A stretch of DNA of 64,000 nt from a virus (lineage: Duplodnaviria > Heunggongvirae > Uroviricota > Caudoviricetes): IMG/VR virus record IMGVR_UViG_2778261375_000003; one strand, written 5' to 3'. This document shows positions 1-64,000 of the stretch, piece by piece. The position numbers and the translations under genes were made by a program. The notes under the pieces were generated by a model. That model had not been told where the DNA came from, did no database searches, and worked only from the letters and a program-made list of their open reading frames with translations. Position 1 is the first letter of the stretch. Every line of letters starts with the position of its first letter.

Positions 1-22830: not shown

Positions 22831-23460
22831 ATGAACATACCACCCAGGGCGACTAGGACTGTTTTTTGTGTCGGTAGCGGTCCGTCACTCACTCGTGAGG
22901 ACTGTGCTGCTATAGAAAAAACTGGCTGTTCAATCATCGCGGTTAACAATTCCTGGCAGATGTTCGATGACATTTATGCCTTATACGCCGGTGATTTGTC
23001 ATGGTGGAAGCAATACGGATCCACCATACCGGGAGGGAAATTCCGCAAAGTGACAGCCAACCTGGCGGCGGCGAAATCATTTTCGTTGGAGTACAGGCGA
23101 TATTGTGGACCGGCGGAAGGGGTAAATAGCGGCGCGCAGGCTATCAGTCTGGCTGCTGAATCAGGGGCTGAAGTAGTTGTATTAGTCGGCTATGACTGTT
23201 CTCTGCAAAACGGCCTTCATTGGCATGGCGCGCACCCTCAAGCCCTACGGAATCCAACGCAGGTGTCTATTTCAAAATGGCAACAGCAGTTCCTGGATAC
23301 CCGCAAAAAACACGCAGATTTACATATTTTGAATGCAAGTAGGAGCAGTGCAATTCAATGTTTCCCAAGAATAAATTTAGAGGCAGTGATCGCGTTATTA
23401 TCGTCGGCAGTGGCCCAAGCGCCGCAAACTTTGTTGCGCCGCGCGGAGTGCCGATTATAG
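22831..23460 (+). CDS. Hypothetical protein, GSGPS-motif paralogue 1
   Basis: Contains VFCVGSGPSL ... IIAVNNSW; 3' end overlaps the next gene by ~100 nt in another frame. Confidence 0.4.
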   Translation: MNIPPRATRTVFCVGSGPSLTREDCAAIEKTGCSIIAVNNSWQMFDDIYALYAGDLSWWKQYGSTIPGGKFRKVTANLAAAKSFSLEYRRYCGPAEGVNSGAQAISLAAESGAEVVVLVGYDCSLQNGLHWHGAHPQALRNPTQVSISKWQQQFLDTRKKHADLHILNASRSSAIQCFPRINLEAVIALLSSAVAQAPQTLLRRAECRL

Positions 23461-23984
23461 CGGTCAATGGGGCCATCGACTGGCTGAACCGCGCTTCTTA
23501 TTTTTTCACACTTGATCCATCGCCAGACAATATGCGGCGCGTTGGTCGTGGCCGCCGTCGCCGTGGTGTTTGTTATTGCATGGCACTACCCGATGTTAAA
23601 GAACGTGAAGTCAGAGACGGCGTTCTGTGCTTCCGTCGTGTGGCTGAACGTGGCATGGAGCCAAAAAATATGAATTCTCCCGAGTGGTGGGCGTGGCGCT
23701 GGTCCGCACATTTCGGACTTTGCGAAGATGAGAATGAAATTGCCAGCGGCAATAGTGCATATGGCGCTCTGAACCTGGCTTTCCATATCGGATTCAAACA
23801 TGTCGCCCTGGTGGGCGTTGACGCTACACAAGAACCACGCGTTCACTCCGGCGGCACGCCAAAAAATCTAAGTCACCTGCCTTTGTTATTCCAGTCTGCG
23901 CGTGAACAGATTGACGTTGTTTCATGCGGGAAAATGGGAGGTATTCCGCAGATGACTCTTAAAGAATGGCTGAAGAATACATGA
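23358..23984 (+). CDS. Hypothetical protein, GSGPS-motif paralogue 2
   Basis: Contains [10 protein letters not shown] ... [10 protein letters not shown], paralogous to the preceding ORF. Confidence 0.45.
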
Positions 23985-24658
23985 TGGCACCCACAATTTA
24001 TCACCGTATCGACGGTACCAAATACAGGAATGTCTGGGTTGTTGGTGATCTGCATGGTTGCTACACCAGACTGATGTCCGAACTCCATCGTGTGGATTTT
24101 GACCCGGCGCAGGATTTACTGATATCGGTCGGCGACCTTATCGATCGCGGTACTGAAAATGTCGAATGTCTGGAACTATTACAGATGCCCTGGTTCAGGG
24201 CAGTGATGGGGAACCATGAGCGGCTGATGATTGATGCGTTAAGTCCAGATGGCAACGTGAATAACTGGCTAATGAATGGCGGACAATGGTTCTTCATGCT
24301 GGACACTGATCAGGAAATATTAGCCTGGGCGCTGGTGGAGCTGGTAAAGCGTCTGCCCTATATCATTGAGTTGAACACCGGGCAAGAAACTATCGTTATA
24401 GCCCATGCCGACTATCCGGATAATGAATACCAATTCGGTAAGGAGGTGCCGCTTTTCAACGTTGTCTGGGCGCGCGAGCGTATCAGTGATTCGATGGATG
24501 ATATTGGTGGCGAAATTTCGGGCGCAGATCGTTTTATCTTTGGTCACACTCCGGTGAAAAGCCCGAAGACATTCTGGAATCAGCAGTATATCGACACTGG
24601 TGCCGTATTTTGCGGAAACCTGACATTGATGAAAGTGAAAGGTGATGGTGCAGCATGA
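23966..24658 (+). CDS. ppp: Ser/Thr protein phosphatase (lambda PPase-like)
   Basis: Metallophosphatase motifs VVGDLHG, GDLIDRG, GNHE; start may be the Met at 23981/23984 overlapping the upstream stop. Confidence 0.75.
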
Positions 24659-25356
24659 AGATTGCTTTAGTTTTTCGCTCTGGTGGTGACTATAACGCTT
24701 CCGATGTGCAGTGGCTGGTTAATCAACTGCCAAAAGGCTATGAAATTATTTGCCTGACAGACCTGAAGCGTTTACATGTACCTGGCGTCAAAGTTGTCCC
24801 ATTGATCAACCAGTGGCAAAAGTGCCGTGGCTGGTGGGCGAAAATCGAGTTGTTCCGACCGGATATAACCGATGATCTGTTCTATCTGGATTTGGACACG
24901 GTTATTGCCGGTGATATACGCCCAATCCTAGAGCATCCACCAACCAGCTTCACCATGCTTAGGGATTTTTACCATCCACAATATCGTGGCAGCGGTGCCC
25001 TGTGGATACCAAATAGTGTTAAAGCGCATATCTGGAGTTCATTCTGGCAAGATCCGGAAGGTTGGATTTCTCGTTGTGTCACTACTGAGTGCTGGGGTGA
25101 TCAGGGGTTCTTACGGAAGGTTATGGGCGATGATACACCAGCATTTCAGGATCTGTATCCAGGATGGTTTGTAAGTTACAAGGCCGATGTTGTGGAACCT
25201 GGTTCAAAATATGCGAGCGCGCGTTACTCCAGGGGGAATGGGGCATTACCAAAAGACTGCCGAATAATCTTTTTCCACGGCAAACCGCGACCTCGCGAAG
25301 TGTCAGAGGATTGGCTTCCCCTTGTCAGCTCATTTTTTGAGCGAGAATCAGAATAA
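24655..25356 (+). CDS. Hypothetical protein, possible nucleotide-sugar transferase (DxD)
   Basis: 233 aa with FYLDLDTVI (DxD-like); weak assignment. Confidence 0.4.
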
Positions 25357-25357
25357 T

Positions 25358-25374
25358 ATTGCTCTAATAATTCC
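25358..25374 (+). promoter_or_regulatory. C1-operator-like motif
   Basis: ATTGCTCTAATAATTCC, 2 nt after the preceding stop. Confidence 0.5.
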
Positions 25375-25386
25375 ATATTTTTAAAG

Positions 25387-25412
25387 CGTGATGTACACTC
25401 ATCACGTTTTTT
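25387..25412 (+). terminator. Rho-independent terminator
   Basis: CGTGATG-tacact-CATCACG hairpin followed by TTTTTT. Confidence 0.55.
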
Positions 25413-25423
25413 ATTAGAGCAAT
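25407..25423 (-). promoter_or_regulatory. C1-operator-like motif (inverted copy)
   Basis: TTTTATTAGAGCAAT, the complement of ATTGCTCTAATAAAA. Confidence 0.5.
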
Positions 25424-25657
25424 CTACAAGGTGCACTATGTGGCCATTCCGACGGAAATATCACTACTGGCTGATCGCCTTTGTTACGCCGACCGGCGGT
25501 ATCAGGCATGTCATCACCAGGTATCGCAACAAGAGACTCACCTTAGCCAGAATTTTACAGGCTGCCATAGGTGAGGGACTGGATACAAATTGCGTAGTCC
25601 TTCCTCCTTCATACTTAGGAAAAATGACCGAAGCACAAGCTAATACGGAACTTTGAA

Positions 25658-26920
25658 ATGAGCACTTCAGCACAAAACCAATCAATCGAAAATGTATCTA
25701 TCCCTGACGTCCTGAATGCCGGTATCCCGGCCATTATCCAGAACATCCGGGCCGCGCAACGCCGCGTTAGTTGTGATGACCTCACAGCGCGTTTTTTTGA
25801 TAATGCGGTTCAGTCAGCGGAGATGCTTCACGCACAGCTTATTGATGTTTATAACGCAGAAGCTGATAGCCATAACTCCCTGGTAGATGCAGCTGAAAAT
25901 ATGCAGTTGGATCTCGGTCTGAAGGGTAAAGAAATTGAAGAGCTTCAGCTGCAAATTGAACATTTGAAACGCCAGCAACAGGACGCGATCGACGATGCGA
26001 CGCATGACGCCAACCAGCGTGCTGATAATGCCGAACGTATAAGCATTGAGCTGGAAACAAAACTCAATGAAATGACCGCGATGGTTGAACTGCGGAACTC
26101 ACAGATTTCAACGCTAAAATCTCAATATAAAGAGATCATGAAACTTGATCCTTTTAACCTTGAGAAACGCTATAACAAAGCTAAAAGCGAGCGACAGGAA
26201 CTGCGTAAGCAGGTCGCCGACCTTAACCAACAGCTCAAAAAAACTATTAAAGATGCAAGCGAAGCGCGCGTGGCATTTGCTAATAAAAAAGCAGAGGTTA
26301 CCGCGCTGGTTAATGAGAATGCCAAATTTGCGACGCTCAAGAAGGAAATGTATGGCATTACTGAGCGCCGTTTCCCTGCAAGAAAACTTCATCCGACGTT
26401 AGGGCAAATCTCCTTCTTCCCGCGCCTCCTGGCTTATGGGATCTCATCGCCTAAAGAGTTCAATAACGAGCGTCCTTATATCGTTTCTAAGCTGGACTTT
26501 GCTTATCAGTTCTGCTGCGACATGGGCTATGCCATTGATATCCGGATCAACGAATGGTTGATGCCAAACTTCCAGCCGTTGGCCATTTTCCGCGAGTTCC
26601 AGCCGGAAGGTTGGGTAGAGTTCTTCCATGAATTGATCTGTAAAGAGATGGAAAGCCGCCGCCCGGAACTGGTCCGTCGAGTTGAGTGGGCGCAAGAGGT
26701 TATGTTGGCAGAGGCAGAGCTGCCGTTCGAACCGGAATTCATTGATGATCTGGCAACTAAAGGGCTGCATACCCTGTTTGATGTGGTTACCCGCCGTCAT
26801 GAGCAGTTGGTTGTCGAATTGGGTTTAGAGGAAACAGCGGCAAGAAGACTTCTCGATGTTTGCTATGCACGTAGCGATGCATGGGAAAAAGAGAACGGCG
26901 GCACTATTTACGTTCGCTGA
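25658..26920 (+). CDS. Hypothetical protein with N-terminal coiled coil
   Basis: 420-aa ORF; heptad-rich residues ~60-200. Confidence 0.5.
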   Translation: MSTSAQNQSIENVSIPDVLNAGIPAIIQNIRAAQRRVSCDDLTARFFDNAVQSAEMLHAQLIDVYNAEADSHNSLVDAAENMQLDLGLKGKEIEELQLQIEHLKRQQQDAIDDATHDANQRADNAERISIELETKLNEMTAMVELRNSQISTLKSQYKEIMKLDPFNLEKRYNKAKSERQELRKQVADLNQQLKKTIKDASEARVAFANKKAEVTALVNENAKFATLKKEMYGITERRFPARKLHPTLGQISFFPRLLAYGISSPKEFNNERPYIVSKLDFAYQFCCDMGYAIDIRINEWLMPNFQPLAIFREFQPEGWVEFFHELICKEMESRRPELVRRVEWAQEVMLAEAELPFEPEFIDDLATKGLHTLFDVVTRRHEQLVVELGLEETAARRLLDVCYARSDAWEKENGGTIYVR

Positions 26921-26992
26921 CAGTTACAGTGTCACTTTTAATGCTGGTGGAGTGCGCCCACCAGCATTTTTTTCGTCCAATGAGGAGGGCAT

Positions 26993-27499
26993 TTGAGTAT
27001 TTTCAATAAACACGCACACCAGGAACGTCCGTATATCGTCATAGTTGATATTGATGGAACAATATCAGAGGCAACTGAAGACAGACTGCATTTGCTTCCG
27101 CCACCAGGTAAAGGTGCATTAACAAAGGACTGGAACGAGTTTAATCTCGCCTGTGACACCGATACTCCCATCACTCCAGTTATTGATATGGTGCGCCAGT
27201 TATTTAACGTTTACACGGTCTGGTTTGTAACCGGGCGCTGTGAGATCGCAAGGGATAAAACACGAGCCTGGCTGCGGAAGTACGTAACAAACGGGGCTGA
27301 GCCTTTGCTATCTATGCGTCCTGCCACCGATGACAGAAATGACGGCCCAGCAAAGATTGATCTCCTTAAGAAAATTGGTCTAAGTAAAATCGCGTTCGCG
27401 CTGGAAGATAAGATTGAAGTGGCGCGTGTTTTCAGGAGGAACGGCGTGCTTACGTTAATGGTCAGGGAGTATGAAAATGCGCTTCTTCATCAACAATGA
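26993..27499 (+). CDS. HAD-superfamily phosphatase-like protein
   Basis: VIVDIDGTIS (DxDGT motif I); TTG start per ORF track. Confidence 0.45.
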   Translation: MSIFNKHAHQERPYIVIVDIDGTISEATEDRLHLLPPPGKGALTKDWNEFNLACDTDTPITPVIDMVRQLFNVYTVWFVTGRCEIARDKTRAWLRKYVTNGAEPLLSMRPATDDRNDGPAKIDLLKKIGLSKIAFALEDKIEVARVFRRNGVLTLMVREYENALLHQQ

Positions 27500-27515
27500 T
27501 TGCTCTAATAAATCT
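27499..27515 (+). promoter_or_regulatory. C1-operator-like motif
   Basis: ATTGCTCTAATAAATCT followed by CTTGATTTTTA, the same extension seen at 46545. Confidence 0.55.
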
Positions 27516-27693
27516 TGATTTTTAAAACGGAGAAAGTGAAAATAAAAACATGCCGCAAGGCGCGGCATGTATCCAATCAATCACAGGAGCTGAAAATATG
27601 AACACGGCATTCAAAATCATTATGGCCGCGATCTATTTCTGGCTGTTCTCTATCACTTTTGGCGGCATCGTCGCACATGGGTAAGGGGGATGC

Positions 27694-28422
27694 ATGAAAG
27701 GCGAAGTGAAAGAGCGCGGCATGATTTTCAACGATGAGATGGTCCGGGCCATCCTCGAAGGAAGGAAAACGCAGACGCGGCGGATAATGAAAAATCAGCC
27801 TGCGGAAGTTGGTCCAGAAGCACCAGTGATGGTTAGAAAAATTGGTGCAGGTTTTCAGTGGTACGGGGCTGATGGTGTAAGCAGTGTTTTCAATTGCCCA
27901 TTTGGTATCGTCGGCGATCGAATTTGGGTTCGTGAAACATGGGCGATATTAGGCAATGAGGATGGTTGCAGTGTGGACTGGAACGACAACCTTTGTCGTG
28001 GCGATGAGAAGAACGCAGCAAGGATTTATCGGGCCAGTTGCGAGCAAAAACCTGGTGATTACGGCTTATGGTCGATACCCGATGATGCCGACTGGAAACC
28101 TCACACTGTGAATGAAAAGTTTGATGGTGGGTGGCGTCCATCAATTCACATGCCGCGATGGGCATCACGCATTCTGTTGGAAATTACCAACGTGCGCGTT
28201 GAACGGTTGAACGATATCAGCGAATGCGATGCAAGGGCTGAGGGCGTTCCGCCTGCTGGAAGTTTGCTTCCTGATCACCCGGGAACATTCCTTACTCCCA
28301 AGGGGGATTTCGCAATGGCCAAGGTTGCGTTCCAGCGCCTGTGGGAATCCATCTATGGTGAAGAAAGCTGGAACGCTAATCCCTGGGTGTGGGTAATCGA
28401 GTTTAAGCGCATTCAGGAATAA
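27694..28422 (+). CDS. Hypothetical protein
   Basis: 242-aa ORF immediately upstream of pap. Confidence 0.45.
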   Translation: MKGEVKERGMIFNDEMVRAILEGRKTQTRRIMKNQPAEVGPEAPVMVRKIGAGFQWYGADGVSSVFNCPFGIVGDRIWVRETWAILGNEDGCSVDWNDNLCRGDEKNAARIYRASCEQKPGDYGLWSIPDDADWKPHTVNEKFDGGWRPSIHMPRWASRILLEITNVRVERLNDISECDARAEGVPPAGSLLPDHPGTFLTPKGDFAMAKVAFQRLWESIYGEESWNANPWVWVIEFKRIQE

Positions 28423-28425
28423 ACC

Positions 28426-29304
28426 GTGAGTATGCATCAAGTCGTCAGCTTTTCAGGTGGACGAACATCGGCTTATCTCGTTCATCTGATGGAAGCACAG
28501 CGAAAAGCTGGCGCTAGCGTCCATTTCATTTTTATGGATACCGGCTGTGAACATCCTCTGACGTATCGCTTTATTCGTGAGGTTGTGAAGTTCTGGAACG
28601 TACCGCTAACGGTGTTGCAGGTCGATATAAATCCAGAACTTGGGCAGCCAAATGGTTATACGGAATGGGAACCAAAGGATATTCAGACGCGAATGCCGGT
28701 GCTTAAACCGTTTATGGACATGGTTAAAAAGTACGGTACGCCATACATCGGCGGCGCGTTCTGTACCGACAGGCTAAAACTCACCCCTTTCACGAAATAT
28801 TGCGATGACCATTTTGGGCGAGGGAATTACATCACATGGCTCGGTATTCGTGCGGACGAACCCCGTAGGCTGAAACCGAAACCGGGCGTCCGGTATCTTG
28901 CCGAACTGTCAGATTTTGATAAGTCGGATGTTATCCGGTGGTGGCGAAAACAACCTTTTGATTTGCAAATCCCGGAGCACCTCGGGAACTGTGTTTTTTG
29001 CATCAAAAAGTCAACGCAAAAGCTGGGGCTTGCATGTAAAGACGAACCAGGTCTGATGCGGGTTTTTAATGAACTGGTTACAGGCAAACACGTCAGGGAT
29101 GGTCATCGCAGAACAGGTAAAGACGTTATGTACCGTGGCCACCTGACGCTTGACGGGATTGCCAGAATGTATGCCGACAGTGACTACAGAAATTTGTATC
29201 AGGCGATGGTGCTGGCCAAGCGGTTTGATACTGGTTCGTGTTCCGAATCATGTGAAATCTGGGGTGACCAATTGGAGTTGAAATTCGAAGAGGTAGTGGA
29301 ATGA
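28426..29304 (+). CDS. pap: PAPS reductase-like (PP-loop) protein
   Basis: N-terminal VVSFSGGRTSAYLVHLM PP-loop motif; 292 aa. Confidence 0.7.
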   Translation: MSMHQVVSFSGGRTSAYLVHLMEAQRKAGASVHFIFMDTGCEHPLTYRFIREVVKFWNVPLTVLQVDINPELGQPNGYTEWEPKDIQTRMPVLKPFMDMVKKYGTPYIGGAFCTDRLKLTPFTKYCDDHFGRGNYITWLGIRADEPRRLKPKPGVRYLAELSDFDKSDVIRWWRKQPFDLQIPEHLGNCVFCIKKSTQKLGLACKDEPGLMRVFNELVTGKHVRDGHRRTGKDVMYRGHLTLDGIARMYADSDYRNLYQAMVLAKRFDTGSCSESCEIWGDQLELKFEEVVE

Positions 29305-29504
29305 CAATCGTAAAAACCCATACCGGTACCGTGATCACCAAAGATGGCCCGAAGGTAAAAAAACTGCACCAAACAGAGCGGATGTGGGTCGTTGGCAAAA
29401 ACGAGTTTTACCACAAAGAAACTGGACGCCGCCATTTTGCAGAAAATACGCGCCGCCGACTGCTGTTAGACACCATCAAGCCTATCGAGGTGAAGCATGT
29501 TTAA
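29301..29504 (+). CDS. Hypothetical protein
   Basis: 67-aa ORF, start overlaps the pap stop. Confidence 0.4.
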   Translation: MTIVKTHTGTVITKDGPKVKKLHQTERMWVVGKNEFYHKETGRRHFAENTRRRLLLDTIKPIEVKHV

Positions 29505-29736
29505 ACAGAACGAAAAAGCTATCGCTCAAATTGCTGATTATATCCCGCGTGCGTGCCGGGGTATGCAGTTGCAGGAAGCCAAAGCGCGCCTGGAGAAAAA
29601 AATTGCGCTCTATATTGATGACGGCTGTGATTCCGCCGTTCTTAACGCGGCGTTCGCACCAGCTCTTAACTGTCACACTCGGGAGTCTTTTTTTTCGTGC
29701 ATCGCAGCGCAACTCCGCCAAGGAGGCAACCAGTGA
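29497..29736 (+). CDS. Hypothetical protein ending AAQLRQGGNQ
   Basis: 79-aa ORF; 3' end contains AAGGAGG serving the next gene. Confidence 0.4.
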   Translation: MFKQNEKAIAQIADYIPRACRGMQLQEAKARLEKKIALYIDDGCDSAVLNAAFAPALNCHTRESFFSCIAAQLRQGGNQ

Positions 29737-30377
29737 GTAACCGTTTTTACATGATGTGCTTGCGTGAAACTGTGGGTAATAACGCCTCATTCCATTGCCA
29801 TAACGGCAATGGTTACAGTTCTGATATCGATCGAGCACATGTTTACACGCAGGAAGAAGCCCAAAAAGCCTGGAATTGTGGTCGAGATATCGATCAGCCT
29901 GTTTGCGCTGATAGCGTGGATGCAATGGCTGTGTGGCACGTTGATTGCCAGTACATCCCTACAGAAAGCCTGATTGAGTCAGATTGCACTGAGTATGTGG
30001 CCTACAAAAAAGGTAGCTGGAACGGCAACGATGTTTACTGGCTTCAACACGGTGGATTGCCAACAGATGACTTCAGTAAAGCGACCATCTTTAGCGTCGT
30101 CAACAAAAACGAACCAGGAATAGTTTGGTTGCCATTTTCCATTGCTGATGCAGCAAAGCGCCGGACGTTCAATATCAATAACTTTAACCGCAGAACAATG
30201 GTTCAGGGCGCAGGTTTGGTCATGCCTGACTGGTTGAAAGAGCAGAACAGAAGAAAGAAGTCGCGAAGCGGGAAGGTGCGTTGGAATTGTCCGCATTGCG
30301 GAAAAATAACCTGGCAGTACAGCCCATATGATTTTGAAGGCTGTAGTGATTACAACTGTGAAGGATGGCGAGAATGA
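29733..30377 (+). CDS. Hypothetical Cys-rich protein
   Basis: GTG start 6 nt after AAGGAGG, overlapping the upstream stop (GTGA). Confidence 0.45.
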   Translation: MSNRFYMMCLRETVGNNASFHCHNGNGYSSDIDRAHVYTQEEAQKAWNCGRDIDQPVCADSVDAMAVWHVDCQYIPTESLIESDCTEYVAYKKGSWNGNDVYWLQHGGLPTDDFSKATIFSVVNKNEPGIVWLPFSIADAAKRRTFNINNFNRRTMVQGAGLVMPDWLKEQNRRKKSRSGKVRWNCPHCGKITWQYSPYDFEGCSDYNCEGWRE

Positions 30378-31027
30378 CAATTGACTATCAGGTACTGCGT
30401 GAGGCGGCAGAAAAGGCAACACCAGACGAATGGGTCGCATTTATTTCGACGGATACTGGTACTTATGCGGTGCACACGCCCGGTGATGAACGATGTGAAG
30501 ACGTTATCAAATGGACCGGCTTTGATGGACAGAAAAATGCAGAGAACAACGCTCGTCATGTTGCCGCGTTCAACCCAAAGGTTGCACTGGAGCTGCTTGG
30601 TGAAATTAAGTGCTTGGAGGACACAAATATTGATGCCACGTGCCGAATTTCAGAGCTTGAGACTAATCTCGCTGCGCTGGTGGCAGAGAACGCTGGGCTG
30701 AAACACGCAATGGCCGTAACTCTTGAGCATGTGTCGGTCACGGATGCAGGGCAGGCCGGAGTTGCTGCAATGATTATCAACGATGCCCTGCACCACAGCG
30801 AAACTCCAGCTACCGATGCTTTCCTGTCTGAAGTGCGGGCGCAGGGGGTGGATGCTGCTATAGAAGCTGCAAAAAATCTGGTGGCCCAAGAATATGAGTA
30901 TAAGGATTTCAAAGCGGCGCAGAGTGATTGCTGTATGCACCCTGGTTCAGACCTGGTAGGGAAGGTTGAAATGACTGAGTGGTTAGTTGACTTTGCTGCC
31001 CAGCTTCGCAAAGGAGGCAACCAGTGA
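30365..31027 (+). CDS. Hypothetical protein (paralogue family, ends AAQLRKGGNQ)
   Basis: N-terminus IDYQVLREAAEKATPDEW; C-terminal tail repeats that of ORF 29497. Confidence 0.45.
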   Translation: MARMTIDYQVLREAAEKATPDEWVAFISTDTGTYAVHTPGDERCEDVIKWTGFDGQKNAENNARHVAAFNPKVALELLGEIKCLEDTNIDATCRISELETNLAALVAENAGLKHAMAVTLEHVSVTDAGQAGVAAMIINDALHHSETPATDAFLSEVRAQGVDAAIEAAKNLVAQEYEYKDFKAAQSDCCMHPGSDLVGKVEMTEWLVDFAAQLRKGGNQ

Positions 31028-31776
31028 GCGAAATTAATTACCAGGCACTGCGTGAGGCGGCGGAACGTGCAATTCCAGCAATGGAACGCCTGTTAATGTT
31101 GCCAGCTGATGATGATTTGTTAAGTGAACAGGAACTTAAAGATTACGGTGTGGATATTGATGCGCTCAACGCCTTCAAATTTCTGACCGGACCAGAAACC
31201 GTGCTGGCGCTGCTGGATGAACGGGAAAGAAACCAGCAATACATAAAACGCCGCGATCAGGAGAACGAGGATATTGCGCTAACGGTAGGGAAGCTGAGAG
31301 TTGAGCTTGAGGAAGTAAAACAACACGCTGAAGAATTATCCGAAACCAAGGCTGTTCGTAACCAATGGCGGCCAGATATTTGCCCAATAACCGGACGTGC
31401 ATTTTTCATGTGGATTGAGCATCCAACATTGGGAAATGTGCCGACATATGGTGGCCCATTAGATAGTTACACCATTCCAACAAAGGACGGTGACGGTGAG
31501 TTTTCATGTGAGCGTTACGATCATGATTTTGGCGGTTGGGTAGAAAGCGAATGTCTTGGGTTATATCTGATTGATGATAGAGAACAATGCAGGGTCTACG
31601 AACTGGAGGAACGCGTTAAGGAACTGGATGCTCGGGAAATATCGCTCCCGGAACGTAGCAGCATGCTTCATCGAACAGATTTTCACGATGATTACCAAAC
31701 GGTAATGGCATACAAAGTTTCTGAAGTCATCGCTGCAATCCGCGCCGCAGGCATTCGCATCAAAGGAGGTGAGTAA
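31024..31776 (+). CDS. Hypothetical protein (paralogue family)
   Basis: GTG start after AAGGAGG; N-terminus INYQALREAAERAIP parallels the previous gene. Confidence 0.45.
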   Translation: MSEINYQALREAAERAIPAMERLLMLPADDDLLSEQELKDYGVDIDALNAFKFLTGPETVLALLDERERNQQYIKRRDQENEDIALTVGKLRVELEEVKQHAEELSETKAVRNQWRPDICPITGRAFFMWIEHPTLGNVPTYGGPLDSYTIPTKDGDGEFSCERYDHDFGGWVESECLGLYLIDDREQCRVYELEERVKELDAREISLPERSSMLHRTDFHDDYQTVMAYKVSEVIAAIRAAGIRIKGGE

Positions 31777-32121
31777 TGCGTGTGGCATGTATCGGCTTGT
31801 TACCGTACCCGACTCGTTTTTGGGCTTCTGCGCTAATTGCAAAGCCGTATGTCCTGATGGCTGACAACATCATCCCGGCACCAAAGCGCCGCCATACCGG
31901 TATTGCAGCGGCACGACGAGCAGCAAAGAGACGCAGGAGAGCAAAGCGATGAAAAACCGTAAGGCAAAACGACTTTTTTTACAGCGACCTGTGCGTGTGG
32001 TGGAGCTGGTTATTAGCAACCATAAGATAGCGGTACTCCATCCATTTGGTCAGGTGGCTTTTGCCGCAAAGCGTAAGCCTACTGCGTCACAGAACAGGCG
32101 GAAGAAAGGGTACGCTGTAAG

Positions 32122-32814
32122 ATGAAAAACCGTAAAGCAAAGATTCTGTTAGTTCGTAGAAACGCTCCTGGCGTCTGGCAGTGGGTGAGACTCAGCAACC
32201 GACGGATGGGGTTGATGAAATATTACGGGATGATGGATTGTGGTTTTTGCAAAAAGCCCAGCGCGGCGCAAAACCGCTGGAAAAACCACTTGCGCACTAA
32301 AGGAGTAACACACCGCGAACTCTGTCAGATTGCGTATAAGTTCCTTAAGCGCAACGGGTTCAAGGTTTGTTTTCATGACCGCTTTATAGCTGTAACCAGT
32401 ACCGGAGAACAGCCAGATGCTATGGGATTCAGAAATTCAGCATCATGCCTGATAGAGGCGAAGTGTTCTCGTGCTGACTTGTTGGCAGATAGAAAAAAGC
32501 GTTTTCGTAAAAATCCATCTCTTGGAATGGGCGACTGGCGATTCTTTATTAGTGAGCCGGGAATTATTTCAGTTGAGGATTTACCACCTGGCTGGGGATT
32601 ACTTCACGTTGTTAACGGAAGAGTACGGAAAGTACATGGGTGGCCCAAGGGTAATTGCTGTTGGGGTAATCCTGACGATAAGCCATTTACTGGAAATAAG
32701 CAGGTTGAATGCGATTACATGTTATCTGCATTAAGGCGCATGGAGTTGAGAGGGCACCTTAATGAAATATATGACGGTGTAATTGTTAATAAGAAAGAAG
32801 GAAACGCAGCATGA
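32122..32814 (+). CDS. Hypothetical protein with PD-(D/E)xK-like motif
   Basis: DAMGF ... CLIEAKCSR resembles a D...ExK nuclease core; a truncated duplicate of its 5' end (MKNRKAK...) lies at 31950..32129. Confidence 0.4.
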   Translation: MKNRKAKILLVRRNAPGVWQWVRLSNRRMGLMKYYGMMDCGFCKKPSAAQNRWKNHLRTKGVTHRELCQIAYKFLKRNGFKVCFHDRFIAVTSTGEQPDAMGFRNSASCLIEAKCSRADLLADRKKRFRKNPSLGMGDWRFFISEPGIISVEDLPPGWGLLHVVNGRVRKVHGWPKGNCCWGNPDDKPFTGNKQVECDYMLSALRRMELRGHLNEIYDGVIVNKKEGNAA

Positions 32815-33197
32815 TCACTATTACCAAAGAACGCCTGCTGACAATCCAGCAGTGGCGCGAAACATACGGACCTGGTAGCAACGTTGTACTGCCAGCAGAA
32901 GAAGCGGAAGAACTGGCACGAATTGCTCTGGCATCGCTGGAAGCAAAACCAATAGGTGCATTCCACATTGCAGAACAGCAAGTTGACGGCACAAGTGACT
33001 ACATCAAGGATGGGGAGTGGCCTATTGATAATGGAATTATTGAGGTCTACGCCGCTCCCCCCGTTCCAGTAGTACCGGAAGAAAAACCAATGCCTAATCC
33101 TCTTAGCATGTACGCGGTTGATGCTGTTGCCGCTATTGCAGAGGTAAGAGGCTGGAATGCCTGCCGCGCGGCTATGCTTCATGGGAAAGGAAAGTGA
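32811..33197 (+). CDS. Hypothetical protein
   Basis: 128-aa ORF. Confidence 0.4.
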   Translation: MITITKERLLTIQQWRETYGPGSNVVLPAEEAEELARIALASLEAKPIGAFHIAEQQVDGTSDYIKDGEWPIDNGIIEVYAAPPVPVVPEEKPMPNPLSMYAVDAVAAIAEVRGWNACRAAMLHGKGK

Positions 33198-33420
33198 TAT
33201 GGCTAACTCATTACTTGAAACCTGCAACAACTGGCAGATTCAGAGGGCGGAGATTTTATCTCGCAATCCAGATATGGCAATGACAATTGATAATCTGGAC
33301 ACGCTAATTGAACGGACCGTGCGTTCTGCAATTGATATAGCACATCGAGTGGATTGGGATTTCAGAGAAGCGGAGCGGCTTGCTAAAGAGCAGGAGAAAG
33401 CAGCGGGTAAAGGAGACTGA
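33157..33420 (+). CDS. Hypothetical protein
   Basis: 87-aa ORF. Confidence 0.35.
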   Translation: MPAARLCFMGKESDMANSLLETCNNWQIQRAEILSRNPDMAMTIDNLDTLIERTVRSAIDIAHRVDWDFREAERLAKEQEKAAGKGD

Positions 33421-33421
33421 T

Positions 33422-33619
33422 ATGGATAAAAACACCACTGCTTACTGGAATCTGTCACTTGATACCGAATGCCCAAAATGCGGTCACAATTTCGATCTGC
33501 TTTGTGATCCAGATTTCTGGGAATTTTCTGGAGCAAAACAGGCATGTGAAGAAATAAAAGGTTACGAAACATGCTGTCCAGAATGTAACCATGAATTTAA
33601 AACAGATTTTGTGTATTGA
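33422..33619 (+). CDS. Zinc-ribbon protein
   Basis: CPKCGHNF ... CCPECNHEF (two CxxC pairs); start taken at the internal Met. Confidence 0.4.
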   Translation: MDKNTTAYWNLSLDTECPKCGHNFDLLCDPDFWEFSGAKQACEEIKGYETCCPECNHEFKTDFVY

Positions 33620-33629
33620 GGCATAACGA

Positions 33630-34910
33630 ATGACCACTTTTACTAAAGAACAATTAATAGAGATGATTAAGCGCAATATAACGGTTATGGATCGTTATCC
33701 TGATTTAGTAACTGCACAAATGGATCTGGAAGTATACAAAATTGCGCTGGCATCACTGGAAGCAGAACCAGTTGCTTATATTTTCAAACATCCGGCCGGG
33801 AAATTATTCTGGGCTTTAACGGATGAAAGCAATAAAGAGCAAGCGGACGTTATTCCTGTTTATGCTGCCGCGCCTGCGTCGGTTGTGCCGGATAATGCAT
33901 CAGAGCCTCTTGCTTATGCTTACAAAGAGCTTACGCCTGAGATTATGCGCAACCATTTAGCTGTATTCGAGCGATATGGAATAGCCCCAAACGATAGCTC
34001 TACCACAATTCAGGCACTGCGAATCGCGCTGGATGGTATAGAGCGGAGCGACGCCATGCTTCAGTCCGGAAACTTTCGGGAAAACAAGAATTCGTCAACC
34101 AATAATTTTCGGGAAATCGCGGAAACGTCAACCAACTATCCGGTAATTCCTAGTGAGGTGTTGTCCGCAATCCTGAAGGTTGCCAAGATTCGTGCCGATT
34201 TCGATGATTTTGACGGTGACAGGCGAGGTATCGGTGATTGTCTGGATGAGGCTGAGCAAGAGCTTATCGTTACCATTAACAAATATGCCAGTCAGTTGGC
34301 AGCAGAACCGATAGCGACTAATGACGTTCGAGAGCAAACAGCCGTTCCGCCAGTTCCTGTAATACAGGCTGATGTCGCGCAGGCAATTGAAAAACTCAAA
34401 CGGAAATTAGTGGAATGCAATCGCTATAACTACTGCGCAGATGCAGTTAAGGGCGTTGAGTATGCCTGCCACGCTGCCATGCTTCAGGGTAGCCAACCTG
34501 TAAGCCAAACTTACAAGTTTCCAGTTAATACACCTTGCCAGGATGCGCCAGCCCATATCTGGCTGCAAACAGCTGGAGTATGGCCAGAAGATGGCGAGTT
34601 AAGCGAATTAACATGGTGCAGCCACAATCAGCACCATGATGACACGCTATATGTTCGAGCTGACTTGGTAAATGGCAATTCTCCGGTAACTCCGGATGGT
34701 TGGATAAGCTGTAGTGAGCGAATGCCGAATACCAAAACAGCCGTTCTTGTTGCCGTGGAGTTTGACAGGAAAGGTGACTGGCGAATGAAATGGGCTACTT
34801 ACATCCCGGGGCATCCTGACGCTAATGATGGGTGGATAATTCCTGGTGCGTCGTGGAAACCGTCACACTGGATGCCGCTACCAGAACCGCCGCAGGAGGT
34901 GAATCAATGA
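33630..34910 (+). CDS. Hypothetical protein (N-terminus paralogous to ORF 32811)
   Basis: 426 aa; shared KIALASLEA(E/K)P segment. Confidence 0.5.
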   Translation: MTTFTKEQLIEMIKRNITVMDRYPDLVTAQMDLEVYKIALASLEAEPVAYIFKHPAGKLFWALTDESNKEQADVIPVYAAAPASVVPDNASEPLAYAYKELTPEIMRNHLAVFERYGIAPNDSSTTIQALRIALDGIERSDAMLQSGNFRENKNSSTNNFREIAETSTNYPVIPSEVLSAILKVAKIRADFDDFDGDRRGIGDCLDEAEQELIVTINKYASQLAAEPIATNDVREQTAVPPVPVIQADVAQAIEKLKRKLVECNRYNYCADAVKGVEYACHAAMLQGSQPVSQTYKFPVNTPCQDAPAHIWLQTAGVWPEDGELSELTWCSHNQHHDDTLYVRADLVNGNSPVTPDGWISCSERMPNTKTAVLVAVEFDRKGDWRMKWATYIPGHPDANDGWIIPGASWKPSHWMPLPEPPQEVNQ

Positions 34911-34974
34911 GCTGGCCTGAAGCATTCACCACGGTAGGAATTGTGATGGCGGCAGCACTGGGTTTGTATTCAAT

Positions 34975-35226
34975 TTGTCGCTGGTGGTAACGATGGGAAA
35001 AATAACTTTTGTAGTCGAATTTGAGGATGGTAAAGAGCCACCTGTTAGCGCCAATCTTGATGTTGCTGGTGGCAGGCTTGTTTCGGTTCTATTTGGTGAC
35101 TACCGAGATGACTTCTTCCAACCAGAAGAAGTTGATGTAGTGCGAGAGGCATTAAACGAGTTAAGTGTTGATAACGATGATGCTCATGCGGAAATCATCC
35201 AAAAAATGGAACTGCTAACTCACTAA
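34975..35226 (+). CDS. Hypothetical protein
   Basis: 83-aa ORF. Confidence 0.4.
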   Translation: MSLVVTMGKITFVVEFEDGKEPPVSANLDVAGGRLVSVLFGDYRDDFFQPEEVDVVREALNELSVDNDDAHAEIIQKMELLTH

Positions 35227-35308
35227 ATTATCAATTATGGTGCTATCACCTACGACACCGAGAGAAAATTTATAATGTCAAAAGTAAATGTTTTGATTTT
35301 TTCAGCAA

Positions 35309-35698
35309 TTGTTGGCTTTGGTTTTACTGCCGGAGTGCAGATTTATATTACGTGGGAAAAAATCATCAACTACGCATGGAGTTGTTTTATTAAGTGAGGT
35401 AAGTATGTGGAGAGGTAATAGTCATGGCAAAAGCCAGATGATACTTACCGAATATAAGCTAGACCACAAAACCAATAAATCACGTTCAGTATATTTGCTC
35501 CGGCACAATAGCCGCGTAAGAAATACCGTGCTGGAACAAAATCTGACAGTTGAAATGGATAATTACGGGGGATTCAAGCCAACAATTTCACTTGATGATT
35601 TTCCTCGTGGTTTAAGCGAAAGAGAAGCAATGCTGAAATTAGCAGAATGGCTACAAAGATTAAGCATTGCTATTGAAGATAACTGGTCTGAACCTTAA
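35309..35698 (+). CDS. Hypothetical protein
   Basis: 129-aa ORF; start may be internal. Confidence 0.4.
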   Translation: MLALVLLPECRFILRGKKSSTTHGVVLLSEVSMWRGNSHGKSQMILTEYKLDHKTNKSRSVYLLRHNSRVRNTVLEQNLTVEMDNYGGFKPTISLDDFPRGLSEREAMLKLAEWLQRLSIAIEDNWSEP

Positions 35699-35704
35699 AT
35701 TTAT

Positions 35705-36079
35705 ATGATGACACTAAAACATTTTCTTGACCGCCCATTATGGGCGGCAGCCGCAGGCTATGACTTTAATTATATGGATTGCATGTCTTATACCGCCAAT
35801 GCATACGACTATTCCTTCAGTCTGCTGCTTAATTCTTTAAGAATATTGCCGCAAACAGAAGTTGGAGAGATTCATTTATGGCTATTGGGCTTTATCGCGG
35901 CTGGAGTTGGTATTGCTGTATGGCCTTTTATTTTCTGGCTGGTGGCTGTTGTAGTGTGGTTTAAGTGCAAGACGTACCGGAGAAAGTATTTCTTAGGTGA
36001 TGGAATGACTGATATTGCCAAAATGAACATTGAAAAATGGACTAAGGAATGTGAAAAGAAATGGCGCAAAAAGAAATGA
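35705..36079 (+). CDS. Hypothetical membrane protein
   Basis: Hydrophobic helices WLLGFIAAGVGIAVWPFIFWLVAVVVWF. Confidence 0.4.
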   Translation: MMTLKHFLDRPLWAAAAGYDFNYMDCMSYTANAYDYSFSLLLNSLRILPQTEVGEIHLWLLGFIAAGVGIAVWPFIFWLVAVVVWFKCKTYRRKYFLGDGMTDIAKMNIEKWTKECEKKWRKKK

Positions 36080-36711
36080 CCAGAATCACTGAAGAGCGTA
36101 TATTAGAGATTATTTCCCGTATCGAAATGTATGGTCACGGTGCTGGATATACGGCAGATGAAGTATTGGAAATAGCCCAGCAGATGCTGGCCTTGAGACA
36201 AAAAGAGCAACATGAAAGTAATACGTGTAGATTGAATTTTGAGCAGTGGCTGGAACAGCAACGCGGAAAAATCGATGTGGACTGCGGTTGTGTGTCCACT
36301 GAAACATTCATGCACTGGCTGTGGGTAGCTTACGAGGCTGGCAACTATCCGGATATTCCGGATAGTTCGGTGCCAGCGCCAGGAAAGGGCGTCACCGGTG
36401 AACGTATCCGCATTAAGCCGCATGTTTATCGCGAACTGGTTAACCGTCTCCACGATACAGCGATCAAGTGTGCTGGCACCCAGCAATTACGAGAAAGAAT
36501 TAGCCGTGTTTTGGGCGACGTTATTACACCAGATCATCATAAACAAGCCGAGAAAAGTGACCTGGAAAGGTGTCACCTTGAGGCGGCATTAAACATTAAG
36601 CCGGGGCATACGCTTGGCATTATTGATGCACTATTGGTTCATAAGATGGCCAGGGCTTTATTGCCGCTGGTGGCTGAAAAGCATGAGGTGGACCATGCCA
36701 ACGAAAGCTGA
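36061..36711 (+). CDS. Hypothetical protein
   Basis: 216-aa ORF. Confidence 0.45.
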   Translation: MAQKEMTRITEERILEIISRIEMYGHGAGYTADEVLEIAQQMLALRQKEQHESNTCRLNFEQWLEQQRGKIDVDCGCVSTETFMHWLWVAYEAGNYPDIPDSSVPAPGKGVTGERIRIKPHVYRELVNRLHDTAIKCAGTQQLRERISRVLGDVITPDHHKQAEKSDLERCHLEAALNIKPGHTLGIIDALLVHKMARALLPLVAEKHEVDHANES

Positions 36712-36979
36712 ATTACAGGTGCGCGTAGATGAGCTTGAAAAAGAGAACGCGAGCCTCAAAAAAATGCTGTCGCGGGCGGAAAGGGAATTATCAGGCAAAT
36801 TATTGCCAGAAGAACTGCCACCAGCAGATATACCTGATCGAGTGTCCTGGTGGATGAAGTATTTCCGTGCACCGTGGGAGGCGTTTTGGTGCTACGACCA
36901 TCGCAGATGGTGTGATGAACTTGATAGCAATTTTCCCTACTTTGCGGAAGGGAACACCTGCCCTCAATGCAGGGGATAG
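36696..36979 (+). CDS. Hypothetical coiled-coil / zinc-binding protein
   Basis: Start at MPTKAELQVRVDELEKENASLKK; ends with CPQC. Confidence 0.4.
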
Positions 36980-37346
36980 CATTTGACGAAATCGATCACC
37001 CTATCCTGAACTTCAGAAAGAAGGTCTTTTTCACGCGCCAGGACGTCAGGATATTGACGTTCTGGCCTTACCAGATGCCGGAGCTTCCCATTAAGCAGAA
37101 TGGCCTCAGAAAACACTTTTACGCTGTGCTTTATCCCCTCTGTTTCACTTTTCAGCGTCAAAATAAAGCGCAATTGCTTATTAGCCTGATTCGGATTCAA
37201 TACACGAATTTGCAGTTCGTCTATGCTGTTCCGCAATGGGATTGATGCCACCACACTGGTGCAGTCTCTGATTGTCTGAATTGAACGGCTAACATTGAGA
37301 ACGTTATTGTGCATGTGCCTGATCCACTAACTCCTGGAGGTTTCTT

Positions 37347-37598
37347 GTGTCAGATCGAAATATAGCAGCTAAAAGCCAGGAAGAGCGAGACAAGGTGAAC
37401 GTAGACCTTGCCGCCAGCGGCGTTGCTTACAAAGAACGGCTGAATATACCTGTGATTGCAGAGCAGGTGGCCCGTGAGCAACCGGAAAACCTGCGCGCCT
37501 ATTTCATGGAACGGCTACGGCACTACCGGCAGTTAAGCCTCCAGTTGCCAAAAGGGAGCGATCCGGTGTATCAGAACGAGGATGCACCAAAAAAATAA
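37347..37598 (+). CDS. Hypothetical protein
   Basis: 83-aa ORF, GTG start after GGAGG. Confidence 0.4.
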
Positions 37599-37683
37599 CG
37601 GCAAGATGGGGGAGAAATGTGATTAGCCCCCAGCGTGGCGCGCCTACAAACCCCGCTTTCACAAACTATGCCTTTTCAATGTA

Positions 37684-37703
37684 TACTGTATGAATAAACA
37701 GTA
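37684..37703. promoter_or_regulatory. LexA (SOS) box
   Basis: TACTGTATGAATAAACAGTA (CTGT-N8-ACAG), 19 nt upstream of humD. Confidence 0.65.
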
Positions 37704-37721
37704 TCATTGAGGTAAAACGCT

Positions 37722-38111
37722 ATGGGCTTCCCTTCTCCTGCGGCGGATTATGTTGAAAGCCGAATTTCTCTTGATCAGCAGATAATTAGACATCCTTCAG
37801 CGACCTACTTCATGCGGGCAGCTGATAGCCATCACCGTGAGGGAATATTGCAGGGTGCTTTGCTGGTGGTTGATTCCTCGCTTACTCCGGTTGATGGTTC
37901 TCTGCTTGTGTGCGCTATGGAGGGTGAATATCGCATAAAGAGATACAGGAAGTATCCGCGCCAGCACCTGGAGGACTTAAGCACCGGGAAGAAAGAGGCG
38001 TTACCAGTAGATGACGATGGATACACGGGCAGTAATGCTGTTTTTGGTGTGATCACTCATGTCATCAATGATGCCCGAAGTGGGGAATTTGATGATTGTC
38101 CGGTTATTTAA
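37722..38111 (+). CDS. humD: UmuD'-like SOS mutagenesis protein (S24 peptidase fold)
   Basis: 129 aa, LexA/UmuD C-terminal-like; preceded by the LexA box. Confidence 0.8.
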   Translation: MGFPSPAADYVESRISLDQQIIRHPSATYFMRAADSHHREGILQGALLVVDSSLTPVDGSLLVCAMEGEYRIKRYRKYPRQHLEDLSTGKKEALPVDDDGYTGSNAVFGVITHVINDARSGEFDDCPVI

Positions 38112-38183
38112 GCTGCAAAGTGCTGGTGCTTTATGCCTGTGAAGTTTATAATTGTGTACACATAACGAGTACACGAGGTGTTT

Positions 38184-38405
38184 ATGCAATCCATTAACTT
38201 CCGTACCGCGCGTGGCAACCTTTCTGAAGTGCTCAACAATGTTGAAGCCGGGGAAGAGGTTGAAATCACCCGCAGAGGCCGTGAGCCAGCAGTAATTGTC
38301 AGCAAGGCTACTTTCGAAGCCTACAAAAAAGCGGCGCTGGATGCTGAATTTGCATCCCTGTTTGACACCCTGGACTCCACCAACAAGGAACTGGTTAACC
38401 GATAA
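38184..38405 (+). CDS. phd: Phd antitoxin
   Basis: 73 aa [32 protein letters not shown]..., matches P1 Phd as I recall; overlaps doc by 1 nt. Confidence 0.9.
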
Positions 38406-38785
38406 TGAGACATATATCACCGGAAGAACTTGTTGCGCTTCATGATGCGAATATAAGCCGCTACGGCGGCCTGCCTGGCATGTCAGATCCGGGTAGGGCA
38501 GAGGCCATTATCGGGAGAGTTCAGGCCAGAGTTGCCTACGAAGAGATCACCGACCTTTTCGAAGTCTCCGCCACCTACCTGGTGGCTACAGCGAGAGGGC
38601 ATATATTCAATGATGCCAATAAGCGTACCGCGCTAAACAGTGCGCTGCTATTTCTACGCCGTAACGGGGTGCAGGTATTTGATTCACCTGAACTGGCAGA
38701 CCTTACTGTAGGCGCTGCGACTGGCGAGATATCTGTATCTTCTGTCGCCGACACGTTACGTAGATTGTATGGTTCTGCGGAGTAG
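38405..38785 (+). CDS. doc: Doc toxin (Fic-fold kinase)
   Basis: 126 aa with [12 protein letters not shown] (Fic-like motif). Confidence 0.9.
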
Positions 38786-38789
38786 ATTA

Positions 38790-38969
38790 ATGGCACGCAA
38801 ATACAACAAATTGTCCCGTGAAGCGTTAAAGATGCTTCTTGATGGCGTGAGTCGCCGCAAGGTAAAGCAATACCTGGTTGGTAAGCAAATTGGAGTCAGG
38901 ACCGCTATTGCTGTGTTATGCCGTCAGGAAATGGTTGTGCTTAAACAGAGAATGCCGGGCAGCAGATAA
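38790..38969 (+). CDS. Small post-doc protein (hypothetical)
   Basis: ORF 38769..38969 trimmed to MARKYNKLS. Confidence 0.35.
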   Translation: MARKYNKLSREALKMLLDGVSRRKVKQYLVGKQIGVRTAIAVLCRQEMVVLKQRMPGSR

Positions 38970-38996
38970 AGCCCAATCAGTGATTAAAGGTGTGAT

Positions 38997-40040
38997 GTGA
39001 AAGCCGTAATTACTCCCTTTGTACAGAAAGAGCTTGGCCTCGCCACGTTCAAAGTGGATCAGGAGGTCAGAAAACTGGTGGAGGCTGGCCGTAAATTTAT
39101 CATGGAGCCGGTGCCGCGTGAGTTAATCGAGCACATGGAAGACGGCCTCGTTGTTACCGAGCAAACCATGGCAACAAATGAGGCGTTGCAGCCGTTTTTT
39201 AACAGCGATGAACTGTTTCGCCGTATTGGTGGAATTGACGCGCTGGTGGCGTGGTTGCGTAGGAAAGAGGGTCAATGCCAGGCCGCAGATCGTAGTTGGT
39301 GTGACAACCATATTGTCCACGCTGAACGAGACAATAGCGCGGTGTTGTTGTGCTGGCATCACGATAACCATTACCGGATGCGTGGTTTTAATGAGCTGAA
39401 AGAAACGCTGCACAATAATCGCGTTAACTGGATACTGGATGTCGCCCGTCAGGAAATGGGCCTTTCAAATAGCCATGATTTAAGTATTCAGGAGCTGTGC
39501 TGGTGGGCTTTCATGCGCAACATGATGCACCTGATGCCGGAAGAAGTCTGCCGCATATCAATAAATAAGATGAAGGCTACTCCGCAGGATAGCGGACCTC
39601 TGAAAGAGGCGGATATTCGCCCGTATGACGATCGCGCTACAGCATATGTTCAGATGATGGAAGAACGCGCCGCGCCGATGCGTGCAAAAGTATGCCCTGT
39701 GGATGTTGACTCCGACCCAGGTATGGCGCATTTCAAAATACCAAAACTTCAATCGCTAAAATTGCCCGAGTACATGGACTTTGTGGCTTCCCGTCCATGC
39801 TGTGGCTGTGGAGCTGCGGGAGCTGGCGCTCACATTACGCCTTATATCGTTCGTCATAGTCGATTATGCGCGCATGACATTTATGCTATTCCTCTGTGCC
39901 AGTCATGCCAGCGTGATATTGAGCGTGACCGCGATAATTGGGAGAAGACGCACGGCAGGCTGGCGATGCATCAACGATTGTTCTTTGATTACGCGCTTGG
40001 AGTCGGCGTTATCACAAGTCACTCGTCGAGCGTTAGATAA
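38997..40040 (+). CDS. Hypothetical protein with Cys-rich C-terminus
   Basis: 347 aa; occupies the pdcB position of P1 by order. Confidence 0.5.
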
Positions 40041-40041
40041 A

Positions 40042-40058
40042 ATTGCTCTAATGTATTG
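40042..40058 (+). promoter_or_regulatory. C1-operator-like motif upstream of lpa
   Basis: ATTGCTCTAATGTATTG, 2 nt after the upstream stop. Confidence 0.5.
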
Positions 40059-40128
40059 CTATTTCTTTAATCGAGGGTATTATATTCGTCGTTGATTAGT
40101 TGACATGGGCTAATCAGTAGGTGACAGG

Positions 40129-40581
40129 ATGTTACTTAACTGGCAGGGACGCCACTTCATGGAAATAAATCACTCACGAATTACATCGTATGAGATTGCG
40201 GATTACATGATCCGCACTAAATCTCTTCTATCAGCGAAAGAACTCGCAGCAATCCTTGAAAAGGAATACCCGCATCTGGATGTCGATAAGCGCGATGTTT
40301 ATCTGCGCTTAAAGGCTATCGCTGTGTCTAAGTATTCGTCTGTTTTGATTGATGACAGTACACGCCCACGTAGATTTCAGATCCACTCTCTGAATCCTGA
40401 ATTCTTTCGCCGCAGCCGCGCTCCGCGCCGGTTTGATGAAAAACTCCAGAACGAACTCTATATGACGCAGGACGAAAAGGAACGCCGGGAGCACCAGCCT
40501 TGGGTAATGGCGCGTCAACTTTTCAATAAGGTGGCCCGTCAGCACCGTCATTACGGTAATGCCACATCCGCACGTATCTGA
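40129..40581 (+). CDS. lpa: Late promoter activator (assigned by position and size)
   Basis: 150-aa ORF between the doc region and pacA, preceded by a C1 operator. Confidence 0.5.
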   Translation: MLLNWQGRHFMEINHSRITSYEIADYMIRTKSLLSAKELAAILEKEYPHLDVDKRDVYLRLKAIAVSKYSSVLIDDSTRPRRFQIHSLNPEFFRRSRAPRRFDEKLQNELYMTQDEKERREHQPWVMARQLFNKVARQHRHYGNATSARI

Positions 40582-40666
40582 TTGATTGCTTGCCCGTTCC
40601 GGGCCTTTTGACATGTGACTTTCGTTACCCTCGCGTCAAAAAGAGTTTTTACGAAAGGAAGCATAA

Positions 40667-41860
40667 GTGACCTGGGACGATCACAAGAAGAATTTTGCTC
40701 GCCTGGCGCGAGATGGTGGTTACACCATCGCACAATATGCCGCCGAGTTTAATCTCAACCCAAACACCGCACGTCGTTATCTCCGTGCATTCAAAGAAGA
40801 CACCGGAACAGCGGACAGCCGTAAGCCAAATAAGCCTGTCAGAAAACCACTAAAAAGCATGATCATTGATCACGCTAATGATCAACGTGCAGGTGATCAC
40901 ATTGTGGCTGAAATGGCTGAAAAACAAAGAGTTAATGCTGTTGTCAGTGCCGCAGTCGAGAACGCGAAGCGCCAGAATAAGCGCATAAATGATCGTTCTG
41001 ATGATCATGACGTGATCACCCGCGCCCACCGGACCTTACGTGATCGCCTGGAACGCGACACCCTGGATGATGATGGTGAACGCTTTGAATTCGAAGCTGG
41101 CGATTACCTGATAGATAACGTTGAAGCGCGGAAGGCCGCGCGCGCTATGTTGCGTCGGTCCGGGGCTGATGTTCTGGAAACCACTCTTCTGGAAAAGTCT
41201 CTCTCTCATCTCCTTATGCTGGAGAACGCCAGGGATACGTGTATTCGCTTGGTTCAGGAAATGCGCGATCAGCAAAAAGACGATGATGAAGGAACTCCGC
41301 CTGAATACCGTATCGCGAGCATGCTAAACAGCTGTTCCGCGCAGATAAGCAGCCTGATCAACACCATTTACAGCATCCGGAATAACTATCGAAAAGAAAG
41401 CCGGGAGGCGGAAAAGCACGCTTTGTCTATGGGGCAAGCTGGCATTGTTAAGCTGGCATACGAACGAAAGCGTGAAAACAACTGGTCAGTGCTGGAGGCA
41501 GCTGAATTCATCGAGGCGCATGGAGGGAAAGTACCGCCCCTGATGCTGGAGCAAATCAAAGCCGATCTGCGTGCTCCTAAGACCAATACCGATGATGAGG
41601 AAAGGCAAACAGCCGTCGGTGGCCCTTCTCTTGAAGATCTGGACAAAGTTGCGCGAGAACGGGCCGCCAACCGCCGCGCCGATGCCGCATTGTGGATTGA
41701 GCAGCGTAGGGAAGAAATCGCCGATATCGTTGATACAGGCGGTTATGGAGATGTTGATACTGAAGGTGTATCAAACGACCCATGGCTGGAACAAGACCTG
41801 GACGAAGACGAGGAGGAAGACGAAGAAGTTACCCGCAAGCTATACGGGGATGATGATTAA
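40667..41860 (+). CDS. pacA: Terminase small (pac-recognition) subunit
   Basis: 397 aa; pac hexamer cluster lies in its 5' portion; acidic C-terminal tail. Confidence 0.85.
40860..41018. promoter_or_regulatory. pac: pac packaging site (Dam-methylation-dependent hexamer clusters)
   Basis: Four TGATCA at 40860, 40867, 40879 and 40894, then TGATCG at 40990 and TGATCA at 41002 and 41013; the 4+3 arrangement of GATC hexamers described for P1 pac. Confidence 0.7.
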
Positions 41861-43344
41861 TGGCCAGAAGTTGCGTAACGGATCCACGTTGGCGCGAGCT
41901 GGTGGCGCTATATCGTTATGACTGGATTGCTGCCGCTGATGTTTTGTTCGGCAAAACACCTACCTGGCAGCAGGATCTGATTATTGAGTCTGTGCAGGAA
42001 CAGGGTAGCAAGACATCTGTTTCGTCTGGTCACGGTACCGGGAAATCAGACATGACTTCTATCATGATCATGTTGTTCATAATCATGTATCCAGGTGCCC
42101 GTGCCATTATCGTTGCGAACAAAATTCAGCAGGTAATGACCGGTATATTCAAGTACATCAAGATAAACTGGGCTACTGCCACCAGCCGTTTCCCATGGCT
42201 TGCTGATTATTTTGTTCTGACAGAAACCGCTTTCTATGAGATTACTGGTAAAGGTGTATGGACTGTAGTACCGAAGGGCTTTCGTCTGGGAAGTGAAGAA
42301 GCTCTCGCCGGTGAACACGCAGATCATCTTCTGTATATTATCGATGAAGCCTCCGGTGTCAGTGATAGAGCTTTCGGTATCATCACCGGTGCTCTTACCG
42401 GACAGGATAACCGCATCTTATTGCTGTCACAGCCTACACGCCCAAGCGGCTATTTCTACGATACACACCATAAACTGGCCAAGCGTCCTGGTAACCCTGA
42501 TGGCGTTTATACGGCGATCACGCTTAACAGTGAGGAATCACCGTTGGTAACGCCAGCATTTATCAAAATGAAGCTGGCGGAGTACGGCGGGCGTGATAAC
42601 CCTATGTACATGATTAAGGTACGCGGCCTATTCCCTAAATCACAGGATGGCTTCCTTCTTGGACGTGATGAGGTTGAACGTGCAACGCGGCGGAAAGTCA
42701 AGATTGCCAAAGGATGGGGCTGGCTTGCATGTGTGGACGTTGCTGGTGGTACGGGACGGGATAAGTCCGTTATCAATATCATGATGGTGTCCGGCCAGCG
42801 AAATAAACGCCGTGTAATCAACTATCGAATGCTGGAATACACAGACGTTACAGAAACGCAGCTTGCCGCCAAAATTTTCGCAGAATGTAATCCTGAGCGA
42901 TTCCCCAATATCACCATAGCGATAGACGGCGATGGCCTGGGTAAAGCAACGGCGGATCTGATGTACGAGTATTATGGTATTACCGTACAGCGTATACGCT
43001 GGGGTAAAAAGATGCATAGCCGTGAAGATAAGAGCCTGTACTTTGATAAACGTGCTTATGCCAATGTTCAAGCCGCAGAGGCCGTAAAATCTGGTCGTAT
43101 GAGACTGGATAAGGGTAATGAAACTATTGAGGAAGCGTCGAAAATCCCTGTAGGGATTAACTCCGCAGGTCAATGGAAGGTGATGAGTAAGGAGGATATG
43201 AAGAAAAAACTCAACCTGCACTCACCAGACCATTGGGATACATATTGTTTCGCTATGCTGGCGGATTATGTTCCCCAGGATGAAGTGCTTAGCGTCGAAG
43301 ACGAAGCGCAGGTTGATGAAGCTCTGGCATGGCTTAATGAATGA
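41860..43344 (+). CDS. pacB: Terminase large subunit
   Basis: 494 aa, translationally coupled to pacA (ATGA overlap). Confidence 0.85.
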
Positions 43345-43347
43345 ATA

Positions 43348-43364
43348 TTTGCTCTAATAAATTG
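43348..43364 (+). promoter_or_regulatory. C1-operator-like motif
   Basis: TTTGCTCTAATAAATTG, 4 nt after the pacB stop. Confidence 0.55.
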
Positions 43365-43660
43365 TGTTTTTTAGCTACCGATGTTACATTGAACCTGACC
43401 TCTTGCGCCTTGTGGCATTTTCGGTTTATGCTTATCAGGCACCTCATTAAAACGGGTGCCGGGATTGGCCTCCCGCTTAAGTCTAAGGCGATACAGACGC
43501 CGCTCGCGTCTTTTTTTGTATCGGCGTACACGCACACCTCTACAATGGTGGGCTGTATGGGGCTACCTTCGGGTAGGCTGGTTACCTTGGACGCCAGTAA
43601 GGCCAACTCCGTACAGTCCACCGCCAGCAAGATTGGTCTCTTCTGCGGTGGTTACATACC
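43365..43660 (+). ncRNA. Structured leader upstream of icd-like ORF, possible c4-like antisense-RNA region
   Basis: No credible ORF; intrinsic terminator at 43496..43518 (AGACGC-cgctc-GCGTCT plus T7); further hairpin CCACCGC...GCGGTGG; repeated GTCTAAGG box near the icd RBS. Confidence 0.3.
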
Positions 43661-43682
43661 AACGTCTAAGGAGGCTGCCAAT

Positions 43683-43904
43683 ATGGCTACTATCCCTACC
43701 CCAACTCATCCTGAATTTATCTGGCGCTTTTACTCCTGCCAAAAACGTCACTATCACTTCGTTATTGCACCAACAGAAGATGAGGCCCGCTCTCAGCTTC
43801 CTGACGCCCCATGTATTTTCTCTGCCCGTTTTTCCACTGATTCACGCAATTCTCTCAGTTACTGGTGCCTCCCTGTTAACGCTTCTGCTCAGGAGGGACT
43901 ATGA
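43683..43904 (+). CDS. icd: Icd-like small protein (73 aa)
   Basis: ATG 8 nt after AAGGAGG; 73 codons; stop overlaps the ant start (ATGA), the arrangement known for P1 icd-ant. Confidence 0.5.
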   Translation: MATIPTPTHPEFIWRFYSCQKRHYHFVIAPTEDEARSQLPDAPCIFSARFSTDSRNSLSYWCLPVNASAQEGL

Positions 43905-45019
43905 GAACGTCATTAGTCACCCGTGAAGAGATGATCGAGGCAATTGAACAGCACACTGCCTGTATCAGTACCAGGGATATACCAGGCGTTATTGCCAACT
44001 ACTTCATGATCACCAAACAACTTTACCGGAGAAAGGACAAGAACGCGGTTCACCGTATCCTGTTGTCTGATATCCGCGAATACCTGCTCGAACAGGGTCA
44101 TCTGAATTACGCAACCGTCGCAGCCGAAGCACGCAAGGAGGCACACAGAATGAAAGCAACTAACGTTAAATCAGAAAAAATTCATGCACCTTCAGTTCAG
44201 GAATCGGAGCTGGTGGTTGTTCAGAATCAGTCTGATGAAATTCCCGTTCTGGAATGGCAGGGAGTGCGTGTAGTGACAACCGAGACTCTTGCTAGAGGGT
44301 ATGGGACAGAAACAATCCGTATTCGCCAAAATCATCATGAGAACAAAGTACGCTTTGTTGAAGGGAAGCACTTTTTCAAAGTTGAAGGAGAATCATTGCG
44401 CGAGTTGAAGCACAGAGTAGCTTTAAACTACTCTGTAAAAATTGCTCGCAATGTTCGCTCACTCACCCTCTGGACAGAACGCGGCGCAGCCCGCCACGCT
44501 AAAATGCTCGAAACCGATCAGGCATGGGCATTCTTTGAAAAACTGGAAGACAGCTACTTCCGACAAAAAGAACAGCAACCGATCGCAATCCCCCAGACGC
44601 TTCCTGAAGCCCTACGCCTGGCTGCCGAACTGGCTGAACAAAAGCAACTTCTGGAACAGAAAGCCCACCAGCTAAATCAGCAGCTGGTGGCCGCCGCTCC
44701 TAAAGTCGATTTTGCCGACCGGGTATCAGTAGCTAAAGGGATCCTGATTGGGAATTTTGCAAAGGTTGTTGGACTTAAGCAAAACGCGCTGTTTGTCTGG
44801 TTACGGGAGAACGGCATCCTGATAGCGTCCGGTGGACGTAAAAATGTGCCGTTCCAGCAGTACATCAACGCGGGGTATTTCACGGTGAAAGAAGTGGTGC
44901 TGGATGATGAAGATGGCTACCAGATACGGTTGACGCCTCAATTAACGGGTAAAGGCCAGCAGTGGTTGACGCGTAAACTGCTCGATGCTGGCTTGTTAAA
45001 ACCGGTGGCAGCTGAATAA
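43901..45019 (+). CDS. ant: Antirepressor-like protein (C-terminal KilAC-like domain)
   Basis: 372 aa; C-terminus DFADRVSVAKGILIGNFAKVVGLKQNALFVWLRENGIL. Confidence 0.6.
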   Translation: MRTSLVTREEMIEAIEQHTACISTRDIPGVIANYFMITKQLYRRKDKNAVHRILLSDIREYLLEQGHLNYATVAAEARKEAHRMKATNVKSEKIHAPSVQESELVVVQNQSDEIPVLEWQGVRVVTTETLARGYGTETIRIRQNHHENKVRFVEGKHFFKVEGESLRELKHRVALNYSVKIARNVRSLTLWTERGAARHAKMLETDQAWAFFEKLEDSYFRQKEQQPIAIPQTLPEALRLAAELAEQKQLLEQKAHQLNQQLVAAAPKVDFADRVSVAKGILIGNFAKVVGLKQNALFVWLRENGILIASGGRKNVPFQQYINAGYFTVKEVVLDDEDGYQIRLTPQLTGKGQQWLTRKLLDAGLLKPVAAE

Positions 45020-45051
45020 TGGAAGAATGCCCGGTTGATGCCGGGCATAAT

Positions 45052-45903
45052 TTATTGCGCGCTTTCGGGGTTGTCGTTTACTGGCTGCCCCTTCTTGGTT
45101 TTACGGCTGCGCGTAACTGATGCGGCTGACTTAACCTTTTTCTCTTCGCGAGTGATGGCAATTTGTTTTTTTACATTTTCAATATCTGCCAGGCGATATA
45201 TTTTTGCTTGCGGCCAGCGGTCGCAGATGATCGGTTCTATGGAGTCATAAAGGCTAAATTTTGCTTTTTCGAATTCACCGTTGATGATAATTCCATCACG
45301 GAGAGTTTCATCGCAGATAAACACGCCACACAGTGGCACATGGTAACTAACTGATTTACCATCATTGTAGTTAGGGCTACTGGAAATGTAGTGGACGCGC
45401 AGCATTGTTTCGCTAAAGCCGTGTACGCGCATACGGAATTTTTCATCCTCCGGGTACTGCCTCATTAGCTCTTTTGTTGCTTCCAGGTTCTCTATGTATT
45501 TCGCACTGTGCTCATTGATCCCCGCGCTTTTTTGGATGCGAATGTCCTTATCAATCAGATGAATAATGCGGCCAGCGGTCATGTTGACGCTGTTCACAGC
45601 TTCTGTCTGATAAGTTGTAACCTTGCGCACACCGCGAAGGATGTTAGGCACTGGATATAAAATAGTCTTTGGGATATTGAGGTCTGGGTACTGTTCCAGT
45701 TCCCGCGCCATTAAAGTCCATTTATCAATTTCAGCCTGAATGCTGTCAGTTTCTTTGAACGGTAGAACGACAACCGGGCGTACAGGACGACCGTCGCTGG
45801 CTGTATCAACGTGTTGGGCGCGTGCAACGGCTTTTTTTAGAAAGAGATCCCTGAAGCTGACGAACTCCTGGTACAGTTGTTCGCCGTAGACATAATTTAT
45901 CAT
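45052..45903 (-). CDS. c1: C1 repressor of lysis
   Basis: 283 aa, convergent with pacB/ant and downstream of coi; length and position match P1 C1. Confidence 0.85.
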   Translation of the reverse strand: MINYVYGEQLYQEFVSFRDLFLKKAVARAQHVDTASDGRPVRPVVVLPFKETDSIQAEIDKWTLMARELEQYPDLNIPKTILYPVPNILRGVRKVTTYQTEAVNSVNMTAGRIIHLIDKDIRIQKSAGINEHSAKYIENLEATKELMRQYPEDEKFRMRVHGFSETMLRVHYISSSPNYNDGKSVSYHVPLCGVFICDETLRDGIIINGEFEKAKFSLYDSIEPIICDRWPQAKIYRLADIENVKKQIAITREEKKVKSAASVTRSRKTKKGQPVNDNPESAQ

Positions 45904-45997
45904 TGATCCTCCTCCAGAATTGACATGGTCAATAACGCCCGGCTGAGAAAACCGGTCATTACTGACCTATATTATAGAGGGATCAAACAAAAATAAT

Positions 45998-46014
45998 AGA
46001 TTTATTAGTGCATT
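45998..46014 (-). promoter_or_regulatory. C1-operator-like motif in the coi-c1 intergenic region
   Basis: Reverse complement ATGCACTAATAAATCT. Confidence 0.45.
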
Positions 46015-46223
46015 TATTGTGAGTCTAACTGGTTAGTTGCCATGAGATATTCGATTGTGTCAGTGAGGTCATCCAGGTCGTCTTGGGTGATGCGGTACTC
46101 CTGATTGGATATCTTTGAGTAGTGTTCAGCAATGGCGCGGGCAGCGTCGGTTTCGGCAGGGTCTACAGATAAAGCGTTAGAGCAATGTCTAACGTCGTCG
46201 ATGGTTGGTTGAATGAAAGCCAT
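46014..46223 (-). CDS. coi: C1 inactivator
   Basis: 69-aa ORF immediately upstream of c1. Confidence 0.7.
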   Translation of the reverse strand: MAFIQPTIDDVRHCSNALSVDPAETDAARAIAEHYSKISNQEYRITQDDLDDLTDTIEYLMATNQLDSQ

Positions 46224-46461
46224 AATTATGCCTCACTGTATTGACAACACAGAGCCTGAAGCTCTGACCTACTGTTTCACCCATGATCCATGCTGGGGTA
46301 ATCTAACAACATTGCGCTGTGTGTAAGATGAGCAATGCATAGCTGTAATGCCGTTGTATAAGGTTTCCCTGTTTGCTCATTTCCTTCTGAGCCGCTCTAC
46401 AACGCTGAAGACACATTAAATAGTGAATCCAAAGTCGTATTACGTAACGTCGGCAAAACTA

Positions 46462-46478
46462 TAATTTATTAGAGCAAT
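46462..46478 (-). promoter_or_regulatory. C1-operator-like motif
   Basis: AATTTATTAGAGCAAT, the complement of ATTGCTCTAATAAATT. Confidence 0.55.
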
Positions 46479-46544
46479 TGTCAAACAACTATGAAAAACA
46501 ATCCAGTTTTTAGCTGGTGGAGTGGGATTTTTCTCTCAAAATTT

Positions 46545-46561
46545 ATTGCTCTAATAATTCT
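46545..46561 (+). promoter_or_regulatory. C1-operator-like motif
   Basis: ATTGCTCTAATAATTCT followed by CTTGATTTTTA. Confidence 0.55.
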
Positions 46562-46604
46562 TGATTTTTATGCGCAGCTGGACGTAAACTCCTCTTCAGA
46601 CCTA

Positions 46605-46638
46605 ATAACTTCGTATAGCATACATTATACGAAGTTAT
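46605..46638. other. loxP: loxP site-specific recombination site
   Basis: Exact ATAACTTCGTATA-GCATACAT-TATACGAAGTTAT (13-8-13); cre begins 411 bp downstream. Confidence 0.95.
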
Positions 46639-46819
46639 CTTAAGGGTTATTGAACATGATCAATTTACCTGTAAATCCATACAGTTCAATACCTTATCAG
46701 GTCAAATAGTGATCATTTGATCAAGGTTGCGCTACGTAAAATCTGCGAAATGTTGGCAGTGTTAGTGCTCCAGATTTCGCGTAGCGCACTTAGCACCACC
46801 AATCAATCAGAGGTGAAAA

Positions 46820-47041
46820 ATGGGATATTCAGCTGCTAAAGTGTCCACTCATATTGAGCTTGAGAAAAACCGTGGTTACTGGCGGGCAAAAGGGTTTGAT
46901 TGTGATAGTTGTCAACTGTCATTATCGCGCGGTGAAGAGAAAATAGAACGCACGCGCGGTCGCTGGCGTTTCTATGACGAGAACCATAAACAGGTAAAGG
47001 CAGAGCCGATCCTGTACACTTTACTTAAAACCATTATCTGA
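46820..47041 (+). CDS. Hypothetical small ORF in the loxP-cre spacer (may be non-coding promoter region)
   Basis: 73-aa ORF; no recognisable motif. Confidence 0.25.
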   Translation: MGYSAAKVSTHIELEKNRGYWRAKGFDCDSCQLSLSRGEEKIERTRGRWRFYDENHKQVKAEPILYTLLKTII

Positions 47042-47048
47042 GTGTTAA

Positions 47049-48080
47049 ATGTCCAATTTACTGACCGTACACCAAAATTTGCCTGCATTACCGGTCGATG
47101 CAACGAGTGATGAGGTTCGCAAGAACCTGATGGACATGTTCAGGGATCGCCAGGCGTTTTCTGAGCATACCTGGAAAATGCTTCTGTCCGTTTGCCGGTC
47201 GTGGGCGGCATGGTGCAAGTTGAATAACCGGAAATGGTTTCCCGCAGAACCTGAAGATGTTCGCGATTATCTTCTATATCTTCAGGCGCGCGGTCTGGCA
47301 GTAAAAACTATCCAGCAACATTTGGGCCAGCTAAACATGCTTCATCGTCGGTCCGGGCTGCCACGACCAAGTGACAGCAACGCTGTTTCACTGGTCATGC
47401 GGCGGATCCGAAAAGAAAACGTTGATGCCGGTGAACGTGCAAAACAGGCACTAGCGTTCGAACGCACTGATTTCGACCAGGTTCGTTCACTCATGGAAAA
47501 TAGCGATCGCTGCCAGGATATACGTAATCTGGCATTTCTGGGGATTGCTTATAACACCCTGTTACGTATAGCCGAAATTGCCAGGATCAGGGTTAAAGAT
47601 ATCTCACGTACTGACGGTGGGAGAATGTTAATCCATATTGGCAGAACGAAAACGCTGGTTAGCACCGCAGGTGTAGAGAAGGCACTTAGCCTGGGGGTAA
47701 CTAAACTGGTCGAGCGATGGATTTCTGTCTCTGGTGTGGCTGATGATCCGAATAACTACTTGTTTTGCCGGGTCAGAAAAAATGGTGTTGCCTCGCCATC
47801 ATCCACCAGCCAGCTATCAACTCGCGCCCTGGAAGGGATTTTTGAAGCAACTCACCGATTGATTTACGGGGCTAAGGATGACTCTGGTCAGAGGTACCTG
47901 GCCTGGTCTGGACACAGTGCCCGTGTCGGAGCCGCGCGAGATATGGCCCGCGCCGGAGTTTCAATACCGGAGATCATGCAAGCTGGTGGCTGGACCAACG
48001 TAAATATTGTCATGAACTATATCCGTAATCTGGATAGTGAAACGGGGGCAATGGTGCGCCTGCTGGAAGATGGTGATTAG
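47049..48080 (+). CDS. cre: Cre tyrosine recombinase
   Basis: 343 aa beginning MSNLLTVHQNLPALPVDATSDEVRKNLMDMFRDRQAFSEHTWKMLLSVCRSWAAWCKLNNRKWFPAEPEDVRDYLLYLQARGLAVKTIQQHLGQLNMLHRRSGLPRPSDSNAVSLVMRRIRKENVDAGERAKQALAFERTDFDQVRSLMENSDRCQDIRNLAFLGIAYNTLLRIAEIARIRVKDISRTDGGRMLIHIGRTKTLVSTAGVEKALSLGVTKLVERWISVSGVADDPNNYLFCRVRKNGVASPSSTSQLSTRALEGIFEATHRLIYGAKDDSGQRYLAWSGHSARVGAARDMARAGVSIPEIMQAGGWTNVNIVMNYIRNLDSETGAMVRLLEDGD; matches P1 Cre as I know it. Confidence 0.95.
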   Translation: MSNLLTVHQNLPALPVDATSDEVRKNLMDMFRDRQAFSEHTWKMLLSVCRSWAAWCKLNNRKWFPAEPEDVRDYLLYLQARGLAVKTIQQHLGQLNMLHRRSGLPRPSDSNAVSLVMRRIRKENVDAGERAKQALAFERTDFDQVRSLMENSDRCQDIRNLAFLGIAYNTLLRIAEIARIRVKDISRTDGGRMLIHIGRTKTLVSTAGVEKALSLGVTKLVERWISVSGVADDPNNYLFCRVRKNGVASPSSTSQLSTRALEGIFEATHRLIYGAKDDSGQRYLAWSGHSARVGAARDMARAGVSIPEIMQAGGWTNVNIVMNYIRNLDSETGAMVRLLEDGD

Positions 48081-48098
48081 CCGTCAACGCATAATAAA

Positions 48099-48115
48099 TT
48101 GCTCTAATTATTTGA
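48099..48115 (+). promoter_or_regulatory. C1-operator-like motif
   Basis: ATTGCTCTAATTATTTG, 18 nt after the cre stop. Confidence 0.5.
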
Positions 48116-48130
48116 TATTTATGGTGGCAT

Positions 48131-48442
48131 ATGAGAAAGGATTTCAACATCGACGGAAAATATGTAGTGCTGTCTGTAAGCACTAATATTCAGTCGCCAG
48201 CCGTCATTGTCACTGTAAAGCTGAGCGATAGAATGCCTGATATTGACTCAATATCCGTTGCGTTTCCTGTCAAAAGTATGCGTAGTGCTGAACATTTCGT
48301 AATGAATGCCACCGAGGAAGAAGCACGGCGCGGTCTTGGTAAAGTGATGTCTGAGTTTGTCGAATTTCTGGGGCTCGTTAACAAAGCCCTCACAATCAGT
48401 TCAGCAAGGTCCAAAGCGTTAACAGCTTCCATGATGAAATAA
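48131..48442 (+). CDS. cra: Cre-associated small protein (assigned by position)
   Basis: 103-aa ORF directly after cre. Confidence 0.45.
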   Translation: MRKDFNIDGKYVVLSVSTNIQSPAVIVTVKLSDRMPDIDSISVAFPVKSMRSAEHFVMNATEEEARRGLGKVMSEFVEFLGLVNKALTISSARSKALTASMMK

Positions 48443-48448
48443 AAAAAA

Positions 48449-48467
48449 GCCTGGCAAGGAGCCAGGC
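48449..48467. terminator. Hairpin terminator (T-run on minus strand)
   Basis: A8 then GCCTGGC-aagga-GCCAGGC. Confidence 0.45.
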
Positions 48468-48574
48468 TGCACAAAAGAGCGGGTTTGTATTCCGCATCCA
48501 ATCAATCAAGAAGGAGTATAGCACACAGGTACTGAAGTGAAAAAATGTGATTCGCGATAAACAAAATATCTACC

Positions 48575-48591
48575 ATTGCTCTAATTGATTG
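48575..48591 (+). promoter_or_regulatory. C1-operator-like motif upstream of ref
   Basis: ATTGCTCTAATTGATTG with an overlapping partial copy ATTGCTATAATTG; ref is known to be C1-controlled in P1. Confidence 0.6.
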
Positions 48592-48657
48592 CTATAATTG
48601 AGCCGCAGTTTTTGTCAACTACGAAGACGTGCCATTACTTAACTCCTTGACATCATA

Positions 48658-48683
48658 GGCGGCCATTAGGCCGCCTTTTTTTT
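48658..48683 (+). terminator. Intrinsic terminator or attenuator ending 7 nt before the ref start codon
   Basis: GGCGGCC-atta-GGCCGCC followed by T8. Confidence 0.5.
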
Positions 48684-48689
48684 GACCAT

Positions 48690-49250
48690 ATGAAAACAAT
48701 CGAACAAAAAATTGAACAGTGCCGCAAGTGGCAGAAGGCAGCCAGAGAACGAGCGATCGCTCGGCAACGGGAGAAGTTGGCTGATCCGGTCTGGCGAGAA
48801 TCTCAATATCAGAAAATGCGGGATACTATCGACCGCCGTATCGCTAAACAGAAAGAGCGCCCACCAGCCAGCAAAACGCGGAAAAGCGCGGTAAAAATAA
48901 AATCTCGTGGCTTGAAGGGGAGAACACCAACGGCGGAGGAACGGCGCATCGCCAATGCTCTTGGCGCTCTCCCCTGCATTGCCTGCTACATGCATGGAGT
49001 AATATCTGAAGAGGTGTCTCTGCACCATATCTCCGGTCGTACCGCGCCGGGTTGTCACAAAAAGCAATTGCCCCTTTGCAGATGGCACCACCAGCATGCA
49101 GCACCGGCTGAAGTAAGAGAAAAATACCCTTGGCTGGTCCCTGTTCATGCCGATGGTGTGGTTGGAGGCAAGAAAGAATTCACCTTGCTGAACAAGTCAG
49201 AGATGGAGTTACTGGCTGACGCCTATGAGATGGCAAACATCATGCACTAA
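48690..49250 (+). CDS. ref: Recombination enhancement function (HNH endonuclease)
   Basis: 186 aa MKTIEQKIEQCRKWQKAARERAIARQREKL...; HNH-like CIACYMHG ... HH ... CRWHH. Confidence 0.85.
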   Translation: MKTIEQKIEQCRKWQKAARERAIARQREKLADPVWRESQYQKMRDTIDRRIAKQKERPPASKTRKSAVKIKSRGLKGRTPTAEERRIANALGALPCIACYMHGVISEEVSLHHISGRTAPGCHKKQLPLCRWHHQHAAPAEVREKYPWLVPVHADGVVGGKKEFTLLNKSEMELLADAYEMANIMH

Positions 49251-49411
49251 TAAATATATTATTTTTAATGATAAATGATTGACAACTGACAAGTGACTTC
49301 AGTCAGAATCATCACACGCCCGGTACGGATGGATCCCTTTTCAAATATTCCATGGACGGCACAGTCTGAGTACCGGGCGCTACCTTCAGTTGTATTGCTA
49401 AGCCGCCGCTG

Positions 49412-50080
49412 GTGGCTTTTCTTTTTTGTAGGGGCGCTATGGATAAGAAAATATGCGTTGTTTCGATGAGCGTCGGCAAACCGGCGTCAATGACTGCTGC
49501 ATGGATCAATAACGAGCTGATAATGGCTGAGCGGACCAGCTACCCTGAACGCCGCCGCGACATGGAACTCCAGCTGCTGCGCGAATTGCGAGAAAAAGAG
49601 GAAAAGGGTTTTATCGTGCTGGTGGAAGAGGAAAACAGCTTTATTACTGGTCGAGTTGGCCAGCGTGTAAGGTTGCGCGATCCCTTCATGAACGGCAGGC
49701 CGGTACTAATTGAGGCAATGCAGATTTATAAGGAGCTGGAACGCCAGAAAGCAATCAAGTTACCGCGCAAGGAATCCGGCAAATACATCCTCCACCAAAG
49801 CATCTTCGATTCCGAACACGATAAAAAAGGCGATGAATTTTTCAACATCAATTGGAGCGAAATAACGACAGAGCATGTTCTGACGTTACTCTGTTGCTTT
49901 GCGACGGAATACAACAACGTTGCCAGCGCCGACTACATCAGGGCAATGGCTTGTGAAGTGGATAGTCGTGATGACTCATCGCTGATAGCGTCATATATAA
50001 ACATCATCAAGAAAACTCAAATTATGGGATGCGCTAGAGTTCCTCAAGGAATACTCACCGGAAAGAATAATATTCTATAA
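49412..50080 (+). CDS. mat: Particle maturation protein (assigned by position after ref)
   Basis: 222-aa ORF; start may be the internal MDKKICVV. Confidence 0.45.
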   Translation: MAFLFCRGAMDKKICVVSMSVGKPASMTAAWINNELIMAERTSYPERRRDMELQLLRELREKEEKGFIVLVEEENSFITGRVGQRVRLRDPFMNGRPVLIEAMQIYKELERQKAIKLPRKESGKYILHQSIFDSEHDKKGDEFFNINWSEITTEHVLTLLCCFATEYNNVASADYIRAMACEVDSRDDSSLIASYINIIKKTQIMGCARVPQGILTGKNNIL

Positions 50081-50123
50081 CCTACGAAGGTTATTTGTTA
50101 CTTTCTGCGTAAACCTACAACTA

Positions 50124-50145
50124 ACCTTCCTAAGTTAAGGAAGGT
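50124..50145. terminator. Hairpin between convergent mat and the DUF2971-like gene
   Basis: ACCTTCC-taagttaa-GGAAGGT. Confidence 0.4.
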
Positions 50146-50177
50146 ATTTATCATGAAGTGTAGACATAAGCGTATTA

Positions 50178-51218
50178 TTACATGGGCTTAACCACAACCT
50201 TTCCGTATATATCAAGTTTTGAATGTAATACGTTGACGTGAGACAATTCTTTATTCGAACTAACTTTATCTAAAATTATATTTTTATCTTTTTCAGTCAT
50301 GTTATACCCTAAGGTAATTTGCTTGAATGCAGAAAAAGGAATTTTCTTTAAGTTAATTTCATGATAGTCATGAAAAACATCAGGATACTCATTTAATAGG
50401 CAGTCATCAATCGATGGAGAGACAATGCTTCCTATTTTTCTCTCGCAATCAGCCAATGGAAAAATAATTCTACTTTCATTTTCAGGAAGCCACTCTTCAC
50501 CTTTTGTATAAAGAAGCCTATTAATAAAAAGCTCGCGAACTGAATCTCGATTTAAGATCCCATGCAATGTATTATCTTTATTCTTTATATCTATATTCCT
50601 CGATGGCGCAGGATAGCCATTAAATCGCACAGCGCCTTTATAATAGGTTACAGATGCTCTATCTTCTGGATTATAACTAACATCACACGGCCGATATATT
50701 TTGAAAAAATCGTGTGTTTCATCGAAAACTACAGCAAACCCCTTTCCTATCGATGCATAATGAGTCCACATGTGTAGATTGCAATCACTTTTTGATAGAG
50801 AGAACACACCAAGATGACAGCTTACGGCTTCTACTAAATAATCGTTAAGGTACGTTACTATTTCTTGGAGTTTAGATTCATCATATGAATCCATTGAGGT
50901 AAAACCTTCATTGATTAACAAGTGTGGAAAATCCTCTCCGTATCGTTTCCCGCAAGGTTTTAAATAATACTCTAACTCTTGTATAGATGGGACATAAGAT
51001 GGATCTCGTTGCATTTTCTTAAATTCATTTCTAGCCCATGCGTAATCGGCTGGTGAAAATTTATTAAAAAATGGAAGAAGTCGCGACTCACTCGACGGAT
51101 CATTAAGATACTTTGGTTGCGTTGCTCTAAAGAAACCATCCTCCAGACAAGATGTTCTAATGTGCATGCCCGGCCAAGGTTTATCCATATAACTCTCGCC
51201 TATATATTTAACTAACAC
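50178..51218 (-). CDS. DUF2971-like protein (candidate single-gene defence cargo); ATG at 51188 is the likelier start
   Basis: 346-aa ORF (GTG at 51218, or ATG at 51188 after GGCGAGAG). Core HLGVFSLSKSDCNLHMWTHYASIGKGFAVVFDE matches the DUF2971 signature as I recall it. Visibly AT-rich compared with flanking backbone. Confidence 0.6.
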   Translation of the reverse strand: MLVKYIGESYMDKPWPGMHIRTSCLEDGFFRATQPKYLNDPSSESRLLPFFNKFSPADYAWARNEFKKMQRDPSYVPSIQELEYYLKPCGKRYGEDFPHLLINEGFTSMDSYDESKLQEIVTYLNDYLVEAVSCHLGVFSLSKSDCNLHMWTHYASIGKGFAVVFDETHDFFKIYRPCDVSYNPEDRASVTYYKGAVRFNGYPAPSRNIDIKNKDNTLHGILNRDSVRELFINRLLYTKGEEWLPENESRIIFPLADCERKIGSIVSPSIDDCLLNEYPDVFHDYHEINLKKIPFSAFKQITLGYNMTEKDKNIILDKVSSNKELSHVNVLHSKLDIYGKVVVKPM

Positions 51219-51270
51219 TGTATGTCGATCCTGTTGTTTAAGCCCATATCATATGGGCTTTAAATGATTA

Positions 51271-51519
51271 TTAATCAGCATTCAGAAGCAATGCGTTATC
51301 TATGATGATCTGCTCCCATTCTTCGAATGCCCGATCGCGGACACCTTGGGGAACACTGTTAGTTTTGAAATCGACGACCGTCCGCCATTTCCCGTCCGGG
51401 CGGTACATGCGCAGAGCTTTACTTCCCCCTTCCCTGCGCACCTCAACGTTATGCTTGTCAGCAAACTCTTGTAATGCTCGTAGCGTCCCATGCTTTACTG
51501 TGTAGTATCGCTTTTTCAA
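51271..51519 (-). CDS. lxc: Lxc/Bof-like C1 co-repressor (assigned by size and position)
   Basis: 82-aa ORF immediately downstream of ulx and upstream of the mat/res-mod position. Confidence 0.5.
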   Translation of the reverse strand: MKKRYYTVKHGTLRALQEFADKHNVEVRREGGSKALRMYRPDGKWRTVVDFKTNSVPQGVRDRAFEEWEQIIIDNALLLNAD

Positions 51520-51956
51520 GTTTTCTCTCCAGCCTGTGCCAAGGCTTCAACTTCCAAATCGTAAGACTCAAACTCATAGTCCTGGTCGTCAACTTCTTCA
51601 GGCACTGGCAGTAAATGCCAGGCTGAGTATATCTGACCATTATCAAAACGCTCCTGGCTGTAGAGCGTCGCGGCTATGAGTGTTAGCGCCGGGCGGTCAT
51701 AACGGTAAATTTTGCGAACGTCACGGTCAACGAGACGACCGAAATTACCATAACCGCGCTCCAGTAATAATTTTTTAATTTCCGGCCAGTATGGACCATA
51801 GCTGCGGTACAGGCGGGGATTTTTCAGTAATCGCCCGCGTAGCCCTGACAGGAAGAAATCAACGTATTCGTCTTCTGTCTTTCCTAACAACGCCGTACGC
51901 AGTACCGCCTCAAGATATGTTTTATTCGGTTTTATTGTATCAGATAGTGTGGCCAT
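51516..51956 (-). CDS. ulx: Ulx-like protein (upstream of lxc)
   Basis: 146-aa ORF between darB and lxc, overlapping the lxc start by 4 nt. Confidence 0.5.
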   Translation of the reverse strand: MATLSDTIKPNKTYLEAVLRTALLGKTEDEYVDFFLSGLRGRLLKNPRLYRSYGPYWPEIKKLLLERGYGNFGRLVDRDVRKIYRYDRPALTLIAATLYSQERFDNGQIYSAWHLLPVPEEVDDQDYEFESYDLEVEALAQAGEKT

Positions 51957-51989
51957 ATTATGCGACGCCCGGCGAACCGGGCGCTCCTG

Positions 51990-54900
51990 TTATGCGTATT
52001 GTTGGATGACGGCCAGAACGTCCGCCACGTTGTGTTTTGTCTCGATAATCCACCAGTTACCCGGGAAATCGCTGTTCTTTGCCTTCGCTGGCAGCCAGCG
52101 AGCGCCGAATTTCGCCTTGATTGCGTCTTTCGCACGGAAAAGAATGCCTTTCATGCCGGACGCCTCCTGAAGCCCAAATACCTCGCCAGCGGCGAATTTT
52201 GGTGCGTACATCATCTTCAGGTCGGCGGTGGATACGCGATAATTCAGACCAAGAGACTGAGCTATGCTGGTGGCATCACCCTGTATTGATGATAACTCTT
52301 CTTGTTTCTCGTTTCTGGCGGCAATTTCTTCCTCCGTGATGTTGCCAAGGGCCAGGTTTATCCGATCAGCGTCTGCCTGTTTCTCTTCATCGGTGCGCCC
52401 GGCAAGTACCGTGTTAATTCTGTGCAATATCTCCACATGATTCTTGCGCATGCTGAGCAATTCCGGCGTAACCTCGTTAAGGTCCACCAGCCCAAGGATG
52501 GCAAGGTCGGTAAACATTGATACCAGGTTGTAGGTCATGCGATAGCTGAGTTGCCCATAGGCTGATGGCAACTGCACCGCATCCATTTGATAGGCATCCA
52601 TAAATTTAGAGCCGTCGTTTACGACATCCGCAATTGCCGGTGTGATTTTCCCTGTGGTGGCGGCCTCCCTGATTGCTGTTACCCACGATTGAGTCAGCGC
52701 GGCGACTGCATGATTCAGATTGGCTTTCCGTTCTGCTGCAATGCGCGCGCTTGCTGCGTCCATTGCCTGCTTGATCTCGTCTTTATTGCTGTAAATGCCA
52801 ATGGTGCCAAACTGTGCTGTGGTGATCTCATAATCTGACGCCCGGAACTCATTGGTACCGAAAATGGCATTGGTGACTTCAAGTTCAGAATCCCCGTTAC
52901 GAGTAGCCCCCTGGCTTGTTTTCTCCGGCATTCTGGCGATCGCATCCGCTATTTTCTCCTGAATTGCTTCAGGGGATAGCGTATCTCCGTATGACGCGAT
53001 TACATCGCCATAATTGGAGCCAAACAGTTCAACCAGGAATGCTTCTGCCGAACGGATCTGGCGGTTATTCCCTTCCGACATCATACCAAGCACCCATTTT
53101 GCAATTGACGACTTCAGCGCGCCGTCACGGCGATCCGGGTAAACCGCATGCTTCAGTGGGTCCGTATAGGTACCAACAAAATCAATGCTATAGCCTGACT
53201 CTGTAGTCTGAACGCCGTATGAGTCAGTGATTTTGATCATGCCGCGCTGCTGGAAACGGTAGAAATCGTCACAGGAAACGATGTCGTTAATCCCGGCGAT
53301 GGAGACGCCACCACTGATTTTCTGCATAACAGCATCTTCATCGGGAGTTACATCAACCTGTTTATCCAGCGTCTTCACATCCCAGTTACCCGATTTGGTG
53401 CCTTTGAAGGTAAAGATGATCTCCACATCTGCGCGCTGGCTGTCGAAGTCCAGCGACTTAATGCGAACGATATCACCAGCACAATCATAGTATTGGCCTA
53501 CACGCCATGAGCGATCGCCGATAACAAGGAACTCACTCGCATGGTTAACCAGGTCAGGATCAACATCCAGAATGCCTTTATTTATTGCATCCTCCACCAG
53601 CGGGCGCAGGCGTTTGATATCCGTCGCGGCCTTCTGAGTACGGTTCAATAATTTCTCATAGCGGGAGATGGCTTGAGTGATATTAGCCTTGCGCTGAATG
53701 GCGCTTTTCAACGACGCGCGATACTGTGCTAACAACATACGGTCTGTGTGATGGACGCTACCCCAGCGGGCTTTCCAGTCTGCGTTATCAGCTGCTTTGG
53801 CCATTACCGCCTGTTTGAATTTAGCTACCTCGGCGGTGGTCTTTTCAAGTTCCGCTTTGCTTCGCTCTAATTCAGCGGTAAGTACCTCCACATCCTCGCC
53901 AGCTGCGTGCTGCGCCTTGATGTAGTTCTGAAGGTCGATAGTAGCCTGTTCTTTCTGGCGAGCGCGTTGCGCGGCTTTCGCCTTATCCATTTGAACCTGC
54001 ATCATTGCCAGACGTTCGCCATCATCCTTAGCGGTATACATCTGCATTTCGATCATATCGTTGGCGTCGGCGTTCTCCATTTCTGACTTATCTGAACGGA
54101 GGATATCGGAGATCCAGCCTGCTTTACGCTTCAGCGTCTTCAGTCGGTATTCATCGAAAGAACCCTTGCCGCAGTAGTAGTGAACGCGAACGCTTGCACG
54201 GTTGGAGCCAACTCGGGCACCGCGACCGTTTCGTTGCGCAATACTGGCTGGAGTCCATGGCAACGTCAGATGATGGATGTCAGTCGTTCCTCGATGCAGG
54301 TTGATACCCACCTCTGCCTTTTTGTTGCAGATGATGATCGGAGTCCGGCCCTCCTGGAAGTCGGCTGCAATCTTTTCCAGACCGCCCAACGACATTTCAT
54401 TTTGCTGCGCGATATAGGCGTCATACAGAGCCATTTGCTCGTTGTATTTCGCTATCTGTGCATCTGTTGGTTCATCCGGTAACTCTTTCGGCGGTTTAAC
54501 CGCTTTCAGTTTCTTACCGGTTTTACCTGCCTCGGCAACCGTCTGAGCATTCAGTATCCCCACCTTTGAAGGTTCAAGGTTAAGAGCATTGCAGATAATG
54601 CGCTTGAGCTTCTGGTGCTGCGTTTTTTCATCGGTGAAGATGATTTGCTTACCTTCCGGGAAAAACTCCTTCAGCGTGGCAATCAGCTTCGCGTATTTGG
54701 GCGTAACGGGGTGAGTTACGGTCTGTTCGTCAATGCCAAACCTGGCCAGGCGCTTATTCACTTCCTGCTCGAACGCTTCCGGAACCTGCAACTGAATAAA
54801 CTCGCCCTTATCTATCAGGGAGTATTGCGATTGCTGCGTGATTGAATCATCACTGTCGTCGTCTTCGCTGGTGGCTTGTTTAGGCAAACTGTCTGCCAGC

Positions 54901-57900
54901 TGCTGCACCGCATCGGCGTACTCCGGCAGGAAACGATAGGTGATCCGGCGATAGTACAGGTCCATGTCAGTACATACGCGGTCCATATCCCTGATTATTG
55001 AGAAGATCGGACGGGCTTTCTCGTGCTCAATCACGCCGTCTTCATTGACCGAGGTCGTTACACCATTGTTGGCTTTGGCCGCCGCTTCCGCCTGCTGACG
55101 CAATTCTTCATACGCCGCCAGTTGTTCTTCAGTAAGTGGTGCATCCTGCTGGTGTTCGTCCAGTTCCGGGATCTCCACGGTATCCTTAACGTCTTCCGCC
55201 GTTTTAAGCGTTGTCCAGCGATGGAATATGCCGCGCAGCGCATCAAGGTTTTCAAAACCCACCAGCGCCATTTTTTCTTCAACTTCGCCGCTGATTTTCT
55301 GTACCGTTTCCAGCCTGGTCTTGCCGAAGAATTTAACGAAGTCATCAGGACCGTAGATCCCCATCTTCTGCCAGTATTCCTTCGGCAGAACATGAGAAAG
55401 CATGTTGTATGCATCGATCGGGGTGTTAACGACTGGCGTTGCAGTCAGGAGAACCGGTCCACGCCCACCATTCTTTTTCATCAGGTACGCGTTTTTGATT
55501 GCCATATCTCGCGCCGATTGCGCCACCGCGCTGGTGGGCAGATAGGCCAGCTGTGACGCTTCGCGACCATTTTTATAGCTATTGCGGTAGTTGTGGCCTT
55601 CGTCAGCAATCACGCTGTCGAAGCCCATATCCTCAAAGTACGGATACTTCTCTGCTTTTTCGGTACCGGTATCTGAATACTCCGACAATACCCGGCGACG
55701 CGCCGCCTCTTTGCGATGGGAATCGGAGTCCATTGCGCTGGCCACACGCCCGGCAGCAACGAAGTCATAAAGCATGTCTTGTGCATGCTCATCTACGGTG
55801 TCATCACGTAGCGGAATGCGGGCGTATTGTTCTTTGGTAAACACGACTGCACGGTAGTTTGAGTGCGGGATCGCGTTCATCCGCGCCGTGATAGTGGCTT
55901 CATCTGCCAGCTTAAGAGCATCGCGCATAACTGGAGTGCCATCAGTACCAAGAACAGGTTTACCGTTCTCATTGAGCACCGGCACCTGGCGAATCTGATC
56001 GCCATCCATCAGCACATCAAGACCGACGAACAAGTAGTTACTGAATGCCTCTTCACTCAGGAATTCTTTTGCTTCGTAATACCAATTTTCCAGCACTGAT
56101 TTAGGCACTACATACGCAGTACGGGTAGAGCGACCGTTCTCATAGTTGAACGCCTCAAGCGCCAGCGCGGTCGTGGTTTTACCCAGCCCGGTGCCGAAGC
56201 CCAGGATGCCGCGCCCATCTTCGGACAGTCGGCGCACCTCGCTATTCTGGTAATCAAATGGCTGGCGCTTACCGCTTAATCCCTTCAACCCAAGCGGATC
56301 GCCAGAGTGTTCATACGGGATATTGCTATTGAACACATCGTTGTATTTGGCAACCAGCTCATCGTAGCGATCGTGCGTCTTGATCCACTTATTGAACTGG
56401 TCCTCAAGCAGTGCCATCTGCTCGCGGTAGCCGTTCGCCGTCGCGCTATCTTTGCCACCGATACGCGCACCATTGAGATACTTTTCCAGCTGTGCCGGGA
56501 ACCCGGTCGCGTTTTCACCCGATTTACGGTCCCACTCGTAGCGGATCTCGCCTGTTTCTTTATCCTTGCGCTGGACGACACCGTATCGGTGCCCGACGAA
56601 CAGACCATCACCACCGTGATAGGTGTCAGAAACCATTTCGTCGCCTTCCAGCTGCACTGACTGCACATAGCGCAGATCCGGATAGCCGTTTTCCTGCAAA
56701 AATTCCAGAATGACGGAGCGGTCGAACCAACGGCTATTGAGCTTAAAGCGAATATTCTCTGCTGACGTCTTGATGCGCTTCTCTTCGATCGCTGCCAGCT
56801 GATTAAGGACGTTGTTCTTTACTGGACCGTCGGGGAGTGTGGCAAGAAATTCCTGTTTTGGAGCCACTATCTCGTTAATGTCGCCGCTGGTGGCGCGGGC
56901 GAACGGAACAATCCCGCCATACGGTGAAACCGCAATACCAGGGGTGCTGGCCAATAAATTAAGCAACTCTTCATCACTGGCTGGCAGTTCGCCGGTAAAC
57001 GCAAAGCGGAAATCATCGAGCTGGATTGGATCGCGGGTAAGATCGCTATAGAGATAACGCAGGGTGTCCTGATAGCTGGTGGAGTCATAACTGGCGCTGG
57101 AATCATGCGTAACCAGCTTTCCTGTCAGCTCGTCAGAAATAGTGCCATCCAGCTTAATCGCACCACGGAAAGCAAACCAGGCGCGCGCACCGCTCCCCGA
57201 CAATTTCGCTATCGGACCGCGACCGGGGTTACCAAAACGGTCAATCTCTGCCTGCAAACGGGATACCAGAGAAAGGCGCTGCTGTTCGATTTGTTCAGCA
57301 CTATGCCCGGCGGCCTTCATGTCCTGATATTCAATTAACATCCGGCCAATCATCGCCCCGCGATACAAGCGTTCACGGTATTTTTCAGGCTGGCTGTTAA
57401 TCCAGTCCACCAGCTGCACCATATCGTCGCTGATTGATGTGGTGTACTTATCGCGGACATTTGCCATCTGGGTAAATGTCATGCCGAGACGGCCTTCTGT
57501 TGTAGTCAGGTTACGCTGAAGAGCCTCCCAGCTATCCGCGCCATAACTGGCAGCATCGATCTTAAGTTCCTTCCCGGCATCAGCTTCAATCCAGCGACCA
57601 CCAGCATATTTTTGCCATACGCCATTAATCAGGCGCATTTCCCCTTCACCAACAACGTCTGCGGTCGGTGACGGTTCAGCCATATCGAGCAAAGACCAGT
57701 CGATACGGCTTTCGAAACGATGAATCAGCTTCGCTTTAAGAGCCTGGTTATCAATCTGACCGTCGGCACGAACCTCAATACGCCCCTGGAAGCCCTTTTC
57801 CTGGGTGCCATGAACAAACCGGCGGCCGTCCTTTTCAAACCACTTGCCAGAAATAAACGTTGGCCAAAGCACATTTGCCGATTCGAGAGTGCTTTCATCC

Positions 57901-58757
57901 ACCAGGGGGATTTTCTCAGCCATCTCTGCCGGATGTTTGCGCATCAGCACCACATCTACGACCGTACTGGTCCCGTTAGCGTCAAAAGTACCGGTAGGCA
58001 AGCGGTGGGCACCAAGAAATTCAGCTTTCCGTGATAGGCGCAGGCGTAACCGCTTCATGTTTGAACCTGAAACAATGGACGGCGGCACAATCACGCACAT
58101 GAATCCGCCTGGCTTTATCTTGTCCAGCATGCGGAGCATGAAGTAAGAACCCATGTCCGTTTCTTCTGCGTAAGGCTTATCGATGTTGCGTGTGTTATCA
58201 CGACCACCGAACGGAACGTTACCCACAACATGGTCGAATGAATCGTTAGGCGTGCTTACAGCCAGTTGTTCGAACGGAGAAATCTGTACGCTGTCTTCCG
58301 GGTGCAACAGCTGGTTTATACGACCGGAAACACTGCTGATCTCAGTCGCGGTCATCACCGTACCAACCGGTTTTGTCTCATTAAAAACGCCGGTTCCCGC
58401 CGATGGTTCCAGAGTGTTACCTACGTCCGCGCCGTAGAGCTTCATGATCTCCCAGACACCTTCAGCGATCGGCTTTGGTGTGTAATATTCGGAGACGGAC
58501 CCGCCAATGCCGCCTTCGCCGGTGTACCCAGCCAGGATCTGGCGCTGTTCATCTGTCAGTGTCGCGCCGTCCACCAGCGAATTAAGCAAATCTATCGCCT
58601 TCTGATTCGCCTCCCGGCGTAGTCGGTCATAGCTTTTGCCTTCCACCTTTTCCACGCCGTATCTAATCGGCGCTCGGTGAGATGTTATTGCCCTAATGTA
58701 TTTCAATATTTCGCTGACACTTGAACAGCGAAACACCCCTATAGATAGCTTGTTCAT
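51990..58757 (-). CDS. darB: DarB defence-against-restriction protein (methyltransferase plus helicase domains)
   Basis: 2255 aa; N-terminal MTase-like motif GNVPFGGR; helicase Walker A GTGLGKTTTAL and DEGH box VIADEGHNYRN; size matches P1 DarB. Confidence 0.9.
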   Translation of the reverse strand: MNKLSIGVFRCSSVSEILKYIRAITSHRAPIRYGVEKVEGKSYDRLRREANQKAIDLLNSLVDGATLTDEQRQILAGYTGEGGIGGSVSEYYTPKPIAEGVWEIMKLYGADVGNTLEPSAGTGVFNETKPVGTVMTATEISSVSGRINQLLHPEDSVQISPFEQLAVSTPNDSFDHVVGNVPFGGRDNTRNIDKPYAEETDMGSYFMLRMLDKIKPGGFMCVIVPPSIVSGSNMKRLRLRLSRKAEFLGAHRLPTGTFDANGTSTVVDVVLMRKHPAEMAEKIPLVDESTLESANVLWPTFISGKWFEKDGRRFVHGTQEKGFQGRIEVRADGQIDNQALKAKLIHRFESRIDWSLLDMAEPSPTADVVGEGEMRLINGVWQKYAGGRWIEADAGKELKIDAASYGADSWEALQRNLTTTEGRLGMTFTQMANVRDKYTTSISDDMVQLVDWINSQPEKYRERLYRGAMIGRMLIEYQDMKAAGHSAEQIEQQRLSLVSRLQAEIDRFGNPGRGPIAKLSGSGARAWFAFRGAIKLDGTISDELTGKLVTHDSSASYDSTSYQDTLRYLYSDLTRDPIQLDDFRFAFTGELPASDEELLNLLASTPGIAVSPYGGIVPFARATSGDINEIVAPKQEFLATLPDGPVKNNVLNQLAAIEEKRIKTSAENIRFKLNSRWFDRSVILEFLQENGYPDLRYVQSVQLEGDEMVSDTYHGGDGLFVGHRYGVVQRKDKETGEIRYEWDRKSGENATGFPAQLEKYLNGARIGGKDSATANGYREQMALLEDQFNKWIKTHDRYDELVAKYNDVFNSNIPYEHSGDPLGLKGLSGKRQPFDYQNSEVRRLSEDGRGILGFGTGLGKTTTALALEAFNYENGRSTRTAYVVPKSVLENWYYEAKEFLSEEAFSNYLFVGLDVLMDGDQIRQVPVLNENGKPVLGTDGTPVMRDALKLADEATITARMNAIPHSNYRAVVFTKEQYARIPLRDDTVDEHAQDMLYDFVAAGRVASAMDSDSHRKEAARRRVLSEYSDTGTEKAEKYPYFEDMGFDSVIADEGHNYRNSYKNGREASQLAYLPTSAVAQSARDMAIKNAYLMKKNGGRGPVLLTATPVVNTPIDAYNMLSHVLPKEYWQKMGIYGPDDFVKFFGKTRLETVQKISGEVEEKMALVGFENLDALRGIFHRWTTLKTAEDVKDTVEIPELDEHQQDAPLTEEQLAAYEELRQQAEAAAKANNGVTTSVNEDGVIEHEKARPIFSIIRDMDRVCTDMDLYYRRITYRFLPEYADAVQQLADSLPKQATSEDDDSDDSITQQSQYSLIDKGEFIQLQVPEAFEQEVNKRLARFGIDEQTVTHPVTPKYAKLIATLKEFFPEGKQIIFTDEKTQHQKLKRIICNALNLEPSKVGILNAQTVAEAGKTGKKLKAVKPPKELPDEPTDAQIAKYNEQMALYDAYIAQQNEMSLGGLEKIAADFQEGRTPIIICNKKAEVGINLHRGTTDIHHLTLPWTPASIAQRNGRGARVGSNRASVRVHYYCGKGSFDEYRLKTLKRKAGWISDILRSDKSEMENADANDMIEMQMYTAKDDGERLAMMQVQMDKAKAAQRARQKEQATIDLQNYIKAQHAAGEDVEVLTAELERSKAELEKTTAEVAKFKQAVMAKAADNADWKARWGSVHHTDRMLLAQYRASLKSAIQRKANITQAISRYEKLLNRTQKAATDIKRLRPLVEDAINKGILDVDPDLVNHASEFLVIGDRSWRVGQYYDCAGDIVRIKSLDFDSQRADVEIIFTFKGTKSGNWDVKTLDKQVDVTPDEDAVMQKISGGVSIAGINDIVSCDDFYRFQQRGMIKITDSYGVQTTESGYSIDFVGTYTDPLKHAVYPDRRDGALKSSIAKWVLGMMSEGNNRQIRSAEAFLVELFGSNYGDVIASYGDTLSPEAIQEKIADAIARMPEKTSQGATRNGDSELEVTNAIFGTNEFRASDYEITTAQFGTIGIYSNKDEIKQAMDAASARIAAERKANLNHAVAALTQSWVTAIREAATTGKITPAIADVVNDGSKFMDAYQMDAVQLPSAYGQLSYRMTYNLVSMFTDLAILGLVDLNEVTPELLSMRKNHVEILHRINTVLAGRTDEEKQADADRINLALGNITEEEIAARNEKQEELSSIQGDATSIAQSLGLNYRVSTADLKMMYAPKFAAGEVFGLQEASGMKGILFRAKDAIKAKFGARWLPAKAKNSDFPGNWWIIETKHNVADVLAVIQQYA

Positions 58758-58823
58758 TGGTAATCCTTAACAAGTGACTAGTGTTAAATTCCGTTCAAAC
58801 ACGATGCGAATTATTCTAATTAA

Positions 58824-61554
<2,731 letters not shown>

Positions 61555-61567
61555 CCACCAAAAATAA

Positions 61568-61585
61568 CCCCGGCAGCTGCCGGGG
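61568..61585. terminator. Bidirectional terminator between pro and lyz
   Basis: CCCCGGCAG-CTGCCGGGG hairpin followed by TTCTCGTT. Confidence 0.6.
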
Positions 61586-61845
61586 TTCTCGTTAACTATT
61601 ATCACCTTCGCCTGCGTGCCATATATTTGCGCACCGCGCGGCCTGGACAATCTGAAGCTGTTTCTTTCTGCTGCATCAATCTCGCAGCCATGCTCAAAAA
61701 TGTCAGGCACAGCCGAAGCCCGGCATACAATAGCGGTTCCAGTGGCCACGTCTCATTGAGCACATATACCGCCATGAAAATCGAGTCAAAAACTATCGCC
61801 GCCAGCGATAACTTCATTGTCGAAAGTCGGCGGAGCTGCCGGAGT

Positions 61846-62403
61846 TTATTCATTGACAAGCCCCGTCAGGCAAAGCTGGCGTTCTTTTTCACGGCGAATC
61901 TTTAAACCTCGCAGGGGCACGCCGTTACTGTTCACGAAATCAGGGAGATGGTTACACATATTCACCCATTCCCCTTTCTGCGCCCACTTGTGGATGGACG
62001 TTTCTACTCGCATGCCTCGCGCTTTGCTGTAGTAGGTCCGTAAGCTATTGCATCCCATATTGAATGCCGCGCTTGTCATTGCACTGAAGGCATTATCGGG
62101 CATGTCTTTGCCCCGGAAGTGCTGATTAATACAGCGTTCAGCGATCAGGATATTCTTTTCCCAATCAGCGGCGATTTGCTGGTCGGTTTTTCGCACACCC
62201 GGCGTTACCCCGTGTGTATTACCGATCCCGTCAGTCCATACCCCCGCCGGGCACATGTATGGATCACGTCGGCAACCTTCAGCGTTACCAATCAGCTCAA
62301 GCCCCGCCTGGTTGGTTCGCACATTGCCATTACCCATCACGATGGTAATCATCACCGCGATAGCGCAAATTGCACCGCCTCCTGCGGCTGTTTTTCCCTT
62401 CAT
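61846..62403 (-). CDS. lyz: Endolysin (lysozyme) with N-terminal signal-anchor-release-like segment
   Basis: 185 aa from MKGKTAAGGGAICAIAVMITIVMG (start after GAGG); hydrophobic N-terminus then a lysozyme-like body. Confidence 0.8.
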   Translation of the reverse strand: MKGKTAAGGGAICAIAVMITIVMGNGNVRTNQAGLELIGNAEGCRRDPYMCPAGVWTDGIGNTHGVTPGVRKTDQQIAADWEKNILIAERCINQHFRGKDMPDNAFSAMTSAAFNMGCNSLRTYYSKARGMRVETSIHKWAQKGEWVNMCNHLPDFVNSNGVPLRGLKIRREKERQLCLTGLVNE

Positions 62404-62536
62404 AAAGACCTCATAAGCGAATTTTTTACGCTCCAGGACAAACACCCATTCACAGCCAATACCGACTGACTCGATCCCTTTAGAAGGCACAGGATAATGC
62501 AAATCACTTGTTAGCTACGTTTCAAAGATATACATT

Positions 62537-62553
62537 ATTGCTCTAATTAATTT
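62537..62553 (+). promoter_or_regulatory. C1-operator-like motif upstream of ssb
   Basis: ATTGCTCTAATTAATTT, 20 nt before the ssb start. Confidence 0.55.
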
Positions 62554-62572
62554 ATTTTATTAGGTAAGATAA

Positions 62573-63061
62573 GTGGCACAACGCGGTGTAAACAAAGTCA
62601 TCCTGATTGGTACCCTGGGGCAAGACCCGGAGATCAGGTATATACCAAATGGCGGAGCGGTCGGAAGACTCAGCATCGCAACGAATGAATCATGGCGCGA
62701 CAAGCAAACGGGCCAACAGAAAGAGCAAACAGAATGGCATAAAGTCGTTTTGTTCGGAAAACTTGCTGAAATTGCGAGTGAGTATTTACGAAAAGGTTCT
62801 CAGGTCTACATCGAAGGGAAACTTAAAACCCGTAAGTGGACAGATGACGCCGGTGTAGAACGTTACACGACGGAAATTATCGTCAGCCAGGGCGGCACCA
62901 TGCAAATGATCGGCGCTCGCCGCGACGATTCACAATTCTCAAATGGCTGGGGGCAGTCAAACCAACCTCAAAACCACCAGCAATACAGCGGTGGCAGTAA
63001 ACCTCAGAGCAACGCCAATAGCGAACCTCCAATGGACTTTGAAGACGATATTCCATTTTGA
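62573..63061 (+). CDS. ssb: Single-stranded DNA-binding protein
   Basis: 162 aa, GTG start; OB-fold core and acidic C-terminal tail ending DDIPF. Confidence 0.9.
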
Positions 63062-63195
63062 GAGGGCTGAAAGTTGCTCGATTACTTAAAAATAACTTTA
63101 CCTAATTGGTGTAAAAAAATGGGCGCAACAAAGCGCCCCAACAATAGAGTTTCAAATTAATAAAAAGGTAATAAATAACATGAAGTTAAATTGAG

Positions 63196-63290
63196 AAGAG
63201 GCAATTTTATTGCCTCTTCAAAGGTGGCATGAGGGTGCCACCTATATGCGGGCAGTGACATCACTCCCTTCCCGCATATTCTTACCTACC
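63196..63290 (-). terminator. Cluster of three hairpins downstream of the porin gene
   Basis: GAAGAGGCAAT/ATTGCCTCTTC, GGTGGCA/TGCCACC and ATATGCGGG/CCCGCATAT stems. Confidence 0.4.
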
Positions 63291-63294
63291 AAAA

Positions 63295-64000
63295 TTAGAA
63301 TTGGTAGGTCATACCAACAGCAACGATGTTGTCGGTTGCAACCTCAGATCTTTTGGTAAATTCACTTTCATCAATCAGGTTGATCTTGTAGTCAACGAAA
63401 GCGGACATATTTTTGTTGAAGTAATAAGTCGCACCCAAGTCGATGTATTCAACCAGATCCTGGCTGCCGAACGCACCAATATTTTCACCGCGAGAGTGCA
63501 GATAAGCGATGGACGGACGCAGGCCGAAATCAAACTGGTATTGAGCAACAGCTTCAAAGTTTTTCGCCTTGTTCGCGATAAAGTCATCACCGAAGACAGT
63601 CATATTCTGAGTTTCAGAATAAGTTGCAGCCAGGTAAATGTTATTTGCGTCATATTTCAGGCCAGTAGCCCATACTTCAGCAGTTTTACCAGAAGCATTC
63701 AGAGGATCCTTTTTAGCATAGGATACCTGCCCATCAGTACGATCAGATTTTGCATAGGTTGCACCAACGCCAAATCCTTCATAATCGTAAGTAGCAGACA
63801 GACCAAAGCCATCACCATTAGATTCAACTACGTCACGGCCTTTCCAGTTGTTCACTTTTGCAGCACTATCATTTTTACCTTGATACTGCAAAGCAAAGTT
63901 CAGACCATCAACCAGGCCGAAGAAATCATTGTTACGGTAGGTGGCTACGCCAGTAGCACGCTGGGTCATAAATACATCGGTCTGAGTCCAGGTATCTCCA
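63295..64000 (-). CDS. OmpC/PhoE-family outer-membrane porin, C-terminal ~234 codons; 5' end beyond the window
   Basis: Frame is open to the window edge; [26 protein letters not shown] ... [12 protein letters not shown] ... [16 protein letters not shown] ... [17 protein letters not shown] ... [11 protein letters not shown], ending in the porin C-terminal F. Confidence 0.8.

Follow-up and report, generated by a model that had tools for sequence, protein, structure and literature searches.

A likely second immI-type antirepressor switch, with its own antisense RNA, between pacB and c1 of a P1-like plasmid prophage

The gap between pacB and c1 in a P1-like plasmid prophage (IMG/VR record IMGVR_UViG_2778261375_000003; the whole 64,000-nucleotide stretch analyzed is referred to as the window) contains a 1.7-kb block, at 43345-45052, in place of the 24-bp spacer of P1. 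The block is likely to be a second, self-contained immI-type switch beside c1, additional to the canonical immI, in which an antisense RNA of the unit keeps the antirepressor operon shut. Accounts of the immunity circuit of P1, the reference model among plasmid prophages, usually give it just one immI. Homology to P1 is lost after position 43342 and is back from 45053, and the C1 protein of the window is 99% identical to that of P1. The unit is organized as a C1-operator-like site, an isrK/seqA-type leader with an intrinsic terminator, a C4 RNA, an icd-like gene, an Ant1/Ant2-type ant gene, and a terminator hairpin (Table 1), and the pacB-c1 position is empty of any such unit in P1, P7, and phiW39. 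The hairpin, on which ant and c1 converge, is missing from the P1 pacB-c1 spacer.

A preliminary description had listed an operator, a structured leader, a terminator, an icd-like ORF, and an Ant gene here, and had read them as the P1 immI architecture (operator, C4 RNA, icd, and overlapping ant). All of these elements are present in the unit, with small corrections to their coordinates, and its statement that in P1 pacB is followed by c1, with immI elsewhere, agrees with the short P1 spacer and the empty sites. The isrK / P4 seqA type of the leader, the codon-84 Ant2-type start, and the three-part mosaic of Ant are absent from that account.

Table 1. Features of the unit between pacB and c1, with positions in the window
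Feature	Position	Strand	Details
C1-operator-like site	43348-43364	+	TTTGCTCTAATAAATTG; 2 mismatches to P1 consensus ATTGCTCTAATAAATTT, both at terminal positions
Putative C1-controlled promoter	43362..43390	+	-35 TTGTGT 43362-43367, 17-nt spacer, -10 TACATT 43385-43390
Putative constitutive leader promoter	43403..43432	+	-35 TTGCGC, 18-nt spacer, -10 TATGCT
isrK / P4 seqA-type leader RNA	43439..43516	+	Rfam RF01394, 60.8 bits (gathering score 50)
Leader target site a1	43465-43471	+	TTGGCCT
Leader target site b1	43481-43488	+	GTCTAAGG
Leader intrinsic terminator	43495-43517	+	Stem 43495-43511, then T7 run
C4 antisense RNA	43541..43628	+	Rfam RF01695, 75.9 bits (gathering score 45), E 4.7e-13
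C4 mature-like core	43547-43625	+	Loop b' 43585-43592 CCTTGGAC; junction a' 43600-43606 AGGCCAA
C4 target sites on icd-ant mRNA	43633..43671	+	a2 43633-43639 TTGGTCT; b2 43664-43671 GTCTAAGG
icd-like gene, 73 aa	43683..43904	+	NCBIfam 'Icd-like' NF033153, 49.8 bits (cut-off 25); phrog_1426, 154 bits
Antirepressor gene, Ant1-type, 372 aa	43901..45019	+	phrog_63 'anti-repressor Ant', 441 bits, full length
Nested in-frame Ant2-type start	44150 (codon 84)	+	AAGGAGG upstream; P1 ant2 also at codon 84
Terminator hairpin between convergent ant and c1	45027..45048	+	9-bp stem ATGCCCGG...CCGGGCAT, then AATTTATT

The window contains 16 C1-operator-like sites with three or fewer mismatches, against 0.31 expected, and the one at the start of the unit, placed at 43348 in the preliminary description, holds as a sequence match. 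The predicted operator overlaps the -35 hexamer of the putative C1-controlled promoter by 3 nt, which is the same geometry as the annotated P1 Oc4/P2c4. The predicted start of the putative leader promoter, at ~43439, is position 1 of the isrK model, and the hexamers of this promoter are kept in two units at another locus (L037 and L047). Comparison with P1, together with conservation, is the basis for proposing both promoters; each is a weak match to the consensus (7 of 12 positions), and a promoter consensus scan upstream of the leader reported none, including these two.

The leader is structured, as had been proposed, and matches two Rfam families, both above their gathering scores. It begins with an isrK-family RNA that carries the a1 and b1 sites and ends in an intrinsic terminator, predicted earlier at 43496..43518 and found as a stem and T run, and this is followed by a C4/CI-family RNA, the order that characterizes a P4-type cassette. 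The c4-a1b1 family (RF03163) matches P1 and, in relatives, the canonical immI, but not the pacB-c1 unit, in which a1 and b1 sit in the isrK-type element. The C4 RNA folds at -41.6 kcal/mol in ViennaRNA (z = -3.35) with b' and a' left unpaired; all of its 16-bp outer stem is paired (100%), 7 of the pairs being compensatory, and its hairpin 2 is present in both the ViennaRNA fold and the Rfam alignment. The terminator stands between both promoters and C4, and thus expression of C4 and ant is predicted to depend on read-through. Over this leader, PGAP annotates a pseudogene for an 'ash family protein'.

The complementarity of a'/b' with a2/b2, which was suggested as a check on the likeness to P1, is present and covaries, and b2 overlaps the icd Shine-Dalgarno sequence (43668-43674). 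The four target sites (a1, b1, a2, and b2) are at positions equivalent to those of P1, and they occurred jointly in none of 200,000 shuffles. Each of the four helices (a1-a', b1-b', a'-a2, and b'-b2) shows 100% pairing in a set of 27 distinct leader sequences, compared with 31 to 56% for slid helices used as a control; in the a-type of this unit, the a'-a2 helix includes one G-U pair. Double-sided changes affect 4 pairs of a1-a', 3 of b1-b', 4 of a'-a2, and 3 of b'-b2, and they represent few independent events, with three a-types and three b-types at the pacB-c1 locus that assort independently. More broadly, a1 agrees with a' and b1 with b' in all 63 isrK-type units drawn from IMG/VR and genome loci (81 loci were sampled overall), which comprise five a/b combinations and in which the three versions of a given site vary in concert, and canonical-type units obey the same agreement with 5 b-types and 2 a-types. 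Cognate b'-b2 duplexes are at -10 to -11.5 kcal/mol and non-cognate ones at -1.5 to -7.6; by the same crude energies, cognate and non-cognate duplexes are not distinguishable at the a site, and the b site alone discriminates.

The icd-like gene codes for a protein with 80% identity to P1 Icd and starts at ATG 43683, not 43684, with AAGGAGG as its ribosome-binding site. The earlier report of a 73-codon ORF with a strong ribosome-binding site and a stop that overlaps the Ant start is confirmed, the two genes sharing a 4-nt ATGA (43901-43904), as in P1. The predicted antirepressor is of the KilAC type, as also stated there, with a KilAC domain (PF03374, aa 260 to 361, 107.9 bits) in addition to the phrog_63 match, and it contains an ORF6N domain (PF10543, aa 116 to 202, 70.1 bits). 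No solved structures resembling Ant by sequence were found. The codon-84 Ant2-type start is conserved. Compared with P1 Ant1, aa 1 to 85 are ~65% identical, aa 86 to 228 are unrelated, and aa 229 to 372 are ~92% identical, and the ORF6N center has 60 to 68% identity to domains of Stx-phage antirepressors. Units that are otherwise near-identical differ by swaps of this central domain, and some pacB-c1 units (L011 and L044) have a P1-type center. By sequence comparison, the unit is a mosaic of a P4-type RNA cassette, P1-like icd and Ant ends, and a Stx-phage-like ORF6N center.

The preliminary description took the block to imply a rearranged or minimal immunity region, that is, an immI that has moved into the pacB-c1 gap without kilA-repL. 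C4 and icd each occur once in the window, the neighbors of the unit are pacB and c1 and not sim or kilA-repL, no kilA or repL lies downstream of it, and BLAST of P1 46000-53000 gave no match to sim, kilA, or repL in the window, the sole similarity being to icd/ant at 43710-45010. However, the window starts at parB, 5.7 to 8.8 kb downstream of the canonical immI position (as placed from NZ_CP103764.1), so the absence of this immI from the window is uninformative, and near-identical plasmids make the move highly improbable. NZ_CP128965.1 is 100% identical over the unit, and NZ_CP103764.1 is 99.2% identical over window positions 1-25000 and 99.5% identical over the unit; since both carry the canonical c4-icd-ant-kilA-repL region together with the pacB-c1 unit, the unit is an additional module and not a relocated one. 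A colinear placement of the window on NZ_CP128965.1 at a fixed offset did not hold. At least two places match the unit query in 28 of the 30 best-matching plasmids listed; in each of the two relatives examined, the canonical ant locus accounts for one of them. Among P1-like plasmids in PLSDB, about half have the pacB-c1 site filled, and the unit occurs in at least 290 PLSDB plasmids. This variant of the P1 antirepressor switch is common but has received little study; only passing mentions of the insertion were found in the literature. Relatives carry further such cassettes at other sites, contigs with two or three modules always have different specificities, and the RNA specificity of the pacB-c1 unit differs from that of the canonical immI of the same plasmids. 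Its presence in at least 290 plasmids also weighs against the unit being a decaying, nonfunctional duplicate, or its leader being protein-coding (as a 187-aa ORF or an 'ash family protein'), a reading that is extremely improbable. The PGAP pseudogene call and the IS elements within ant of some relatives would fit it, but the ORFs here are intact, the RNA pairing is preserved by compensatory changes, and the leader scores as two RNA families; the 187-aa ORF (43341..43904) is, as suggested earlier, the leader read in frame with icd, and its sole protein-family match is confined to residues 126 to 165, in the icd part.

A different question concerns the target of the antirepressor, because Ant and P1 Ant1 are unrelated over the central third and binding to C1 is thus not assured. 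The RNA lock could work as described while Ant spares its own C1 and targets the repressors of other co-resident elements, for example lambdoid or Stx prophages, or takes part in cross-talk with P4-like integrative elements that have the same RNA cassette. The similarity of the ORF6N domain to those of Stx-phage antirepressors and the swapping of the Ant center would be consistent with this, as would the RNA cassette, which has a near-identical counterpart in a chromosomal integrase-primase element of E. coli EC12. We nonetheless consider it unlikely that C1 is spared, given that the N-terminal and KilAC C-terminal parts of Ant are P1-like, that the unit adjoins c1 and has a C1-operator-like site, and that the Ant center is of the P1 type in some units at the same position.

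If the unit is a second immI-type switch that acts on C1, transcription would start from the weak constitutive promoter, at ~43439, and, without C1, also from the operator-overlapped promoter further upstream. Most transcripts would end at the leader terminator to give an IsrK/seqA-type RNA of ~78 nt that displays a1 and b1, and C4 (~79 nt) would be carried on read-through transcripts and probably be excised by RNase P, by analogy with P1. The a' and b' segments of C4 would then pair with a2 and b2 on the icd-ant mRNA; as b2 covers the icd ribosome-binding site, icd would be untranslated under C4, and as ant1 overlaps icd by the ATGA, ant1 would be silent too. Rho polarity would also operate in the unit. 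The leader a1 and b1 sites would compete for C4, and on entry into a cell without that C4 type, or after loss of C1, the targets could outrun C4, and Icd and Ant1/Ant2 would then be made. Ant would most likely inactivate C1 and so shift the prophage toward lytic growth. Because the unit and the canonical immI of the same plasmids have different RNA specificities, the two locks would be independent, and the switch most likely serves contests of heteroimmunity among P1-like elements, of the kind known for P1 and P7.

About half of sequenced P1-like plasmids would have such a further antirepressor operon beside c1 with its own orthogonal RNA lock, and predictions of induction and superinfection from reference P1 may fail for the many P1-like plasmids, some with resistance genes, that occur in E. 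coli of clinical and veterinary origin. The natural a/b variants offer a ready set of orthogonal antisense pairs, and the leader is an RNA that automated pipelines label as a pseudogene of an 'ash family protein'. The near-identity with the cassette of the chromosomal integrase-primase element suggests cross-immunity between unrelated mobile elements, and at loci L091 and L092 this cassette has primase genes downstream of it. A broader proposal, which we regard as quite doubtful, is that a single pool of interchangeable immunity-RNA cassettes supplies both P1-like phage-plasmids and P4-like integrative (satellite-type) elements. If this is true, the near-identity of the RNA blocks would have the plasmid and the EC12-type element repress each other's operons in trans (icd-ant in one and icd-like plus primase in the other), and decoy leader RNA released by induction of a P1-like plasmid could derepress the island, in effect a satellite eavesdropping on a P1-type helper at the RNA level, or vice versa. 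The build-up of as many as three or four orthogonal cassettes in one plasmid, with combinatorial a × b specificities, would then be the product of an arms race over which element can unlock which.

The closest known systems include immI of P1 and P7 (operator Op51/Oc4). In P1, C1 is bound and inactivated by an Ant1/Ant2 complex, C4 is processed to an RNA of ~77 nt, and ant is expressed only if icd is. The P1 mechanism follows PMC8201110 and PMC8546580 and work cited there (Citron & Schuster 1990, 1992; Riedel 1993; Heinrich 1994). The unit shares with P1 and P7 a C1 operator overlapping an upstream promoter with a second promoter downstream (operator and promoters putative here), the succession of a1/b1, C4 (a'/b'), and a2/b2, in which b2 lies on the icd ribosome-binding site, and a 73-aa icd whose ATGA overlap with ant1, codon-84 ant2 start, and ~92% identical KilAC C terminus are all retained. 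It differs in being an extra copy at pacB-c1, whereas P1 immI adjoins sim and kilA-repL, in having an isrK leader (RF01394) in place of c4-a1b1 (RF03163), in an ORF6N Ant center, and in a/b sequences unrelated to the P1 and P7 types. The unit also has a canonical intrinsic terminator before C4, whereas the same scan finds none in P1.

The leader and C4 resemble the immunity region of satellite phage P4 (seqA, CI RNA, and seqC), where both Rfam models find matches, again isrK before C4, and P4-like chromosomal elements have 87% to ~100% nucleotide identity with the RNA cassette (43441-43690). In P4, however, the isrK-C4 spacing is ~108 nt compared with ~25 nt in the unit, and the RNA controls the replication (alpha) operon, by transcription termination as summarized in PMC4825925; the genes downstream in the unit are P1-type icd-ant, so it does not head an alpha/primase operon. 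Salmonella Gifsy-1 isrK-orf45-anrP shares an isrK-type RNA with its own terminator (PMC4825925). There, trans-activation of the coupled antirepressor by IsrK has been shown, a read-through mRNA couples a small upstream ORF translationally to the antirepressor, and STnc1160 is a processed RNA of ~80 nt downstream of isrK and complementary to it (Hershko-Shalev et al. 2016, PMC4825925). It differs from the unit in that its small ORF is orf45 and not a P1-type 73-aa icd, and the unit resides in a plasmid prophage whose repressor is C1. Finally, Stx-converting lambdoid phages differ from the unit in their downstream genes and repressor system, but they have an isrK plus C4 cassette, annotated in two GenBank records as 'isrK' and 'C4 antisense RNA', that is 79 to 80% identical to that of the unit and lies upstream of Rha/Ant genes, together with a related ORF6N antirepressor domain.

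The window is part of a P1-like phage-plasmid. Its gene order runs from parB/parA (1-3.3 kb) through three tRNA genes, as expected of a P1-like genome, to pacA, pacB, c1, coi, and cre, and the encoded C1 protein is 99% identical to that of P1. P1 homology breaks off at the pacB stop (43342) and restarts at the c1 stop (45053), the intervening gap being 1.7 kb in the window versus 24 bp in P1; matches to P7 and phiW39 are limited to the pacB end. The preliminary description of an immI-like unit here (43345-45030) is confirmed: both RNA families, icd, and an overlapping ant are found, with an Icd-like product 80% identical to P1 Icd, an ATGA overlap of its stop with the ant start, and a codon-84 start within ant that is the exact counterpart of P1 ant2. 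The 24-bp P1 spacer (5208-5231 of P1 segment L004) is CTCATTAACCATGCCGGATGGAAA; within it, ATGCCGG is similar to the right arm of the window hairpin between ant and c1 and might be left over from a deletion in the P1 lineage.

Features of the pacB-c1 unit and its surroundings (window coordinates)
Feature	Position	Strand	Details
Three tRNA genes	12358-12430, 12436-12508, 14139-14211	+	Rfam, 64.7-74.5 bits
pacA	40667-41860
pacB	41860-43344
Candidate C1-operator-like 17-mer	43348-43364		5' end of unit; 2 mismatches
Second weak promoter (putative)	43403-43432		Predicted start ∼43439, isrK model position 1
isrK RNA (RF01394)	43439-43516		Rfam 60.8 bits, above gathering score
a1	43465-43471		TTGGCCT; within leader
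b1	43481-43488		GTCTAAGG; within leader
Intrinsic terminator closing isrK-type element	43495-43511 (stem)		Followed by T7
C4 antisense RNA (RF01695)	43541-43628		Rfam 75.9 bits, above gathering score
b'	43585-43592		CCTTGGAC; within C4
a'	43600-43606		AGGCCAA; within C4
a2	43633-43639		TTGGTCT; one G-U pair
b2	43664-43671		GTCTAAGG; overlaps icd Shine-Dalgarno sequence
Ribosome-binding site	43668-43674		AAGGAGG, strong; upstream of icd-like gene
icd-like gene	43683-43904		73 codons; NCBIfam 'Icd-like' match
ant	43901-45019		372 aa; phrog_63 'anti-repressor Ant' over full length; ORF6N and KilAC domains
In-frame ATG, ant codon 84	44150		Own AAGGAGG site
9-bp hairpin	45027-45048		Between convergent ant and c1
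c1	45052-45903	-

In P1, the C4 segments a' (CTGTCAA) and b' (TCACTAAC) pair with a1/b1 in the leader and a2/b2 before icd. The predicted fold of the window C4 is family-like (-41.6 kcal/mol, z = -3.35) and leaves single stranded a 10-nt hairpin loop containing b' and a junction containing a'. Any single a/b target site arises in shuffled sequence with a chance of 1.3 to 2.4%, and the four sites jointly in 0 of 200,000 shuffles; the comparative evidence is stronger. Among 79 IMG/VR loci collected with Icd as the probe, ∼60 are arranged pacB-[unit]-c1. Three a-types and three b-types occur in isrK-type units, in five different combinations, and a1/a' and b1/b' agree in 63 of 63 such units from IMG/VR and genome loci. 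The complementarity of a'/b' to a2/b2, which the preliminary description had singled out as the feature to look for, is present and covaries: across 27 distinct aligned sequences, pairing is 100% in every one of the four helices (a1-a', b1-b', a'-a2, and b'-b2), 3 to 4 positions per helix having changed on both sides, versus 31 to 56% pairing in slid controls. Canonical-type units (five b-types, two a-types) follow the same agreement rule. Predicted b'-b2 duplexes are -10 to -11.5 kcal/mol for cognate pairs versus -1.5 to -7.6 for non-cognate pairs; this crude duplex-energy measure gave no discrimination at the a site.

The RNA logic of the unit is well supported, and the mechanism proposed draws on what is known of both P1 and Gifsy-1. 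C4 prevents the synthesis of Ant in P1, where ant expression apparently needs icd expression (PMC8201110, PMC8546580). For the unit, we infer processing by RNase P, Rho polarity, and what Ant acts on. The operator-like site shares 3 nt with a weak -35/-10 pair, in the geometry of P1 Oc4/P2c4; a consensus promoter scan reported neither this nor the second proposed leader promoter, and both are putative. The window has 16 C1-operator-like 17-mers versus 0.31 expected, scattered across its length (e.g., 11673-11689, 11684-11700, 27499-27515, 46462-46478, and 62537-62553), those at 11673 and 11684 forming an overlapping inverted pair. PGAP assigns the isrK/C4 leader to an 'ash family protein', either as a CDS or as a pseudogene (window 43345-43660; comparison loci L090 1497-1814, L091 2637-3665, and L093 8168-8584), and in the P4 reference record a 'cI gene product (AA 1-137)' CDS overlies the C4/CI RNA match; these look like protein calls placed over RNA genes.

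Placement between pacB and c1 had suggested a rearranged or minimal immunity region, which is not supported: the close plasmid relatives NZ_CP103764.1 and NZ_CP128965.1 each carry canonical immI together with the pacB-c1 unit. The first 25 kb of the window map to NZ_CP103764.1 from position 61907, and the canonical icd-ant-kilA-repL of that plasmid (53115-56207) lies 5.7 to 8.8 kb before the window start. Across the unit, NZ_CP128965.1 matches the window at 100% identity, and its canonical immI has c4-a1b1 and C4 Rfam matches with P7-like specificity. On contigs with two or three modules the specificities always differ. The pacB-c1 unit is a module extra to canonical immI, not a relocated copy.

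The unit is widespread in databases and essentially uncharacterized. Units of this type are present on at least 290 PLSDB plasmids, and the junction is split in ∼388 of the 703 PLSDB plasmids with junction sequence, 315 having the P1-like empty junction. Leader plus icd occur in 320 of 5426 complete E. coli genomes, C4 sequences at least 99% identical to that of the window in 134 records, mostly plasmids, and the unit itself in phages RCS47, vB_EcoM-673R5, and JL22. A passage of Venturini et al. concerning RCS47 is without RNA analysis, and a second c4/icd region has also been noted in D6-like plasmids. In several relatives, ISVsa5, IS1203, and ISSen4 break the ant gene of the unit (L090 2252-3460; NC_013370.1; NZ_CP060066.1), and the hosts concerned can evidently do without the module. 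The 99.3% identical vB_EcoM-673R5 record has pacA, c1, and ant split into several short CDS and, owing to 1-nt indels, falls short of the gathering score for isrK, all probably sequencing or assembly errors. A 3.8-kb contig in a 'Bacillota bacterium' MAG bin (JAFAFU010000035.1) has a P1-like icd-ant-c1 region (96 to 99% protein identity), probably a binning or contamination artifact.

Relatives carry further c4-icd-ant cassettes (L074-L089), whose leaders are of c4-a1b1 type and whose double operator is palindromic (TCTAATAAATTTGATTTATTAGAGC), at three sites that are all empty in the window (∼16855-16921, ∼48681-49242, and ∼49959), and one contig has three icd copies (L017, L083, and L088). 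Two isrK-type units (L037 and L047) occupy the canonical immI position, with kilA immediately downstream, so the leader type is not bound to the pacB-c1 site.

Compared with P1 Ant1, Ant is mosaic: residues 1-85 are ∼65% identical, 86-228 unrelated, and 229-372 ∼92% identical, the central ORF6N domain being 60 to 68% identical to Stx-phage antirepressor domains and swapped between otherwise similar units. A chromosomal integrase-primase integrative element of E. coli EC12 (3674.5-3675.1 kb) has a ∼250-nt block of isrK, C4, a2, and b2 that is almost identical to window 43441-43690. Downstream of this block lie an Icd-like gene other than that of the unit and a primase, and cross-immunity with the plasmid is possible; a related element in strain E118 has the same a-type and a different but internally consistent b-type. 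Since the operator-bearing 5' end (43345-43437) is common to pacB-c1 units of all specificities and absent from the EC12 element, RNA specificity appears to move between units as a cassette. The P4 immunity region matches isrK and then C4, in the same order as the unit, and Hershko-Shalev et al. (PMC4825925) describe P4 seqA as a structural homologue of IsrK; the RNA cassette is of P4 type. Many Stx phages also have isrK plus C4 cassettes (79 to 80% identity) ahead of Rha/Ant genes, and such annotation is given in two GenBank records. The unit is a P4-type RNA lock fused to a P1-type icd-ant.

Follow-up and report, generated by a model that had tools for sequence, protein, structure and literature searches.

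A DUF2971-family gene as a candidate defence cargo of the mat-lxc slot in P1-like phage-plasmids

The segment separating mat from lxc in the phage-plasmid DNA studied here (the window, 64 kb in all) is best explained as one of many interchangeable cargo cassettes that occupy the mat-lxc slot of P1-like phage-plasmids. It carries a single, foreign-looking gene for a DUF2971-family protein, which can credibly be regarded as a new enterobacterial member of an already recorded defence type and as a candidate defence gene. By analogy with characterised systems, we propose with moderate confidence that its product is most likely a prophage-encoded, single-protein anti-phage effector of the abortive-infection (Abi) type.

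Results

To delimit the cassette, the window was compared with P1 (NC_005856). The blastn alignment showed that the homology ends at window position 49962 (P1 3350), inside mat, and restarts at 51271 (P1 9750), at the lxc stop codon; therefore, 1308 bp of the window stand in for 6.4 kb of the P1 res-mod(::IS5) region (Table 1). In the multiple alignment, all cargo variants diverge exactly past the lxc stop codon, and this 1308-bp interval is present in 10 IMG/VR loci. The initial annotation had placed the insert at 50100-51270; the right end proved correct, but the left one did not, as the swapped segment starts within mat and takes the 3′ end of this gene along. The Mat C-terminal peptide borne by the cassette is homologous to that of P1 Mat, but diverged, and other cargo types bring different mat 3′ alleles with the same terminal VP.G.LTGK motif. 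Cassette exchange is best explained by recombination in the conserved flanks, that is, inside the mat 3′ end and at the lxc stop codon. Neither the type III res helicase-nuclease gene nor the mod methyltransferase gene is present between mat and lxc, and the cargo gene lies exactly at the place of P1 res-mod, just as had been noted at the outset, while the backbone order cre-cra-ref-mat given there should read cra-cre-c8-ref-mat. The cargo gene shares its strand with lxc, which lies upstream of it, and directly follows the ulx-lxc-darB anti-restriction/regulatory block.

Table 1. Features of the mat-lxc region (coordinates refer to the window)
Feature	Position	Strand	Remarks
Conserved part of mat, one hotspot flank	49412..49962	+	
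Swapped cargo cassette, 1308 bp	49963..51270		Replaces P1 3351..9749 (res, mod::IS5); blastn breakpoints, multiple alignment
Divergent mat 3′ end, last ~39 codons, moves with the cassette	49963..50080	+	P1 homology ends at 49962
Hairpin with an 8-bp stem	50124..50145		Between convergent mat and DUF2971 genes; terminator-like on the + strand
DUF2971-family gene	50178..51218	-	346 aa, probable GTG start at 51218
E246-N247-E248, candidate catalytic ExE (ART motif III)	50475..50483	-	Helix-to-strand junction
W151-T-H153-Y154-A155, WxHYA motif	50754..50768	-	Helix 148-154, after the S-x-S strand
S140-L141-S142, candidate ART motif II (S-x-S, beta-strand end)	50793..50801	-	Strand 136-142
F30-R31-A32-T33, candidate ART motif I (aromatic-R-x-T)	51120..51131	-	DSSP strand 29-31
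Perfect 21-nt palindrome AAGCCCATAT-C-ATATGGGCTT	51240..51260		Between lxc stop and DUF2971 start
lxc, conserved hotspot flank	51271..51519	-	98% identical to P1 lxc

The AT-rich minus-strand gene described initially is indeed present, and the kilobase it occupies is richer in AT than any other in the window: the GC content of the bin 50001-51000 is 0.344, and it varies from 0.31 to 0.39 along the gene against ~0.45-0.53 in the flanks. Translation probably starts at the GTG codon, because the N-terminus MLVKY is conserved in nearly all aligned homologues; on the same ground, the start chosen by PGAP (ATG 51188, 336 aa) was discarded. The gene is intact in all 10 IMG/VR alleles, and the P1-borne alleles show at most 11 differences, too few for estimating dN/dS. 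It has no partner in the cassette, where no second ORF of at least 25 aa was detected outside the gene and where the Rfam search revealed no known RNA, giving one chance-level miRNA match only.

The gene had also been described as bracketed by two hairpins. The one between the convergent genes was found exactly where reported, and the palindrome was one base off (51240..51260 instead of 51241..51261). The former has a predicted RNA dG of -11.9 kcal/mol (z -3.2) on the plus strand and -12.0 on the minus strand, and likely represents a bidirectional terminator; the latter (dG -12.1, z -3.7) is not followed by a U-tract on the minus strand. Each cargo variant, the empty site included, bears its own, differing GC-rich hairpin just past the lxc stop. 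Both hairpins are ordinary intergenic terminator-type elements. Their role as a mark of a mobile cassette (attC-like or similar) was discarded, because the sequences vary among the cargo types, the empty site has a hairpin as well, and these elements are located at places where terminators are required between convergent or tandem genes. The promoter scan revealed no sigma-70-like promoter upstream of the DUF2971 gene on the minus strand. Since, in addition, the palindrome lacks a U-tract and is separated from the start codon by just 21 nt, the gene may be expressed by read-through from lxc.

The interval between mat and lxc proved to be a genuine cargo hotspot, rich in defence genes. With lxc as an anchor for 80 IMG/VR loci, the interval contents were obtained for 73 P1-like loci, and 13 content types were distinguished between identical flanks, thus bearing out the suggestion of a variable defence slot. 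Among them are type III R-M, CapRel-SJ46, a SIR2_2/ThsA-like gene (PDC-S25), PIN_12 (PDC-S34), a JukA cassette and DUF2971/PDC-S31; an empty site of 149-157 bp exists as well. The DUF2971 cassette occupies 10 of the 73 loci and, within the same flanks, 85 of the 704 P1-like plasmids in PLSDB (~12%), where it serves as an alternative to res-mod rather than its companion; its constancy in all P1-like genomes, which would have refuted the initial interpretation, was thus not observed. One of the cargos encodes a RelA/SpoT protein whose sequence matches CapRel of phage SJ46 at 100% identity; in SJ46 itself, the gene order is mat-CapRel-lxc, and the defence function of CapRel-SJ46 has been proven by experiment (PMC9712102). 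The slot is not exclusively defensive, as it also accepts GNAT, EAL+AraC and lipoprotein cargos, and it holds a pair of YaaC-like and deoxyribosyltransferase-like genes. The defence hotspots of P2/P4 mobile elements, reportedly described by Rousset et al. in 2022, are said to combine conserved core flanks with many alternative, mostly defence-related cargos, and the mat-lxc interval shows the same pattern across the loci studied. Low GC content and variability of the res-mod region among P1-like elements had already been reported (PMC9603915); a full-text literature search found no paper naming mat-lxc explicitly as a defence hotspot, and DUF2971 is absent from the systems found in a DefenseFinder v1.3.0 survey of P1-like elements (bioRxiv 10.1101/2025.09.12.675607).

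The assignment of the protein to DUF2971 proved sound. The Pfam model PF11185 matched residues 150-251 over its whole length (1-89 of 89) with 28.4 bits against the gathering cut-off of 22, and the motifs quoted in support are present as GVFSLS (aa 137-142), MWTHYA (aa 150-155) and GKGFAVVFDE (aa 158-167). This was the sole Pfam match at E up to 1, and precomputed PF11185 matches exist for most homologues. In the PADLOC search at E up to 1, the only matches were to the models of the phage defence candidate PDC-S31, four of which recognized the protein at 3e-16 to 1e-6. The best one, PDLC04994 (3e-16), covers aa 120-183, and the longest, PDLC04990 (2e-14), covers aa 118-324 (model 92-238 of 259). 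Of these HMMs, three recognize every one of the 59 homologues and the fourth recognizes 54, with the best value of 1.8e-21 within the subfamily. Because the matches are partial and moderate, the subfamily appears to be a sister branch of the PDC-S31 clusters. No match to DarT family models was obtained in either PADLOC or Pfam (E up to 1), NCBIfam has no family covering the protein, and the subfamily profile gave no matches among all PDB sequences even at E = 10. A strong match was found to PHROG 1762, which is itself without known function. The present annotation of the gene product, "DUF2971 domain-containing protein", assigns no function.

The homologues of ~350 aa with the MLVKY N-terminus form a separate tight clade of Gammaproteobacteria, in which 27 residues are invariant across 59 members of 37-52% identity. 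They are encountered in diverse contexts. A Salmonella P2-like prophage carries one as a moron that separates gpV from gpS and is encoded on the opposite strand; in Serratia, the gene lies at one end of a P2/HP1-like prophage; in a Klebsiella islet, its neighbour codes for a 509-aa ABC-type ATPase; and on a conjugative plasmid of Vibrio, it adjoins the gene of a PIN_12 protein. In E. coli, the gene is present in 62 of 5,426 complete genomes (~1%).

The AF2 model of the protein is confident (pLDDT 92.6, pTM 0.87). Structure comparison showed that its core is a beta-sandwich of the ADP-ribosyltransferase (ART) fold, closest to the nucleic-acid-modifying DarT and Tpt1, to which an ~80-residue helical insert and a C-terminal alpha/beta domain are added as family-specific parts. 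The initial annotation had treated DUF2971 as a family with no established function, which is outdated, since its members have been suggested to constitute a family of DarT/AbiGi-like ADP-ribosyltransferases (PMC12522546). Judging from conservation among the 59 homologues and from secondary structure, on which the assignment of catalytic motifs is based, the F30-T33 stretch may correspond to ART motif I (R31 conserved in at least 90%, T33 invariant), and S140-S142 to motif II (S140 invariant, L141 conserved in at least 90%). In the WxHYA motif, W151 and Y154 are invariant, and H153 and A155 are conserved in at least 90%; E246 and E248 of the putative ExE are invariant along with W243 and R250. 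For DUF2971, the literature describes both an ExE motif and a motif II Tyr that is strictly conserved (PMC12522546). Thus, R31, S140, Y154 and E246-x-E248, found at the expected secondary-structure positions, are candidate catalytic residues.

Discussion

We suggest that the DUF2971 protein would be produced in the lysogen through read-through of the ulx-lxc operon and would be kept inactive by its helical insert and C-terminal alpha/beta domain; such self-inhibition is supposed because there is no antitoxin gene. Infection by another phage would then trigger NAD+-dependent ADP-ribosylation of DNA/RNA or of the transcription apparatus, and phage gene expression would be stopped, by analogy with DarT and Aristaios. 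The latter is a 316-aa DUF2971 protein encoded by the Lactococcus plasmid pUCCL641, for which single-gene Abi-type resistance was demonstrated by experiment, with the gene assayed from a high-copy vector (Grafakou et al. 2024, PMC11381338), and which interferes with phage transcription (PMC13064643). Given this precedent and the presence of PDC-S31 in PADLOC, the idea of an undescribed single-protein Abi function cannot be maintained. The likeness to Aristaios lies in the shared Pfam domain, similar size, a predicted ART fold that spans much of the protein, and a single gene without a partner on a plasmid or mobile element. The Abi-type phenotype with affected phage transcription is the one that would be predicted for the P1-borne protein, although the two differ in host phylum and phages, and the P1-borne subfamily is a separate clade.

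Other known systems resemble the cassette in part. PDC-S31 is likewise a single-gene candidate, but it was derived from genes embedded in BREX, DISARM and type I R-M loci (bioRxiv 10.1101/2024.01.29.577857), not from phage-plasmids, and a full-text literature search for "PDC-S31" found no papers. CapRel-SJ46 fills the very same mat-lxc slot in a sister phage-plasmid. As a single polypeptide in which an enzymatic toxin is combined with a regulatory/sensor part of its own (triggered by the major capsid protein, PMC9712102), it has the architecture proposed here; the chemistry is unrelated, being that of a RelA/SpoT-type tRNA pyrophosphorylating enzyme vs. an ART-like core. The EcoP1I type III R-M system of P1 (res-mod) shares the locus, the orientation relative to lxc and the low GC content, and it also protects the lysogen that expresses it against incoming DNA, but it consists of two genes (5.2 kb), neither of which is homologous to the DUF2971 gene. 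DarT is the ssDNA thymidine/guanosine ADP-ribosyltransferase of the DarTG toxin-antitoxin systems. It is accompanied by the macrodomain antitoxin DarG, whereas no such gene is adjacent here, the neighbours being mat and lxc, and the P1-borne protein is ~130 residues longer, with its large helical insert and extra C-terminal domain.

A more far-reaching reading can be offered only tentatively, as we hold it with more doubt than belief. In it, the MLVKY subfamily would be an uncharacterised, antitoxin-free, DarT-like immune sensor-effector, that is, a nucleic-acid ART inhibited by the insert and the C-terminal domain until freed by a phage component. The mat-lxc slot would in turn be an unexploited platform for defence discovery comparable to the P2/P4 hotspots, with the YaaC-like/deoxyribosyltransferase-like pair, GNAT and EAL+AraC as its unexplained cargos.

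If the proposed anti-phage role is true, a gene of ~1% of complete E. coli genomes and ~12% of P1-like plasmids gains a function in defence, and the Aristaios/DUF2971 class extends from Lactococcus to Enterobacteriaceae and temperate phages. The trigger, the target and the antitoxin-free control of a DarT-like enzyme would become open to E. coli genetics with well-characterised coliphages. Moreover, mat-lxc of P1 would be confirmed as a defence hotspot, already home to CapRel and type III R-M, providing a short list of further candidates. P1-like lysogens would then differ in the phages they exclude, and for this reason the finding would be relevant to phage therapy and P1-based tools.

Other roles of the protein should be weighed against this anti-phage function. 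Phage-encoded ARTs with host-takeover roles are established, as exemplified by T4 Alt/Mod, and both the ART-like fold and the position of the gene beside the anti-restriction genes ulx and darB, on the same strand, would fit an offensive enzyme resembling T4 Alt/ModA/ModB, which would modify RNA polymerase, translation factors or host defence proteins to the benefit of P1's own lytic growth or establishment. We consider this unlikely, since the same slot is occupied mostly by defence genes (type III R-M, CapRel-SJ46, SIR2, JukA), homologues also occur outside phages, in chromosomal islets and on a conjugative plasmid, beside ATPase or PIN proteins, no significant viral structural match was found in BFVD, and the one DUF2971 protein that has been characterised acts as an Abi system protecting the host (PMC11381338).

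A selfish toxin, acting in post-segregational killing or in the exclusion of competing plasmids or P1 relatives, seems very improbable. The closeness of the ART fold to the toxin DarT, the occurrence of 63 of 64 E. coli copies on plasmids, and the nature of the element, a low-copy plasmid prophage of the type commonly bearing addiction modules (P1 phd-doc is one), all speak in its favour, but the cassette contains no antitoxin gene or partner ORF, no macrodomain partner of the DarTG kind and no known antisense RNA, and the homologues in integrated P2-like prophages need no addiction. It is also unlikely that the gene is a non-defence or neutral passenger, with a non-catalytic, degenerate or ligand-binding ART-like core, which has been retained through hitch-hiking in a low-GC slot prone to recombination. 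Such a passenger is hard to reconcile with the 27 residues kept invariant at this level of divergence, including S140, Y154, E246 and E248 (and R31 nearly so) where ART motifs are expected, with the intactness of every allele, and with the independent recurrence of the family as cargo of several types of mobile elements.

A single foreign-looking gene stands in for res-mod

Comparison by blastn with the P1 reference (NC_005856) showed that the window follows P1 at 97–98% identity up to 49962 (P1 3350), and that identity picks up again at 51271 (P1 9750), so that a cassette of 1308 bp stands in for res, mod and the IS5 interrupting mod. Just as the initial annotation had described, the interval holds one minus-strand ORF of 346 aa bearing the motifs GVFSLS, MWTHYA and GKGFAVVFDE. 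No further ORF of at least 25 aa was found in the cassette outside this gene, and the cassette matched no Rfam family. The insert was also rightly seen as AT-rich: GC is 0.31–0.39 across the gene vs. roughly 0.45–0.53 in the flanks, and the bin 50001–51000 (GC 0.344) is the lowest-GC kilobase of the entire window. The second-lowest, 35001..36000 (0.396), contains small plus-strand ORFs of 129 and 124 aa with no assigned function, the latter protein having hydrophobic stretches and, by eye, a membrane-associated look; here the P1 backbone may have a further variable or cargo region.

Features of the window around the cassette and of the encoded protein
Feature	Position	Strand	Remark
cra	46820..47041	+	P1-type backbone
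cre	47049..48080	+	P1-type backbone
c8	48131..48442	+	P1-type backbone
ref	48690..49250	+	P1-type backbone
mat	ends 50080	+	P1-type backbone
hairpin	50124..50145		8-bp stem
DUF2971 gene	50178..51218	-	346 aa
palindrome	51240..51260		perfect, 21 nt
lxc	51271..51519	-	P1-type backbone
ulx	51516..51956	-	P1-type backbone
darB	51990..58757	-	P1-type backbone
N-terminal strands	before insert		AlphaFold2 model
helical insert, ~80 residues	aa 56-135		AlphaFold2 model
beta-rich core	aa 136-255		AlphaFold2 model
C-terminal alpha/beta domain	aa 260-346		AlphaFold2 model
candidate ART motif I	F30-R31-x-T33		on strand; sequence + DSSP
candidate ART motif II	S140-x-S142		strand end, then W151-x-H-Y154-A helix; sequence + DSSP
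candidate ART motif III	E246-x-E248		helix-to-strand junction; sequence + DSSP

The protein is a DUF2971 member with a predicted ADP-ribosyltransferase core

The DUF2971 assignment was borne out by Pfam PF11185 (28.4 bits vs. a cut-off of 22, aa 150–251). The protein also matched PHROG 1762 (2e-71), a family of unknown function, while the NCBIfam search gave no match. Four PADLOC models of the phage defence candidate PDC-S31 were matched at 3e-16 to 1e-6, three of them by 59/59 aligned homologues and the fourth by 54/59; the matches are partial and point to a branch that is sister to the modelled clusters. Among 5.8 billion proteins searched, 76 homologue clusters were found, all of ~350 aa and 36–54% identical over the full length, the named ones mostly from Gammaproteobacteria (Klebsiella, Serratia, Salmonella, Citrobacter, Enterobacter, Vibrio, Shewanella). 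Nearly all aligned homologues share the N-terminus MLVKY, which is encoded here from GTG 51218; this codon is therefore probably the true start, and the RefSeq/PGAP protein (ATG 51188, 336 aa, WP_032219104.1) 10 codons short. The P1-type allele occurs in 62 of 5,426 complete E. coli genomes, with 63 of 64 E. coli copies on plasmids, and all ten IMG/VR alleles are intact, differing by at most 11 nt.

AlphaFold2 modelled the protein with high confidence (pLDDT 92.6, pTM 0.87), and the core is predicted to adopt an ADP-ribosyltransferase (ART) fold, closest, at moderate scores, to ARTs acting on nucleic acids. A Foldseek search of PDB and BFVD with the model found no match, nor did a sequence profile against PDB. 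Three candidate ART motifs could be assigned from the sequence and DSSP. Among 59 sequences, 27 residues are invariant, including S140, W151, Y154, K239, W243, E246, E248 and R250, and R31, H153 and A155 are at least 90% conserved. The assignment is consistent with a bioinformatic study that placed DUF2971, with its strictly conserved Tyr and its ExE motif, among ARTs, similar to DarT, AbiGi and Tox-ART-HYD1 (PMC12522546).

Defence genes predominate in the mat-lxc cargo hotspot

The mat..ulx flanks are matched by 704 PLSDB plasmids, only 85 of which carry the full DUF2971 cassette; others have SIR2, RelA/SpoT, GNAT or PIN annotations at the equivalent position. An IMG/VR scan anchored on Lxc yielded 80 loci, 73 with both flanks, whose intervals fall into 13 sequence clusters. 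The cargos comprise SIR2 (11 + 2 loci; PDC-S25/ThsA-like by PADLOC/Pfam, as for the annotations that follow), DUF2971 (10, always 1308 bp), type III res-mod (7, 5.2 kb), PIN_12 (6; PDC-S34), RelA/SpoT (6 + 3; PDC-S33, 8e-87) and a 3.7-kb cassette (4) encoding JukA (1e-65), an HTH protein and an ANT/ORF6N protein; eight sites are empty (149–157 bp). GC is 0.32–0.43 in all cargos vs. 0.52 in the empty site. Phage SJ46, with the gene order mat-RelA/SpoT-lxc-ulx-darB, encodes a protein 100% identical to the RelA/SpoT cargo; this protein is CapRel-SJ46, an anti-phage system established by experiment (PMC9712102). The slot was therefore correctly taken for a variable hotspot, and the DUF2971 gene is not a constant feature of P1-like genomes. 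Res-mod has been described as the low-GC "variable region 1" of P1-like elements (PMC9603915), and P1-borne defences include R-M III, CapRel, dGTPase and PrrC (bioRxiv 10.1101/2025.09.12.675607); our literature search found no paper naming mat-lxc explicitly as a defence hotspot or mentioning a DUF2971 cargo.

Some cargos (L005, L016 and L025 intervals) have no defence look: seven loci carry a 202-aa GNAT acetyltransferase, four an EAL-domain protein with an AraC-type regulator, and one a lipoprotein-like protein of 132 aa. The JukA cassette (L004:10248-13927; also L021, L032, L033) encodes an antirepressor-like ANT/ORF6N protein of 370 aa. A two-gene cassette found at four loci (L014:10250-12065; also L042, L052, L060) encodes a YaaC-like protein of 346 aa (PF14175, 1.5e-45) and one of 169 aa, whose match to nucleoside 2-deoxyribosyltransferase is weak and sub-threshold; PADLOC gave no match for either, and the two are possibly an unrecognised defence pair.

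Homologues recur as stand-alone cargo

The Salmonella enterica homologue (49% identical; L091:7001-8050) stands alone on the opposite strand between baseplate gpV and tail gpS, inside the late operon of a P2-like prophage, which is a classic site for a moron. In Serratia, a P2/HP1-like prophage has the gene at its end, next to smpB and accompanied by three unknown genes; in Klebsiella, it is part of a small islet, adjoining a 509-aa AAA_15/AAA_21 ATPase and a 221-aa protein. The Vibrio cyclitrophicus homologue (P0012; L092:7001-9100) belongs to a conjugative plasmid, and immediately downstream of it lies the gene for a PIN_12 protein, a family also found as P1-slot cargo, so that two cargo types of the P1 slot stand there side by side. 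The Shewanella copy is chromosomal with uninformative neighbours. Thus, like defence genes, it is repeatedly carried by temperate phages and plasmids as stand-alone cargo.

Proposed function

The initial annotation considered DUF2971 a family with no established function and the gene a candidate for an undescribed single-protein anti-phage system. For the family this is outdated, since one DUF2971 protein encoded on a Lactococcus plasmid, Aristaios (316 aa, predicted ART fold), has been demonstrated to act as an abortive-infection-type system made up of a single gene (PMC11381338), and a later study reported that it interferes with phage transcription (PMC13064643). For the present protein and the enterobacterial subfamily to which it belongs, the view still stands. 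The PADLOC PDC systems number 145 candidates, taken from genes that lie within BREX, DISARM and type I R-M loci (bioRxiv 10.1101/2024.01.29.577857). The gene belongs with the ART-like single-gene defence candidates of the DUF2971 family, Aristaios and PDC-S31. What was initially observed is confirmed with small corrections, and its interpretation is supported in part; new here are the precise cassette boundaries, the demonstration that P1 mat-lxc is a defence hotspot common to CapRel-SJ46 and EcoP1I, and a concrete hypothesis on candidate catalytic residues.

The palindrome lies 21 nt from the GTG, the promoter scan found no promoter-like site on the strand of the gene, and no U-tract follows the palindrome hairpin; expression in the lysogen would thus occur by read-through from the ulx-lxc promoters. 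Since the cassette encodes no antitoxin, the protein may be autoinhibited by the family-specific insert or the C-terminal domain, in analogy to the fused architecture of CapRel, an occupant of the same slot. By analogy with DarT and Aristaios, the protein would, upon infection, ADP-ribosylate DNA/RNA or the transcription machinery in an NAD+-dependent manner and thereby block phage development.

The analysis showed that the gene is single and conserved, that the fold is ART-like, that the swap slot is rich in defence genes and that the homologues behave as cargo; we give the defence function about an even chance. The same ART could serve phage offence, or the cargo could be non-defensive or non-catalytic, either of which we consider rather improbable; a toxin for stabilisation or competition seems somewhat less probable still.

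Proposed cassette exchange within mat, and the hairpins

The left breakpoint falls within mat, whose last ~39 codons are a diverged allele still ending in the conserved VP.G.LTGK.. peptide before the stop, and on the right every variant examined breaks at the lxc stop codon itself. Among the related loci L003–L082, the mat 3′ end (window 49963..50080) co-varies with cargo type, each cassette having its own diverged version with the terminal VP.G.LTGK motif retained. This suggests that old cassette lineages are swapped by homologous recombination within mat and not by site-specific insertion.

The two hairpins said to bracket the gene are both present, the first exactly where it was placed and the palindrome one base off; they fold at ~-12 kcal/mol, with z-scores of -3.2 to -3.7 vs. 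shuffles. Every cargo type and the empty site have a different GC-rich hairpin directly after the lxc stop, which rules out the hairpins as a cassette signature; the post-lxc hairpins are the terminators expected between lxc and the next gene.

The annotated mat start region of P1 (2716..2790) is not open in the window (49337..49411), with an in-frame stop 10 codons in, and the common mat sequence starts around MDKKICVV; mat may therefore truly start further downstream than annotated in P1, or Mat may differ N-terminally in this lineage. A plasmid with a 100%-identical cassette (L002, NZ_AP025206.2, 10015-13171) loses homology to the window about 2.1 kb into darB, continues with cydB and cytochrome bd genes, and carries IS26/intI1 upstream of the cre side; it therefore looks like a P1 derivative that has been rearranged and is probably defective.

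Follow-up and report, generated by a model that had tools for sequence, protein, structure and literature searches.

A P7-type porin cassette with an IpeX-like 3' untranslated region in a P1-like phage-plasmid: a possible porin swap in lysogens

The stretch of viral DNA analysed here (IMG/VR record IMGVR_UViG_2778261375_000003; 64,000 nt, the window) ends in the 3' part of a porin gene, followed on the same strand by a structured 3' untranslated region (3'UTR) that is homologous, though diverged, to IpeX, an RNA derived from the 3'UTR of lc/nmpC. IpeX, which is made within the porin transcript, represses OmpC and OmpF (PMC12197685, PMC5069750, PMC7177473, PMC3333887). The phage-plasmid cassette, with its IpeX-like 3'UTR, would probably (about 60%) perform a porin swap in lysogens. 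A porin after ssb is common in P1-like plasmids and is annotated as nmpC in P7, so it is nothing new as such. The new element of this analysis is the IpeX-type 3'UTR on the P1/P7-type porin cassette, and a modest added value lies in its recognition together with explicit predicted pairing sites in ompF and ompC.

Position and limits of the cassette

Directly ahead of the cargo, the backbone has ssb as its last gene (62573..63061, plus strand), an ORF with 97.9% identity to P1 ssb, at whose stop codon homology to P1 ends in both the alignment and blastn; elsewhere, the window resembles P1 at 97-99% identity. There follow a 9-nt junction between backbone and cassette (63062..63070, no strand), which the alignment finds to be common to P7-type elements only, and the in-window part of a mobile porin cassette made up of 3'UTR and coding sequence (63071..64000, minus strand). 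The alignment with a chromosomal copy of the cassette begins at window position 63071, and identical relatives carry roughly 595 bp more of the cassette beyond the window edge, comprising codons 1-136 of the porin gene and a promoter region that contains a CRP site. Projected from these relatives, the porin ATG would fall at about 64407, the CRP site at about 64520-64535 and the end of the cassette at about 64595; an AT-rich spacer of 332 bp would come next, and homology to P1 would resume at about 64928 with the 3' end of isaB, ahead of hxr/odaA, ddrB, ddrA and darA. In P1, ssb is followed by isaA, IS1 (insB/insA) and isaB, as the initial annotation had stated in part (isaA and an IS1 copy). 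The isaA-IS1-isaB segment is variable region 2 of P1-like phage-plasmids, and the post-ssb site is a hot spot of IS traffic (PMC9603915).

A query with positions 62500-64000 matched 503 plasmid records; in 107 of them the match extends over at least 80% of the query, which takes in the porin part. Records at least 99% identical to this region number 53, and the complete P1-like plasmids among the matches listed (30 of 30) are 100% identical to it. An nmpC-type porin cassette is present after ssb in about one fifth of sequenced P1-like phage-plasmids, in addition to P7. The phages JL22 and phi456 share 99.9% nucleotide identity with the region and P7 shares 96.8%, the gene being annotated in P7 as an nmpC precursor and named nmpC in PMC6906374. 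The porin genes of P7 (AF503408 / NC_050152), JL22, phi456 and pE2855-2 (there 'porin OmpC/OmpD') occupy the same locus, convergent with ssb, and in relatives the intact porin ORF is followed by odaA/hxr, prt/ddrB, odaC/ddrA and darA. Thus, the porin of the window is the long-annotated nmpC cargo of P7, ordinary and already known, and the novelty that the initial annotation implied is absent.

The cassette is a self-contained transcription unit, comprising a promoter region, a 370-codon porin gene and a structured 3'UTR of about 185 nt with a terminator. The promoter region lies beyond the window and was read by eye in identical relatives, where a perfect, consensus CRP site (TGTGATTTTGATCACA) is located 113-128 nt upstream of the porin ATG; the -35/-10 hexamers below it, likewise read by eye, would place this site near -72. 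A generic promoter scan of the same upstream region in relatives returned a single site, on the plus strand. In the window, a minus-strand promoter scan of 62400-64000 yielded no promoter-like site, which is consistent with, although not proof of, a predicted RNA derived from the porin transcript.

The porin gene

The coding sequence fragment (63298..63999, minus strand) comprises codons 137-370 of 370, from after the loop 3 PEFGG motif to the C-terminal ...YQF, so that the window holds 63% of the gene, at its 3' end. Its translation on the minus strand continues for 234 codons without a stop from 63999 to 63298, reaching the window edge, and finishes in VAVGMTYQF*, with the aromatic end residue that closes the last beta-strand. 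The stop codon TAA (63295..63297, minus strand) falls inside the loop of a hairpin of 9 bp (63284-63309). Against Pfam PF00267 (Porin_1; cut-off 23.7), these 234 codons score 307 bits (E=2e-91) over profile positions 108-337 of 337. The initial annotation had described the 3' part of an OmpC/PhoE-family porin gene on the minus strand, with a frame open as far as the window edge, on a P1-like backbone, and all of this is borne out.

Relatives that are 100% identical to the window carry a complete 370-codon porin ORF with the N-terminus MKKITVALSAVAASVLMAMSAQA/AEIYNK, and it is from them that an intact 5' part, with the N-terminal 136 codons, and a promoter are assumed for this element. The full-length protein of these relatives scores 494 bits against PF00267 and 530.4 bits against NCBIfam NF007841 'porin OmpC' (cut-off 484), and it stays below the cut-offs of the PhoE and OmpF equivalogs (495.5 against 599 and 452.1 against 583, respectively). 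Its PDB matches to OmpC and Omp36 span the entire mature protein, with E about 1e-133 to 1e-136, and it aligns end to end with the solved chains. The porin is of the NmpC/Lc/OmpD type within the OmpC subfamily. E. coli OmpC, Enterobacter Omp36 and Klebsiella OmpK36 belong to the same fold family, and K-12 OmpC is 63% identical to the window-type porin. However, the phage-plasmid porin is not the orthologue of chromosomal ompC, from which it differs in its promoter, its 5'UTR and the lack of a micF neighbour.

The structured 3'UTR

The initial annotation mentioned a hairpin cluster downstream of the porin gene and took it for mere downstream structure. The cluster is real, with five inverted repeats within 63121-63309 (63121-63138, 63195-63219, 63222-63243, 63244-63279 and 63284-63309), and it is the porin 3'UTR (63113..63294, minus strand), located on the porin strand between the phage porin stop codon and the Rho-independent terminator, as IpeX is. 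In the 5' to 3' direction, this region is composed of a long hairpin, SL1 (63244..63279), with compensatory changes between variants; an 8-bp hairpin, SL2 (63222..63243), also with compensatory stem changes, whose loop CCCUCA (63230-63235) is almost invariant across the family in the alignment; a perfect 11-bp hairpin, SL3 (63195..63219), seen also in the per-variant folds; a conserved single-stranded core of 21 nt, AACUUCAUGUUAUUUAUUACC (63167..63187), the predicted seed; and the terminator of the porin transcript (63113..63138), identified by a terminator scan as GGGCGC-N6-GCGCCC followed by U7, all of them on the minus strand.

For the 186-nt RNA of the minus strand, the folding energy is -66.9 kcal/mol, and 200 shuffles give -42.1 +/- 3.8 kcal/mol (z = -6.5; none of the 200 as good). 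Folding the variants one by one reveals a single architecture shared by all of them. RNAalifold on a 50-sequence MAFFT alignment missed SL3 because the variants were misaligned there; the folds of the single variants and a structure defined by hand on a less noisy alignment were used in its place. Double changes affect 8 of the 21 RNAalifold pairs and 9 of the 39 hand-defined pairs, a level reached in none of 500 shuffles. The core appears nearly invariant in the 50-sequence alignment, which is partly forced, since the loci were retrieved by the core pattern. It lies 104-108 nt past the porin stop in 121 of 122 loci found by pattern and in 80 of 80 found through the protein, the latter set covering only porins at least 82% identical.

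Homology to IpeX

Alignment of the window 3'UTR with those of PA-2 lc and 434/DLP12 nmpC shows compensatory stem changes. With a covariance model built from lambdoid-type 3'UTRs alone, leaving out the P7-type sequences, the window scores 75.5 bits (E about 1e-20) and the DLP12 ipeX region 211.8 bits; the chromosomal ompC and ompF loci gave no significant match to the 3'UTR covariance model. The homology extends to PA-2 Lc and to DLP12 and 434B NmpC along the whole transcription unit, including 5'UTR, coding sequence and 3'UTR. The PA-2/DLP12 3'UTR is about 70% identical to that of the window in nucleotides, with hairpin order, core and terminator in common, and the 3'UTRs of P7 and of the window are identical.

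The Rfam scan of 62400-64000 (E<=10) returned, apart from noise, GcvB (RF00022) with 30.5 bits, below its gathering score of 42. The DLP12 ipeX region itself gave zero Rfam matches, so IpeX lies outside the coverage of Rfam 15, and the sub-threshold GcvB hit, given that the homologous DLP12 region lacks any match, is put down to chance or to a similar architecture.

Predicted pairing with ompF and ompC

The core (63167-63187) is antisense to positions -11..+9 of ompF; extended by its 5' flank as far as 63190, it is also antisense to positions -6..+12 of ompC. The target stretches are GGUAAUAAAUAA (ompF -11..+1) and AAUAACAUGAA (ompC -6..+5). Folding the whole 3'UTR against 155-nt targets gave meaningless whole-length duplexes and was replaced by short single-stranded queries, with shuffled, background and negative-target controls and with accessibility ignored. 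Under these settings, the window-type core pairs with K-12 ompF through 12 Watson-Crick pairs, one G-U pair and 6 further pairs (E = -26.2 kcal/mol), and with ompC through 11 + 6 pairs (E = -20.8 kcal/mol); the PA-2-type core forms 15 pairs with the Shine-Dalgarno region of ompC (E = -26.7 kcal/mol). Among 500 shuffles none equals the ompF duplex, and among 10,472 background windows 5 do; for the PA-2-type core with ompC the figures are 0 of 500 and 0 of 10,472, where the background is P1 DNA rather than genome-wide start regions and AU-rich seeds face AU-rich start regions. The start regions of ompA, phoE, ompX, lamB and the phage porins themselves gave duplexes of -4 to -15 kcal/mol with at most 7 contiguous pairs.

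A more specific reading can be put forward tentatively and as a single whole, to which we would grant somewhat less than even odds. The P7-type 3'UTR may be a retargeted IpeX variant, with a core equivalent to an antisense porin start, in which the seed for ompC (UUCAUGUUAUU) and that for ompF (UUAUUUAUUACC) overlap. Members of the family might shift between ompC-optimal and ompF-optimal seeds, the complete porin swap might be performed by P1-like phage-plasmids, carriers of ESBL genes among them, and, as a corollary, classical IpeX might act on ompC by plain 15-bp Shine-Dalgarno pairing. If so, the porin swap would alter susceptibility to phages, colicins and antibiotics. Castillo-Keller et al. 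(2006) reportedly described no complementarity between ipeX and ompC and an Hfq-independent effect on ompC, and simple pairing may therefore fall short of the whole mechanism.

Proposed function and alternative explanations

We infer that the cassette is expressed in the lysogen, where it would produce the phage porin, and that the 3'UTR RNA would be processed from the transcript. Using its conserved unpaired core, this RNA would bind the ompF and ompC mRNAs around the ribosome-binding site and start codon and block their translation, while the plasmid porin's own mRNA would escape repression. It is proposed that, as a consequence of this block and this escape, the cell would swap its major porins, exchanging those of the host for a porin with different surface loops; diffusion capacity would be kept, and the receptors for OmpC- and OmpF-dependent phages and colicins would be removed. 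The literature on P1- or P7-borne porins provided no functional test of a P7-type porin or of its 3'UTR, and the porin is not mentioned in the phi456 and JL22 papers. Resistance genes are frequent on P1-like phage-plasmids, which pass between Escherichia, Salmonella and Klebsiella; if the proposal is true, these elements would remodel the porin set of the host. Such remodelling would bear on host range in phage therapy, on sensitivity to colicins and on permeability to beta-lactams, and the mode of action of IpeX would become clearer.

Other explanations have to be weighed. The porin might be real, expressed cargo whose hairpins act in cis only, as a terminator and in mRNA stability, with the benefit coming from the permeability or surface of the porin itself. 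A clear intrinsic terminator is indeed present in its 3'UTR, multiple 3' hairpins commonly shield mRNAs from exonucleases, and the window-type 3'UTR is just some 70% identical to ipeX, with a 19-nt insertion before the terminator. However, the best-conserved stretch of this 3'UTR is the unpaired core and not the stems, and the complementarity of the core is specific to the start regions of ompF and ompC, not to the five other start regions. Furthermore, four separate hairpins plus a terminator exceed the needs of termination, and the homologous DLP12/PA-2 RNA has been published as a repressor of OmpC and OmpF. This cis-only explanation is thus considered unlikely. Still less probable is a passenger role without phenotype, with the cassette silent or decaying in this element because it is either unexpressed in lysogens or disrupted beyond the window, even if the nmpC genes of K-12 and phage 434B are inactivated by IS5, that of pSvP1 by IS10 (PMC6906374), the post-ssb site sees much IS traffic (PMC9603915) and the 5' third of the porin gene and its promoter lie outside the window. 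Against it, the 234 in-window codons are intact and 100% identical to intact full-length genes on dozens of plasmids, which stem from several genera, a consensus CRP site precedes the ATG in relatives, and the P7 and window porins (96% protein identity) differ mostly in predicted surface-loop segments, which suggests continued selection.

Finally, the porin might mark the point where phage-plasmid and chromosomal host DNA meet, or a chimeric assembly, as the initial annotation had allowed in speaking of a junction with other DNA. Copies of the cassette exist in IS-flanked chromosomal islands, with blastn identities of 93% over 1,525 bp in one and 79% in another, and a mis-join via such a repeat is therefore conceivable in principle. 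However, the window is 100% identical to the plasmid/phage version of the cassette and just 93% identical to the chromosomal one, and the exact ssb-cassette junction, 9-nt linker included, is found in P7, JL22, phi456 and many closed circular plasmids, where the usual P1/P7 backbone follows. Since the same junction recurs in so many closed circular elements, this explanation is rejected as extremely improbable.

Relation to lambdoid porins, MicF and P1

Lambdoid porins of the Lc/NmpC/OmpD group, among them PA-2 Lc, are 79.8-82.4% identical to the window-type porin in amino acids over 100% of its length (at least 35 phage porins), and blastn gives 74-75% nucleotide identity between lambdoid lc/nmpC and the cassette. 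A CRP site precedes the porin gene in both lambdoid lc/nmpC and P7-type relatives. The location, however, is different, between Q and the lysis genes in DLP12 and 434B and between ssb and the dar region in the P1-type element. The surface-loop segments are also unlike, one of the differences being a 6-residue insertion in the region of loop 4. From the P7 porin, the window-type porin differs in about 4% of amino acids. As for the seed, that of the window type fits ompF and the start codon of ompC best, and that of the PA-2 type the Shine-Dalgarno region of ompC.

The idea of lysogenic-conversion cargo, raised in the initial annotation, gains support from this homology (80-82% protein identity to Lc/NmpC) together with the IpeX-homologous 3'UTR. 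As to superinfection exclusion, also named there, OmpC is the receptor of PA-2, and this phage thus excludes itself. The receptor of P1-type phages, by contrast, is LPS and not a porin; self-exclusion by the window porin is therefore unlikely, and any exclusion benefit would be limited to other phages.

MicF is a functional analogue only. Its seed is likewise antisense to the ribosome-binding and start-codon region of ompF, as predicted for the window RNA, and the opposite strand of the core reads like the 5' end of a porin gene (GGTAATAAATAACATGAAGTTAAA). Nevertheless, the window RNA is not homologous to micF in sequence and lacks an Rfam match, it is the 3'UTR of a porin mRNA rather than the product of a divergent promoter, and ompC is a predicted target too.

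An intact source of the IpeX-like relic of P1 was sought and not found. This relic adjoins IS1 in P1 and is confined to 15 P1-like plasmids.

The porin cassette and its relatives

The ssb gene (62573-63061, + strand) is followed by the 3' part of a porin gene on the - strand, a frame of 234 open codons (63999->63298; stop codon TAA at 63295-63297) that matches positions 108-337 of the 337 in Pfam Porin_1 (E=2e-91). The interval from ssb to the final porin codons holds five inverted repeats (63121-63138, 63195-63219, 63222-63243, 63244-63279 and 63284-63309), so that the porin fragment with hairpins described in the initial annotation is borne out. Its comparison with phage P1, placing isaA and IS1 after ssb there, was also correct, P1 carrying isaA, IS1 and isaB at that position, which is one of the eight variable regions in P1-like phage-plasmids (PMC9603915). 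From position 62400 the GC content falls to 43-45%, against ~52% in the backbone, and the remainder of the window is P1-like, with 97-99% identity.

The porin had been read either as lysogenic-conversion cargo or as the mark of a junction with other DNA. The stretch 62500-64000 is 100% identical to 30 of 30 complete plasmids among the matches listed, whose hosts are E. coli, E. fergusonii, Klebsiella and Salmonella; 53 plasmid records reach ≥99% identity, and the porin part is also covered in 107 of the 503 plasmid records matching this stretch. Among phage records, JL22 and phi456 are 99.9% identical and P7 96.8%. The porin ORF is complete (370-371 codons) in P7, where it is annotated as 'nmpC, NmpC precursor', with a signal peptide, and in plasmid pE2855-2; in both it is followed by odaA/hxr, prt/ddrB, odaC/ddrA and darA, the ordinary P1/P7 backbone. 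A chimera or a chromosome junction is therefore not supported, and the cargo reading is the one that homology supports. What the window holds is the P7-type nmpC cassette already on record, which dozens of sequenced elements carry without change; the porin itself is not new.

Scored with NCBIfam, the full-length identical protein exceeds the 'porin OmpC' subfamily cut-off (530 vs 484 bits) and stays below the PhoE and OmpF equivalog cut-offs, and solved OmpC, Omp36 and OmpK36 chains align with it end to end (E ~1e-133 to 1e-136). Its identity is 96% to P7 NmpC and to the copy in an E. coli SM107 chromosomal island, 83% to the E. coli A_5 copy and 81% to PA-2 Lc, with porins 80-82% identical in at least 35 lambdoid phage records; identity to the host porins is 63% (K-12 OmpC) and 60% (OmpF). 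Compared with Lc, differences, among them a 6-residue insertion in the loop-4 region, are concentrated in segments matching OmpC-type surface loops, an assignment presumed from the general fold, whereas the loop-3 constriction segment does not differ from that of Lc.

Cassette boundaries and mobility

According to both alignment and blastn, P1 homology extends up to the ssb stop codon (63061) and no further. It starts again in the 3' end of isaB, at position 8429 of L002, a P7-type relative identical over the porin region of the window (equivalent to ~64928). Inside the DNA replacing that of P1 there is a 1,525-bp unit (L002 6572-8096; window 63071 to ~64595), made up of the CDS with its 3'UTR and the 188 bp preceding the ATG, which is found elsewhere at 93% identity in the SM107 island, 79% in the A_5 island and 74-75% in lambdoid phages. 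The chromosomal copies of porin plus 3'UTR (SM107, L004 8001-9522; A_5, L005 6001-7465) are bracketed by insertion sequences: one island is flanked by ISEc16 and a TnpB remnant, and in the other, fragments of IS1, IS3, IS4 and IS110 surround the cassette, with a cdiBA locus nearby. This bracketing makes it appear that the unit moves independently of phages.

A perfect CRP consensus, TGTGATTTTGATCACA, is located 113-128 nt 5' of the porin ATG (L002 8021-8036; ~64520-64535, outside the window) and would sit ~72 nt 5' of the likely transcription start deduced from -35/-10 hexamers read by eye in L002; a generic promoter scan of the relatives' upstream region did not find this by-eye promoter. CRP sites are also annotated in PA-2 lc, and the likeness suggests a similar catabolite control of the cassette. 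Since 3'UTR, CDS and the CRP-bearing upstream stretch travel as one, the cargo is a transcription unit that is portable as a whole; the half with the promoter lies outside the window.

Between the cassette and the resumed P1 homology there is a 332-bp AT-rich spacer (L002 8097-8428; ~64596-64927, beyond the window), with no match in the compared P1, lambdoid and chromosomal loci or in non-P7-type E. coli genome hits; a small hairpin, CCTGTTAATTAACAGG, lies inside it.

The porin 3'UTR and IpeX

The 186-nt - strand RNA folds at -66.9 kcal/mol, vs -42.1 +/- 3.8 for shuffles (z = -6.5), and the 63121-63138 repeat, with U7 behind it, makes a textbook intrinsic terminator on that strand. On alignment, 63062-63300 (-) shows clear, diverged homology to the DNA downstream of PA-2 lc and 434B nmpC, with a common order of three hairpins, an unpaired stretch and a terminator, and with compensatory stem differences. 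The homologous lambdoid region is ipeX.

A 21-nt core pattern taken from this alignment retrieved at least 120 viral-contig DNA stretches. The core lies 104-108 nt past the porin stop codon in 121 of 122 pattern-retrieved extracts, and at the same distance in all 80 loci of an independent set retrieved through the protein, which covers porins ≥82% identical. Every 3'UTR variant has the same fold architecture, and of the 21 pairs given by RNAalifold 8 show compensatory double changes. In a cleaner alignment of 24 lambdoid-type 3'UTRs, a four-helix structure is paired in 96% of cells and shows double changes in 9 of 39 pairs, a level matched by 0/500 shuffles and no slid control. A covariance model built from those 24, excluding the P7 type, served as the formal membership test, giving 211.8 bits for the DLP12 ipeX region and 75.5 bits (E ~1e-20) for window 63156-63296 (-).

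In lambdoid phages the 3'UTR DNA abuts gene Q, and its conservation there could reflect late-promoter functions on the opposite strand. In the P7-type element, however, it abuts ssb, and in the chromosomal islands IS elements; being retained with the porin in these contexts, it belongs to the porin unit. The homology indicates that the hairpin cluster is an IpeX-type 3'UTR, and reading it as a retargeted IpeX homologue with predicted pairing sites on ompF and ompC adds a useful, testable annotation, not a system of a new kind.

IpeX-type RNA is not represented by any Rfam family, and the sole Rfam match in the window was a sub-threshold GcvB (63113-63299, -; 30.5 bits vs a gathering score of 42, E=1.8e-4, over the full length of the model). 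As this match is missing from the DLP12 homologue, the resemblance is probably architectural or due to chance. The covariance model also has a weak match at 48582-48684 (+) (16.4 bits, E ~0.01-0.02), which it owes to a strong terminator-like hairpin, GGCGGCC...GGCCGCC, with a U-run after it, probably no more than an intrinsic terminator of the P1 backbone.

The loop CCCUCA of the second hairpin (63230-63235, -) is almost invariant over all variants, its stem covarying, and might provide a further contact or bind a protein. A perfect 9-bp hairpin (ACCTACCAA / TTGGTAGGT, 63284-63309) holds the porin stop codon in its loop; alignments examined by eye have no such repeat at the corresponding position of PA-2-type sequence. 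It could affect translation termination, processing of the 3'UTR RNA or mRNA stability.

Predicted pairing and the proposed porin swap

The unpaired core (63167-63187, AACUUCAUGUUAUUUAUUACC) is complementary to the regions where translation of K-12 ompF and ompC, the two major host porins, starts. With ompF it would form 12 Watson-Crick pairs (GGUAAUAAAUAA, -11 to +1), a G-U, a one-base bulge and 6 pairs (AUGAAG), at a predicted -26.2 kcal/mol equalled by 0/500 dinucleotide shuffles and 5 of 10,472 background windows. With ompC, 11 pairs over the start codon (AAUAACAUGAA), a bulge and 6 further pairs would give -20.8 kcal/mol, equalled by 13/500 shuffles and 0.8% of background windows. The PA-2/DLP12 variant (AACCUUCUGUUAUAU; DLP12 locus L130 1365-1531, -) pairs more weakly with ompF than with ompC, whose Shine-Dalgarno region (AUAUAACAGAGGGUU, -21 to -7) it matches through 15 contiguous pairs (predicted -26.7 kcal/mol; 0/500 shuffles, 0/10,472 background windows). 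As negative controls, ompA, phoE, ompX, lamB and the phage porins' own start regions reached just -4 to -15 kcal/mol, with no run of contiguous pairs longer than 7. It has to be noted that these duplex predictions take no account of accessibility and set AU-rich sequence against AU-rich sequence.

The controls agree with the phenotype reported for IpeX, which is said to lower OmpC and OmpF, not OmpA. The original paper, that of Castillo-Keller et al. from 2006, reportedly described no ompC complementarity and an Hfq-independent effect on ompC; either the 15-bp match went unnoted or pairing is not the whole story.

Taking into account the core complementarity and the negative controls, a porin swap is the best-supported mechanism that we infer for the cassette. 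The lysogen would express the plasmid porin, whose own mRNA would be a non-target, and the 3'UTR RNA would occlude the ribosome-binding sites of ompF and ompC, acting as a putative retargeted IpeX homologue with explicit pairing sites on both. P1-type phages adsorb to LPS, and for this reason any exclusion would fall on other phages and on colicins needing OmpC/OmpF, not on P1; permeability effects are an equally possible benefit.

Read on the + strand, the core (63164-63193) resembles a porin 5' end (AAAGGTAATAAATAACATGAAGTTAAATTG, vs GGGTTAATAACATGAAAGTTAAAG in ompC and GGGTAATAAATAATGATGAAG in ompF), and a porin start region copied in inverted orientation may have given rise to the seed, an origin proposed for micF. 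The covariance model weakly matches antisense to the ompC 5' end (K-12 ompC locus L128 1256-1391, 13.2 bits).

An IpeX-like relic in P1

In P1 (NC_005856), between the isaA stop (8554) and the IS1 end (8649), 8566-8636 (-) holds a relic resembling the core and terminator of the porin 3'UTR and abutting IS1 (AATTACACTTCATGTAATTTATTTCCC...GGGTGCTCTCTGGCACCCCTTTTT), which scores 19.8 bits (E ~0.001) with the covariance model. In most isaA-bearing plasmids homology is lost before the relic, and the 93-nt piece is confined to 15 P1-like plasmids and absent from chromosomes. IS1 may have carried this DNA along, or the relic may be what is left of a porin cassette after truncation by IS1.
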